A stretch of DNA of 52,780 bases. Origin: an uncultured Candidatus Saccharibacteria bacterium (GTDB lineage Bacteria; Patescibacteriota; Minisyncoccia; Phycocordibacterales; UBA9973). Position 1 is the stretch's first letter, and the number at the start of each line of letters is the position of its first letter. The stretch covers positions 91,771-144,550 of the forward strand of contig CAYPQU010000001.1 in assembly GCA_964412965.1 (NCBI GenBank), given 5' to 3'. A model generated the notes under the pieces. It saw nothing but the letters and a program-made list of their open reading frames with translations, did not search any database and was not told the origin of the DNA. Below, one piece after another: positions 1 through 52,780 of this stretch. A program made the position numbers and the translations under genes.

Positions 1-94
1 AGCTACGGGCGGATAATGAAACAAAACTTTACCAACCTTTGTGCTGTATATTAGCTTTAGACCTACCAAAACAGCTACGGGCGGATAATGAAAC
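1..94 (-). CRISPR. Terminal end of a probable CRISPR array: one partial repeat (1-22), one ~35-nt spacer and one full ~37-nt repeat (about 58-94); continues off the left edge
   Basis: AGCTACGGGCGGATAATGAAAC(AAAA) occurs at 1 and 73 (72-bp period) with unique sequence between. The reverse complement of 58-94 is GTTTCATTATCCGCCCGTAGCTGTTTTGGTAGGTCTA (GTTTC start, weakly palindromic). AT-rich non-coding DNA follows. Only ~1.6 copies are visible, so the left repeat boundary is uncertain. Confidence 0.6.
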
Positions 95-413
95 AAAAAA
101 AACAACACAATTTAATTAACCCTTATAAATTATCACAATTTGTAATTAAAATCAACAAGTTCCAATGTACAACCTTTTAATTATCATTTTTGATTGCAAT
201 AAAATACCAGTAATGGTATAATGTATTTAAGAGTAATTTGTAACAAAAATCTTCGAGTACGTTCCCCCGACGATAATAGGGTAAAAAAATAAATCGAGAA
301 GATTTAAACACAAACAACAGTACATTATATATTTTGTCCAAAAGGGCATGTTCTTTCATCAAAAATTAAGCAAGGGCTTAGGAGCCATTTCTCAAAGAAT
401 TGAGAGCTGACTC

Positions 414-1067
414 CTAGGCCTTTTCTTTTTGTTTTTTATCTAGAGAAGAAAGAATGAATTGCTCTAGCCCTACAGAAAAATCCTTTTTGCCCAAATGGGA
501 ATCGTGATACAAAGAAATTAAATTACTTGAAATTATTTTTAGTTCACTACTAGTAAAATATTTATTCTGATGAGTTACGATTGTTTTTATTTTCCAAAAA
601 AGAATACCTGCTATTTCTTCAGGTGAGACCCCTTTTGAGATAACGTCTTTATACAACAACCATGATTTAAATTTATTTCTAACAGCAAAACTATCTGCAA
701 TCGCAAAATTATTTATTGATTTGTCTTTATTTGTTTTTTTATCTTCATTAAAAGACTCTATTGTGGCAAATTTTTTAAATTTATTAATATCAGAAACCAG
801 TATTTTATCTTCTGTTATTATAAAAATATTTTCAGACTTAGACAAAACTTCTAATTCGTCTTTGGTAAATTCGATACCACTCTTGCTTAAATCTTCTAAG
901 AGAAAAACAGAAATCTCTCCAAAAAGACTTTGAGATGAAGCAAAAGACATCACGCTTTCTTTTGTTAAATCTTCTGAATCAAAAACAGTTAATGGAAGAC
1001 CCTTTGATGCATTTTTTATGCTTGCGTTCTTTTTTTTATTATCATTACCAGAAACTAGGTAAATCAT
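414..1067 (-). CDS. holA: Short DNA polymerase III delta subunit (HolA)-like protein
   Basis: N-terminal MIYLVSG.., SQSLFG motif and C-terminal FAIADSF..RNK...W / K.DF..GLEQFIL helical region typical of HolA; only 217 aa. Confidence 0.6.
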   Translation of the reverse strand: MIYLVSGNDNKKKNASIKNASKGLPLTVFDSEDLTKESVMSFASSQSLFGEISVFLLEDLSKSGIEFTKDELEVLSKSENIFIITEDKILVSDINKFKKFATIESFNEDKKTNKDKSINNFAIADSFAVRNKFKSWLLYKDVISKGVSPEEIAGILFWKIKTIVTHQNKYFTSSELKIISSNLISLYHDSHLGKKDFSVGLEQFILSSLDKKQKEKA

Positions 1068-1068
1068 A

Positions 1069-1551
1069 CTACATTCTTACTTTTTTCTTATAGTCTAAAT
1101 AAATCTGACCATATTTTTCTTCTAGTGTTTCTTCTTCTTTTTTTACAAAAGTTAATTTAACTATGAGATACGTAATTAAAATAAGAAGAACAGAGAAAGT
1201 AGATCTTATCACGATTCCAAAACCTAAAACCATAAAAAATACTCCAAGATATGTTGGATGTCTAAAGTATTTATATGGACCATACATAAAACCTTCAACA
1301 CTACTATTTTCTGGTTTAATTTTACTTGCATTAAAAGAAGCTTTTTGAGCTAAATAAATTAGCAATGTTCCAAAAAAAATAATACCAGTACCTATATAAG
1401 AGTGCTCAAAATTAGCCAATAATTCCAATTTTAATATCTCATCAAGTAAAACACCAAGAATCATGGAAACAAAAAAAACAGCATACACATAAACAAGCAT
1501 TGCGTGTATTGTGTTTTTATTTCCATCTTTTTTGTTTAAAAAATTAACCAT
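1069..1551 (-). CDS. Isoprenylcysteine carboxyl methyltransferase (ICMT/PEMT) family membrane protein
   Basis: Four hydrophobic segments, GPYKYFRHPTYLG and EEETLEEKYGQIYLDYKKKV motifs. Confidence 0.85.
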   Translation of the reverse strand: MVNFLNKKDGNKNTIHAMLVYVYAVFFVSMILGVLLDEILKLELLANFEHSYIGTGIIFFGTLLIYLAQKASFNASKIKPENSSVEGFMYGPYKYFRHPTYLGVFFMVLGFGIVIRSTFSVLLILITYLIVKLTFVKKEEETLEEKYGQIYLDYKKKVRM

Positions 1552-1585
1552 AAATAAATAATATCACCTTGAAAAAAATTTGCTA

Positions 1586-4006
1586 CTATTTCAAGTCTCC
1601 CCAATTTTTACCAATCGAGACTGAAACAACTAGGGGAACATTTTCTTTGTCACCCAAAAACTCCTTAGGAATAATATTTTCTAATGATTTTTTAATTACA
1701 GAAGATACCTCTTTACAATATTCATCCTTCACTTCATAAATTAATTCATCATGAACTTGTAAAATAAGATCTGCTTTGTCTAATAGATTATTCCTGGAAA
1801 GAGTTTCTTCTGCCTTTTTCATTCCTATTTTTATGATATCCGCCGTTGCTGTACCTTGAATTGGAGCGTTAATGGCCATTCTTTCTGCCATTGCGCGAAT
1901 AAAAGGGATTGGAGATTTGATTGTCGGAAAGTATCTTTTTCTTCCAAATAAAGTTTCGGTATAGCCATGTTTTTTTGCGAAAATTTTTATACTTTCTAAA
2001 TATGATGCTATCTGAGGAAATTGCATAAAATAGTTGTCGTAGAAATTTTGGGCCTCTTGTCTTCCAACTTCTGCTTTTTGACCAGTCTCAAAATCTTCAG
2101 TTAAGAGATTTTGTCTAAGAGCATTAACCCCCATTCCATAAAGAATTCCAAAATTAATAATTTTCGCTCGTCTTCGCATTTCTTTTGTTAAACCATTTTC
2201 ATCTACGCCAAAAACCTTCATGGCGACAGCTTGATGAATATCTTTTCCTTCTTTAAATGATTTTATAAAATAAGAATCCTGAGATAAAAGAGCTGCTATT
2301 CTTAATTCGATTTGTGAATAATCAAAAGATACCAGAGAATGACCTTCCTTTGAGATAAAAGCATTTCGAATACTTTTGCCCCGCTCTGACCGGGTTGGAA
2401 TATTCTGGAGGTTAGGATTATTTGAAGCAAAACGCCCAGTAGTCGTCCCTGTTTGTATAAAACTAGCATGTAACCGCCCATCTTTACCAACTAAGGCAGG
2501 AATTGTGTCTATGTAAGTCGATAGAAGTTTTTGCAATTCTCTATGTTTTAATATTTCTCTAATTACAGGATGACTGTCAACAAGCTTCTCTAGCTCGCTC
2601 TCTCTGGTTGATATTGACCCTCCTGCACTTTTTTTAATACCTTTAGTAGAAATTCCTAATTTACCAAAAATTATTTCTCCAATTTGCTTAGGAGAATTAA
2701 TATTGAATTCTTGACCAACTAATTTAAAAATTCTATTTTCTATTTTTTTTAATTCTATGTGATACTCTTCGCTTATTTTTTTAAAATATTTTAAATCTAT
2801 CAATATTCCGTTTTTTTTCATTTTGTCTATTATTGGGATGATTGGAATTTCTATGTTTTGATAAACATACTCAAGTTTCTCTTTTTTTATGTCCTCTTCC
2901 AGCCTGATCATTGCCTCTTTGAAATTACGGCTTCCATTATAATGAACAATTTCGTCAATGTCAGGATTAGTCCTTTCTGAGTTTAGTAGCCAGTAAGCTA
3001 TTTTAGCTTTTTCTACTTCAGTCTTATCTTCTAAGTGATTTTCATCATTAGTCTCTTCTTTTTTATTATCAATTTCTCCGTCAAAAAGCTTCAAAAAACG
3101 CTCCTGCAAACTTCTAAATTCTAACTCTCTAAAAAGATTGGCAACTTTTTCTTTGTTTACTTCTTTAATCCAACTTTCTTTGGGAATATTAAATTTAATC
3201 GGAGCGTCTAACCTAATTGTAGCTAGCGTCTTTGAAAATAGGGCTTCATCTTCTCCTTCTTTTAAAAGACCAAGGATTCTTTCAGTTATTCCAATTTCTT
3301 TAAAATGTGATTCATTTTTTTTAATATTTTTATAAATATTTTCGATCGTTGAATATTTTGAAATTAAATTTGTCGCTGTTTTTTCTCCTATGCCTTTTAT
3401 CCCGATAATATTATCTGATGGGTCCCCCCTTAGTCCCTTGTAGTCAGGTAAAAAAGATGGGGCAAAACCAAATCTTTCAAAAACCTTTTTCTCGTCATAT
3501 AAAATTGTGTCATTTATACCCTTCTTTAGGGTGTAAACATAAACAAAGTCTTGTTTAATTAGTTGAAGAGTATCCATGTCTCCAGAAGCGATAATGATTT
3601 CATATTTGTCTTTCTGGTTCTTTAATTGTTCCGTGATTGTCCCCAGTAAATCATCGGCTTCAAATCCTTCACATTCATAAATTGGAATCGAGAATGTTCT
3701 AAAAAAATCTCTGGCTCGAGTAAGCTGAAAAATTAAAGCGTCATCTGCTTTGGCTCGTCCAGCTTTATAATTTTCATAAGCTTCATGTCGAAAAGTTTTT
3801 TTGGGTAAATCAAAACACGCGATCACATAATCTGGCTTTAGCTCTGTGATAATCTTGAATAACATTGTGGCCAAACCATAAATAGCACCGGTTGGCTCTC
3901 CTTGTGAATTATTAAAATCGGGCAATGCATGATAAGCACGGTGAATAATCGCATGAGAATCAAGCAGAATAATCTTTTTTTTGCTTTCAAGATTGGCTTT
4001 TGGCAT
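1586..4006 (-). CDS. polA: DNA polymerase I (5'-3' exonuclease plus polymerase; proofreading domain largely absent)
   Basis: LLDSHAIIHRAYHALP, EADDLLGT, GDPSDNIIG, TGRFASNNPNLQNIP, DYSQIELR, AKIINFGILYG, LQVHDEL. Confidence 0.97.
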   Translation of the reverse strand: MPKANLESKKKIILLDSHAIIHRAYHALPDFNNSQGEPTGAIYGLATMLFKIITELKPDYVIACFDLPKKTFRHEAYENYKAGRAKADDALIFQLTRARDFFRTFSIPIYECEGFEADDLLGTITEQLKNQKDKYEIIIASGDMDTLQLIKQDFVYVYTLKKGINDTILYDEKKVFERFGFAPSFLPDYKGLRGDPSDNIIGIKGIGEKTATNLISKYSTIENIYKNIKKNESHFKEIGITERILGLLKEGEDEALFSKTLATIRLDAPIKFNIPKESWIKEVNKEKVANLFRELEFRSLQERFLKLFDGEIDNKKEETNDENHLEDKTEVEKAKIAYWLLNSERTNPDIDEIVHYNGSRNFKEAMIRLEEDIKKEKLEYVYQNIEIPIIPIIDKMKKNGILIDLKYFKKISEEYHIELKKIENRIFKLVGQEFNINSPKQIGEIIFGKLGISTKGIKKSAGGSISTRESELEKLVDSHPVIREILKHRELQKLLSTYIDTIPALVGKDGRLHASFIQTGTTTGRFASNNPNLQNIPTRSERGKSIRNAFISKEGHSLVSFDYSQIELRIAALLSQDSYFIKSFKEGKDIHQAVAMKVFGVDENGLTKEMRRRAKIINFGILYGMGVNALRQNLLTEDFETGQKAEVGRQEAQNFYDNYFMQFPQIASYLESIKIFAKKHGYTETLFGRKRYFPTIKSPIPFIRAMAERMAINAPIQGTATADIIKIGMKKAEETLSRNNLLDKADLILQVHDELIYEVKDEYCKEVSSVIKKSLENIIPKEFLGDKENVPLVVSVSIGKNWGDLK

Positions 4007-4038
4007 ATAATAATTATATCACAAAAAAACCTTGTATT

Positions 4039-4485
4039 TTAATACTCAAAAATCCGAGTCTCTTCGTCTACGTGCTTTAAATAAATATAGTGAGTTTTTG
4101 AATCAAGACAATCTTTTACATTTTCAGGCCATTCAATAATGATAAGATTTTCTTTATTTTCATAAAGATTATTCCATCCAATTTTTTCTAATTCTTTATA
4201 CCCTTCTAACCTATAGGCATCTATGTGTACGAGTCTTTTTACTTCTTTAAGGACCTCGTTCTTAGGATTTGTTCTGTATATCTTCATAATCACAAAAGTA
4301 GGAGAAACAACTGAATTTTTTATACCTAGTTCTTTTGATATTTCTTGGGTCAATGTAGTCTTGCCTGCTCCAAGGCCTCCTGACATCGCAATAATTCTAG
4401 CCTTATCGGTTTTAATCTTTGAAATCTTCAAGAGCAATTCTTTTGCTACTTCATTAATATCAGATTTTTTAATTTTTCTTTTCAT
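4039..4485 (-). CDS. tsaE: tRNA threonylcarbamoyladenosine biosynthesis ATPase TsaE
   Basis: GGLGAGKTT, VVSPTFVIMKIY, HIDAYRL, IIEWPE. Start moved from 4503 to 4485 (MKRKIKK), which has an extended -10 just upstream. Confidence 0.93.
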   Translation of the reverse strand: MKRKIKKSDINEVAKELLLKISKIKTDKARIIAMSGGLGAGKTTLTQEISKELGIKNSVVSPTFVIMKIYRTNPKNEVLKEVKRLVHIDAYRLEGYKELEKIGWNNLYENKENLIIIEWPENVKDCLDSKTHYIYLKHVDEETRIFEY

Positions 4486-4500
4486 ACCTCTACATATTAA

Positions 4501-4526
4501 CATACCTCGACCAATGTCGAGGTGTG
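4501..4526. terminator. Hairpin/terminator downstream of the 921-aa gene
   Basis: CATACCTCGA-CCAATG-TCGAGGTGTG inverted repeat. Confidence 0.6.
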
Positions 4527-4543
4527 TTAATATATTTTTATCT

Positions 4544-7309
4544 TTATTGATTTTTAGGTTCTTTGTTGTAATAAGTTCTTGCTATTAAAACAATCAATAA
4601 TATTAACAAGATTATAAACAACCATCCAACCAAACTTAGTCCTAAGAATCCTCCTTGGAAAGCTGTTGCTCCTAATAGGCTACCTGAGGCATCTCCTGGA
4701 TTATTCAGCACATAGGCCATTGCATTTTCTTGTGCTCCGTTAGTGTTGGTGTAAATCAAGATAGCTGTAGTTACAATCTGAGCTCTTGTAGAGTCTATTG
4801 AATTAACTCGTGCCAGGAAATAAATAATACCTTCTTCTTGTGAAGATAAGTCTTCTATTGGTACAGATAATATTCTATCGTCCATAGAATATGTTCCGGC
4901 TGAGTTGTTTGTTACAGTAATTCCTTCTGGAATATAAACCTGAACCATAGGATTTCGCAATGTTGACTTGCTAATGTTCTTGTAATAGACAGAATATTCT
5001 ACCACATCTCCTTTGTTTAGGGTTGCATATTTATTTTCTATTTCAAGCATTACAGGTGAGGCAGATCCAACTACAGTAGTACCCTGTGTAACTCTAGTAG
5101 TTGTAGAACCTGAGCTACCGCCAGTGCCAACAACAGAGTATCCTGGTGTTCTAAATACTTCTATCGCCCCTCGAGAAATTCCATTATTCCCACTGGCAAC
5201 CGCTTGGAAAAAATAAATCGTATTAGGGGCTAAACCAGAAACATATTCTGTAAAGTTTACACTTCCAGAAACAGTTTTAGCATTGGTTCTATTTCCCATA
5301 TTTACAGTTGTTCCATAATCAAAATAAACATTTTGAGAGCTAGAACTCGTGTTGGTTAGTAATCCGTTTAACGAGGCGCTACTTTGTGTTACATTTGTTG
5401 CAACAGTAGTGACAACACTGGTGTTGTATTCATAAATGTAATCTTGCCCAACATTAATTTTTAAAGTTTCAGTATCGTTATTTTTATCTCCATAAGCTCT
5501 AAGTATATATGTGGTTGTTGCCGATGGATAAACAATCTCACTTCCACTCTCTGGAACTCTTCCAATGTTTGATATAGTTAAATTTTTACAATTAGTAGTT
5601 CTCCATGTTAGTTTAGATAGTTCACCTTGGTCTATATAGGAATCGGAAGTTCTAAAACTATTAATTTTACAGCTATCACTGCTGGTGCTATCACTATTTC
5701 CTCCATCAACATAAATCCTTACAGAGTCTTTAACATATGAACCATTTGGATTATATGCTGTTAATGTATAAGTAATATCTCCGTCAGGATAAACTGTTTT
5801 TGATCCATCCTCTGAAACATTTCCAATATTTGAAATATTTACACGATCACAATTTGTGGTGTCCCATCTTAATTTTGTATAATCACCTTCTTCAATAGAA
5901 ATATTGGATGCAGAGAAGCTATCTATTCGACAATTATTTTTATTGTCTATCTGGTCATCTACATACACAGAGATTGTTCTTGAATCTATTGTTCCGTTTA
6001 CCCCTGCAGCTGATAATGTGTAAGACTTCGTGCTTGTTGGCCAAATTATCTGAGAACCATTTTTACTTAATCCGTAAGAACCAATACCACTGATTGAGAT
6101 ATTAGCACAATTTACTGTTGTCCAAGAAAGAAGAGATGAGTCTCCTTTTTTAATCGAGGAAGGATTTGCACTAAAAGAAGTTATTGTACATTCGTTATTG
6201 TCAACAACAATATCTGGTGTACAGTAATTACCATTCCAGTAGGAACCCGAAACACAAGAAGCTGATGCACTTGTTTGGTCTAGAAGCTTGCCGTTGTTGT
6301 ATAAGTAATAGGTTTTACTACCATTAGACAAACTAATAATTTTGTTTCCATTGTTACCATTTGCAACAGTGTTTCCATTAGATGTTACAGAGGAGGTATT
6401 TTCTGGATTTGTGGTTGTCCAAGAAAGATTCACAGAACAAGAACTATTTCCAGAAGAAATAATACAAGAAGATGGAGAGGTGTTAATGTCACCAGACATT
6501 TCATTTACAACCTGGTTAACATTTACTTTTGCATTAGAAGAGTCTTGATTTGAAGATCCAATAGCATTTAGAGTATAAATTGTAGTTGAAGAAGGATAAA
6601 CGATTTTGCTTCCAGAATAAGCAACAGTCCCAAGGCCTTCAATATTTACGGAATTGCAGTTAGTAGTTGTCCATGAAAGCTTTGAGGATTCCCCTTTGCT
6701 TATAGTAGAAGGAGTTGCGGTAAAATCAGTGATTGAGCAAGTTTTTGGTTCTACAACATTATTGCTAACCTTAAAACTAACAACCAAAGATCCTTGGGTT
6801 GCCCAACCTGGAGCAATTGATCCAATAGAAAGACCTCCGCTTAAAATTTCTGAACCATCCTGCCCATTTAATAGAGGTGTTAGGGTTTGACTTGTGTTTT
6901 CGGTATACCATTTAACAGAATCAAAGGTTAGTGATTGTTCTGGATTTGTTGTTATATAAACTGGTCCAAAAGAAAGATTCCCCTCACTTGAAGTAATGCT
7001 TCCAGTGAATCTATGATTTGTAGAGGTAGCAGTTCCTGCACTAAGGAAAACTTTTGTATTGTTGGCAATCCTCGTGCCTGTATTGTGATAATAAATTCGA
7101 ACACTAACAGTGTCTCCTGGATTTGCAGGAATATTGGTTCCTGTCCAACAAGGGTTGCTCCACCCCTCTTTTGTGGTTGCATTTGCAACATTAATAGACG
7201 GACAGTCGTTTGAAACTCCGTTCCAAGTAGAAGCAAAAACACCTTGCGCTAAAAACAAAGCTCCGAGCGCAAATATTCCGACTATTATTTTTTTTATATA
7301 TTTTTTCAT
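4544..7309 (-). CDS. Large surface protein: signal peptide, tandem Ig/PKD-like modules, FN3-like and DUF11-like domains, C-terminal TM anchor
   Basis: Signal peptide ending VFA; four C.I.SF.A....I..G....L.W.T.NC repeats plus one degenerate copy; TTVATNVTQSSASLNG (FN3-like); NKGDVVEYSVYYKN (DUF11-like); hydrophobic C-terminus followed by RTYYNKEPKNQ. Confidence 0.7.
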   Translation of the reverse strand: MKKYIKKIIVGIFALGALFLAQGVFASTWNGVSNDCPSINVANATTKEGWSNPCWTGTNIPANPGDTVSVRIYYHNTGTRIANNTKVFLSAGTATSTNHRFTGSITSSEGNLSFGPVYITTNPEQSLTFDSVKWYTENTSQTLTPLLNGQDGSEILSGGLSIGSIAPGWATQGSLVVSFKVSNNVVEPKTCSITDFTATPSTISKGESSKLSWTTTNCNSVNIEGLGTVAYSGSKIVYPSSTTIYTLNAIGSSNQDSSNAKVNVNQVVNEMSGDINTSPSSCIISSGNSSCSVNLSWTTTNPENTSSVTSNGNTVANGNNGNKIISLSNGSKTYYLYNNGKLLDQTSASASCVSGSYWNGNYCTPDIVVDNNECTITSFSANPSSIKKGDSSLLSWTTVNCANISISGIGSYGLSKNGSQIIWPTSTKSYTLSAAGVNGTIDSRTISVYVDDQIDNKNNCRIDSFSASNISIEEGDYTKLRWDTTNCDRVNISNIGNVSEDGSKTVYPDGDITYTLTAYNPNGSYVKDSVRIYVDGGNSDSTSSDSCKINSFRTSDSYIDQGELSKLTWRTTNCKNLTISNIGRVPESGSEIVYPSATTTYILRAYGDKNNDTETLKINVGQDYIYEYNTSVVTTVATNVTQSSASLNGLLTNTSSSSQNVYFDYGTTVNMGNRTNAKTVSGSVNFTEYVSGLAPNTIYFFQAVASGNNGISRGAIEVFRTPGYSVVGTGGSSGSTTTRVTQGTTVVGSASPVMLEIENKYATLNKGDVVEYSVYYKNISKSTLRNPMVQVYIPEGITVTNNSAGTYSMDDRILSVPIEDLSSQEEGIIYFLARVNSIDSTRAQIVTTAILIYTNTNGAQENAMAYVLNNPGDASGSLLGATAFQGGFLGLSLVGWLFIILLILLIVLIARTYYNKEPKNQ

Positions 7310-7435
7310 AATACTTTTTAGTTTTGTTTAAACTAATAAAAATCAACTTACAATTTTAAACCTTCAACCATTTGGTTAAAGACTTAAAAAAGTGGAGGAC
7401 TACCACTTTGTGATATTTTTGTCCTCCGTTTTTTA

Positions 7436-8137
7436 TTATAGTGGCGCTCCACCTGGACCACCACCTCCACCTAGGGGTGCACCACCTGGACCACCAGGGT
7501 TTGGTGGCGTAGTTGGTGCACCACCTGGACCACCGCTACTACCACCACTTGCAAGATAGTAAATTAGACCAGCTATGCTTACTCCGAGAGTTATTCCCCC
7601 AAATATTATCAAACCCGGGCTAATTTGTTTTTTAAATTTCTGGGGTTTAGGAACGATTTCTCTTGGTTCACTATTAATTTTTTCTTTGTAAACAATAATG
7701 GGTTTGGTTAAGAAAACAGTGTCCTTAACCTCTTTTTCAATAACCCTGTCTAGGATTTTCTCAACAACAATGACCCTTTTAACAGGACGGATATACTCTA
7801 TTTTGTTTCCACATTTAGCGGAATAAAAAACCCCGGATGAATCAGCATATACAATTTCTCCCTTAGGAAAAACTATGTAGTTGATATCCAGTCGATTGTG
7901 TTCCCCTTCAGCAAATCTTACATAGTACTCTTCTTCGAGTACATAAATATCATAACCTGAAGGACGATATCCGTAGTAAATGTCTCGGGCTTCTGGTCTT
8001 TTGGACCACATAGCTCCTTGTGTTATTTTCTCATATCCATCTGTGCGCACGACCCCATAAATTATTTCTTTATGAATTTGTGCAAAGACCTGAGTGCTCA
8101 CTATCGCAAGCAACACCAGAATAAAAAACTTTTTCAT
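7436..8137 (-). CDS. Hypothetical exported single-TM protein with Gly/Pro-rich cytoplasmic tail
   Basis: MKKFFILVLLAIVSTQVFA signal peptide (start 8137; ORF track start 8164), TM GLIIFGGITLGVSIAGLIYYL, three GGPGGAP repeats, own sigma70 promoter. Confidence 0.7.
   Translation of the reverse strand: MKKFFILVLLAIVSTQVFAQIHKEIIYGVVRTDGYEKITQGAMWSKRPEARDIYYGYRPSGYDIYVLEEEYYVRFAEGEHNRLDINYIVFPKGEIVYADSSGVFYSAKCGNKIEYIRPVKRVIVVEKILDRVIEKEVKDTVFLTKPIIVYKEKINSEPREIVPKPQKFKKQISPGLIIFGGITLGVSIAGLIYYLASGGSSGGPGGAPTTPPNPGGPGGAPLGGGGGPGGAPL
7476..7534. repeat. 20-bp identical direct repeats encoding GGPGGAP units
   Basis: GGTGCACCACCTGGACCACC at 7476 and 7515; a third degenerate copy near 7443. Confidence 0.85.
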
Positions 8138-8239
8138 TTTTTTGATTTTAATATTGTTATACACACCCCCAAAAAGGTTTGTTTTTATTCGTTTTTTAGG
8201 AGAATATACAACAACACTAAAATCAGACTATTTGCTTAA

Positions 8240-8268
8240 AAGATAGCATATTTAACACAAAAAGTCAA
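8240..8268 (-). promoter_or_regulatory. Sigma70-type promoter for the 7436-8137 gene
   Basis: TTGACT-17 nt-TATCTT with extended TG on the minus strand; adjacent tandem GTCAATACCT x2 (8264-8283). Confidence 0.6.
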
Positions 8269-8337
8269 TACCTGTCAATACCTCTTTTGTCCTTATTTTA
8301 TTAGCTTTTATTAGGCCAATAATATATAATAAAACAT

Positions 8338-10038
8338 ATGGTTATATCATTTGACGATGAAAAACAGATAAAAGGTCTTGAGGATTTGAGAAAACAAGAA
8401 GAAGAAAATCTCATTGAGTTTATTGCTCAAGCTAAATACGGAATACCTCCTATCAATCTAGCTGGTATGACAATAGACAATGATGCTCTTAGAGCAATTA
8501 CCGAAAAAGAAGCAAGAGAATTTGGAATAGCTCCCTTTAAACTTGTTGGTAAAAATTTACACATAGCGATCAGGTCTCCCCAACCAGAAAAATTACAACA
8601 ACTAAGTGAGTACTTTGTCTCTAAAAAATATAACCCTTATTTTTATATGGCATCAATGGCCAGTCTTGAAAAAGTATGGGAAAGATACAAGGAATTGTCT
8701 TATGCTTCAGAATCTAAAATAGGAACTGTTACAATCACAGGTGAGGCTTTGCAAAAAATAATACCTGAAATTAAAAATGTAGACGATATCACCAGGCTCA
8801 TCAAAGAAGCAGAGAAAGAAAAAATCCGAACAACTTCAAAAATACTAGAAGTTGCAATTGCTGGAGCGATTGCAGTTAACGCATCCGACATACATTTTGA
8901 ACCAGAAGAAAAATTTGTTCGACTAAGATTTAGACTAGATGGAGTTCTTCAGCAATTAATGGAGATCTCCCCAGAAGTTCATAAATTCATCAATTCTCGA
9001 ATAAAACTTATTTCAGGATTAAAAATAACAACCAGTGAAGCAGCTCAAGATGGGCGATTTAGTTTCTTTTTTGGAGATGATGAAATTAATCTCCGTGTTT
9101 CTTTTATGCCAGGTGCGTACGGGGAATCAATAGTTTTACGTATTCTTAATCCAAAATCTATTAGGCATGAACTTGAAGAATTTGGAATAGAACAAAAACT
9201 GTACGATGTTTTTATGGATGAAATCAAAAAACCAAATGGTTTAATTCTTTTAACAGGTCCAACCGGTTCAGGTAAAACAACCACCTTGTATGCATTTTTA
9301 CAAAGAATTTATTCCAAGGAAATAAAAATAATTACAATTGAAGACCCTATCGAATATCACCTTCCTGGCATTTCGCAAACACAAGTCGATGAAGACAAGG
9401 GTTATACATTTTTCTCAGGATTAAGGTCAGCCCTTCGACAAGACCCAGATGTGATAATGGTAGGAGAAATTCGAGATCCAGACACAGCAAAAACAGCAGT
9501 TGAATCAGCATTAACAGGACACCTTGTTTTTTCTACCCTTCACACCAACAATGCTGCGGGAGTTATCCCAAGACTAATCGATCTGGATGTAAACTCAAAA
9601 ACTCTAGTTTCTGCGTTATCACTTTCTATTGCTCAAAGACTAGTTCGCAAGCTCTGTGATAATTGTAAAAAAGAAAAACCTTTCACCGATAAAGAAAAAA
9701 ATCTTGTCCTAGATATTTTAAATAAAGCCAAAAATAATGGTAAGGATATTGATAATTACGGAGTAGATATGGGTAAAGAATTTATTACCTATGAAGCAGT
9801 AGGCTGTGATAAGTGTAATCACACGGGGTATCATGGGCGAATAGGAATTTTTGAAGCCATTAAAACCGACGAGGAAATAGAAAAGATTATTCCACTAAAC
9901 CCTAGTGAAAGAGAAGTTAAAAAAATAGCCAACACTCAGGGAACATTAAATTTAAGAGAAGATGGGATAATAAAAGTCTTAAAAGGAATCACTTCTTTAG
10001 AAGAAGTAGCCAGTGTAGTAGATCTCGCTGAGGAGTAA
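8338..10038 (+). CDS. pilB: GspE/PilB family type IV pilus assembly ATPase
   Basis: ASDIHFEP, GPTGSGKTTT Walker A, TIEDPIEY, LRQDPDVIMVGEIRD, STLHTN, CDNC...CDKC zinc site. Confidence 0.9.
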   Translation: MVISFDDEKQIKGLEDLRKQEEENLIEFIAQAKYGIPPINLAGMTIDNDALRAITEKEAREFGIAPFKLVGKNLHIAIRSPQPEKLQQLSEYFVSKKYNPYFYMASMASLEKVWERYKELSYASESKIGTVTITGEALQKIIPEIKNVDDITRLIKEAEKEKIRTTSKILEVAIAGAIAVNASDIHFEPEEKFVRLRFRLDGVLQQLMEISPEVHKFINSRIKLISGLKITTSEAAQDGRFSFFFGDDEINLRVSFMPGAYGESIVLRILNPKSIRHELEEFGIEQKLYDVFMDEIKKPNGLILLTGPTGSGKTTTLYAFLQRIYSKEIKIITIEDPIEYHLPGISQTQVDEDKGYTFFSGLRSALRQDPDVIMVGEIRDPDTAKTAVESALTGHLVFSTLHTNNAAGVIPRLIDLDVNSKTLVSALSLSIAQRLVRKLCDNCKKEKPFTDKEKNLVLDILNKAKNNGKDIDNYGVDMGKEFITYEAVGCDKCNHTGYHGRIGIFEAIKTDEEIEKIIPLNPSEREVKKIANTQGTLNLREDGIIKVLKGITSLEEVASVVDLAEE

Positions 10039-10040
10039 AC

Positions 10041-10070
10041 AAAACACCCCGACTTTTGTCGGGGTGTTTT
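10041..10070. terminator. Bidirectional intrinsic terminator (AAAACACCCCGAC family)
   Basis: 13-bp perfect stem AAAACACCCCGAC-TTTT-GTCGGGGTGTTTT just after the pilB stop. Confidence 0.85.
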
Positions 10071-10227
10071 TTAAGAAAACATAAATCTCTAAACAATCCT
10101 TTGAGAAAATAATTTTTCAAAGTAATATAATATTACAGGATAGTCCCAGTAAACCAAAGGAACCAGGGCGTCCTACTCTAAGATATAGAGCCTGTGGCCG
10201 ATTGCTTAGAGATTTATATCCTCTTAA
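10071..10227 (-). ncRNA. Candidate structured ncRNA (6S-like long closing stem); identity unconfirmed
   Basis: Ends 10071-10098 and 10200-10227 form a 28-bp helix on the minus strand (4 G-U pairs, no mismatch) enclosing several internal hairpins. It is flanked by a minus-strand TGCTATACT (10279-10287) and the 10041-10070 terminator. Confidence 0.5.
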
Positions 10228-10299
10228 TTTAAATGCTATAATAAGGAAGCGAACTTCCGTTTAACCTTAATTATTTAAAGTATAGCATATCGTAAAAAA

Positions 10300-11292
10300 A
10301 TGTCAAGTCCTGATAAAAACAAAAAAGAAGATAGCTTTTTAGACCAAACATTGAGGCCGAGTGTTTGGGATGAATATATTGGTCAAGAAAGCATCAAGAA
10401 TAATTTAAAAATACTTCTAGTTGCAGCTGAGGAGAGATCTCATCCAGCAGAACACATTCTTTTCTATGGACCACCAGGCCTAGGAAAAACAACTTTGGCT
10501 CATTTAATAGCAAAAGAAACAAATCGCCAGATGAAAATTACTTCTGGCCCAGCTATCGAAAAAGTTGGGGACCTTGCTTCAATACTTACAAATTTATCTC
10601 CCGGAGATATTGTTTTTATCGACGAAATTCACAGACTAAACAAAATGGTTGAAGAAGTCCTCTACCCTGCGATGGAGTCTGGTGTTCTAGATATAATAAT
10701 AGGTAAAGGACCTTCCGCTCGCACGATACAACTAGACCTTCCTCCTTTTACACTAATTGCTGCAACAACTCGCGTAGCTCTTATTTCATCTCCACTTAGA
10801 TCAAGATTTTCTGGAGGAGTTTTTCGTCTAGAATTTTATAATAACGAAGAGATTAAAAAAATAATCAAAAGATCCGCAAAAATTCTAGGAGTAGAACTAG
10901 AAGACGAAGCCCTAGAAGAAATTAGCAAGCGAGCTAGATTCACCCCAAGAACAGCTAATTATTTGCTTAAAAGGTGTAGAGATTATGCTCAAGTAAATAA
11001 AACAATCCTTTCTAAAGAATCAGTCAAGAAAGCACTCGCTTTATTAGAAATAGACGAACTAGGACTATCTTCTTCTGATAGAAGAATTTTGGACATCATC
11101 ATTAGTAAATTTAATGGTGGCCCAGTAGGGCTAAAAACAATTTCTGCAGCAACGGGAGAAGAAGAAGCAACAGTTGAAGAAGTTATTGAGCCATATTTAA
11201 TCCAACTTGGTTTATTAGACAGAACAATTCGTGGTAGAATTATAACAAGAAAAGGCTACGAACATCTCGGATATGAATACAACAAAGAATAG
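10300..11292 (+). CDS. ruvB: Holliday junction branch migration helicase RuvB
   Basis: LRPSVWDEYIGQ, GPPGLGKTT, FIDEIHRL, LIAATTR, RFTPRTANYLL, VIEPYLIQLG. Confidence 0.97.
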   Translation: MSSPDKNKKEDSFLDQTLRPSVWDEYIGQESIKNNLKILLVAAEERSHPAEHILFYGPPGLGKTTLAHLIAKETNRQMKITSGPAIEKVGDLASILTNLSPGDIVFIDEIHRLNKMVEEVLYPAMESGVLDIIIGKGPSARTIQLDLPPFTLIAATTRVALISSPLRSRFSGGVFRLEFYNNEEIKKIIKRSAKILGVELEDEALEEISKRARFTPRTANYLLKRCRDYAQVNKTILSKESVKKALALLEIDELGLSSSDRRILDIIISKFNGGPVGLKTISAATGEEEATVEEVIEPYLIQLGLLDRTIRGRIITRKGYEHLGYEYNKE

Positions 11293-11764
11293 AATACTTT
11301 CCATCGACCCAGGATACGAAAGAATAGGAGTTGCTGTTTTAGAAAAAGACTCTTCGGGAAAAGAAATACTTTTATTTTCTGAATGTTTCAAAACTTCATC
11401 TAATATTCTACACTACGAAAGACTCGCTTCAATAGGAGAAGAACTTGATTCTGTAATCAAAAAATATAAACCAAATATAATGTCAATTGAAAAATTGTAT
11501 TTTACGACAAACCAAAAAACTGTTATGGGTGTTTCTGAAGCAAGAGGGGTTATGCTTTTTGTCGGAAAAATAAACAATCTAGAAATTTTTGAATATACTC
11601 CACCGGAAATCAAAGTTGCAGTTACTGGATACGGAAAAGCTACAAAAGAAATGGTGATGGCGATGGTTCCTAAATTAATTAAAATTGAAAAAACAATAAA
11701 GTCAGACGACGAGCTAGATGCAATAGCTATCGGTCTAACATGTTTTGCTTGTGAAAAATTCTAA
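11273..11764 (+). CDS. ruvC: Holliday junction resolvase RuvC
   Basis: ILSIDPGYERIG, IEKLYF, EYTPPEIKVAVTGYGKATK, DDELDAIAIG. Confidence 0.95.
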   Translation: MNTTKNRILSIDPGYERIGVAVLEKDSSGKEILLFSECFKTSSNILHYERLASIGEELDSVIKKYKPNIMSIEKLYFTTNQKTVMGVSEARGVMLFVGKINNLEIFEYTPPEIKVAVTGYGKATKEMVMAMVPKLIKIEKTIKSDDELDAIAIGLTCFACEKF

Positions 11765-11804
11765 AACTACACAATAGGCTTATTTTAAAAGCTTATATTT
11801 ACTA

Positions 11805-11833
11805 TTGCAAAGTGTATTATATTTTGCTACAAA
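11805..11833 (+). promoter_or_regulatory. Sigma70-type promoter for the small acidic protein
   Basis: TTGCAA-17 nt-TACAAA with extended TG. Confidence 0.5.
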
Positions 11834-11875
11834 TAATCTATTATTAAAAATATTTTTTATTTCGCATAGTTAGGT

Positions 11876-12133
11876 ATGGATAAAGATGATATCAAAAATA
11901 TAGACTTAGAAGAGGAGGAGGATCTAGATTTTACCAAAAAGAAAAAAGGTCGGGGTTTTAAAGATGACGAAGAGGAAATAGTAGGAGGAGTAAAAGACCC
12001 TCTTGATGATGATTTTATAGGTGACGAAGATGTGCTAGATGACGAAGAAGAGGGTTATTATTTAAACGAAGATGGAGAAGAAGCAGATGAGTGGGATGAT
12101 GTTTATGGATACAAAGACGAATATGAATCTTAA
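11876..12133 (+). CDS. Small, very acidic, probably disordered protein
   Basis: 38 of 85 residues are D/E, with a KKKKGR patch; own promoter and terminator. Confidence 0.7.
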   Translation: MDKDDIKNIDLEEEEDLDFTKKKKGRGFKDDEEEIVGGVKDPLDDDFIGDEDVLDDEEEGYYLNEDGEEADEWDDVYGYKDEYES

Positions 12134-12173
12134 AATTAAAAACACCCAACAAATCGGGTGTTTTTAATTTTAA
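12130..12173. terminator. Bidirectional terminator between the convergent acidic ORF and tyrS
   Basis: 18-bp perfect stem TTAAAATTAAAAACACCC / GGGTGTTTTTAATTTTAA, 8-nt loop. Confidence 0.85.
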
Positions 12174-13363
12174 GTAAAAGATATTTTTACAAACCTCTTC
12201 TTGCCTATTCGGTAAACTCCTTCAAAAACTTTCTGATTGTATTCAATAATTTTTTGATTTTCTCCTAAAAGAACAACAGCCCCACCATCTACTAACCGCC
12301 TAAAATCACTCTTGGAAGAAACTATTTTATTTAAAACCAAAACGTTAACAAGCGACTCATCTTTTTTTGTTGTTATTACTTCTACGTCATCAGGAATTTC
12401 TTTTTGTGAAAAAGTTCTTTGCCAACCTTTTTCAGCTAACTCACCTTTTTCTTGACCGTAAAAAGCAGAAACCACTTCCCTGGCTAATCTCATTTTATTT
12501 TCTTTAAAACAAGGATTGTCTCCCTTGAGCTCTTTTTGTATTTTTTCTATTTCTTCATCTTCAACATTTGTACAAAGCTCCAACGCAGACGGAATCATCT
12601 CGTCTGTCCAACTCATAACTTTTCCATACATATCATCTGGTGTGTCTGTAATTGTGACCATATTACCTTCTGTCTTACCCATCTTTTTTCCATTAGGATC
12701 TTCTAATAATTTCATTGTGATAACAAATTTTTCTTTGCCTTTCATGCTTTTCAACATATCCCTACCACAGAGCATGTTGAATGTTTGATCATTACCGCCA
12801 ATTTCTCCATCTACATTCATTGCCACTGAATCATAAGCTTGCATTAGTGGGTACATAAATTCGTGAATAAAAACAGGTTTACCTTCGTTCATTCTTTTTT
12901 TAAACATATCCCTTTCTAGCATTTGCTGAACTGTCATTTGTGAAGCCAAAGACAAAACTTCTTCAAACCTCATTTTTGAGTGCCATTTTGAATTAAATCT
13001 AAGTTCTGCTTTATTTTTTCCACTAAATGAAATTATTTTTGAGAGTTGTTTTTTGTATCCCTTTAAATTTTTTAAAACTTCTTTTTTAGTAAGTTGTTTT
13101 CTTGTTGCACTTTTATCTGTTGGATCACCTATCATGGCGGTAAAATCACCCAAAAGTAGTATTATTTTGTGTCCAGCTTTTTGAAATTCACTTAATTTTT
13201 TTACAGGAATAGCATGACCAAGGTGCAAACTAGGACCTGTTGGGTCAATTCCTAAATAAATAGTTAATTTTTCTCCTTTTTCCAGTCTTGATTTTAAATA
13301 TTCACGAGATGGATAAATAGAGGCCACCCCGCGATTTAGTATCTGTTCATTAATCTTATTCAT
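12170..13363 (-). CDS. tyrS: Tyrosine--tRNA ligase
   Basis: YLGIDPTGPSLHLGH (HIGH), YPLMQAYD, GGNDQTFN, KMGKT (KMSKS), C-terminal S4-like domain ending RIGKKRF. Confidence 0.97.
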   Translation of the reverse strand: MNKINEQILNRGVASIYPSREYLKSRLEKGEKLTIYLGIDPTGPSLHLGHAIPVKKLSEFQKAGHKIILLLGDFTAMIGDPTDKSATRKQLTKKEVLKNLKGYKKQLSKIISFSGKNKAELRFNSKWHSKMRFEEVLSLASQMTVQQMLERDMFKKRMNEGKPVFIHEFMYPLMQAYDSVAMNVDGEIGGNDQTFNMLCGRDMLKSMKGKEKFVITMKLLEDPNGKKMGKTEGNMVTITDTPDDMYGKVMSWTDEMIPSALELCTNVEDEEIEKIQKELKGDNPCFKENKMRLAREVVSAFYGQEKGELAEKGWQRTFSQKEIPDDVEVITTKKDESLVNVLVLNKIVSSKSDFRRLVDGGAVVLLGENQKIIEYNQKVFEGVYRIGKKRFVKISFT

Positions 13364-13482
13364 TGTTATATTTTAACACATTTACAACTTTTTAAGAATA
13401 TTATATGGTATTATACTAAATAGGATCATGTTCCCGTCCTGGAATTTAAATCCGCATTATTTTTATAAAAAACATTAAATTT

Positions 13483-15996
13483 ATGGTGAAAGAAAAGAAA
13501 AAAAAGATTAAAAAAGACTCGACTAAGACTAAAAATATTATATTTATGATATTGGGAGCAGGTATTCTGCTTTCAGGTTTGTTTATTTTATGGATAAGCA
13601 CACTAAAGATGCCTGATTTTAAATCTTTTACTGAAAGAAAAATACAGAGCTCAACAAAAATATATGACAGGACGGGTGAAATACTTTTATATGATGTTCA
13701 CCAGGACATCAAAAGAACAATTATCCCCTACGAAGAAATGGGTGACAATATTAAAATGGCAACTATTGCCATAGAGGATTCTGAATTTTTTAACCACAAA
13801 GGAATAAGAATATCTTCTATTATTAGAGGAACTGTCTGGGCCAAACTAACAGGAAAAAGAATTCAAGGAGGTTCAACAATTACCCAACAATTAATCAAGA
13901 ACACCCTTTTGACCCAAGAGGTTTCTATCGCTAGAAAAATAAAGGAATGGATTTTGGCAGTTAGACTTGAAAAAATTATGACAAAAGAAGAAATTCTCGC
14001 TCTTTATTTGAACGAAGCTCCATACGGAGGAAATGTTTATGGAATCAAAGAAGCTTCTAAAATGTTTTTTGACAAAGAACCAGAAGACCTTAGTTTAAAT
14101 GAGGCCGCATATTTAGCAGCAATTCCAAATGGGCCTACCTACTATTCACCGTACGGGAAAAATGTTGATAAATTAGAAAATCGAAAAAACCTCGTTTTAT
14201 CGAGAATGCTAGAGGTTGGTTATATTAACCAAGAACAGTATGATGAAAACAAAAATCAAAAAGCTGTTTTCCAGCCACAAAAAGTATCTAACATTGCAGC
14301 TCCTCACTTTGTATTCTTTGTAAAAGATTATTTAGAAAATAAATACGGAACAAATGCTTTAACAGAAGGTGGGCTAAAGGTTATAACAACACTAGATTAT
14401 GATCTTCAAAAAAAAGCAGAAGAAGTAGCCTTAGCCAAAGCAAAAGAAAATGAAACTAACTGGGGTGGAAACAATGCCGCTATAGTAGTGATAGATCCAA
14501 AAACTGGACAAATTCTGTCGATGGTTGGCTCTAGAAATTATTTTGACAAAGACATAGATGGTAATTTTAATGTTACAACAGCTGCCAGACAACCAGGTTC
14601 CTCCTTTAAACCAATTGTCTACGCCTTGGCTTTTGAAAAAGGGTACACAGACAAAACAACTTTATTCGATGTAAAAACAGAGTTTAACTCTTCTTGTAAC
14701 CCACAAGGTGAACCAAACAACGACAAGTGCTACACTCCAAGTAATTATGATAATTCTTTTAGGGGCCCAATGACCCTTCGAGATGGACTTGCTCAATCCA
14801 TCAACGTTATTGCAGTTAAGGTTTTGTATTTAGTTGGTATTCAAGACGCAATAAAGCTGGCTCAGAATCTTGGCATAACCACAGTTAGAAACGACCCTAG
14901 CCGATATGGACTCTCTTTGGTTATTGGAGGAGGAGAAACTACTCTTTTGGATATGACCTCAGCTTATGGTGTTTTTGCTAACGAAGGAATTAGAAATCCT
15001 TATCAAAGCATCTTGTCTGTTATAGATAACAACGGAAACACACTAGAAGAGTTTGAAATAAATTCAAAACAAATATTAAAACCAAACACAACAAGAATTG
15101 TCTCCAGTATCCTTTCAGACAACACGTCAAGAACTCCCACCTTTGGCGCTAATTCAATTTTAAACATTCCTGGCAGCGAGGTTGCTGTAAAAACCGGTAC
15201 GACAAACGACAATAAAGACGCCTGGACTATTGGATACACACCCTCTGTGGCGGTAGGTGTTTGGGTTGGAAACAACGACAATAAACCAATGAAGAAAGGC
15301 GGAGCCGCTTTGGCTGGGCCTATATGGAACGCTGTAATGAGTGAGGCAATAAGAAAAATGCCAAGTGATGGTTTTAGTCGACCTGAAGCAATAGACCCTA
15401 CCATACCCCCAATTCTAAGAGGATACTGGCAAGGAGGGGAAACATTTGTGGTGGATAAAATATCTGGTGGATTGGCAACAGAAAACACCCCTCTTGAATC
15501 TAGAGAAGAAAAATCGATTACAGATGTTCATACTATTTTATACTGGCTAGATAAAAACAATCCACTTAAAAAAGAAGCTGGATTAAAAAATGATTTTCAG
15601 TTTAAAAACTGGGAATATGGGGTACAAAAATGGTGGGATGCCAATAAAACAAAATACTCAACAGTGACAGAAAAAGATCTTCCCTCTTTTTATGATAATG
15701 TTCACACAGAAGAATACCGTCCTCAAATAAACATTGTAAACATAACTAACAATATTTACAGTAAAAACGATTTATTAAAAATAGAACTCGAGATAAACAG
15801 TAAAAATACTATTAAAAAAGTTGATATTTTTATTAATGATTCTTATATAACATCATTAAAATATTATCCTTTTGAAACTACTGTTGATTTAAGTAAAACA
15901 GACAACCTATCAAGCACAAACAACTTAAGAGTCATTGCTGTTGACTCGTTAGGAAATATATCTGAACAAGGCACAAACTTTTTTGTAGCTGAATAA
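13483..15996 (+). CDS. Class A penicillin-binding protein (transglycosylase-transpeptidase) with C-terminal Ig-like domain
   Basis: N-terminal TM, IEDSEFFNHKG, GGSTITQQL, RKIKE; SxxK (GSSFKP), SxN (QSIN), KTG motifs; C-terminal beta-rich LRVIAVDSLGN. Confidence 0.93.
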   Translation: MVKEKKKKIKKDSTKTKNIIFMILGAGILLSGLFILWISTLKMPDFKSFTERKIQSSTKIYDRTGEILLYDVHQDIKRTIIPYEEMGDNIKMATIAIEDSEFFNHKGIRISSIIRGTVWAKLTGKRIQGGSTITQQLIKNTLLTQEVSIARKIKEWILAVRLEKIMTKEEILALYLNEAPYGGNVYGIKEASKMFFDKEPEDLSLNEAAYLAAIPNGPTYYSPYGKNVDKLENRKNLVLSRMLEVGYINQEQYDENKNQKAVFQPQKVSNIAAPHFVFFVKDYLENKYGTNALTEGGLKVITTLDYDLQKKAEEVALAKAKENETNWGGNNAAIVVIDPKTGQILSMVGSRNYFDKDIDGNFNVTTAARQPGSSFKPIVYALAFEKGYTDKTTLFDVKTEFNSSCNPQGEPNNDKCYTPSNYDNSFRGPMTLRDGLAQSINVIAVKVLYLVGIQDAIKLAQNLGITTVRNDPSRYGLSLVIGGGETTLLDMTSAYGVFANEGIRNPYQSILSVIDNNGNTLEEFEINSKQILKPNTTRIVSSILSDNTSRTPTFGANSILNIPGSEVAVKTGTTNDNKDAWTIGYTPSVAVGVWVGNNDNKPMKKGGAALAGPIWNAVMSEAIRKMPSDGFSRPEAIDPTIPPILRGYWQGGETFVVDKISGGLATENTPLESREEKSITDVHTILYWLDKNNPLKKEAGLKNDFQFKNWEYGVQKWWDANKTKYSTVTEKDLPSFYDNVHTEEYRPQINIVNITNNIYSKNDLLKIELEINSKNTIKKVDIFINDSYITSLKYYPFETTVDLSKTDNLSSTNNLRVIAVDSLGNISEQGTNFFVAE

Positions 15997-16263
15997 TTAT
16001 TTTATATCTATAACGCAAAAACCAGGATCTAATTCTTGAGCTAGGTCTTTTAATATTTTTTCTTTCCTTATTATTATTTCATTTTTAAAAACAGGAGAAC
16101 ATTTTAAATAAACAATTCCGTTTTTATAATCAAAAAAATCATCGTTAATATTAAAAGAAATGTTTTTTGAGACAATATCTCTAATTATTTTTTTTGTTTC
16201 TTGCTTTTGATAAATTATTTTCTTAAATTTATCAAAAAAACCATTTATATGATTATATTCCAT
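15997..16263 (-). CDS. Hypothetical protein, DciA/DUF721-like
   Basis: Overlaps the dnaN stop (TAATG); KNGIVYLKCSPVFKNEIIIRKEKILKDL resembles the DUF721 beta-beta-alpha core. Confidence 0.5.
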   Translation of the reverse strand: MEYNHINGFFDKFKKIIYQKQETKKIIRDIVSKNISFNINDDFFDYKNGIVYLKCSPVFKNEIIIRKEKILKDLAQELDPGFCVIDIK

Positions 16264-17360
16264 TATCTGTTCATTGGCATAACGAGATACATAAAAGAAG
16301 TATCTCCTACCCCTCTTAAAATCATCGCCTTATTATTACCACTAAGTTCTAGGCTTAGACTATCAACAGAAACTGACTGTAAACAGTCTAATATATATTT
16401 AAAGTTAAAACTAGCGGAAACATCTTCTCCGGAAAAAGCTCCATCTATCTCTGTGTTATTTTCTCCAATGTCTGAATTTTTTGATTCGAAGTTAAATAAT
16501 TTTTCGTTAGGTTTTATTGTTATTTCTACTTGATTAAATTTATCAGAAAAAATATTTGATATTTTTAAAGAAGACAATAAATCTTGTTTTAAAATAATGG
16601 CTTTTGTTGTTGGGTTTTTAGGAATTATTTGTTTATAATCTGGAAAACTTCCATCCACAACCCTTGAGGTCAAATAAATATTATTTGTTGATAAAGATAT
16701 TTGGTTTTTTTGTAAATTTATAGTGATATCGTCATCAATATTTTCAAATATTCTTATTATTTCAACTGTATTTTTGAATGGTATTAAAATTCCATCAAAG
16801 TTTAATTTTTGTTTAATCTTTATTTTTTTCTCTGCCAATCTAAATGAGTCTGTTGAAACAAAAACCAACATATCATCTTCTGGATAAACATAAACACTGC
16901 CTATCTCTGGTTTAATCTCTGAAATTGAAGCGCTATAATAAACTGACTTTATTCCCTCTATAAACTTTTTATTTTGAAGAATTATTGATTCACCCTCAAC
17001 TGTTGGTATTGTTGGAAAATCTTCATGAGGAATACTTTTTAATAAAATAGTGCTTGTTTTTGTTTTAACTAAAAGATTACCATTAACTAATTCAAATGTA
17101 ACATTAAAATCTCCTTGTAAAATGGAAAACAAAGAAGAAAGAATATCTCCTCTTACGGCCACAGTACCTTCTTTTTCTATTTTTGCGGGGACTTCTATTT
17201 CTATACCTATATTTAAATTTGTCGCTCTTAATTTAAGAGTTTTTCCTGACGCTACCCACAAAACAGATCCCAAAACTGGTAGTGTTAGATTTTTACCAGT
17301 TACCCTTTCTACAGAGATTAGAGCATTTTTAATTTTATCAATTGAGCATTCTATTTTCAT
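16263..17360 (-). CDS. dnaN: DNA polymerase III beta sliding clamp
   Basis: LRATNLNIG, STDSFRL, SRVVDGSFPDYKQIIP, YLVMPM; immediately downstream of dnaA. Confidence 0.97.
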   Translation of the reverse strand: MKIECSIDKIKNALISVERVTGKNLTLPVLGSVLWVASGKTLKLRATNLNIGIEIEVPAKIEKEGTVAVRGDILSSLFSILQGDFNVTFELVNGNLLVKTKTSTILLKSIPHEDFPTIPTVEGESIILQNKKFIEGIKSVYYSASISEIKPEIGSVYVYPEDDMLVFVSTDSFRLAEKKIKIKQKLNFDGILIPFKNTVEIIRIFENIDDDITINLQKNQISLSTNNIYLTSRVVDGSFPDYKQIIPKNPTTKAIILKQDLLSSLKISNIFSDKFNQVEITIKPNEKLFNFESKNSDIGENNTEIDGAFSGEDVSASFNFKYILDCLQSVSVDSLSLELSGNNKAMILRGVGDTSFMYLVMPMNR

Positions 17361-17587
17361 ATAAGTTATTAGATTAATTAGTATCTATTTTATATATTAT
17401 AAATTATTATTAATACTATGAGTGTGGATATGTGGATTAGTTGATTTATTGTTTTAAAATAAGATTGAAAATAATTTTTTTTATTTAATATCTCTTTTAA
17501 AAATGTTTATTAATTTTATAAAAACATATTAGCTGATAATTTTCCACTTTCTATTTCCACAATAGTCACACCTTATCCACAGCTTTA
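17361..17587. other. Replication origin oriC (dnaA-dnaN intergenic part)
   Basis: Perfect TTATCCACA at 17573-17581; near-consensus boxes at 17423-17431, 17431-17439, 17540-17548 and 17553-17561; AT-rich unwinding region with seven NAN trinucleotides at 17402-17422. Confidence 0.85.
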
Positions 17588-18937
17588 TTACTTTAACATT
17601 ATTCTGATTTTTTCAATTTCTTGTAATAAAGATGGATCTGTTTTTAAATCCTCTTTAACTTTTAAATGGGAGTGAATTACAGTAGTATGGTCTCTGTCTC
17701 CTAACTTTTGTCCAATTAAAGGATAAGAAATATTAAAATCTTCTCTTAAAATATACATTGCAACCTGTCTAGCCCTAACAATTTCTTTTCTTCTTGTTTT
17801 ATCATATATAACACTCTCTGATAAATTGTAGTGATCAGCAATAACTTTAACTATATCAGCAATAGCAACTGATTTTTTAGGCTTAATATTATTCTTAATA
17901 AGATTTTTAACTTCAGTAATGGTTAAAGCCTTGTTTTTGAGTTGAGATTGACACAATACGGCATTTAAACTACCTTCTAGTTCTCTTATGTTACTATCAA
18001 GAGATTCTGCTAAGAAACTAATAATTTCAGGGTCTACAATACTGTTAGTTGATTCAAATTTTGCTTTAATAATTGCAATTCTAGATTCGTAATCTGGTTC
18101 TATTATTTGAACAGTCATTCCAGAAGCGAATCTTGATTGAAGTCTTTCTTCTAATCCTTGTATAAAATTAGGGTGTTTGTCTGAAGAAAAGATAATTTGT
18201 TTGTTGTTTTCATAAAGAGTATTAAAAAGATGAAATAGTTCTTCTTGTGTTTTGTCCATTTTTGAAATAAATTGAATGTCATCCATAATAAAAACATCAT
18301 ATTTTCGATACTTCTCTTTAAAAGCATTTGGATTTTTATTTTGAATAGAATTTATATAATCAATAGCAAATTTTTCTAAACTAACATAATAAACTCTTTT
18401 TTCTGGGTACTTAACTTTAATAGTATTACCAATTGATTGAATCATGTGTGTTTTTCCAAGACCAGTTCCGCCATAAACAAAGAAAGGGTTATAGTTTTTT
18501 CCAGGATCTTGAATTATTGCCTGAGCAACAGCATAAGCAAGTTCATTAAAAGGTCCTACGATAAAAGAATTAAAGGTATATTTGGGATTTAGATTGTCTT
18601 CCTTATTAATATACAAATCATTTAAAGGAAGTTCTTTGTTTAGATTCATTTTGTGGGCTACTTCTGTTTCCTTGCCCCCACTCCTCATTTCTTGTTTGTT
18701 GATAACATATTCAACTCCTCGAACATTTTCATTGTTACTAATTAGAGTTTTTAGTATTAGTTTGTGAAATTTATTATAAAGCCAGTCTTTAACAAATTCA
18801 TTAGGAACACCAATTTCGACTATTCCACCCTCTTCTTTTAAAATAGAGGTATTTTTAAACCAAGTCGTAAAATTGGCTTTAGAAATATTCATTTCTATTT
18901 CATTTAAACATTTATTCCAAAATTCTTTTTTATCCAT
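17588..18937 (-). CDS. dnaA: Chromosomal replication initiator DnaA
   Basis: LNPKYTFNSFIVG, YNPFFVYGGTGLGKTH, DDIQF, RLQSRF, NIRELEG, DRDHTTVIHS. Confidence 0.98.
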   Translation of the reverse strand: MDKKEFWNKCLNEIEMNISKANFTTWFKNTSILKEEGGIVEIGVPNEFVKDWLYNKFHKLILKTLISNNENVRGVEYVINKQEMRSGGKETEVAHKMNLNKELPLNDLYINKEDNLNPKYTFNSFIVGPFNELAYAVAQAIIQDPGKNYNPFFVYGGTGLGKTHMIQSIGNTIKVKYPEKRVYYVSLEKFAIDYINSIQNKNPNAFKEKYRKYDVFIMDDIQFISKMDKTQEELFHLFNTLYENNKQIIFSSDKHPNFIQGLEERLQSRFASGMTVQIIEPDYESRIAIIKAKFESTNSIVDPEIISFLAESLDSNIRELEGSLNAVLCQSQLKNKALTITEVKNLIKNNIKPKKSVAIADIVKVIADHYNLSESVIYDKTRRKEIVRARQVAMYILREDFNISYPLIGQKLGDRDHTTVIHSHLKVKEDLKTDPSLLQEIEKIRIMLK

Positions 18938-19034
18938 TTAATATTCTCTTAGGCTATTAAATAAAACCAATACAACCATAAGATTAATTATACATTTTTT
19001 ATAAAATCTAAAAAAATCAAAACCTTGATTAACC

Positions 19035-19054
19035 TGTTGATATCCTGTGGATAT
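19035..19054. promoter_or_regulatory. Two DnaA-box-like sites upstream of dnaA
   Basis: TGTTGATAT (19035-19043) and TGTGGATAT (19046-19054), reverse-orientation variants of TTATCCACA. Confidence 0.6.
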
Positions 19055-19070
19055 TTATTTTAGCCTGATA

Positions 19071-19099
19071 TTGCAATGTTTCCAAATATGTTATATATT
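19071..19099 (+). promoter_or_regulatory. rpmH operon promoter (leaderless geometry)
   Basis: TTGCAA-17 nt-TATATT, then 6 nt to the ATG. Confidence 0.6.
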
Positions 19100-19105
19100 C
19101 TTGGT

Positions 19106-19246
19106 ATGTCGCAAACATATCAACCAAACAGAAGAAAAAGAGCAAAAACTCACGGATTCTTAGTTCGAACCAAAACGAAAGATGGCAGAAAGATTAATAC
19201 TGCCCGACGTCGTAAGGGTAGAACCAATGTTTCAGTAAAAAAGTAA
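19106..19246 (+). CDS. rpmH: 50S ribosomal protein L34 (not in ORF track, 46 aa)
   Basis: Manual translation [46 protein letters not shown]; canonical position before rnpA. Confidence 0.96.
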
Positions 19247-19247
19247 A

Positions 19248-19586
19248 ATGCTTCCCAAAAAAAAGCGAGTAAATAAGAAGGATTTTGAGTTTATAATAAA
19301 AAACGGAAAAACCTTATATTCCTCGCTTTTTTCTTTTTATTATATATATTCCTCGTTTCCCCACTATGCTTTTGTAGCTCCTAAAAAAATATTTAAAGGG
19401 GCTATTAAAAGAAATAAATACAAAAGGATTGGGTATAACTTACTAAGAGAAATGACCTTTCGTCAAGACATTTCTGGTATTTTTATGTATAAAAAAGAAG
19501 CTCTTTTGGCAACAAAAGAAGAGATTGATCAAAATATAAAATTTTTAATTAATAAAATACCCCAAAATGAGCAAAATTCTAATTAA
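19248..19586 (+). CDS. rnpA: Ribonuclease P protein component
   Basis: [20 protein letters not shown] (RNR motif), rpmH-rnpA-yidD-yidC synteny. Confidence 0.85.
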
Positions 19587-19773
19587 AATTATAGAGTTTT
19601 ATCAAAAAACACCTTTAAGATCACACAATTCTTGTAAGTTTATACCGACCTGTTCCGAATACACCAAGGAAGCCATATATAAATACGGTTCAACAAAAGG
19701 TTTATTTCTTGGATTTTGGAGAATTATCAAGTGTAACCCTTTTCAAAAAAACAAGTATGATCCTCTAAAATAA
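19567..19773 (+). CDS. yidD: Membrane protein insertion efficiency factor YidD
   Basis: [28 protein letters not shown]. Confidence 0.92.
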
Positions 19774-19805
19774 GACACAAAATTCATTTTGAATTTTGTG
19801 TCTTA
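19771..19805. terminator. Perfect 16-bp-stem hairpin between yidD and yidC
   Basis: TAAGACACAAAATTCA-TTT-TGAATTTTGTGTCTTA. Confidence 0.55.
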
Positions 19806-19824
19806 TGATATACAATGACTAGAT

Positions 19825-20574
19825 ATGATTAATCTATGGAATACTTTTTTATACGAACCAATTTATAATGCCCTTATTTTTATTATAAACAACGTTACTT
19901 TTGGAGATGTTGGTTTTGCTATCGTAATTGTTACAATCCTTGTTAAGGTTATTCTTTTCCCCTTAACTAAAAAATCAGCTCGTAGTCAAATCTTAATGAA
20001 AAAGATGGAGCCTGAAATAAAAAAGATAAAGCAAGATTATCCCAATAAAGAAGAGCAAGCCAAAAAAACCCTGGAACTCTATAAAAAGTACGGGACAAAT
20101 CCTTTCTCTGGTTGCCTTGTTGTCCTTTTGCAAATGCCGGTCATTTTTGCACTGTACTATGTCTTTTATGAAGGGCTAAAGATTGATGAAAGCCTTATAT
20201 ATTCATTTATCCAAATTCCTACGACACTCTCAACAAACTTTTTAGGTATTTTTGAATTGGGAGAAAAAAGCTTGTTTTTGGGTGTTTTAACTGGTTTAAG
20301 CCAGTTTATACAAGGATATTTAGCTTCACCTGTTAAAAATAAACAGATAGAAATTATAAAGGACAACGATTCGGTAAAAGACAAAAAGGCTGATTTTCAA
20401 GAACAGTTGTCCGATAGCATGCAAATGAATGTAAAATACATACTACCTGTATTTATTGGTTTTATCGCCTGGAAAATATCTGCTGCTGTGGCTTTATACT
20501 GGACAGTAAGCAACATTTTTACTATTCTACAAGAGTGGTATATAAGAAGAAAATTATCTAAAAATGTAATATAA
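19825..20574 (+). CDS. yidC: YidC/Oxa1 membrane protein insertase (short form)
   Basis: FAIVIVTILVKVILFPL, MKKMEPEIKKI, NPFSGCLVVLLQMPV, ALYWTVSNIFTILQ. Confidence 0.95.
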   Translation: MINLWNTFLYEPIYNALIFIINNVTFGDVGFAIVIVTILVKVILFPLTKKSARSQILMKKMEPEIKKIKQDYPNKEEQAKKTLELYKKYGTNPFSGCLVVLLQMPVIFALYYVFYEGLKIDESLIYSFIQIPTTLSTNFLGIFELGEKSLFLGVLTGLSQFIQGYLASPVKNKQIEIIKDNDSVKDKKADFQEQLSDSMQMNVKYILPVFIGFIAWKISAAVALYWTVSNIFTILQEWYIRRKLSKNVI

Positions 20575-20581
20575 TTAATTT

Positions 20582-21046
20582 ATGAAAGAATCCAAGATAA
20601 AAGAAATAATAGAGGAAATTTTTAGACTAACATCTTGTTCCATTTCTGCTCTAGATATAAAAAATGAGAATAATATGGTTTGGTGTGCAATAGAGACGCC
20701 AGACTCTAGATTTATGATTGGTCGTGAAGGAGAAACTCTTAAATCTTTAAATCATTTAATCCAAAAAATTTTAGAGAAAGATTTTGAAGAAAATGAAGCT
20801 AAAAATATTTTAATTGATATTAATGGTTATCAAAAGAAGCGTTTTGATAATTTAAGAAACATAGCTCATATGATGGCAGAGAGGGCAAAATACTTTAAAA
20901 GCAATATAGAGATTGATCCAATGCCTGCTTTTGAAAGAAGAATCATTCATCTTTTTTTGGAGAACGACAAGGAAATTAAAACAGAATCTGAAGGAGAAGG
21001 GGCAAATAGAAGAGTGGTGATCAAATATATAAATAATCAAAGATAA
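20582..21046 (+). CDS. jag: Jag/EloR-type KH-R3H RNA-binding protein (lacks N-terminal Jag domain)
   Basis: MIGREGETLKSL (KH), PMPAFERRIIH...TESEGEGANRRVVI (R3H); position after yidC. Confidence 0.85.
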   Translation: MKESKIKEIIEEIFRLTSCSISALDIKNENNMVWCAIETPDSRFMIGREGETLKSLNHLIQKILEKDFEENEAKNILIDINGYQKKRFDNLRNIAHMMAERAKYFKSNIEIDPMPAFERRIIHLFLENDKEIKTESEGEGANRRVVIKYINNQR

Positions 21047-21079
21047 AAAAACACCCGAAAATCGGGTGTTTTTTTATCT
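21041..21079. terminator. Bidirectional terminator between jag and the T4SS-like operon
   Basis: 18-bp perfect stem AGATAAAAAAACACCCGA / TCGGGTGTTTTTTTATCT. Confidence 0.88.
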
Positions 21080-22540
21080 AATATCTACTCCCCAGAGAGT
21101 GTAGTCTTTTTTGTTAATAAAGTAGATTGTGTTTTCTTCTTTGTTTATAGATAAATTATAACCATCAACAGGAGTTCCCTCAATAGAGTTTACATACGTA
21201 ATACTTTCGCCACTATCGGTATTAATTTTTACTAAGAAATCGTCAAAAGAAACAATTCCTTGATACCAAGAATCAGGATATTGGTTACCTTTTATTGTGT
21301 TAGGAACAAAACAATAGACATTTATACTATCTAAACTCCAGGTACATTTATCAGCTAGCCCATAAGAGTCTAGGTCTATGAATTTTCTACCTTCTTCGAT
21401 AAAGGCCATGAGTCTGGGGCCTTTATTTTCTGAAGAACTATAAAGAACTCTTTTCCCATCAGGGCTAATTTTTGTCGTTAAACCATTGATTCCACCAATA
21501 ACCTTCCTTAATGTTTTATTGGATTGACTTAATAAGTACATGTTTCCAGGGGCTACAAATGAGGGCTTCGTGGTTAGATAGATATTTCCTTTGTTGTCCC
21601 AATCTGACAACCACTCAGTAAATTGATGGTTAAAGATGTTTTGGCTGGCCCCAGTTTCAAAATTTCTAACAATTCCAGTGGTCGAATTATTGCTTTTTAC
21701 TAAATAAAAAAATCTACTTTGATCTTTTGATACACTAATGTCTGTAATATTTACGGGCAAATACTCCCCTGTTGGTTTACCAAGAGTTGCTAAAAATGTA
21801 TTTACGGTGTTTTCGTTTGATAAGTATCGATAAATTGTTGTATTCCCTTCTTTGTTAAAGAAAGCCTCATAAATTCTTGGTATGGTGGAATTAGATATTT
21901 TTTCTGAAGAACGATCTTTTTCTAACATTTTATATAGGTGTCCATTTTTTCTCTCCACATAGCGTATAGCTGGAAGCATTTCGTATGCTGCTTCCCCGGG
22001 TATTATTTTTGTTTCAGTAAAAGTGGGGGCTGTGTCTTTGTCTATTTTGCCTGTTACAGGAAGGCCTCTTTCTTTTTGATAGATCTTTAGGGCTTCTGTG
22101 GTAGCTTGGTCAATTACTCCGTTTTCTATTAGGGGTTTTAAAAGCGTTATGTTTTTGTTTAAGATTTGTTGAATTTTTGCAACCCCTTCTTTGGTGTTAG
22201 GACTAATTGGAAACTGTGTTTCTTTTGGCTCGAGTGAGTTTTCTATTAGAGATCTTTCTGTTGTTATAGACACTCCAGATACAGCAAAGTCTGTAATTTT
22301 AAATAGTCTAGATTTTTGCGTGGGTGTTTCTGTCTCTGTTCCTAAATCGATACCCTCACCTGGACCTGTTGGTTGCCCAGTGTTCTCACTAGTGCCGAAG
22401 GGATTAAATTGTTGATACCAAGGTAATTCTGCTTCGGGGGTATTTTTACCCCCCCTGTTAAACCAGAAAAATCCAAGTAGTATTAGAACACCTGCTATTA
22501 TAAATGTGACTATAAAAATTTTTTTCTGTTTTGAAGACAT
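21074..22540 (-). CDS. Membrane-anchored protein with peptidoglycan-binding domain and C-terminal beta-propeller-like region
   Basis: N-terminal TM; VAKIQQIL...ATTEALKIYQKERGLPVTGKID (PG_binding_1 pattern); SVSKDQSRFFY and ISPDGKRVLY propeller-type repeats; start at MSSKQKK preferred over 22573. Confidence 0.7.
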   Translation of the reverse strand: MSSKQKKIFIVTFIIAGVLILLGFFWFNRGGKNTPEAELPWYQQFNPFGTSENTGQPTGPGEGIDLGTETETPTQKSRLFKITDFAVSGVSITTERSLIENSLEPKETQFPISPNTKEGVAKIQQILNKNITLLKPLIENGVIDQATTEALKIYQKERGLPVTGKIDKDTAPTFTETKIIPGEAAYEMLPAIRYVERKNGHLYKMLEKDRSSEKISNSTIPRIYEAFFNKEGNTTIYRYLSNENTVNTFLATLGKPTGEYLPVNITDISVSKDQSRFFYLVKSNNSTTGIVRNFETGASQNIFNHQFTEWLSDWDNKGNIYLTTKPSFVAPGNMYLLSQSNKTLRKVIGGINGLTTKISPDGKRVLYSSSENKGPRLMAFIEEGRKFIDLDSYGLADKCTWSLDSINVYCFVPNTIKGNQYPDSWYQGIVSFDDFLVKINTDSGESITYVNSIEGTPVDGYNLSINKEENTIYFINKKDYTLWGVDIR

Positions 22541-22545
22541 ATAAA

Positions 22546-23961
22546 TTATTGACCTGTTGTTGACCAGTGCCAAGGTTCTTTCCCTGACTTAAGATTAATA
22601 AGTAAGGGCCCGGCGTTTTTTGATAGCCACTTAAAACAGGTATTTTCTTTATTGTTAATTGGAGCACCGTCGCAGCGGAAATCTATAGCCTTACCAGACT
22701 CGTGCATAGAATAACCAGGGCGAGCTGTTTCGGGATTACATTGATTTGACGGAGTGTTGTCATCTGGACAACCATGCCTAATCCTAAGAGCCTTTTGTTG
22801 TGCTGTGCTTCTAGAGCCAAATCCTCCGAGTTTTACACCTTCGGTTTTAGCTTTTTCTAATAATTTTGTTAAATCTGCTGCTATCGTTTTACAAACATTA
22901 ATAGGAGATGGGGTTCCAGGAGCTATTACGTCTACGAAACCTTCTGGACAAAGTATTTTGCTTCCTGAAGACGAGTATTCTGACCATGGAACGTTTTCTG
23001 TTTCTGGATCTATTTTTATCTCGACGGCTCTTATGTTCACGCCCCCTCCACCAAGCAATCTAGGGTCAATTGTATTTAAAAGTGCATAAGCACTAAGAGC
23101 AATCAAAAGTCCAAACAAAGCATTTTTCATTTGTTCTCTCCATTTAGTTTTTCCAAAAATGGATTCTTCCCCCATATATAGGATACCAGCAACTACCAGC
23201 ATTACTACAGCTAATGCTCCACACAAGGCTATTCCTATCACAAAAATCTTGTTTAAATAGTCACCAACATTTTCTGGCGCTTCATTGAATCCTGCAAAAG
23301 GTGCTAGTAGTGTATATTTTTCCCAACTTGGTTTACTTTTTGCAACCCTAGGGTTTACTTGTATTATGCCATTGTCGGTGTCTTGGAAATAATAAGTATC
23401 TTCTTCAAGAGGTTTGCCGTTTTTATCGGAAATGAAACAGTTTTGCCATGTAGTGTCAAATCGAGACTTGTCGGCAAATGGATTATTTGAAGATGCGTTC
23501 ATACAAGAAGCTTCGTCCATAAACACCTCGCCACTAAGGTCTTTTTTGTCAGATCGATAATAACTCCAATATTTTGTGATACTATCTTGCGTGGTTGTAG
23601 TTTGTGTTGTTCCTGTGGTGGAGGCCTTAGGATTATTTGTAGTTGTGGTTGTAGTTTGTGTTGTTCCTGTGGTGGAGGCCTTAGGATTATTTGTAGTTGT
23701 GGTTGTAGTTTGTGTTGTTCCTGTGGTGATATTTTTAGGAATTTCTGGTGTTTTTTGCAAAACACAAGGACCAGCGTCTTGTCTTAGCGGTTTAGCTAAA
23801 AATTTATTTCGCTCGACATTACATTCTGTTTCTGTATTGTATGTGTGGATTGTTTTTATTGGTGATTCAGTAAAAGTCCAAGTATCAGCAGAAAAAACAT
23901 CTTTTTCTAAAACAGCAAAAAGGATTATAAAGATTGCTAGTGTTGTAATTATATTCTTCAT
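22546..23961 (-). CDS. CPR T4SS pilin (TrbC/VirB2-like) domain fused to an M15 (VanY-like) peptidase, with Thr-rich linker
   Basis: Signal peptide; GALAVVMLVVAGILYM...MKNALFGLLIALSAYALLNTIDP pilin hairpin; RSTAQQ, SMHESGKAID (SxHxxGxAxD) and EPWH M15 motifs. Confidence 0.8.
   Translation of the reverse strand: MKNIITTLAIFIILFAVLEKDVFSADTWTFTESPIKTIHTYNTETECNVERNKFLAKPLRQDAGPCVLQKTPEIPKNITTGTTQTTTTTTNNPKASTTGTTQTTTTTTNNPKASTTGTTQTTTTQDSITKYWSYYRSDKKDLSGEVFMDEASCMNASSNNPFADKSRFDTTWQNCFISDKNGKPLEEDTYYFQDTDNGIIQVNPRVAKSKPSWEKYTLLAPFAGFNEAPENVGDYLNKIFVIGIALCGALAVVMLVVAGILYMGEESIFGKTKWREQMKNALFGLLIALSAYALLNTIDPRLLGGGGVNIRAVEIKIDPETENVPWSEYSSSGSKILCPEGFVDVIAPGTPSPINVCKTIAADLTKLLEKAKTEGVKLGGFGSRSTAQQKALRIRHGCPDDNTPSNQCNPETARPGYSMHESGKAIDFRCDGAPINNKENTCFKWLSKNAGPLLINLKSGKEPWHWSTTGQ
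23591..23729. repeat. 54-bp in-frame tandem repeat (~2.6 identical copies) encoding TTGTTQTTTTTTNNPKAS
   Basis: Unit starts at 23591, 23645 and 23699. Confidence 0.92.
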
Positions 23962-23962
23962 A

Positions 23963-24970
23963 TTATAGATTTACATTAAAAACATTGGTAACTTTTTGGA
24001 ATAACTCCTGAAGATTTTCGATTGTTAAGCCTATTTCTACATATCCATCTCTAGATGCTGGCCTTATGGATATTTCGTTTTTCTTAGGCGTGGATACCAT
24101 TTCCCCGTTAACATACCAAGTGTAATCAAAAAGATTATCGTTGTTACCAGTTGCTAGATTGTAAGGAGAAGCAACAAAGGTCGCCTGATCTTCCTCCAAA
24201 CTGAAATCTGTCGTGATGCCTCTATTATAAAGGATTCCATCTGTGGGGGATTTTTTATAAAAAATTAAAGATGGATTATATAATGGAATCCCAACTTTTT
24301 TTGTCGCATTGTAATTACCAGAAACAGAAGATGCCACTACTTCAATACTGTTTATTGTCTCAAACGCACTATTTTTGAAATAATAAGAATTCATATTATA
24401 TCCAGAACTTTCTTCTTGTGTCTTATTGCTATTTTTCCATGTATAATCAATCTTTCCAATTCCAGAAGTGATAGTATTAGAATTAGGTAATGCTACTACT
24501 TTGATTACTCCACCCCTAGAAGGTAAAGATTTTCCTTTATAAAAAGGAGGTGTGTACCCATCAAACGATTCCCACAGTAAATCGATATCTGATGGACTAA
24601 TAACAATCTTCTTTTTTATTGCTCCAGATTGTTCAGCTGGATTAATAGTGATATCAAAACTAATAGACAAATCTGGTCCTGGTGCATTAAATGTGATATT
24701 TTTTTTCCCTATACCAGATTGTGTCATGCCATTGTTTGACTGCCAGGTAATAAAAGCTTTATCGATATCAGTAGCATAGCTATATAATCTTATAGTAACC
24801 TCCTCGTATGGCTCAGGATTTGTTGGTATCATTTCGTAATTAATTTCATTTTCTTGCACGGTAATTTGAGAATCTGCAAAATGAACACCCTGAAAAAAGA
24901 TGATTCCTAGTGTAAAAATGTTAATTAAAAAAGTTTTTAATTTAAGCTTACCCACTATTCTATTATACAT
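23963..24970 (-). CDS. Hypothetical exported beta-rich (Ig-like) protein of the T4SS-like cluster
   Basis: Signal/TM at the N-terminus; PTNPEPYEEVTIRL, PPFYKGKSLP, YTW motifs; co-oriented and closely packed. Confidence 0.6.
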   Translation of the reverse strand: MYNRIVGKLKLKTFLINIFTLGIIFFQGVHFADSQITVQENEINYEMIPTNPEPYEEVTIRLYSYATDIDKAFITWQSNNGMTQSGIGKKNITFNAPGPDLSISFDITINPAEQSGAIKKKIVISPSDIDLLWESFDGYTPPFYKGKSLPSRGGVIKVVALPNSNTITSGIGKIDYTWKNSNKTQEESSGYNMNSYYFKNSAFETINSIEVVASSVSGNYNATKKVGIPLYNPSLIFYKKSPTDGILYNRGITTDFSLEEDQATFVASPYNLATGNNDNLFDYTWYVNGEMVSTPKKNEISIRPASRDGYVEIGLTIENLQELFQKVTNVFNVNL

Positions 24971-24999
24971 TAATATTAACTTGTGAACAATTTAAACCT

Positions 25000-26832
25000 T
25001 TATGCTCCACCAGAGTTCAATAGTTCATCTTTGGCCTTTTTAATTGCTAAAATTTGAGAAGGATCAGACGTAATTATCTGGTCTTCAGTATATGAAGCAA
25101 TTGTTTTGATTGCTACGTGCTTAAGTCCCGCGAAAAAGATACCCTCCCCCACATTGGCCTCTAACAAAAGATATTTTTCTTCATCTGTTAAGTTGAATGT
25201 TTTTTGTAAAACATCAACAGTAGAAGGAGATTGTTTTAAAAGAAGTTGCATTGATGAGTTTGTAACTATTGGGACTCCATATGGGCTTCTCATGAAGTCC
25301 CCAACATCTTGGGTAATAGTTGCTAAACCAAGCCAATATTTTCTCCCTCTTTTTGCAATTGAATACAAGAACGAGGCTGTGTCATCTGATTTCATCATCC
25401 ACCAAGCTTCATCCACCACCAGAAGTCTCTTTCTTATATTTTTTCTAACAGCGTTCCATATGTAGTGTGTCACAATATACATTGCGACTGGTTTTAAATC
25501 GTCCTCCATGTCTCGAACAGAAAAAACGATAAACTTTCTATTAATATCAACATTTGATGGTTGGTTTAAGAATGAAGACCAAGAACCCCTCGTGTATTTA
25601 ACCAGTCTTTGCATTAAAGAATCACTTCCCTCCATGCCAGATAGCACTATTTCAAAGTCTGACAACATTGGAGGTTCAATGTTTGAAAAGTCTGATTCGG
25701 CAGTGATATCTTTTAGTGCGTATGTTTCAGTAATAGCATGATCTATTATTGAGTCTTCTTCGGGGGTCAATCCTCCAAGCATAATTCTAAACAAGCCAAC
25801 AAGATTGATTACGTTAGCTCTTAATACATCAGCCCCTGTTTCGTCTCCTGTTGGGATCGGAAGGTCAAACGGATTTATGTGGTGATCTGAAGAAAGAGAT
25901 ATGTTAAAAAACCTTCCACCAACTGCTTCTGCTAAATACTCGTATTCTTTTTCAGGGTCAATTACAATAACTTCTGTATCAAACATCAGTGTTCTTAAAA
26001 TTTCTAGTTTTGTTGCGTATGATTTTCCAGCACCAGAAGTTGCAAAAGTAATAGAGTTATAGTTTGGAAGCGAAAATCTGTCAAGTAAAATAAGGCTAGA
26101 ATTGTGTCTGTTGACCCCATAAAGTATTCCCTTGTCTTCTGTAAGATCAAAAGAAACAAATGGGAAAATACTAGAAAGTGGCTCTGTGTTTAATTTTTGA
26201 CTAATAGTAAGAACATCACTTCCAATAGGTATAGAGCTCCTAAATCCTTCGTATTGTTGAAATAATGCAGGCTTTAGGTAGACAAGTTTTGATTCCAGTA
26301 TTGATTTAATTTCATTTTCAATCTTAAATAAATCATTTTCACTATCTGCGTAAACAGTTATATAAAGACTAACATCAAACATTTTTTCTTGAGCTTGCAT
26401 CAAATTATCTCGCAATTCTTCAAGATCTCTGTTGGCAGTGTCTAGCATGGGATCTCTAACCAGCCCTTTTGATTCTCGAACAGATATCTGGCTTTGAACC
26501 TCTGCCACCTTTTTTTGAAAAGCTCTTAATATTTCTGAAGTGTCAATTGGGTGGACAAAAATAGATATATCAAAAACTTTATCTAGGTTGATTATTGGAG
26601 AAAACCAGTTATCACTTAGGTATCTTGGATATGAAATAACAAAAAAGGTTCGAGCTATTTTGTCACCAAGATTCAGTGATTTCGGGGTTATTTGCATTGC
26701 TGAAGGCGCAATAATATCTTGGAGCTCTAGGGCTGCAGCTTTGTATATTTCGTTAGGCAGAATAGGCATAACAACCTTTTGGTCTATTATGGATTCTGGT
26801 TTTTTGTTAAATAATGAAGAAAATATTCCCAT
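25000..26832 (-). CDS. virB4: VirB4/TraC-like ATPase
   Basis: FATSGAGKSY Walker A, VIDPEKEY, INPFDL, LLVVDEAW Walker B, GRKYWLGLATITQ. Confidence 0.88.
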   Translation of the reverse strand: MGIFSSLFNKKPESIIDQKVVMPILPNEIYKAAALELQDIIAPSAMQITPKSLNLGDKIARTFFVISYPRYLSDNWFSPIINLDKVFDISIFVHPIDTSEILRAFQKKVAEVQSQISVRESKGLVRDPMLDTANRDLEELRDNLMQAQEKMFDVSLYITVYADSENDLFKIENEIKSILESKLVYLKPALFQQYEGFRSSIPIGSDVLTISQKLNTEPLSSIFPFVSFDLTEDKGILYGVNRHNSSLILLDRFSLPNYNSITFATSGAGKSYATKLEILRTLMFDTEVIVIDPEKEYEYLAEAVGGRFFNISLSSDHHINPFDLPIPTGDETGADVLRANVINLVGLFRIMLGGLTPEEDSIIDHAITETYALKDITAESDFSNIEPPMLSDFEIVLSGMEGSDSLMQRLVKYTRGSWSSFLNQPSNVDINRKFIVFSVRDMEDDLKPVAMYIVTHYIWNAVRKNIRKRLLVVDEAWWMMKSDDTASFLYSIAKRGRKYWLGLATITQDVGDFMRSPYGVPIVTNSSMQLLLKQSPSTVDVLQKTFNLTDEEKYLLLEANVGEGIFFAGLKHVAIKTIASYTEDQIITSDPSQILAIKKAKDELLNSGGA

Positions 26833-26836
26833 ATTA

Positions 26837-27502
26837 TTACTCGATTCTTATTCCTTGGCTAATATCACCAGGATTAAATGTTTTATAAAACAATTCTACT
26901 ACTTGGTCTGTTTTTAATTCTGTGGCTCGGATACCCATCCTTCCCAGCCCTCCTATTACTACCCCTACCCTTTGATCTAGCTGAGTCCTTTTTTCTTCAA
27001 AAGATATTAATTCAGAAGCTTCTTTTGATTTATTACCAGTCCCTCCACCAACGTTAACACTTCTACTGGCCCCCTTTAAAAGATCATCAAAAATTTTTCC
27101 AGTTTTAATCGTTGTTTCAGTATAAGGAACTACTATAAAAAAAGTTTTTGTCATAATATTAACTTCGTCAGTGAAAGTTTTGATGAAATCAATATATTCT
27201 TTCGTTTGTATTTTTAATAAAGGTTCAACTTGGTCTCTCATTCTGTTCTCTAGCGTTAATAAATATGGCCTAATATCTAATCGTCTTGATTGAACACATA
27301 TTTGTACAGTAAAATCCAAACTGTTTAAAAAATTCTGGAACTCTCTGATTATTGCTATTTGCTCATCAGAAGATTTAAGAGATAAGTTTAAGGAAGAAGC
27401 AAGCAAAACTGCCCTAAGGCCACCGTCTTTCAGTACGATGATTCCGTTTCTAACTTCTTTTATTGGAACAAAGTCTTGTGAACTTTTTGCGTTAATAGCC
27501 AT
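26837..27502 (-). CDS. VirB4-associated (TraC N-terminal-like) protein
   Basis: GIIVLKDG.LRAVLL.SSLN..LKS.DEQ, FQNFLNSLDFTVQICVQSRRLD; sits between PrgI and VirB4. Confidence 0.65.
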   Translation of the reverse strand: MAINAKSSQDFVPIKEVRNGIIVLKDGGLRAVLLASSLNLSLKSSDEQIAIIREFQNFLNSLDFTVQICVQSRRLDIRPYLLTLENRMRDQVEPLLKIQTKEYIDFIKTFTDEVNIMTKTFFIVVPYTETTIKTGKIFDDLLKGASRSVNVGGGTGNKSKEASELISFEEKRTQLDQRVGVVIGGLGRMGIRATELKTDQVVELFYKTFNPGDISQGIRIE

Positions 27503-27566
27503 AATGTTTATGTAATTTATTCAATGTTACAAATTAATTGTAGCATTTTTAAGATATAAAAACAGC

Positions 27567-27974
27567 TTACCTTTCTTCTTGTTCTTGAATGTCTAAACTC
27601 CAAGCCAAATCTTTTAGTTTGCTTGTGGTTGTCATTGGGACAATGGTAGTTAATGTTGGTTCTATTTCCTCTTTTTTCTTATCTTCGGCATGAACCAATC
27701 TTTGTTTCCATATAAAAAGCTTATTTGAAAAAAGATAATTAAAACCAGCTTGTAAATAAAAAACAAAAGGCTTGCCGTTCACTTTGTAAAAAGCTAGAAG
27801 TCCTGTCAGGATCCCCAGAGGAACTATTAATAGAATTGCTGCCCAAAAAGGAAATACTTTGTATACTATGTAGATGAGACCCGCTCCTCCGGCCAAATAA
27901 ACAAATTGCTTAAAGGTTAGTGGTCCAAAAAGCTTGTCTTCTACGTCTATAAATTGTGGAACTTTAAATTGCAT
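27567..27974 (-). CDS. PrgI family (VirB3-like) membrane protein
   Basis: MQFKVPQFIDVEDKLFGPLTFKQF, two TMs, AFYKVNGKPF. Confidence 0.85.
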   Translation of the reverse strand: MQFKVPQFIDVEDKLFGPLTFKQFVYLAGGAGLIYIVYKVFPFWAAILLIVPLGILTGLLAFYKVNGKPFVFYLQAGFNYLFSNKLFIWKQRLVHAEDKKKEEIEPTLTTIVPMTTTSKLKDLAWSLDIQEQEER

Positions 27975-27978
27975 ATTT

Positions 27979-28968
27979 CTATATTATTTCCCTGTAAGGG
28001 TCGTGGTTTATTTTTGATGGCATGTCCACGCTGTCTTCGGTAATATCCTTATTGTCGTTATTAATTTGTGTTTTGGGTATAGAAAAATCATGACTCTGTA
28101 TGCCGCCTATGTTTGAAGTCATTGTCTTATCTGATAAAACTTCTTTGACGTTGTTTTTAAATAATTCTTCATTACCCTCAATGAATCCCTGCTTTTCTTC
28201 CAGTGTGTCTGTCTCTGCATAAGGAGGCTTAGGCGGTTCGTCATGATAAACCTCATTATCTTTTACTCTATTTTCTTTTGTGTATGGAGGTAGGGGCACG
28301 TCCAAAAGGTTGTCATCTGTGTCATCCTCCAATTCCCTCATTATGTTTCTGATCTCATTAAATATTTTTTCTGCCACAGAAGATACTATTTTTGAAGAGG
28401 TTTCATTATCTAGTCTGAGCAGAGATGAAATTTTTGAAGGATAATCACTATGAGAAATTTCGTTTTTCATGGTCTTGATAGTGATATCTTCCAGAATTCC
28501 GGATTGTTCGATGTTTAGTTTATTTTCCTTTGCAATCTCCAATAAAGATTCTTGCCATCCAGATAGGGATATTGCTTCCTGTACGGTTTGAGGTAAAACA
28601 TCAAACCTAATATCTTCCTCTGTGTCTATTATTTCTTGAGATAAAATTTCAGCAAGTTCTTTTTTTCTTCTTATTTCTTTATCTAAAAGATTCAGAATTT
28701 CTTTTATTGAAGAAATTATTTTTTCTCTTACAGAAGGATTATCTGTAGAATTTTTGATCTCTTCCTCTAGCTCATTCTCGTCGATTAATTTTACAATTCT
28801 TAAGTTAACCAAGAAGTTGATGTTGTTTGTAATATTTTCATCAAGCTCGTTTTGATCACAAAATTCCTTTATTCTTGAGTCAAGGTTTATTTTATTCATT
28901 GCCAAGATAACCTCGTCTGGAAGTTTTTCGAAAGCTGTATTAATTTGTTCTGATGTTAGATTAATCAT
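27979..28968 (-). CDS. Hypothetical acidic helical protein with an internal duplicated domain
   Basis: Two related units (FEKLPDEV..AM / FDVLPQTVQEAI) and a low-complexity Pro/acidic tail. Confidence 0.6.
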   Translation of the reverse strand: MINLTSEQINTAFEKLPDEVILAMNKINLDSRIKEFCDQNELDENITNNINFLVNLRIVKLIDENELEEEIKNSTDNPSVREKIISSIKEILNLLDKEIRRKKELAEILSQEIIDTEEDIRFDVLPQTVQEAISLSGWQESLLEIAKENKLNIEQSGILEDITIKTMKNEISHSDYPSKISSLLRLDNETSSKIVSSVAEKIFNEIRNIMRELEDDTDDNLLDVPLPPYTKENRVKDNEVYHDEPPKPPYAETDTLEEKQGFIEGNEELFKNNVKEVLSDKTMTSNIGGIQSHDFSIPKTQINNDNKDITEDSVDMPSKINHDPYREII

Positions 28969-31887
28969 TTAAGATGAACTTTGTTGTTGTTTTTCATATT
29001 TATCTATGGTTTCCTGTTCTTTCTCAATAATTTCTTTCTGTTTTGCTATAATGGATTCTTGCCTTTCTATGTTAGCTAGTAGCATTGCTTCTTTTTCTTT
29101 GCTCTTATTCTTTCTATCTAGGACACTAGAAATGTTCTTTATTTTAGCCTCACCATCTCTCTTTGTCTTATTGGCTTCAGCAAGCTCTCTTTGGGCGACC
29201 TGGCTTCCAGGATTTTGAGCTAAGATATTACTTAGTGAAATTATTCGAGCCTCTGCTTCTGAGACACTTTTGTTTACTTTTTCCATTGCTTGTTTAATGT
29301 GTTCTTTGTTGATATCCGCTATAGCTATTGGCTGACCTAATGTGTTCGCAACATCTTCCAGGTCTTTATTGATATCCTCCATTTCATTAGCAACATCTTC
29401 TTGACGACCCCTCATTTTTTCTATGATTTTTTCCACTTCTTCAACTTTGTTTTCTGCTCGAAGTTTGTTTTTTTCCGATAAGAAGTTTTCTTTGTGAGTC
29501 ACAGGTTTCTCGGCGTCAGGATCTTTTGATTTATCCTTTAGGTTTTTATCAATTCTGGCCATTGTGTTATCATTTGCGCCCCATACACCCCTCTTAAGAG
29601 ATTCTCTGTATGTTTGAACCTTTTCTCGATAAATCTGATCAGATGTTTTACCGTCGTTTTTATGTTTTTCTGTGTATTCTTTTTCGAACTTGTCTTGTTC
29701 TTTTTGATCAAAGGATTTACCCTTCCTGGCAAGTTCTTGAATCCTCTCGTTCTTCTCTTGATCCTTAATGTTGTTTTTATATTCTTCTTTGTATGCTTTC
29801 TCGTCGAAAGTACCACCACTATTCTCTACCTCGCGTTTTTTAGCATACATACTCCTCTGATACTTATCGTTGTATTCTTTTGCGGCGGCGTCTTGTTTTG
29901 CTGCTTCTGCATCAGAAGATTTTAATGTTTCAGCCATTTCTGTTTTCTTCTTTTCTACTCGACTCTGATAGTCAACATATCCTCCAGTCTTTCCTTTTCC
30001 AAGATTCTCCACTCCTGCTTCTTTGGCTACCTTTTTCCCAACATCTGTATTTCTTGCATCAAAACTACTCTTACTAGTAAAACTACCTATGTTTCTTAAC
30101 TGTCTTGCTCCCCACCCAGAGACACCTCCTTTGGCCGCTGCGTTTTGGAGTTTTTCGCTATTAGCAATACTTGCACCCATTTTACCTACCGTTGATCTCA
30201 TTGCAAAAGCACCTAGCCCAAGAGCTCCCCCAAGAGCTAATCCTCCGACCTTACCACCAATATTTCCAATCTTTGAAGTTATTGCTCCTGATATTTGTCC
30301 TGCTAGTTTAGTAGAGATTTTTTCAGCTTGTTTTAGGAGAACAATGATTACTATAAAAGGAATAATAACTGAAAGGACTTTGTTAAAATCAGTTAAAGAA
30401 GATGATTTTGTTAGTAGGTCTAACCCCATATTTGACTCCAAGAACATTACAATGATGTACATAAAGAAAACAAAGACAGGTGCCATAAAGGCAGCCTTAG
30501 TTGTTTCTGACCACCAACTAGACCACCCAACATAACTCCAATTTTGTGTTTCGGGTACCGTATAACTCAGAAAGGCTAGAGGAGATAAAACCATCGCGAT
30601 CCATAATCCAATAACTCTTCCTATGAAAGAAAGAGAGATTGTTAAAAAAGTCATCATTCCGACAAAGTTCACAATTGAAGCCATTATGGTGACAAGAATA
30701 AAAGTTCCAGCGCTGATGCCTTTACTTTCTTGTTCTATATTTGCCCTGGTTGTAATCTTCTGCGCATTGTCTCTGGCCACATTCTGGTTTTCTTGCAAAA
30801 GCAATCTTTGCGGATTGATTTTAGCAACTATTCCTTCAGACAATGGTATGTGTTCAAGTTCTTCATCTTGAGTATTATTTATTTCTCCACTAGCATCTTT
30901 TTCTCCTATAACAATAACTTTTGGATTATAAAACACTCTAGCCATTATATTTGAAGCATCGATGATTAAGTGTGTGGCAAAAAGACTAAAGTTTATTAAC
31001 AGACCAATTATTATTACATTTACAACACCAGCTTTATTTTTTGAACCACCAGAATCTAATATTGTAGTTAAAGCAATATAAAGAAGAATGAATATAAAGA
31101 ACATATTACAAAGATCTCTAACCACTTGCCAGCCCTCTGAAACAAAAGGTGTTCTATATGAACTATCGGAAACAGAATACATAATAGTAAAGTCCATTAC
31201 TGTACCTGCTAATCCAAAAAGGAAAGATGTTGGAACAAATAAAACATAGTAGAAAATTCTGGCAATACAACCCCCTATGTTTCTAAATCCGCAAGGTGGG
31301 AGATTTGATTGAGGAGCAACTCCTTCTGTTTCACCACTTAAATTTCCTCCTAAGCCAGTGTTTTCTGGTGTTGTATTTCCTTCTGGTAATGTCTCAGGGC
31401 CAAACTCCTGGGTCTCGATCACTATAGTATTCCCTGCAACATCTGGTTTTTCTAGGCCAAGATTACTTGTTTCTATAAGACTTTTTTCAAGATTAATGAC
31501 TAATTTGTATTGGGTCTCTGGTAATATTTTTTTATCGTCGAACAATAAGTCAAAAGGTTTTCCAATGTCTAGCTCCCTAATTGTTTTAAACTTTGTCTGA
31601 ATCTCTTTTTCATCTTTATCATAAAGGATGGCGGTGACTCTAATAGAAGCCTTTTCTGATCCTTTTAAAGACCTCCATAATTCAGAAACATTTTCTGCTT
31701 TTCCTACTGTGGTGGTAACTGTTATTGTCTTGTCTGTTACAAAAATAACATTATTAACATCTGCTCTCATTGTGTTTGCTCGAACTATTCTTGCTGAGAG
31801 TTTTTTGTTTAGAATGTCAATCGTAAAAGGCGCAAAGAATTGCATTATTACTGAAGATATTAAAATGAAAGGCAAAAATCTTTTCAC
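28969..31887 (-). CDS. VirB6/TrbL-like polytopic membrane protein with long coiled-coil C-terminal tail
   Basis: GWQVVRDLCNMFFIFILLYIA, LLINFSLFATHLIIDASN, LSPLAFLSYTVP...WWSET...AFMAP, 6-8 TMs, Gly-rich then K/E-rich tail; GTG start. Confidence 0.75.
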   Translation of the reverse strand: MKRFLPFILISSVIMQFFAPFTIDILNKKLSARIVRANTMRADVNNVIFVTDKTITVTTTVGKAENVSELWRSLKGSEKASIRVTAILYDKDEKEIQTKFKTIRELDIGKPFDLLFDDKKILPETQYKLVINLEKSLIETSNLGLEKPDVAGNTIVIETQEFGPETLPEGNTTPENTGLGGNLSGETEGVAPQSNLPPCGFRNIGGCIARIFYYVLFVPTSFLFGLAGTVMDFTIMYSVSDSSYRTPFVSEGWQVVRDLCNMFFIFILLYIALTTILDSGGSKNKAGVVNVIIIGLLINFSLFATHLIIDASNIMARVFYNPKVIVIGEKDASGEINNTQDEELEHIPLSEGIVAKINPQRLLLQENQNVARDNAQKITTRANIEQESKGISAGTFILVTIMASIVNFVGMMTFLTISLSFIGRVIGLWIAMVLSPLAFLSYTVPETQNWSYVGWSSWWSETTKAAFMAPVFVFFMYIIVMFLESNMGLDLLTKSSSLTDFNKVLSVIIPFIVIIVLLKQAEKISTKLAGQISGAITSKIGNIGGKVGGLALGGALGLGAFAMRSTVGKMGASIANSEKLQNAAAKGGVSGWGARQLRNIGSFTSKSSFDARNTDVGKKVAKEAGVENLGKGKTGGYVDYQSRVEKKKTEMAETLKSSDAEAAKQDAAAKEYNDKYQRSMYAKKREVENSGGTFDEKAYKEEYKNNIKDQEKNERIQELARKGKSFDQKEQDKFEKEYTEKHKNDGKTSDQIYREKVQTYRESLKRGVWGANDNTMARIDKNLKDKSKDPDAEKPVTHKENFLSEKNKLRAENKVEEVEKIIEKMRGRQEDVANEMEDINKDLEDVANTLGQPIAIADINKEHIKQAMEKVNKSVSEAEARIISLSNILAQNPGSQVAQRELAEANKTKRDGEAKIKNISSVLDRKNKSKEKEAMLLANIERQESIIAKQKEIIEKEQETIDKYEKQQQSSS

Positions 31888-31893
31888 AATTTT

Positions 31894-31902
31894 ATTATAA
31901 CA
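31894..31902 (-). promoter_or_regulatory. Internal extended -10 promoter of the VirB6-like gene
   Basis: TGTTATAAT, 6 nt before the GTG; a TTTCGCGAAA palindrome lies just upstream. Confidence 0.55.
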
Positions 31903-31968
31903 TTTTTTTCGCGAAATAACTCATACTTTTTGTTCGGAAAATTAAAAAACAGATATGCTACCAATGTG

Positions 31969-34023
31969 CTACCAAACATTAAGCAAAGCCTCGTATTCTT
32001 TTATAGGGAATGTATAAACCCATTCACACCCGGTCGCGTATCCTCTTCCGTACATTCGACAGGATTCAAAAGTTTTGAAATTACTACAGTTAAAGTTTTT
32101 ATTATGAGGGTCTGTTTTCCCCTTTCTGCAATATCCAAAAGTGTCACTTATTTGAGGTTTACAAGCCTCTGTTCCCGATAGTTCGGGGGTGCATCCTTGG
32201 ATTGCTTCTATTCCGCGATTTGCATACGGATCTTCATATAAATAATCAGCAATAGCTTTTTCATCCAAATAAGAACCTCTATTGTCGTAATCATACCAAG
32301 GGTTACCATATTTTGCTGTTGGGCCTGTATAACTAGGGCTACTTGTTTCCGCATAGCACTCTTTAATTAAAGTGTCTAATTGGCCGATAAAATTATCTTG
32401 ATCTAAAATATCCAAGTACACACTCGAAATACTTTCTTCTGACTGAAGGCTTGGTGCTATTAAGAAAAATTTCTTAGTTAAATCAGCTAGCTTGGCTTTC
32501 TCTTCCTCAGTAAAGGTGATAGGATTTTGTTCTATTAACAGACACTTATCTTCTGTTGGTGATTCGGATTCTGAATCGTGAGTCGGTTTATATTCGTTTG
32601 ATAAAATACCATCTATATGACAGTTTGGGTCTTCTATATCAATAAATTTATCACCATCATTATCAAGAGTGTCGTTACAAGCGTACGACAAAATTGATTC
32701 TGAGTTATAGTTGGGTGTATATTCTTTATTTAAATCACCTCCTACGTGACAAACAGGATCTTTTTCGTCTATCAATCCATCATTGTCGTTGTCTAAAGTG
32801 TCACTACATTCCGTTGAGTTTTTTGACTCTGAATCATATTCTGGCAAGTACTCTGCATTTAAATCACCTCCTACGTGACACTGAGGATCGTCGATGTCAA
32901 TGAGTCCATCCCCATCGTTGTCTTTTTCGTCACTGCACTCTGGTCTGCCTCCCGTGTCTGGAAGAACATTGGTTACCGAAAAAGTTGTCCATCCGCCACA
33001 GTTGTTGTCTTCAAAAGCTTCGTTTATGGAACCTTCATCAGATAAATCTTTTTTGTCAGCACATGCTCTTATGTAATAATTTCCAATCGAAGTAAAAGTA
33101 TTTTTTACTTTAGCTATCGCAGTATCTCGAGAATTGATTTGTGGAATAGTTGTTAATAAAAATAAACTATTAATAGAATTTCCTTCTTTTGTATCAGATA
33201 TTGTAAACAATACGTTTACGTCTTGTCCTGAATTTTCATTGCCCCTATTTTCTATAATTGAAGAAAGTTCAACTTCTGTATTGACGGGTGAGCTAATTGG
33301 ATAAACTATACCAGTAGTTAAATCCACTCCCTCAATTCCAAAATCAGGATCAAAAGGACTTACTGATTCTGAATAGTGATCAGGCACATATTCTTTATTT
33401 AAATCACCTCCTACGTGACACTGAGGATCTTCGATGTCAATGAGTCCATCCCCATCGTTGTCTTTTCCGTCACTGCAAATAGAGCTAGGATCAAAAGGAC
33501 TTACTGATTCTGAATAGTGATCAGGCACATATTCTTTATTTAAATCACCTCCTACGTGACACTGAGGATCTTCGATGTCAATGAGTCCATCCCCATCGTT
33601 GTCTTTTCCGTCACTGCAAAATTGATTGAATTTAAATCCATTACCTAAGAATTGAGAAAAGGAATTCCAGAAGGAATTAAAATCGGCTTCTGCAATTTCT
33701 ATTTCTCCTGACGCCCCTGCTTCTATGTTAGAAATAGCCTTACCGATACTATTGTCAGAACCTTTTTTAACTTTTCTAATGTCGCCATCTTTACCTGTTT
33801 CAATAACACTGTCTCCTGCACTAATGTATTCCTCAGCTATAACAAGCTCCCTTTTTAGATTTTCAGAAGTTTCTAGAGGGTTAAATATCTTAGTTAAAAC
33901 AGAAGAGGTTTTTACTCCGAAAGAATCTTTATTTTTATAAGCTAGAAACAGAACCAAGATTAGTACTATTAATACTAGTAGAGAAATTATTATTGCCTTG
34001 TTTCTTTTTTTCTTGTTTTCCAT
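31969..34023 (-). CDS. Membrane-anchored surface protein with five Cys/Asp-rich Ca-binding-like repeats and a CARDB-like domain
   Basis: N-terminal TM; 5 x C.D..DND.DG.ID..DP.CH; IENRGNENSG...YYIRACAD...INEAFEDNNC (CARDB-like). Confidence 0.75.
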   Translation of the reverse strand: MENKKKRNKAIIISLLVLIVLILVLFLAYKNKDSFGVKTSSVLTKIFNPLETSENLKRELVIAEEYISAGDSVIETGKDGDIRKVKKGSDNSIGKAISNIEAGASGEIEIAEADFNSFWNSFSQFLGNGFKFNQFCSDGKDNDGDGLIDIEDPQCHVGGDLNKEYVPDHYSESVSPFDPSSICSDGKDNDGDGLIDIEDPQCHVGGDLNKEYVPDHYSESVSPFDPDFGIEGVDLTTGIVYPISSPVNTEVELSSIIENRGNENSGQDVNVLFTISDTKEGNSINSLFLLTTIPQINSRDTAIAKVKNTFTSIGNYYIRACADKKDLSDEGSINEAFEDNNCGGWTTFSVTNVLPDTGGRPECSDEKDNDGDGLIDIDDPQCHVGGDLNAEYLPEYDSESKNSTECSDTLDNDNDGLIDEKDPVCHVGGDLNKEYTPNYNSESILSYACNDTLDNDGDKFIDIEDPNCHIDGILSNEYKPTHDSESESPTEDKCLLIEQNPITFTEEEKAKLADLTKKFFLIAPSLQSEESISSVYLDILDQDNFIGQLDTLIKECYAETSSPSYTGPTAKYGNPWYDYDNRGSYLDEKAIADYLYEDPYANRGIEAIQGCTPELSGTEACKPQISDTFGYCRKGKTDPHNKNFNCSNFKTFESCRMYGRGYATGCEWVYTFPIKEYEALLNVW
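33346..33620. repeat. Two identical 134-bp copies (141-bp period) within the 684-aa gene
   Basis: 33346-33479 and 33487-33620 read base-for-base identical; diverged copies near 32580-32940. Confidence 0.92.
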
Positions 34024-34025
34024 AA

Positions 34026-37000
34026 TTATCTACGGAAGGCACCATTGCCTTGATTATTATTTTGATCACTAAAAGCATCACCACCAGTATTACTAAAAGC
34101 ATCACCACTTGGATTCATGGTTCCACCAGGAGTGGTTGAACCTCTTATTATGCGAGAACAGTCTGGGTCTAGAGAGTCAGTTAACCCGTCAAAATCATTG
34201 TCTAATCCATCATAACATCTGTCCTCGGTATTTCCATCACCATTCATTATTTCTAAATCATCATAAAAAATAATTTGTTCGGTTTCTAGACAGCTAGAGT
34301 ATTTGTTTTTATAATCAGAGAGTTCCATAATTTTTCCTCCCCTTCTTTCTGCTTCTTCGTTTAGTATTTCTATCATTCTAGCATCTCTTCTCTGCTGAGC
34401 AGCTTTGATAATTTTATCAACCTCTGTTTTTATTTTTTCTAACTCGTAGACACCAGCTTGGACAGTAGCAATATTATCTTTATAAGCATTAATTTTATCA
34501 GTAATTTCCTGGTTATAATCCATAATTTGTCCAGCTATAGGATAGGCCACCTTCCCCACGGGCAGATAGGCACTGTTAGGGATTTTTTCTGCAGTATCTT
34601 CATGAATAAAATATTCTATATTTACTAAACCGTCTGTTCCATAAAGAAAATTAACAATCGAAGAGTAGTCTTTTTCAAATTGTTTTATTCCGTCTTCTAT
34701 TGCGGAAATAAGCATATCAACTTTTTCTATTAAATGATTTTCTTTTAAATTAATTTTCTCTGTTCTTATATTTCCTGTGTTGATTATTTCTCTCCAAGTA
34801 GAGGTATTGGATATCTTACCAGATCCATAAGTTACCATATCTTTAAAACCAACGGTTACGCCGTTTAGCATTGATGGTGTGTCTTTAAAGACATTTAAAT
34901 ATTTATCGAAAGTGTCTTCTCCAGGCTTAGCTATTCCAAAGTCTGTATATCCTCTTTTAAACCACCTTGCTTGTGTTGTCGTTGTTTTTAAAGAATACAC
35001 AAAATCTACCATGGCATTTTGGTATTCTTCAATATTTAGCAGCCAATTTCTGTTTGGTCCAGGAAGACAATAGTCTAACTCTCCTATTTTAGGCATGATA
35101 GAGGGAAGTTTTTGTAGTATTTCTTTGGCCGCAACGATGTAATCATACTGTATTTGGATAACACCTCTCTTTCTAATTGGATAAGTTTCTGAAATGCATT
35201 TACCCTCCATATTTGTTTTGCATTTTTTCCAATTTTGCCACTTCTCCCCGTCCCAAAAAGCTCTGTCTCCTACTTCCCAATAAGTGTATCCGTTATCAAA
35301 AAGTTTAGCTCTTCCGGGTTTAGATACCACATAATATACATTGAGCGGATAATTTATACTACCATCTGATTTAATCACTAAAGGTCCTATTCCTTCTACC
35401 AGGTTTTCTCTCGCCCCATTTTTCTGTGTAGCAATATTAGTAGTTACATCCCAAGTACCAAGATTATTCTCTTTTGTTATGCCAAAGATAAAACGATTTC
35501 CTAGATCTCTTGTTAAATCAAAAGAGCCATTTGTGTACCCAGTAGTAAGGGATTCCCCAGCATCTAATGCTCTACTAGTAGAAAGTCCTGAAGTCCAATT
35601 GAAGCGATCATCTTCGTAGACAAAGCTTTCTTTGGTGTTAATACCACTTAGCCCTTGAGATTCTAATTTGCTTACTAACATGGAAAAAACTGAGTTTAAC
35701 ACATGGTTAATGTCGTCAGCCAGCTCCAATTGTCTTTCTGGAGAATTCAAATAGTGAGAAGTCTTATCTTTAATAATACTTCCTGGGGTAACTGTTTCCC
35801 ACTTAATACACACTCTAGGCTGTATTGCTTTTGAGTTTGTCGTGTTTTGGTAATCAGTCATTTGTTTTCTGTAATTTTCTTGAAGATTTTTACATTCCTG
35901 GCTTCTAATGTCTTCACATATAGGAGCTAGGGGGGCTTTTGCACTGATCTGATCTTTAGTCTCTTCTTTTGAATACTCAACACACATTCTTTGACTTAAA
36001 AAACCGTCGTTTTGTATTAACTCTTCTTTTACTTCTTGTTTCCTTGTAAACGCATCTTCGTGAATGATATCTGAAGCACTCATGAAATATCCAAGAGGGT
36101 TATCGGCTTCATTTTGGGTAAAAGCTCCCCAAGCATCCCACCCTCCTCGATTAAAACTATCATAATAAAGTTCAACTGCTCTTCGGGACTTTTCTAGTTC
36201 TGTTTGCTTATGATTTTCCAGATTGTTTAATTGTTCATTAGACAAGTAGCTTCTAGGGTCAGTTACAAAATAGGATAACGTAGAGGTAAGATTTTGAAGA
36301 GCAGCCACCCCGCTTCGTTTTATACTTTTATCATTAACAAAAGCTCGAGCAAAAGCATTGCTATATGGGTAGGCTCCATCTGTGGTTGGCATTAAATAAT
36401 TAAGAGCTTCCTCAAAAAGATTTCTCTCTATATTATCAAGAAAACTTTGAGTGTTTTGGACAAAAAAAGGATCTCCTCCAAAACCAGAATTAACCCAATT
36501 GATAGCGTATCTCGTCATGGAGGTTAATTGATTTTTTGCTAGAGTAAAAGCCACTCCTTTTAGACACTGGGCATAGTCAAGTTCAGCTTTTTCCCTATTT
36601 TCTTTTTTGTTTTCCCAATAGTAATCAAAAGTTCCCATTGTGGTTTTCGTTTCGCTTTGACAAAGATATTTAATTCCATTAACAATTGCCGTAGTTTTTC
36701 CAGCTGATGGTGTTTGAGAAGTTTCTGTTCCGGCTGTTACGGTAGCTACTTTCCCTCCCGCTCTGTCGCATTGAGCTTTTATTTTATTAGTCAATTTTGC
36801 TCCCATCACTAAAGAATCCCAAGCTGAAGAAGTTAGGTCTGTGAATGCGGTGGAGAATGTGTTTACAAATCCTGTACAACCAAGTATCTGTCCAAACAAA
36901 TCAGCATTAACTATATCTGTAATTTTGACTTTATAAGGAGAAACTTTGCTGTTTGGATTTTCCCAGTTTAAAACAGCTGCCTCTAGTTTTGTTGCCCCTG

Positions 37001-37070
37001 AAAACAAAAAAATAAACAAAAATATTGTTAAACAAACTAATGATTTTAAATTTATTTGTCTATTAAACAT
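34026..37070 (-). CDS. Large exported Cys-containing protein of the T4SS-like cluster
   Basis: Signal peptide; MTRYAINWVNSGFGGDPFFVQN, GGWDAW, VTPGSIIK motifs; C-terminal CYDGLDNDFDGLTDSLDPDC repeat. Confidence 0.7.
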   Translation of the reverse strand: MFNRQINLKSLVCLTIFLFIFLFSGATKLEAAVLNWENPNSKVSPYKVKITDIVNADLFGQILGCTGFVNTFSTAFTDLTSSAWDSLVMGAKLTNKIKAQCDRAGGKVATVTAGTETSQTPSAGKTTAIVNGIKYLCQSETKTTMGTFDYYWENKKENREKAELDYAQCLKGVAFTLAKNQLTSMTRYAINWVNSGFGGDPFFVQNTQSFLDNIERNLFEEALNYLMPTTDGAYPYSNAFARAFVNDKSIKRSGVAALQNLTSTLSYFVTDPRSYLSNEQLNNLENHKQTELEKSRRAVELYYDSFNRGGWDAWGAFTQNEADNPLGYFMSASDIIHEDAFTRKQEVKEELIQNDGFLSQRMCVEYSKEETKDQISAKAPLAPICEDIRSQECKNLQENYRKQMTDYQNTTNSKAIQPRVCIKWETVTPGSIIKDKTSHYLNSPERQLELADDINHVLNSVFSMLVSKLESQGLSGINTKESFVYEDDRFNWTSGLSTSRALDAGESLTTGYTNGSFDLTRDLGNRFIFGITKENNLGTWDVTTNIATQKNGARENLVEGIGPLVIKSDGSINYPLNVYYVVSKPGRAKLFDNGYTYWEVGDRAFWDGEKWQNWKKCKTNMEGKCISETYPIRKRGVIQIQYDYIVAAKEILQKLPSIMPKIGELDYCLPGPNRNWLLNIEEYQNAMVDFVYSLKTTTTQARWFKRGYTDFGIAKPGEDTFDKYLNVFKDTPSMLNGVTVGFKDMVTYGSGKISNTSTWREIINTGNIRTEKINLKENHLIEKVDMLISAIEDGIKQFEKDYSSIVNFLYGTDGLVNIEYFIHEDTAEKIPNSAYLPVGKVAYPIAGQIMDYNQEITDKINAYKDNIATVQAGVYELEKIKTEVDKIIKAAQQRRDARMIEILNEEAERRGGKIMELSDYKNKYSSCLETEQIIFYDDLEIMNGDGNTEDRCYDGLDNDFDGLTDSLDPDCSRIIRGSTTPGGTMNPSGDAFSNTGGDAFSDQNNNQGNGAFRR

Positions 37071-37082
37071 TTTGATTATTTT

Positions 37083-37988
37083 TTATTCTGAAAATTTTTT
37101 TTGTAAACTATTCATTGTAGCTTCTATTTCCTCATTAATTTTATTGTAGAGTATAATTGATTTTAGTCCAGTAAGGGGGTCAATAATAGAATTTGATAGT
37201 CCTTCAATTGCTTGAGCAAGTTTTTCGTAATTATTTATTAAATTTAAATGATGCTGGTATAGAGTAGACGGCACTTCAGATAACAACATGAATTCTGACA
37301 AGCCTCTATAAACATCTGCCATTGATTTTGCTGTAATCAAAGGAATTGCATCTTGGTTGGCTATTCCTTGAGAAATTAGAACCATCTCACTGCCAAGATC
37401 ATTTTGTTCATAGATACTATACCATATTATCATGTCAGCGGCATAATCCGCAATAGAATCTTCTGTGTCGGCGACAATTTTAATATTATTTTGATTATAT
37501 TTATCAGGCGGTTCCTCTGCTATTATTTGCTGACCGATGGTTTCAGAAATAGAATTAATGTTTTCGTCGTTAATCTGGTCAGACCCAGAAAGTGATATTA
37601 TGGTAGCCAGGAGCTGTCTGGTCATTATTTCGTTGTCTGAAATGATGTTATTCTCTTTTTCTGGTGTAATTTCACCACTTTCTATCATTGTTTTTTTCTT
37701 AGCCAGGATAAAAGCTTTATTTTCCGGGCCATTTTTAGTAGGGTCTAATCCCCAAATATACTCTTCCCAATCAGGAATTCCGTTATTGTTACTGTCTTCT
37801 TGTATGATATCAGCCACTGTTGTTACCTCGACTTGTCCATTTTTATCCTTGTTTTTATTAATTAGATTTTTAGCAAAAGAAAAAGCTTCTTTTATTAAAA
37901 AACCAAGAGCCGCTACAACAACTATTGTTATCAAGCTCGTGGTGAATTTTTTACTCGGAAGATATTTTTTAAAATCTATTGTAGACAT
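37083..37988 (-). CDS. Single-TM protein with thrombospondin type 3-like Ca-binding repeat
   Basis: TM near the N-terminus, DSNNNGIPDWEEYIWGLDP, helical C-terminal domain. Confidence 0.7.
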   Translation of the reverse strand: MSTIDFKKYLPSKKFTTSLITIVVVAALGFLIKEAFSFAKNLINKNKDKNGQVEVTTVADIIQEDSNNNGIPDWEEYIWGLDPTKNGPENKAFILAKKKTMIESGEITPEKENNIISDNEIMTRQLLATIISLSGSDQINDENINSISETIGQQIIAEEPPDKYNQNNIKIVADTEDSIADYAADMIIWYSIYEQNDLGSEMVLISQGIANQDAIPLITAKSMADVYRGLSEFMLLSEVPSTLYQHHLNLINNYEKLAQAIEGLSNSIIDPLTGLKSIILYNKINEEIEATMNSLQKKFSE

Positions 37989-38029
37989 AATTTATCTTCA
38001 CATATTATACTGTTTATTTTATAAAAAAG

Positions 38030-38821
38030 CTACAAGTTAACCTGCTTCGCAATGTCGACCCAGTTTTGAGCTGTTAAATTTTCAGCTCGAGAATTTTTAT
38101 TTATTTCTAATTTGTTAAAAATTCTTTCAAGTTCATCTTTTTGCTTAAATGTTTTAGTTAAATTACTTAAGACTAGTTTACGTTTATGGGCAAAACCCGC
38201 TTTAAGTATTTCAAAGAATTTTTTTTCTGAGATATTGCCATTAAAGGTATTTTTTGAGATATCGGATATTAAAATAACAGCCGAATCTACCTTGGGAGAC
38301 GGGGAAAAGAATTTTTTGCCAACAGTCGTTATGTATTTGGGTAATCCGTAAATCTTTACGCTGATAGACAAAATACTTTCCTTTTTGTTTCTCGCGACAA
38401 TTCTTTCGGCTACTTCTTTTTGAACTAACAGTACCATTTTTTCGGGTTGCTTTTCTTCTTCTAAAAATTTTTTAAAAATTGCACCAGTAATATTGTATGG
38501 GATATTGGCTATCAGTTTATATTTTTTTATGTTTTTGGGAATACTAAAATCTAAAATATCTTGATTTAACAAGATAAATTGACCTGTTTTGGTTTCATTA
38601 GTGAATTTTTCTTGCAAAAACGGTATGAGTGAATCATCTTTTTCTATTGCAATGACTTGAACCCCTCTTTCTAGAAGTTTTTCAGTAAGAGCCCCCTTGC
38701 CTGGCCCTATTTCCAAAACAATATCTCTTGAAGATAGTTCACCTGCTTCACATATTCGAGCCAAAATCTTTTTTGATTTTAGAAAATTTTGCCCGAGAGA
38801 TTTTTTGGCTTTATGTTCCAT
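38030..38821 (-). CDS. rsmA: 16S rRNA m6,6A dimethyltransferase RsmA/KsgA
   Basis: AKKSLGQNFL, LEIGPGKGALT, IANIPYNITG, FSPSPKVDSAV, RAENLT. Confidence 0.97.
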   Translation of the reverse strand: MEHKAKKSLGQNFLKSKKILARICEAGELSSRDIVLEIGPGKGALTEKLLERGVQVIAIEKDDSLIPFLQEKFTNETKTGQFILLNQDILDFSIPKNIKKYKLIANIPYNITGAIFKKFLEEEKQPEKMVLLVQKEVAERIVARNKKESILSISVKIYGLPKYITTVGKKFFSPSPKVDSAVILISDISKNTFNGNISEKKFFEILKAGFAHKRKLVLSNLTKTFKQKDELERIFNKLEINKNSRAENLTAQNWVDIAKQVNL

Positions 38822-38858
38822 TTTTTTATTTTATCACTGAACTATATTTATATAAAGT

Positions 38859-40781
38859 TTATAAATAGACAATTCTTTCCCCACTAATACTGTGAGCCTG
38901 TTCAAATGAAGTTAGCCTTGATGGAATGTCATAGATAAATTCACTTGGAGAATTAACTTGCTTCATCCCAAAGATTGTTCTTAGAGAAGTATAGGTTAAA
39001 AATAATTTTTCTCGAGCTCTGGTGACTGCAACATAGAAAAGACGCCTCTCTTCCTCTTTATCCTCTTTTGTTTTTGAGCCATCTTTGGTGTGGGGGAAAA
39101 GGTCTTGCTCTAATCCGGCTATAAAAACATATTTAAATTCCAACCCCTTTGAAGCATGGACTGTCATTAACCTGACACCTTTACTTTTATGAAGAAGGGT
39201 ATCTTGGTCTGAAGACAAAACGGCATCTTCCAAAAGTTTTTCAACTCCATTTTCTTGATTGTCATACTTGAGGGATAGTGTTACTAACTCCATAATATTT
39301 TCTAGTCTTTCTAAATCGTCGCTTGAACCATTTTCTAACTCTGACTTAATTCCGGTTTTTTCAATAATAAATTTAATAATTTCAGATGGTTTGTTTTTTT
39401 CTGAAAATTCAAAAATATCTTTAAGGGTTTTGTAGAAAAGATTAATTTTATCCTGAGTTTTTTTAGGTAACTCTTCTTGTTGTCCGGCAAATAATTTTGC
39501 AATAGTGACTTTTCCCAATCCTCGAGTGGGGAAATTAATTATTCTTTTGATGTCAGAAAGATTGTCTTGATTATAAGCAGCTCTAAGATAAGCCAGAACA
39601 TCTTTTATTTCCTTTCTTTCAAAAAATTTTGTTCCAAGCACTTGATATGGTATTTGTCTTTGTAAAAAAGCTTCTTCTAAAACACGAGATTGAAAATTTG
39701 CTCTGTATAAAACCGCGATTTCTTCTGGGTCCACGTCTCTTAAGAGTTCATCAATTTTGCCTGCTATATAAGATCCCTCTGTTTGTTCGTCAAAAGATTC
39801 ACAAATAGTAATCGTCTCCCCCTCCTTGTTTTCGGTAAATAAGTTTTTAGGAACTCTATATTGATTTTTTTCGATAATTGAATTAGCTGCTTCGATTATG
39901 GTTTTTGTTGAACGATAATTTTGTTCGAGCATTACAATTTTTGCACTTGGAAAATCTTTTTCAAAGTGAAGCATGTTTTTAATATTAGCTCCGCGCCAAC
40001 TATAAATATTTTGGTCTGTATCACCAACAACACAAATATTCTCATCTTTGCCAACGAGTAATTTAGTAAGTTCGTATTGAACTTCATTGGTATCTTGGTA
40101 TTCATCTATGTGAATATATTGCCAACGATTTTGATATTTATGTTTTATTTCTGGATATTTTTTTAGAATCAAAACAGCTTCGAGTAAAAGATCATCAAAA
40201 TCCAAAGATTTTTCTTTTCTGTTTCTGGCTTCGTACTCACGCCAAATTCTGGCCACCATGTCTTGGAAGTGCCCGTTCGAATTTACACCAAATGTTTCTA
40301 CTGTAACAAAATCCCCTTTTGCTCTAGAGATAATAGATTTTATTTTTTTAGGTTCATTTTCTTTAGGATCAATATCAAAATCTTTCATGATGCTTTTAAT
40401 GTTAGATATAGCATCCCCCTCATCAAGAATAGAAAAATGTTTATTTAATCCTATGAGATGAGCATTTTCTTTTATAATATAAACGCCAAGAGAATGAAAT
40501 GTGGATATAAAAGGAATTTCGTTTTTAAAAGTCAAATCAAACCCATGTTCTTTTTCTTCAATCATTTTGAAAACTCTTTCCCTCATTTCTTTTGCGGCTT
40601 TATTTGTAAAGGTTATAGCTAAAATATTTTCAGGATTAATGCCCTCGTGTATTAAGTGCATTATCCTGGAAGTAATAGTTTTTGTTTTTCCTGCCCCTGC
40701 CCCAGCTACTATCAAAAGAGGTCCCTTGGTGTATAAAACAGCTTCTTTTTGTTGGTTGTTTAATGATTCCAGATAATCCAT
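38859..40781 (-). CDS. pcrA: UvrD/PcrA family DNA helicase
   Basis: AGAGAGKTKT, IDEYQDTN, VGDTDQNIYSWRGA, LEQNYRST, MTVHASKGLEF, EEERRLFYVAVTRA; lacks C-terminal Tudor-like extension. Confidence 0.95.
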   Translation of the reverse strand: MDYLESLNNQQKEAVLYTKGPLLIVAGAGAGKTKTITSRIMHLIHEGINPENILAITFTNKAAKEMRERVFKMIEEKEHGFDLTFKNEIPFISTFHSLGVYIIKENAHLIGLNKHFSILDEGDAISNIKSIMKDFDIDPKENEPKKIKSIISRAKGDFVTVETFGVNSNGHFQDMVARIWREYEARNRKEKSLDFDDLLLEAVLILKKYPEIKHKYQNRWQYIHIDEYQDTNEVQYELTKLLVGKDENICVVGDTDQNIYSWRGANIKNMLHFEKDFPSAKIVMLEQNYRSTKTIIEAANSIIEKNQYRVPKNLFTENKEGETITICESFDEQTEGSYIAGKIDELLRDVDPEEIAVLYRANFQSRVLEEAFLQRQIPYQVLGTKFFERKEIKDVLAYLRAAYNQDNLSDIKRIINFPTRGLGKVTIAKLFAGQQEELPKKTQDKINLFYKTLKDIFEFSEKNKPSEIIKFIIEKTGIKSELENGSSDDLERLENIMELVTLSLKYDNQENGVEKLLEDAVLSSDQDTLLHKSKGVRLMTVHASKGLEFKYVFIAGLEQDLFPHTKDGSKTKEDKEEERRLFYVAVTRAREKLFLTYTSLRTIFGMKQVNSPSEFIYDIPSRLTSFEQAHSISGERIVYL

Positions 40782-40811
40782 AGGTTTTTATTATATTCGG
40801 AAATGAGATAA

Positions 40812-40850
40812 AAACAAAACTCCTCCGACTGTGTCGAAGGAGTTTTGTTT
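40812..40850. terminator. Intrinsic terminator after the 100-aa acidic ORF
   Basis: AAACAAAACTCCT...AGGAGTTTTGTTT stem. Confidence 0.8.
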
Positions 40851-41151
40851 ATTCGGCGATTATAGTATCTTCGCTAGCTTCTTTTTCTTCGTTCGCTATG
40901 TTTTCAGATTCTTCCAGCATTAATTTTTCAAAATCAATTTCGGCTTCTTTGTCTGCTTCGTCTAACTCTTCTAAGCCTCGATTAATTTCATCTATGTTTT
41001 GATTTATTTCAGCATCTTTTTGGGTTATTTCTTTTTCAAAATCACCTGCAATGTTTTCTACATCTGCGCTAATACTCTTTGCTTCGTTGACCAGAGCTTC
41101 AATGTCGGCGATTAACTCGTCTTCGTTTTTTATTTTATCTTCATCGTTCAT
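40849..41151 (-). CDS. Hypothetical acidic coiled-coil protein
   Basis: 100 aa, D/E-rich heptads; ATGA overlap with the upstream gene. Confidence 0.65.
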   Translation of the reverse strand: MNDEDKIKNEDELIADIEALVNEAKSISADVENIAGDFEKEITQKDAEINQNIDEINRGLEELDEADKEAEIDFEKLMLEESENIANEEKEASEDTIIAE

Positions 41152-42605
41152 TTTGTTTCTATAAATTTATTTATAATTTTTCCATACATAGACTTTTCTA
41201 CTTTTCTGACTTTGTAGTATTGTTTTACGATTCTTACAAAATTTTCTTTTGTCATTTGATTTTTCGGAGGCATTCTTGTTGCTCGAATTATTTCTTCTGG
41301 TGGAATCATTAAGAATTCAGAGCTCTGTCTAACCTTTCCTTGCTCGTCTGTTACATGCTCTGAATTTTCAACAACTAGAATATTCCATTTTTCTGTTAGA
41401 TTTTCAAAACTTTCCATACCCTTATATACGATTTCAGAATTATTTTCTGAATCACTATAACCATATTGTTTTTCATATATGTCATTTCCCGGCTCACGTG
41501 GGTGACCTTCTGTTTCTTCGGTTCCTTTCCATTCATCAGCATATTTTCTTTCTTTTAACCCAAAATCGATTGGTCGATTATTTTTAACTCTAATGAAATT
41601 ATTTTTCTTATTCCTGTAAGGTTCAGCTTTTCTATTAACCTTAGCTATTTTTGCGTTGATCTCTTTCCTTCTGTTTGCTATTTTAGCTTGTTCTAATTGT
41701 ATCCCAGTATAAATATTATTAATCTGGTCGTTCAGTGCTTTTACGGAGTCGTTTTTTCTGATTTGTTTGTCTGAATAACCAGCTTTCATGTAGGCGGCTT
41801 CTATCTTAGCTCTAGTTTCTTCAATTTTTTTGACTTTAGCCTTTTGTTCATCTAGTCTAACTTCTGATGACATACAAAGAAGTTCGATTTCATTTCTTTG
41901 ATCTTCTAACATACCAAGCCTGCCCTCGATTGGAGAAAGTTTCTTCTCGTAATGAGTGATAAGCCTGTCTGCGATGGCATCTCTTTTGTTGGCAAAAAGT
42001 TTTATTCGATTTTCTCGATCCTCAATTCTTCCTTGCAGTTTATCCATTTTCTTTTCATTTTTAGTGATTTGATTTTCTACTCTCTTTTCTGCTCGAAGGT
42101 TGGATGCTACGCCGGGCAACCCCATTTCTTCTAATATTGATGAAGCTTTGGAAATTTCAGACTTAACATTTTCAAGAACATTGTTTTGGGATCCGAATGA
42201 ATCCATCTTGTCTTTGAGACGAGCAGCCTTTCCCTCTTTTTTGTCCATCCAAAATTGATTGTAGGCGATTTCCATTTTTCCAACAACCTTGTTTAGTCCA
42301 GGCGTCATATAAATTCCTTCGTAAGCATTAGACATTATTTCTTTTGCTCCACTTGAAATTTTGCCCCATAGACTTTTGTTGGGGCTCTCTATTGTTGGAG
42401 TAATTCTTTCGGGCTCCAATGAGGCTCGGTTTATGTTTTCGGGGGCGTTGTTTGTGGTGTTTGTTGTTTCCATATTATTTTGATTATTATTTATGTCGAC
42501 ATCTTCTGCGAAAACCATTAAATCAAATTTGGGCCAAAGGTGTTTGGCTGGTTCTGATTTTCCTTTTTGAGAGTTGTTTTTTTGTATCCCTTTAATTTTT
42601 TTCAT
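41148..42605 (-). CDS. Hypothetical long coiled-coil protein
   Basis: 485-aa ORF with ~250 aa of K/E/R heptads; alternative start at 42473; consensus promoter upstream. Confidence 0.7.
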   Translation of the reverse strand: MKKIKGIQKNNSQKGKSEPAKHLWPKFDLMVFAEDVDINNNQNNMETTNTTNNAPENINRASLEPERITPTIESPNKSLWGKISSGAKEIMSNAYEGIYMTPGLNKVVGKMEIAYNQFWMDKKEGKAARLKDKMDSFGSQNNVLENVKSEISKASSILEEMGLPGVASNLRAEKRVENQITKNEKKMDKLQGRIEDRENRIKLFANKRDAIADRLITHYEKKLSPIEGRLGMLEDQRNEIELLCMSSEVRLDEQKAKVKKIEETRAKIEAAYMKAGYSDKQIRKNDSVKALNDQINNIYTGIQLEQAKIANRRKEINAKIAKVNRKAEPYRNKKNNFIRVKNNRPIDFGLKERKYADEWKGTEETEGHPREPGNDIYEKQYGYSDSENNSEIVYKGMESFENLTEKWNILVVENSEHVTDEQGKVRQSSEFLMIPPEEIIRATRMPPKNQMTKENFVRIVKQYYKVRKVEKSMYGKIINKFIETK

Positions 42606-42673
42606 TTTTTATTAGTACCATTAGCCCCTTTATATTAAAACAAACATTTAATAATTTGTTTACTTATATTTAT

Positions 42674-42703
42674 ATTATATCACATTATTGCTTATATTGT
42701 CAA
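42674..42703 (-). promoter_or_regulatory. Consensus sigma70 promoter for the coiled-coil gene pair
   Basis: TTGACA-18 nt-TATAAT with extended TG. Confidence 0.7.
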
Positions 42704-42711
42704 TATATAAA

Positions 42712-42743
42712 AATAGCGCTAACTCGGTTGAGCTAACGCTATT
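42712..42743 (-). terminator. Terminator of the LysM lipoprotein gene
   Basis: AATAGCGTTAGCTC-AACC-GAGTTAGCGCTATT on the minus strand followed by T-run. Confidence 0.7.
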
Positions 42744-42765
42744 AATTTATTCGTGAGAAATTCGA

Positions 42766-43434
42766 TTATCTACGAACGGAAAGGCTTGTTCTGCCGTTCG
42801 CGTCCCGATTAAAAGTTGTTTCTCCAAACCCTCTAGAGGTTAGACTAAAACCTCCGTCGGGGCATGATTGATAATCCATGCTTGCCGGCCTTCCCACCAT
42901 ATAGAATGGCTCACAGCAATGATCTATTGAGTGTAGACCACATGGACGACACTGTCTGTGATATGACGACAATCCTACTAATCCAAATAGGAAGAACAGG
43001 ACTACTACTGATCCTACAGCAATCAACAGCCATCCCCACCATGGCACACCTACTGTTTCGGTGGTTGTGGTAACGTGGGTCTCTTCCGAAATGAAGGTTG
43101 GTGTTACCACCTGCCCCCTTATTCTGATTTGTTCGCCGGGATAGATAAGTACTATCCATTTCTCTCGTCCTTGGTCGTAATAAATACGGCTGGGCTCGTT
43201 GAGAAATGGATTTTCAGCGACGATATCACGCCACTGAGTTCCTGTGCCATATGCCTCATCTGAGTAACCCCAGATGGTGTCCCCTTTAACCACTTTTTTG
43301 AGAACGAATCCTTCGGATCCAATCTCTTTAACTGTTGTTTTCACAACAGTTGTGGTCTTAGTGTCCTTGTTTTGGCACGAAGCCATAAGGACAATAGAAA
43401 AGATGACCAAAAAGAAAGAAATGATATTTTTCAT
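42766..43434 (-). CDS. LysM-domain lipoprotein-like protein with TM and Cys-rich tail
   Basis: Lipobox LMASC at C20; VVKGDTIWGYS..AYG.G..WRDIVAENP LysM pattern; TM; CRPC..CC..C tail. Confidence 0.7.
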   Translation of the reverse strand: MKNIISFFLVIFSIVLMASCQNKDTKTTTVVKTTVKEIGSEGFVLKKVVKGDTIWGYSDEAYGTGTQWRDIVAENPFLNEPSRIYYDQGREKWIVLIYPGEQIRIRGQVVTPTFISEETHVTTTTETVGVPWWGWLLIAVGSVVVLFFLFGLVGLSSYHRQCRPCGLHSIDHCCEPFYMVGRPASMDYQSCPDGGFSLTSRGFGETTFNRDANGRTSLSVRR

Positions 43435-43498
43435 TTCTACTTGTGTTCAGTATTGCCCCCCTGTCCCCGGTTTAAATTTTTAACTAATCTTAATAAAA

Positions 43499-43527
43499 AT
43501 TGTATCACAATCAAGCTCAAAAGTCAA
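43499..43527 (-). promoter_or_regulatory. Sigma70 promoter for the LysM lipoprotein gene
   Basis: TTGACT-17 nt-TACAAT with extended TG. Confidence 0.65.
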
Positions 43528-43574
43528 GACCTATGCCCATATTATTACTTTCCTTTATCCTGTGTATAACTCGA

Positions 43575-43603
43575 TTGACTTAAATCTCCTTCTGGGCTAC
43601 CCT
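43575..43603 (+). promoter_or_regulatory. Candidate promoter for the LysM-M23 gene (long leader)
   Basis: TTGACT-17 nt-TACCCT (weak -10). Confidence 0.4.
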
Positions 43604-43960
43604 TAAATAGTAGGGTTCTTAGATGAGCCCTAATTTGTGCCGAAATCTAGAAATAGCCTTATTTTTTATTGGGCTTTCCGAAAGATTGTAACTTTTACAC
43701 AATAAACACTCAGACTTCAGCTTTCGCTTTGGCGGTCGGACTAGAAGTTCCTTTGTGGAGGTGTGGATGTGTAATATATTTATTTTATAGAAAACCAAAC
43801 TACAAAAGCAGAAGAGGGTTCATATTCTTCAAAAAGCCCCTTTGCTAAAATAGCCTTATCTAATAAGTCTTTAACCACAAAGGCTTGGTTCTTTTTTGCC
43901 ATTATTTTTGCTTTTACCAGCACCCCAGGCGTAGCCAGTGCTGGTCTTTTTTCTAATTTA

Positions 43961-44956
43961 TTGGGCGATTCGACCAATAAAGCAGAAGGATCTTCTGTCG
44001 CAACCGGAGAAACAGGATTTGTTCACAACTCGCAAACAATGCCTTTATTGGAAACACTTTCTATTAATCCTGATACAAAAAATATTTCAATCGATGAAGA
44101 TATCATAATTATTCAAGATGATTCTTTTATATATAACAACGCCCCTATTGATATGGGTATTTCATACGAGAAGAGTTCAATCTCTGACAAGATGTATGTT
44201 TATACTGTTCAAAAAGGAGATACTCTTTCTGAGATAGCCGAACTTTTTGATATTTCTACAAATACTATCCGTTGGGAAAACAAAATTTCAGGAGAAAAAA
44301 TATCAGTTGGTCAAAAATTAAATATTTTGCCGGTTACAGGTGTTAGACACACTGTTCAAAAAGGGGATACTATAGTTAAGATAGCTAATAAGTACGAAGC
44401 AGAATCAGAAGATATTTATATCTTTAATGATTTAACCAAAGAAAGCACTCTTAAGATTGGGGATATAGTGTTCGTGCCTAACGGTATTATTAAGCCTCAA
44501 GTGTCTGTTTCATCCGCTAAGACTTCTAGTTCTTCCTCAACTAAATCATCAAACACTAAAGCAGAAAGTGGATATTACATAAGACCTGTTTCTGGTATTG
44601 TTTCCTCTCCTTACGGTTCTCGAAAAGGTGGATTCCACTACGGAATAGATATTGCCAATAAAAGAGGCACACCTATCAAAGCAGCAGCTTCAGGGGTAGT
44701 GGTAAAAATTGTCACTGGCTGTAAAGAGGGTAATTCTAGTTGTGGAGGAAGATATGGTAATTATATAGCTGTCCAACATGCCAATGGAACAAAAACAATT
44801 TACGCACACTTGAATACAGTAGGAGTATCTTACGGTCAAAATGTTTCTCAAGGAGAAACTATTGGAACACTTGGAAACACAGGAAGGTCTACTGGTCCAC
44901 ACTTGCACTTTGAAATTGAAAATGCTAATGGATCAAAGATGCGTCCTCCATTTTAA
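43961..44956 (+). CDS. 2x LysM plus M23 metallopeptidase (peptidoglycan endopeptidase); true start probably upstream of the TTG
   Basis: YTVQKGDTLSEIA and HTVQKGDTIVKIA LysM; HYGIDI (HxxxD), GYGN-like YGNY, STGPHLHFE (HxH). Frame is open from 43775 and encodes a signal peptide before 43961. Confidence 0.9.
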   Translation: MGDSTNKAEGSSVATGETGFVHNSQTMPLLETLSINPDTKNISIDEDIIIIQDDSFIYNNAPIDMGISYEKSSISDKMYVYTVQKGDTLSEIAELFDISTNTIRWENKISGEKISVGQKLNILPVTGVRHTVQKGDTIVKIANKYEAESEDIYIFNDLTKESTLKIGDIVFVPNGIIKPQVSVSSAKTSSSSSTKSSNTKAESGYYIRPVSGIVSSPYGSRKGGFHYGIDIANKRGTPIKAAASGVVVKIVTGCKEGNSSCGGRYGNYIAVQHANGTKTIYAHLNTVGVSYGQNVSQGETIGTLGNTGRSTGPHLHFEIENANGSKMRPPF

Positions 44957-44967
44957 AATCTAATATT

Positions 44968-45002
44968 ATTAAAAGACCAGATTTATTATCTGGTCTTTTA
45001 AT
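44968..45002. terminator. Terminator after the M23 gene
   Basis: 15-bp perfect stem ATTAAAAGACCAGAT / ATCTGGTCTTTTAAT. Confidence 0.85.
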
Positions 45003-45051
45003 TTAAGTAAGCAATAGAATTATTTTTTAAAAACTAATTAAAAACTTCACC

Positions 45052-45089
45052 CCACCATCGCTGCAAGCGATCGCTTGCAGCGATGGTGG
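45052..45089. repeat. Perfect 38-bp loopless palindrome
   Basis: CCACCATCGCTGCAAGCGA|TCGCTTGCAGCGATGGTGG. Confidence 0.95.
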
Positions 45090-45191
45090 TTTTAGATAGT
45101 AAATAATTAAGTTGAATAATTTAATAAGCGTTTTTTGTTTTTTAACAACCCTCCCTGTCATGAAACTGAAGAGATTCTGGTTTTTTTGTTT

Positions 45192-46763
45192 TTAATAAAT
45201 TTCTTTAGGACGATATTGAAGAGCTTCTAGTATATGAGATGTTGAAATTTTTTCACTACCTGCGAGGTCAGCAATTGTACGAGCAAGCTTGATTGTTCGA
45301 TGATATGCTCTTGCGGATAGCTGAAGTCTCTCTGCACTTTGATTCAGAATTTTCTTAGCTTCATCGTCTAGCGGAGCGTAGATATTTAATTCTTTAACAT
45401 TCATCTCACTATTACTATTTATTTTTCTTGTAGCATTTTTAAATCTTTTAATTTGAATCTCTCTGGCTTTCAGCACTCTTTCCTTAATGTCTTTTGTGCT
45501 GTCACCTTCTCGTTGCCCGTTAGATAATTTTTCAAAATCAACATTACCTACTGTTACCCATAAGTCGATGCGGTCGATTATTGGTCCAGATATTTTTCTT
45601 TTATATCTATCCAAGTCAGAAGGTTTGCAAATGCATTGTTTTTGTTTACTACCTTTATTCCCACAAGGGCACGGATTCATAGCCGCAATTAAAATAAAAT
45701 TAGAAGGAAATATCGCTGAGCCTTTAGCTCTAGAAACTGAGACAAAATTATCTTCTAGTGGCTGACGAAGTGCCTCTAAAACTCTTTTTTCAAATTCAGG
45801 AAATTCATCTAAAAATAGCACTCCGCGATGAGCAAGAGTTACTTCTCCTGGTTTAATGTTTTGACCGCCACCAATCATTGAAACATAACTAGCTGTATGG
45901 TGTGGCGCCCTAAATGGCGGTTCGGTTATGAGATTGTCATCGAGAAGACCAACCACAGAATGAATTCCCATAATCTCTAGACAATCTTCTTTGCTAAGCC
46001 CTGGTAATATTTGAGAGAAAACCCTAGCCAGCATTGTTTTTCCTGTTCCGGGAGGTCCCGACATGGCTATGTTGTGGCCACCAGCCGCTGCTATTTCCAA
46101 TCCTCTTTTTGCAGCCTCTTGTCCTTTAATGTCAGAAAAATCTAAGCTTTCTATTTTTTCTTTATATTCAATTTCCGTTCTTGGTGTTGGCGAAATTTTT
46201 TGTCTCTCTCTTTCTAACGGCTTTTCGCCCCTATCTATTTTTGTGGTGTGTAAATGATCGACAACCTCTTTAAGATTATGAGCGCCAAATACCATGATTC
46301 CATCTATAAGAGCAGCTTCCTTGGCATTATCTATTGGTAAAAATATTTCTTTAAATCCAAGCTTCTTTGCTTCTTCTGCCAAAGGCAATGCTCCCTTGAT
46401 TGACCTTAGATCTCCGTTTAGCGAAAGTTCTCCTAAAAATATTTTTCCTTCGGGATTGAAATTAATTTCTTCAGCAGACAAAAGATAAGCGAGCGCGATA
46501 GCTAAGTCAAAATATGGCCCCTCCTTTTTTAAATCAGCAGGAGACAATGAGATAACTATTTTTTGTTGTTGGTTTTTGGGAGATGGATACCCGGAATTTT
46601 TTAAAGCAGAACTCATTCTGTCTTTGGATTCTTCAACAGCTTTATCGGGTAATCCAACTACCGTAAAACTATGAAGTGTTTTATTTGTGATATCCACTTC
46701 GATGGTTACGAGTTTACCTCGCAAGAGATTTGTTTGAGCTGAATATATTCTTGAGAATGACAT
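45192..46763 (-). CDS. comM: ComM/YifB Mg-chelatase-family AAA+ ATPase
   Basis: VVGLPDKAVEES, SPADLKKEG, GELSLNG, GPPGTGKTMLA, LFLDEFPEF, NPCPCG, LSARAYHR. Confidence 0.92.
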   Translation of the reverse strand: MSFSRIYSAQTNLLRGKLVTIEVDITNKTLHSFTVVGLPDKAVEESKDRMSSALKNSGYPSPKNQQQKIVISLSPADLKKEGPYFDLAIALAYLLSAEEINFNPEGKIFLGELSLNGDLRSIKGALPLAEEAKKLGFKEIFLPIDNAKEAALIDGIMVFGAHNLKEVVDHLHTTKIDRGEKPLERERQKISPTPRTEIEYKEKIESLDFSDIKGQEAAKRGLEIAAAGGHNIAMSGPPGTGKTMLARVFSQILPGLSKEDCLEIMGIHSVVGLLDDNLITEPPFRAPHHTASYVSMIGGGQNIKPGEVTLAHRGVLFLDEFPEFEKRVLEALRQPLEDNFVSVSRAKGSAIFPSNFILIAAMNPCPCGNKGSKQKQCICKPSDLDRYKRKISGPIIDRIDLWVTVGNVDFEKLSNGQREGDSTKDIKERVLKAREIQIKRFKNATRKINSNSEMNVKELNIYAPLDDEAKKILNQSAERLQLSARAYHRTIKLARTIADLAGSEKISTSHILEALQYRPKEIY

Positions 46764-46775
46764 ATTATTAAAATA

Positions 46776-46799
46776 AAAACCACGATATTCCGTGGTTTT
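46776..46799. terminator. Terminator after the DksA-like gene
   Basis: AAAACCACG-ATATTC-CGTGGTTTT. Confidence 0.7.
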
Positions 46800-46805
46800 T
46801 ATTAC

Positions 46806-47165
46806 TTAAACTTTGTTCATACAAATTGTGCATGTTCTTGCAGAAGGATTTATGTCTAATCTTTCTTCCTCAATTTTCTTTCCGCAAACCTCACAAATTC
46901 CATACTCACCTTTTTCTATTTTGTCTAAAGCGTCGTTTACATCTATCAATTTTTTCTCTAAAGAATTAACCTTGATTGTTCTTTCTTCATAGTCTTCTGA
47001 TCTTTCGGCCATATCTGCTTCGTCAGGGACTTCTTGGTTGATTATCTCTGTTTCAGGTACAGCTTCCCAGTCGCCGTGTTCATCTTTTTTGGCGATTAGA
47101 GAAATATCTTCCTCTGCTCTTGTTTTTTCTGCTATTAATTTTTCTTTGAATTTTTCTGTTTTCAT
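46806..47165 (-). CDS. DksA/TraR C4 zinc-finger protein
   Basis: DEADMA coiled-coil tip (DxxDxA), YGICEVCGKKIEEERL...ARTCTIC. Confidence 0.88.
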   Translation of the reverse strand: MKTEKFKEKLIAEKTRAEEDISLIAKKDEHGDWEAVPETEIINQEVPDEADMAERSEDYEERTIKVNSLEKKLIDVNDALDKIEKGEYGICEVCGKKIEEERLDINPSARTCTICMNKV

Positions 47166-47284
47166 GTCTAAGAGTGAATTACATCCACTTGTATTATCTT
47201 CATAATTACAACCTTAAAATTTACTTTAATCTTATCATTTATTAAATAAATAACAACCACAAATTAAGTCATTTAATAAAGGCT

Positions 47285-48181
47285 TTATTTAGGATTTTTG
47301 ATTAAAATTGCATTTATTATTCTTTTTAAGACTTCGGAGTTTTCAGTAATAACTAGAGTGTTTTTATTAACAAAAGAATAAAAAAGAACTCCTTCTCCGT
47401 CTATCCCATACAAGACTCTGGCGTCTTTATTATTAACAATAATATCCTTCCAGTCTTTCTCGAATAATGCTGTGTCAGAGTCAGAAAGTGTTATGTCAAA
47501 AAGAATAAATAAATCAGAGAAGATAGATTTTTCCCAATCAAGCATTGATGCATACGCTAGGTTGTAGTCGTTAATTCCAAAAATAAGAAAACCCGTTGAT
47601 CCATTCACGGCAGAATCGCCTTTATATTTTCCAAAAAGGAAATCATTGTTCATTGATCTAATTAGAGACCCAGGTGCCGTAGATTTCAAGATTGCAAGAA
47701 ACTCATCTTTTGTTAGGTGTCGCTCTTCCTCATTATTTTCTTTTTTGTTTATAAAGACGGCATTAGCCCCGTTCTTTTCCTCGGATTTTACAGAATGAAT
47801 AATTCCAACAAGATTCATTAGGCCGCTCACTTTTGTGGCGTCTATTTTGATAGCGTTGTCGTAACTAATGAATGTCTCAATTCTAGGTTCATGGCGAATT
47901 ATATTACTCTCGCGTATCTTTTTCTGGTTTATAAAATAATAAGCCCCGTAAGCTGATCCAGCAATTAACATTATTCCGCCTAAGAAGAACATGATTTTAG
48001 AAAATACCGAATTGCCTGACTTGGCAAGGGCTTCTTGTTGCTCTCGCCTCTCTTTTTCGGCCATAGCAATTTTAATCACGGAAATTTGATTCTCTCGTAC
48101 GGCTTCAGCCATATCAGAAGAAAAAGTTCTGATTGTTTTTAGGTTAGACCCTTTCTTTTGTTGTTCATTCTTTTCTTCCAT
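47285..48181 (-). CDS. Hypothetical single-TM protein
   Basis: IRTFSSDMAEAV N-terminus, TM at ~63-82, soluble C-terminal domain; function not recognised. Confidence 0.65.
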   Translation of the reverse strand: MEEKNEQQKKGSNLKTIRTFSSDMAEAVRENQISVIKIAMAEKERREQQEALAKSGNSVFSKIMFFLGGIMLIAGSAYGAYYFINQKKIRESNIIRHEPRIETFISYDNAIKIDATKVSGLMNLVGIIHSVKSEEKNGANAVFINKKENNEEERHLTKDEFLAILKSTAPGSLIRSMNNDFLFGKYKGDSAVNGSTGFLIFGINDYNLAYASMLDWEKSIFSDLFILFDITLSDSDTALFEKDWKDIIVNNKDARVLYGIDGEGVLFYSFVNKNTLVITENSEVLKRIINAILIKNPK

Positions 48182-48208
48182 GAAATAAATTTTATTTTTT
48201 AGAGAATA

Positions 48209-50338
48209 TTATTTGGTTATAGTTTTAGGTTTAAAGAAATCTTTGTCTGCTTCTTTAATAGAGAAATTGATTCTGTCTCTTTCGTCTACTTTAATAACCT
48301 TCACGGGAACCATATCACCTCCTTTAATAATATCAGAAACTTTCTCTACTCGGAAAGGTGCAATTTCTGAAATGTGGACTAGCCCTTCAGTGTCTTGCCC
48401 TACTCGGACGAAGGCTCCAAAGTCTGTTATTTTGACCACTTGTCCGGTGGCCGTTTCGCCAACCTTCCACTCGTGAGTCATTTCAGCAATTATTGCCAGT
48501 GCTTTGTCGGCTCCTCCGTTTTTACCTGTAATAAATACTGTCCCATCTTCTTCAATAGTAATTTCTGTTCCAGTTTTTTCTCTAATTCCATTTATATTTT
48601 TTCCCCCAGGTCCGATAACCATACCAATTTGATCTTTATCAATCTTGATAGTTAGTATTTTTGGAGCATGAGGTGAAATATCTGATCGAGGCGTGCGGAT
48701 TTCTTTCTCTATAGTTTCTAAGATTTGAGCACGTGCCACTTTTGCTCTTTCTAAAGCCTCTTTTAATATTTTTGGTTTAATACCTCCAACTTTAATATCT
48801 AGTTGGATAGCAGTAATACCATTTTTAGTGCCGGCTACTTTGAAATCCATATCCCCATAGTGATCTTCTGGTCCTTGTATGTCTGTTAGAAGAACATATT
48901 TGTCACTATCTTTTTCGTCAGACATTAATCCAATTGAAATTCCAGCTACTGGAGTTTTGATTGGCACCCCTCCATCCATCAAAGCCACTGTAGAAGCACA
49001 GATAGAAGCTTGAGAGGTTGATCCATTTGAAGCCGTTGATTCTGAAACCACTCTGATTGAATAAGGGAATACATTTTTTTCTGGGATAACTGGGATAAGA
49101 GCTTTTTCTGCTAAAAATCCATGACCCATTTCTCGTCGTCCTACGTTTCCCACCCTACCTGTTTCACCGCTTGAGTATGGAGGAAAATTATAGTGGTGCA
49201 TAAATCTCTTTTTTGTTTGAGATTCCATACCTTCTATGACTAATTTGTCTTCTGGGCCACCAAGAGAAAGAATAGACAAGACGTGTGTTTCTCCTCTGTA
49301 GAATATTCCGGAACCGTGTAACATCTCTGAAATGCCCCCCGCTTTTACAAAAAGCTTACGAATTTCATCTAGTTTTCTTCCATCAGCACGAACACCTTTT
49401 TCTAGGGCCATTCTGTGAAACTCTGCATCTAGATATGTGTGAAGATAATCTTCCGCTACTCCAATATAATTTTCTTCTTCGGCATATGTTTCTTTCAAAA
49501 TATTTTTCCAAAGATCTTCTGCCTCGTGAGAAACTTTTTTACTTTCACTAGTAAATAATTTTTCTTCTAATATTGGTCGGATTTTTTCGTTGAACAGATT
49601 TATTGTCTCTGGCTTGATTTCTGTTTTTGCGAAAACTAATTTTTCTTTACCTAGTTCTTGTGCTATTTTCTTTTGAAAATCTTCCCACTTAGATATTTCT
49701 TTAACTGCCAAATCAAAACACTCGCCAATTTTTTCTTCATTGTATTCATATGCCATGGCTTCAATCATGTTGATTGTCTCATCTTTTCCGCAGACCAATA
49801 AATCTAAATCGTATACAGATTCTTCTTCGGTTGGAATATAGTTATTGATCTTGATTTCCTGATTTCCTTTTGTGACACCTACCTGAACAGCTCCGATTGG
49901 TCCATTCCAAGGAATGTCTGAAACGAGAGTTGCTATTGATGCAGCATTAATACCAAGAACTTTTGGATCAGCTTTTCCTACGGCGATAACTGTGACAATA
50001 ACCTGGACTGCATTTTTGATACTTTGATCAAAAAGAGGTCTGATGGTTCGGTCAATCATTCTAGACGCAAGTATTGCTTGGTCACTCGCACGTCCTTCTC
50101 TCTTGTTATATTGTCCACCAAGAATTTTTCCAGCTGCATAATATTTTTCTAGATATTCTACTGTAAGATTAAAAAATCCAAGATTCTCATTTGCAGATTT
50201 TGAGATAACAGCTGTTGCCATTACCACTGTTCCTTCACTTTTTAAAATCACAGATCCATTAGCCTGGTCAGCTAGGTCTGTGAATAAAGCAGTAATTTTC
50301 TTACCACCTATTTCTATTTCGTATTCTTTGCTTTGCAT
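48209..50338 (-). CDS. pnp: Polyribonucleotide nucleotidyltransferase (PNPase)
   Basis: IDRTIRPLF, RADGRKLDEIR, FMHHYNFPPYS, SNGSTSQAS, GDMDFKVAG, KH (IGPGGKNI) and S1 domains. Confidence 0.98.
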   Translation of the reverse strand: MQSKEYEIEIGGKKITALFTDLADQANGSVILKSEGTVVMATAVISKSANENLGFFNLTVEYLEKYYAAGKILGGQYNKREGRASDQAILASRMIDRTIRPLFDQSIKNAVQVIVTVIAVGKADPKVLGINAASIATLVSDIPWNGPIGAVQVGVTKGNQEIKINNYIPTEEESVYDLDLLVCGKDETINMIEAMAYEYNEEKIGECFDLAVKEISKWEDFQKKIAQELGKEKLVFAKTEIKPETINLFNEKIRPILEEKLFTSESKKVSHEAEDLWKNILKETYAEEENYIGVAEDYLHTYLDAEFHRMALEKGVRADGRKLDEIRKLFVKAGGISEMLHGSGIFYRGETHVLSILSLGGPEDKLVIEGMESQTKKRFMHHYNFPPYSSGETGRVGNVGRREMGHGFLAEKALIPVIPEKNVFPYSIRVVSESTASNGSTSQASICASTVALMDGGVPIKTPVAGISIGLMSDEKDSDKYVLLTDIQGPEDHYGDMDFKVAGTKNGITAIQLDIKVGGIKPKILKEALERAKVARAQILETIEKEIRTPRSDISPHAPKILTIKIDKDQIGMVIGPGGKNINGIREKTGTEITIEEDGTVFITGKNGGADKALAIIAEMTHEWKVGETATGQVVKITDFGAFVRVGQDTEGLVHISEIAPFRVEKVSDIIKGGDMVPVKVIKVDERDRINFSIKEADKDFFKPKTITK

Positions 50339-50374
50339 ATGATTTTGTTATCCGGCTATCTTTTGATTGCCCAG

Positions 50375-50452
50375 GATAATTTAATCCTCAGACTCTAGTT
50401 TTGAAACTTGCGAAGGCTTCAACTCTAACTGTCTGAAGATTAATAAATTATC
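50375..50452 (-). promoter_or_regulatory. Long stem-loop in the pnp 5' leader
   Basis: GATAATTTA..AATCTTCAGAC...GTCTGAGGATTAAATTATC closes a 78-nt hairpin on the mRNA strand. Confidence 0.6.
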
Positions 50453-50493
50453 TTTTAATATTAATATATATATCACAAAATAGTGATTAATTC

Positions 50494-50526
50494 AAAAACA
50501 CCCCGACTTTTGGTCGGGGTGTTTTT
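50494..50526. terminator. Terminator after the NYN gene (AAAACACCCCGAC family)
   Basis: 14-bp perfect stem; differs from the 10041-10070 copy by one loop base. Confidence 0.85.
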
Positions 50527-51031
50527 AGTAAATTAAATATTTACGATAGTTGGCAGAAAGGTCTAAGAAATCGTCGGCTTGTTCTTTTAGTTTCATACTT
50601 GCAGATTTACCAAATGAAACAACTTCAACTTGGACACCAGAAGTACTTTGCAGATACTCAACAAGTGGAACGAAGTCTCCATCTCCAGCAATTAAAACGA
50701 CAGCATCCAGCTTGGGAGCCATTTTCATGGCATCAACAGCCATCCCAACATCCCAGTCGCCTTTTTTGGCACCACCAGCAAAAATTTGTAAATCTTTTGT
50801 TCTAGTCTCTATGCCTAATTTTGTTAATGCATCAAAAAAATGTTTTTCTTCACCACCTTCACTTGTGATTACGTAAGCTATTGCTCTGACTAATTTTCTA
50901 CCAGCAACAGCATCTTTTAAAACAGCTCCAAAATTAACTTTTCTTTTATATAAATTTTTAGCGGAATGATATAAATTTGATGTATCTATAAAAACTCCAA
51001 CCCGCTGTTCTTTATGTTTGATTATACTCAT
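50525..51031 (-). CDS. NYN (LabA/DUF88, PIN-like) domain protein
   Basis: VFIDTSNLYH, KKGDWDVGMAVD, IAGDGDFVPL, VEVVSF, ADDFLDL; start at MSIIKHK preferred over 51067. Confidence 0.92.
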   Translation of the reverse strand: MSIIKHKEQRVGVFIDTSNLYHSAKNLYKRKVNFGAVLKDAVAGRKLVRAIAYVITSEGGEEKHFFDALTKLGIETRTKDLQIFAGGAKKGDWDVGMAVDAMKMAPKLDAVVLIAGDGDFVPLVEYLQSTSGVQVEVVSFGKSASMKLKEQADDFLDLSANYRKYLIY

Positions 51032-51108
51032 AAAAAAATTTCCTATTATTAAAAAACTCGACCACAATATTAATGATACTACTTTTTAAAACAATAATAT
51101 AGATTAAA

Positions 51109-51143
51109 AACAAAAACCCTCGGACAAGCCGAAGGTTTTTGTT
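51109..51143. terminator. Terminator after rpsO
   Basis: AACAAAAACCCTCGG-ACAAG-CCGAAGGTTTTTGTT. Confidence 0.75.
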
Positions 51144-51402
51144 ATGATTTGATTTTTCTGGTTTCTTCTAAGAATTTCTCTTTATCTTTCTTTTCGATAG
51201 ATTTCAAGTGTGTTCTTCGATCAGCAACCATTTTTATCAATCCACGGCGAGAGTGGTTGTCTTTTTTGTGGACCTTTAAATGATCTGCAAGTTCATCTAT
51301 CTTTTTACTTAAGATAGCAATTTGAACCTCAGGACTACCGGTGTCTTTGTCGTGTCTTTGGCTTTTCTTGATAACATTTTGTTTTTTCTTTGTTGTTAAC
51401 AT
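51142..51402 (-). CDS. rpsO: 30S ribosomal protein S15
   Basis: [28 protein letters not shown]; start at MLTTKKK. Confidence 0.96.
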
Positions 51403-51585
51403 TGCTCCAAAATAGTAGCATAAAATCACTAAAAAAGCAAATCAGGACAAATGCTTGTGGCCCTTGTGAAAAAATTAGCTTAGTATATAATAATATTATA
51501 CCTATTTATTAGGGATCGTTTGCAAACGGTCGAGTATTATATTAATTAGCATTTGTGTTTGTAAAAAAAATACAAAACTAAAATA

Positions 51586-51858
51586 ATGAATAAACAAGCA
51601 TTAGTAGAAATGGTTCACGAAAAACTAGGCGGAACGAAAGTTCAAGCAGAGGATGTAGTGAATAGCATATTTGACTCTATCGTTGCTACCTTGAAAAAAG
51701 GTGGCGAAGTATCAGTAGCAGGTCTTGGAATCTTTTCAGTTAAAGCTCGTGCAGCACGCATGGCTCGTAATCCTAAAACAGGAGAACAAGTTAAAGTCGC
51801 AGCTACGAAAGTTCCAAAGTTTAGAGCCGCAAAAGCTCTTAAGGACGCTGTTAAATAA
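51586..51858 (+). CDS. hup: DNA-binding protein HU
   Basis: MNKQALV, GLGIFSVKARAARMARNPKTGE, VPKFRAAKALKDAVK. Confidence 0.96.
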   Translation: MNKQALVEMVHEKLGGTKVQAEDVVNSIFDSIVATLKKGGEVSVAGLGIFSVKARAARMARNPKTGEQVKVAATKVPKFRAAKALKDAVK

Positions 51859-51880
51859 TTGTTAAACAACAATTGCTTTT

Positions 51881-51914
51881 AAAAAAGCCATCCATTCTAT
51901 CTGGATGGTTTTTT
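51881..51914. terminator. Bidirectional terminator between hup and the ZIP transporter
   Basis: AAAAAAGCCATCCA...TGGATGGTTTTTT. Confidence 0.75.
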
Positions 51915-51930
51915 GTTTTTTAATTTAAGA

Positions 51931-52680
51931 TTAATGAGCTCCTGCTAAGAGAATCATCGCGGCTACGCCGATGCCAATAAAAAATAGAGGCATAACAGAC
52001 TTTCGCGTTTTTGAATCTTTGTGAAGTATCGGTATTAAATCAGCGACGGCAACATATATGAACCCTCCTGCTGCTATGGGCATAAGCCAAAGCGCAAATC
52101 CTTCGGTGGTCGATCCGAAAATTATGGCCACTATTGTTCCTAAGAGTGCCGCGCTGGCAGAAATAAAATTGTAAAGAAGGGCTTTTTTCTTTGAAAAACC
52201 AGAATGAATTAAAACAGCAAAATCCCCTATCTCCTGAGGTATTTCATGAAGGACTACCGCAATGGTGGTTGCGACACCAAGAGGAATGCTGACGATAAAG
52301 CTTGCACCGATAATTATACCATCAATAAAATTATGAAACCCGTCGGTCAAAAGAATCATTCTTCCGGCTGGGTGAATTTCTGAATGTTCGCAATCTTCGC
52401 CGTGATGGTGCCAATGGATAAATTTTTCGATAATAAAAAATATAAGGATACCACCAATAATTAAAAGACTAACAATATGTTCATCTAAGCCACTTTCAAA
52501 TGATTCGGGGATGATGTGGACAAAAGCTCCACCCAAGAGAGCTCCGATAGCAAGACCGATAAAACACCCAATATATTTTTTAAGAATATTTTCTTTGACA
52601 GCCAAAGATATAATTCCGATAAAAGAAACGAGGCCAACAATGGCCACACTTAGAATTGCGTATAAATAATTTGTAATCAT
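51931..52680 (-). CDS. ZIP family divalent metal (zinc) transporter
   Basis: GGAFVHIIPES, HWHHHGEDCEH loop, DGFHNFIDG, HEIPQEIGDF, AAGGFIYVA. Confidence 0.93.
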   Translation of the reverse strand: MITNYLYAILSVAIVGLVSFIGIISLAVKENILKKYIGCFIGLAIGALLGGAFVHIIPESFESGLDEHIVSLLIIGGILIFFIIEKFIHWHHHGEDCEHSEIHPAGRMILLTDGFHNFIDGIIIGASFIVSIPLGVATTIAVVLHEIPQEIGDFAVLIHSGFSKKKALLYNFISASAALLGTIVAIIFGSTTEGFALWLMPIAAGGFIYVAVADLIPILHKDSKTRKSVMPLFFIGIGVAAMILLAGAH

Positions 52681-52757
52681 TCTTTTATTATAGCAAAGCT
52701 GTCAAGATAAAAAAATTGTTTTTATTAAAAAATATGCTAATATATAGTGGTTATCAT

Positions 52758-52780
52758 CGAGGTGTGGTGTAACGGCTAAC
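52758..52780 (+). tRNA. 5' fragment of a tRNA truncated by the window edge (CG start is tRNA-Pro-like; isotype not determinable)
   Basis: CGAGGTG acceptor strand, T8, D-stem GTGT, A14, GG in the D-loop; TATAGT -10 at 52743-52748. Confidence 0.6.

Follow-up and report, generated by a model that had tools for sequence, protein, structure and literature searches.

The window, i.e., the whole stretch of 52,780 nucleotides that was analyzed, comes from an ultrasmall, as yet uncultured member of the Paceibacteria and carries a gene whose predicted product is an M23 peptidase with LysM domains. Pfam profiles identified LysM (PF01476, two copies) and M23 (PF01551, 108 bits) domains, and the catalytic motifs HxxxD (HYGID) and HxH (HLH) are intact. 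The gene is under strong purifying selection, with dN/dS values of 0.10-0.11 over 389 codons in comparisons with the orthologous loci L001, L004, L002, and L084. The coding features, as we propose them, are the following:

43787..44956, + strand: M23/LysM peptidase gene in its proposed full extent, 389 codons and a stop (Pfam, translation, dN/dS)
43787..43789, + strand: AUA, the initiation codon proposed here; it lies in an A/U-rich stretch left unpaired by the consensus structure
43787-43942, + strand: predicted signal peptide, 52 aa, with cleavage after VASA
43844..43846, + strand: GCT at the position of the 'MKI' methionine, where most orthologs have an ATG that is used by gene callers
43961..43963, + strand: TTG called as the start by ORF finders, past the signal-peptide cleavage site; orthologs encode the signal peptide upstream

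By its position relative to the predicted cleavage site, the TTG at 43961 is not the true start of the gene. The M23 frame is open from 43775, that is, for 62 codons ahead of this TTG, and this stretch encodes ...KAWFFFAIIFAFTSTPGVASA|GLFS with no ATG, GTG, or TTG at all. The window has 46 ORFs of more than 120 codons, and only in the M23 ORF is the first canonical start unusually far from the preceding stop, at 62 codons versus at most 26 in the others. Directly upstream of the open stretch, the M23 frame contains a GTG (43769) followed at once by TAA (43772). An overlapping ATG (43767) starts a small ORF that reads MCNIFIL and stops at TAG (43788-43790), in the frame from which a -1 shift would enter the M23 gene, and a GGAGG (43757-43761) is located 5 nt before the ATG and 7 nt before the GTG. 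The in-frame near-cognate codons of the M23 gene are ATT 43778, ATA 43787, and ATA 43850. All sequence statements of the original prediction proved correct when checked.

The missing normal start codon is genuine and not an error. Contigs from 8 independent DNA runs, derived from several studies and strains, displayed no indel and no sense codon at 43767-43790, and strain variation near the start was limited to substitutions at 43765, 43766, and 43777/78 and a T insertion after 43751. The same 5' layout was found in five related genomes or contigs (L001, L002, L004, L084, and L085). The sequencing error or nonsense mutation considered in the original prediction is therefore rejected, given both the agreement of the DNA runs and the dN/dS of 0.10. 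Likewise, a start-less pseudogene in the window's clade, or an assembly error behind the loss of the stop or start, would explain the absence of a canonical start and the replacement of the 'MKI' ATG by GCT, but we consider it hardly credible given the identical layout across runs and relatives, the transcription of the region, the intact catalytic motifs, and the equally low dN/dS among clade members none of which has the ATG. We also dropped an alternative genetic code as an explanation: the other long ORFs are all intact under table 11, and it is further disfavored by two consecutive in-frame stops upstream of the start in L001 and L016.

Transcription of the region was supported both by conserved promoter elements and by RNA-derived contigs. 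The elements upstream of the transcript are:

43561..43569, - strand: DnaA-box-like site, TTATACACA on the - strand, which reads TGTGTATAA on the + strand (pattern match)
43575..43603, + strand: predicted promoter, with -35 TTGACT at 43575-43580, a 17-nt spacer, and -10 TACCCT at 43598-43603

The -35, the -10, and their spacing are conserved in 38 loci. The leader is transcribed: in 7 of 8 RNA runs contigs span 43613-43965, one of them starting at 43613, and the contigs of the 8 runs that cover 43484-43612 number zero. The M23 mRNA would thus start near 43611-43613 and carry a structured 5' leader of about 175 nt. As for the DnaA-box-like site, the pattern TGTGNAT(A/T)A is kept at its position in nearly all of 38 aligned loci, and it is a possible operator a few bases 5' of the -35, outside the RNA; the window as a whole shows no enrichment in DnaA boxes (5 versus 2.6 expected).

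The leader and the elements embedded in it are as follows:

43611..43786, + strand: structured 5' leader of the M23 mRNA, about 175 nt (alignment A2 with RNAalifold, pair counts)
43611-43632, + strand: leader helix 1
43656-43659 with 43671-43674, + strand: leader helix 2
43695..43774, + strand: leader 3' module, with helix 3 closing it (covariance model R1)
43695-43701 (UUACACA) with 43768-43774 (UGUGUAA), + strand: helix 3
43706-43709 (ACAC) with 43761-43764 (GUGU), + strand: helix 4
43732-43738, + strand: invariant GCGGUCG of the inner hairpin of the 3' module
43748-43751 (UUCC) with 43757-43760 (GGAG), + strand: helix 7
43757..43761, + strand: GGAGG, the 'SD' of the original prediction; contains the 3' strand of helix 7 and, as its last letter, the first base of helix 4
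43767..43790, + strand: 7-codon ORF MCNIFIL-stop with the GTG-TAA of the M23 frame (43769-43774); the first 8 bases of the ORF fall within helix 3 or next to it

The structure of this leader is supported by covariation. In the consensus of 33 pairs, 94.8% of the cells are paired versus 38-52% in slid controls, and 18 pairs show compensatory (double) changes; none of 500 shuffles scored as high. Because many of the pairs are G-U, the RNA strand can be fixed as +. The covariance model R1 has a single match in the window, at 43674-43790, with 88.5 bits. A single-sequence fold of the leader was not more stable than shuffles (z = -0.68), so the case for structure rests on covariation rather than on energy. 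No Rfam 15 model matched the leader, with E up to 10 for the window and up to 1 for five related loci; the Rfam matches within those five loci were terminator-like hairpins downstream of the gene only. Conserved structure with compensatory changes on the mRNA strand and inside the 5' UTR is what a cis-regulatory leader would be expected to display, and we propose this leader as an undescribed candidate cis-regulatory RNA.

The same alignment bears on how the ribosome signals in the original prediction should be read. On this evidence, strands of leader helices, not ribosome signals, account for the GGAGG, the GTG-TAA, and the small ORF's ATG. The GGAG pairs with UUCC in helix 7, and the pairs 176/188 and 179/186 of this region show compensatory changes; moreover, an SD-like motif of any kind precedes only 4 of 38 long ORFs, and the organism appears hardly to use SD sites, judging from the long ORFs of the window. 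The start-stop reading of GTG-TAA gave way for similar reasons. Its letter pattern is present (GGAGG, 7 nt, GTG-TAA), and the letters AUGUGUAA after GGAGG resemble the start-stops and AUGUG/GUGUG double starts of Meydan et al. (10.1101/520783; PMC9841429), but unlike in those elements they form the 3' strand of a helix, and the variation among loci is compensatory and does not preserve start and stop. About 13 of 42 orthologs lack a start codon at this site (GCA, ACA, GAG, GCG, GTA-CAA, ATA), and in the variants that lose it, the 5' strand of helix 3 has changed to compensate. A conserved start-stop of the type GTG/TTG/ATG plus TAA/TAG/TGA was thus dropped as a candidate, since the bases pair with an upstream UUAYRY through compensatory changes. 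The MCNIFIL ORF, proposed as an overlapping uORF, is kept only in the window's clade (the window and its five relatives); in other clades the equivalent bases fall in all three frames or have no start codon. With its start bases belonging to helices, it is probably not a functional uORF.

Two further explanations depend on these elements. Ribosomes bound at GGAGG might read the 7-codon ORF or the GTG-TAA, terminate at UAG 43788-43790 or UAA 43772-43774, and restart at the overlapping AUA, with AUAG resembling the common AUGA overlap. The spacing of GGAGG to ATG and GTG would suit such termination-reinitiation, as would the overlap of UUA-UAG with AUA 43787, and both start-stops and AUGUG double starts have been found to function in E. 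coli (10.1101/520783; PMC9841429). In addition, an NTG followed by a stop occupies the start-stop site in 29 of 42 loci, and an ATG-led ORF that ends in UUA-UAA across the ATA occurs independently in L016 and L130. We nevertheless judge reinitiation improbable: the bases involved form helices 3, 4, and 7 with compensatory changes, the variants GCA-TAA, ACA-TAA, GAG-TAA, and GTA-CAA drop the start codon yet retain pairing, the frame of the element with respect to the gene varies among loci and takes all three values, an ORF that ends at the start codon is lacking in most clades, and the genome hardly uses SD sites. Even less probable is the recoding that the original prediction had also raised, a programmed -1 frameshift at U-UUA-UAG leading from the MCNIFIL ORF into the M23 frame (MCNIFIL-IENQ...). 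The frame of the small ORF is suitable, six close relatives retain the ORF, and the distant orthologs P0013/L094 and P0028 read '...CNYLIRLIQ...' in the frame of the gene. However, the 0-frame (AUA UUU AUU UUA UAG) contains no X-XXY-YYZ slippery heptamer, the ATG is at the foot of helix 3, and beyond the window's clade there is no upstream ORF: the 'CNY' bases fall in any frame, usually without a start, and the likeness of the 'peptides' can be explained by conserved nucleotides of the RNA helix.

Alignment of the ortholog 5' ends, the check that had been suggested for a conserved missing start, pointed to a single codon from which the reading frame is conserved. Over about 50 orthologous loci, the codon homologous to 43787 is ATT in 22, ATA in 20, and ATG in 7, the canonical start thus being absent at the conserved codon in the 42 ATT/ATA loci. 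From this codon to the 'MKI' codon, frame 0 contains no stop among 805 codons in these 42 distinct loci, as opposed to 56/763 and 84/763 in the other two frames, and the length of the stretch changes by whole codons only (18, 19, 21, or 22). In the 57 nt upstream, by contrast, all three frames have stops, with an in-frame stop in 40 of the 42 loci, and the distance from GCGGTC to the start codon is 0, 1, and 2 mod 3 in 16, 12, and 14 loci, respectively. Since frame and triplet indels are kept downstream but not upstream, the reading frame appears to begin at the conserved codon. The 7 ATG loci have their ATG exactly at this position in a matching context (TTAT-G-CAA versus TTAT-T/A-C/AAA), and one of them, L116, has no other possible start and an extension of only 9 codons. 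L017, L018, and L133, likewise with no alternative start available, combine ATA with a short extension and no ATG, GTG, or TTG ahead of the hydrophobic core; in L001 and L084, the stretch from the last in-frame stop to the n-region contains no near-cognate codon besides the ATA, and in L106 the frame opens one codon ahead of the conserved start codon. The locus therefore combines AUU, AUA, or AUG at one position, a frame kept from there on, and no in-frame ATG, GTG, or TTG before an indispensable signal peptide, as in conserved AUU/AUA-start genes. The N-terminal extension was also inspected for an excess of third-position variation by codon-position entropy, and none was found (1.05, 0.98, and 1.06 bits at positions 1, 2, and 3), so the coding case rests on the open frame and the triplet indels and not on amino-acid conservation. 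Synonymous change is suppressed at the 5' end: dS is lower in the first 58 codons (0.09-0.31) than in the remainder of the gene (0.20-1.37), which fits RNA-level constraints around the initiation region.

Of the non-canonical starts put forward originally, ATA 43787 is thus favored by its homologous ATT/ATA/ATG codons, whereas ATT 43778 is excluded as the conserved start by in-frame stops at that site in L001 and L084. The third, ATA 43850 (the Ile of 'MKI'), is the main candidate for a start further downstream, which would yield a short classical signal peptide, (M)ALSNKSLTTKAWFFF..., and leave the upstream in-frame stretch untranslated or translated only occasionally. At this site AAA-ATA is invariant in 42/42 loci, the Ile being always ATA and never ATT, which suggests selection at the nucleotide level; it is also at the site of the ATG in most orthologs, and the resulting n-region would be typical. 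We regard this start as unlikely, though, as it leaves unexplained the stop-free frame and triplet-only indels upstream, as well as why 7 loci, among them L116 with its 9-codon extension, carry ATG at the upstream position. ATA 43850 might serve as an additional start.

The internal 'MKI' codon is itself variable across the 42 loci (ATG 28, GCT 6, GTT 5, ACG 2, and GAG 1) and is AAT or deleted in further loci; its ATG was lost in at least 7 lineages, with GCT in the window's clade. The database proteins P0002 and P0006-P0008 begin inside or past the signal peptide. Because the start appears to be AUA and no normal start codon is present, gene finders cut off the export signal. Such mis-calling is routine for this widely conserved Paceibacteria hydrolase, so that the enzyme looks cytoplasmic and its export is missed.

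Taken together, we consider it likely that the locus encodes an intact, expressed LysM-M23 endopeptidase with an SD-independent start at AUA 43787 behind a structured leader. Ribosome initiation at this AUA is the most likely reading, and its control by the leader is probable. No purine tract that could act as a strong or extended SD was found within 5-12 nt of the AUA, the nearest GGAGG being 25 nt upstream and base-paired, nor was any other recognized ribosome-recruiting element found within that distance. Translation would begin without a Shine-Dalgarno site at the first codon of a single-stranded A/U-rich stretch, immediately 3' of the last helix of the leader. The product would have a long hydrophilic n-region ahead of a normal signal peptide, and the N-terminal peptide would be removed together with the latter. 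A weak AUA/AUU start behind a folded module may keep the synthesis of a potentially lytic enzyme low, and it probably also makes synthesis respond to the leader's state, be it set by a ligand, a protein, or temperature.

As a start codon, AUA ordinarily performs poorly and is subject to proofreading by IF3. Both AUA and AUU are documented as bacterial start codons (PMC5499595; PMC13009471): AUU/AUA mRNAs have been characterized in vitro (PMC5499595), and conserved AUU/AUA starts are known in infC and pcnB of E. coli and in infC, cvfC1, ccpN, and citZ of S. aureus (PMC13009471). As in those genes, the near-cognate initiator is conserved in orthologs with AUG in some relatives, low and tunable output would be expected, and the protein is truncated by gene finders. 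On the other hand, the S. aureus cases all have a strong, extended SD at the right spacing (PMC13009471), whereas the window gene has no adjacent SD and its putative start follows a structured RNA module. The near absence of SD motifs and the A/U-rich, unstructured start context recall SD-independent lineages such as Bacteroidetes (PMC7797042), although that work deals with AUG starts and a sequestered anti-SD. A conserved AUA/AUU start without an SD directly behind an RNA domain would therefore be a combination outside the described cases, which lean on a strong SD. A search of the literature on non-canonical starts in Patescibacteria retrieved nothing relevant.

The leader also has counterparts among known RNAs. 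Like the lysM-TM7, lysM-Actino, lysM-Prevotella, and M23 motifs and the ydaO c-di-AMP riboswitch (Weinberg et al. 2017, PMC5737381), it is a structured RNA in the 5' UTR of a cell-wall hydrolase gene, and it shares with the lysM/M23 leader motifs the covariation support, a CPR lineage among the hosts, and the status of a candidate cis-regulator (PMC5737381). It differs from all of them in matching none of their Rfam models (E up to 10), in its architecture, where two 5' hairpins precede a multi-helix module that a long-range helix closes, and in its link to a non-AUG start. It would thus add to the unsolved lysM/M23 leader motifs without known ligands, here at an autolysin-type gene of ultrasmall episymbiotic bacteria.

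The 3' module (about 80-110 nt) is present in every locus with an ATT/ATA start and missing from the 7 loci with an ATG start. Paceibacteria thus have two 5' cassettes that are interchangeable, one combining the module with AUU/AUA and the other having AUG and no module, and they offer a natural paired comparison of the gene with and without the module. A tentative extension, which we regard as possible but doubtful, is that the module with its GCGGUCG core licenses or gates SD-independent AUA/AUU initiation, so that a lytic enzyme would be under a translational switch resembling a riboswitch or an IRES. The ATG loci without the module are scattered on the protein tree, implying at least 6 changes, and this patchy distribution points to exchange by recombination. 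A repeated co-evolution of module and start codon was tempered as an explanation, since type-B leaders are closer to one another (66-74% similarity, a figure that leaves out the 60-nt extract of L096, which gives 51-55%) than to their protein-tree sisters (56-60%). The cassette was probably exchanged as a whole.

The LysM-LysM-M23 endopeptidase gene, whose product has intact HxxxD and HxH motifs, was called from a TTG at 43961, in a frame that is open from 43775, 62 codons earlier. As the original prediction had read from the sequence, these codons encode a signal peptide (...KAWFFFAIIFAFTSTPGVASA, followed by GLFS) and contain no ATG, GTG, or TTG. This was the sole long case among the 46 window ORFs of more than 120 codons, with a start-less stretch of 62 codons versus at most 26 in the others. 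The window sequence was present in many metagenomes (wastewater, sludge, and digester), and contigs of eight independent DNA runs contained neither an indel nor a sense codon at 43767-43790; the differences seen were an inserted T after 43751 and substitutions between strains at 43765, 43766, and 43777/78. The layout was the same in the close relatives L001 (97% protein identity), L004, L002, L084, and L085. Thus, neither a sense codon at 43772 nor a T restoring an ATG-led frame was found, and the originally noted lack of a canonical start held up. These runs and relatives argue against a sequencing error at the 5' end and the dN/dS of 0.10-0.11 against four of the relatives argues against a pseudogene, either of which is highly improbable.

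Orthologs from ~50 distinct loci, all Paceibacteria-type, were retrieved from genomes and metagenomes. In 42 of these loci an in-frame CTT AT(T/A) was conserved 18-22 codons 5' of the "MKI" codon, the internal ATG used by gene callers in most orthologs; the window version is TTT ATA, with the ATA at 43787. From the ATT/ATA codon to the "MKI" codon the gene frame contained no stops (0/805 codons in the 42 loci) versus 56/763 and 84/763 in the other two frames, and this stretch varied in length by whole codons only. The 57 nt 5' of the ATT/ATA codon had stops in all three frames, in-frame ones in 40 of the 42 loci (L106 has one a single codon 5' of its ATA), and the distance from the upstream landmark GCGGTC was spread evenly across 0, 1, and 2 modulo 3. 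The "MKI" codon itself was ATG in 28 of the 42 loci, GCT in 6 (including the window's clade), GTT in 5, ACG in 2, and GAG in 1, and it was AAT in L087. In L017, L018, and L133 the extension has just 8 codons, the "MKI" methionine codon is deleted, and no canonical start was found anywhere 5' of the hydrophobic core. A further seven loci carry ATG at precisely the position of the ATT/ATA codon, with the same surrounding context; in L116 it is the sole start. Since the frame is conserved from the ATT/ATA/ATG codon and not before it, we consider this codon to be the start position of the family. Judging from these alignments, the start in the window is most likely AUA 43787, which would give a protein of 389 residues with a signal peptide of 52 residues and a long, hydrophilic n-region. 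The counterpart of ATT 43778 is excluded by in-frame stops in L001 and L084, leaving the ATA as the only near-cognate candidate there. A start at ATA 43850, where AAA-ATA is invariant, is unlikely, as it would leave the open frame 5' of 43850 unexplained.

The intergenic region 5' of the gene was conserved well past the needs of a ribosome-binding site. The consensus structure of 34 aligned leaders (alignment A2) comprised 33 pairs in seven helices, with pairing in 94.8% of cells versus 38-52% when partners were slid by 1-3 columns. Two-sided changes were observed in 18 pairs (97 cells), and none of 500 shuffles reached the observed pairing and compensation values. Because G-U pairs are frequent, the structure can be assigned to the mRNA strand. 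R1, a covariance model of the leader 3' module (43695-43774), included the following pairings:

43695-43701 with 43768-43774, + strand: helix 3, UUACACA with UGUGUAA (the 3' strand, which holds GTG-TAA)
43706-43709 with 43761-43764, + strand: helix pair, ACAC with GUGU
43748-43751 with 43757-43760, + strand: helix pair, UUCC with GGAG

The original prediction had considered translational roles for GGAGG (43757-43761, as a Shine-Dalgarno sequence), for GTG 43769 with TAA 43772 directly after it in the M23 frame (as a start-stop), and for ATG 43767, which opens MCNIFIL-stop (TAG 43788-43790). All are present, but GGAG pairs with UUCC, and a Shine-Dalgarno-like motif of any kind was found for just 4 of 38 long ORFs. 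A first impression that the start-stop meaning was conserved came from GTG-TAG, GTG-TGA, TTG-TAA, and ATG-TAA variants, and was rejected because the opposite strand changes to match them. About 13 of the 42 loci have no start codon at this place (GCA, ACA, GAG, GCG, GTA-CAA, or ATA), across orthologs the element is found in each of the three possible frames with respect to the gene, and the 7-codon ORF is restricted to the window's own clade. These motifs are best read as helix strands rather than translation signals. A termination-reinitiation route through the small ORF or the start-stop would depend on them and is improbable, and even less credence is due to a -1 frameshift into the M23 frame, for which both a slippery heptamer and a conserved upstream ORF are absent. 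From the original alternatives we therefore retain a non-canonical start, at ATA 43787, and find no support for the Shine-Dalgarno sequence, the start-stop, or recoding.

Conserved promoter hexamers predicted a transcription start near 43610:

43575, + strand: -35 hexamer, TTGACT
43598, + strand: -10 hexamer, TACCCT

In eight RNA-derived runs of low depth, no contig covered 43484-43612, one contig started at 43613, and 43613-43965 was recovered most often; given this depth, RNA coverage is supporting evidence only. The leader consists of two 5' hairpins and then the module, which is closed by helix 3 and contains an invariant GCGGUCG. R1 detected one module in the window (88.5 bits; next-best match 16.7 bits). 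No Rfam family matched the leader, including lysM-TM7, lysM-Actino, lysM-Prevotella, M23, and ydaO (E<=10 for the window, E<=1 for five related loci). With the lysM and M23 leader motifs (PMC5737381), of which it is not a member, it shares its genomic position and the lack of a known ligand. In the first 58 codons (43787-43960) dS was several-fold lower than in the remainder (0.09-0.31 vs 0.20-1.37), which points to constraint at the RNA level that continues past the start of the ORF.

Two copies of the 12-mer AAATAGCCTTAT were found, at 43651-43662 (leader helix 2) and 43848-43859 (the "KIAL" codons); the copy at the "KIAL" codons could be a competitor for the GGGC strand of helix 2, or the repeat may be a coincidence in AT-rich sequence. 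Many orthologs (L121, L119, L141, L097, L102, and others) have a GNRA-type (GCAA) loop hairpin with compensatory stem changes, in the 20-25 nt directly 5' of the internal "MKI" ATG and inside the coding extension (e.g., AGTTCTAAGCAATTAGAACT); the window's clade, with GCT at 43844-43846 in the window, has lost both. A DnaA-box-like site (43561-43569; TGTGTATAA on +, TTATACACA on -) lies a few bases 5' of the -35 hexamer. Nearly all orthologous loci carry TGTGNAT(A/T)A at this position; over the whole window, DnaA boxes showed no enrichment (5 found vs 2.6 expected).

The module was present in every ATT/ATA locus (the 42 and 14 more found with R1) and absent from all seven ATG loci (0/7). This defines two leader cassettes, type A with the module and ATT/ATA, and type B without the module, with ATG and an N-terminus MQLNQ... 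(L007, L095, L096, L107, L113, L116, and L124). The ATG loci are scattered over the protein tree, requiring at least 6 changes, and the whole leaders of four of them scored 66-74% against each other versus 56-60% against the leaders of their protein-tree sisters (the L096 leader, extracted as just 60 nt, scored 51-55%). The cassettes are patchy on the protein tree yet each type is coherent, which suggests recombinational exchange of 5' regions among Paceibacteria. Based on these comparisons, the simplest reading would be two old cassettes swapped by recombination, rather than repeated co-loss. The link between module and start codon is real, and its functional weight is that of two haplotypes. 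MAG titles of L004, L005, L008, L010, and L013 read "uncultured Candidatus Saccharibacteria"; these labels are probably wrong, given the tree position of the loci among Paceibacteria/Minisyncoccota.

We propose that ribosomes would need no Shine-Dalgarno sequence here: they would load onto UAUAUUUAUUUUAUAGAAAACCAAACUACAAAAGC, the segment 3' of helix 3 that is rich in A/U and poor in G, and would begin translation at AUA 43787, with the neighboring module probably tuning access or efficiency. For a potentially lytic enzyme, a weak start would be appropriate. Extracts of E. coli can initiate at AUA and AUU (PMC5499595), and in S. aureus their output is ~10-30% of that of AUG (PMC13009471). The gene appears similar to the infC, pcnB, ccpN, and cvfC1 class in its conserved AUU/AUA start, but it has no strong Shine-Dalgarno sequence, the defining trait of that class.

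In many window genes a TATAAT-like box ends 5-10 nt 5' of the ATG, as seen on upstream inspection of these example starts:

52680, 40781, 31887, and 4006, - strand: starts with a TATAAT-like box
8338 and 20582, + strand: starts with a TATAAT-like box

This suggests that leaderless or very short-leader mRNAs are widespread in this organism. At the other end of the M23 gene, a perfect 38-nt GC-rich palindrome (45052-45089) with a T run after it lies 3' of the stop and has the score of an intrinsic terminator; this hairpin probably also accounts for the weak Rfam L20_leader matches at the corresponding place in related loci.
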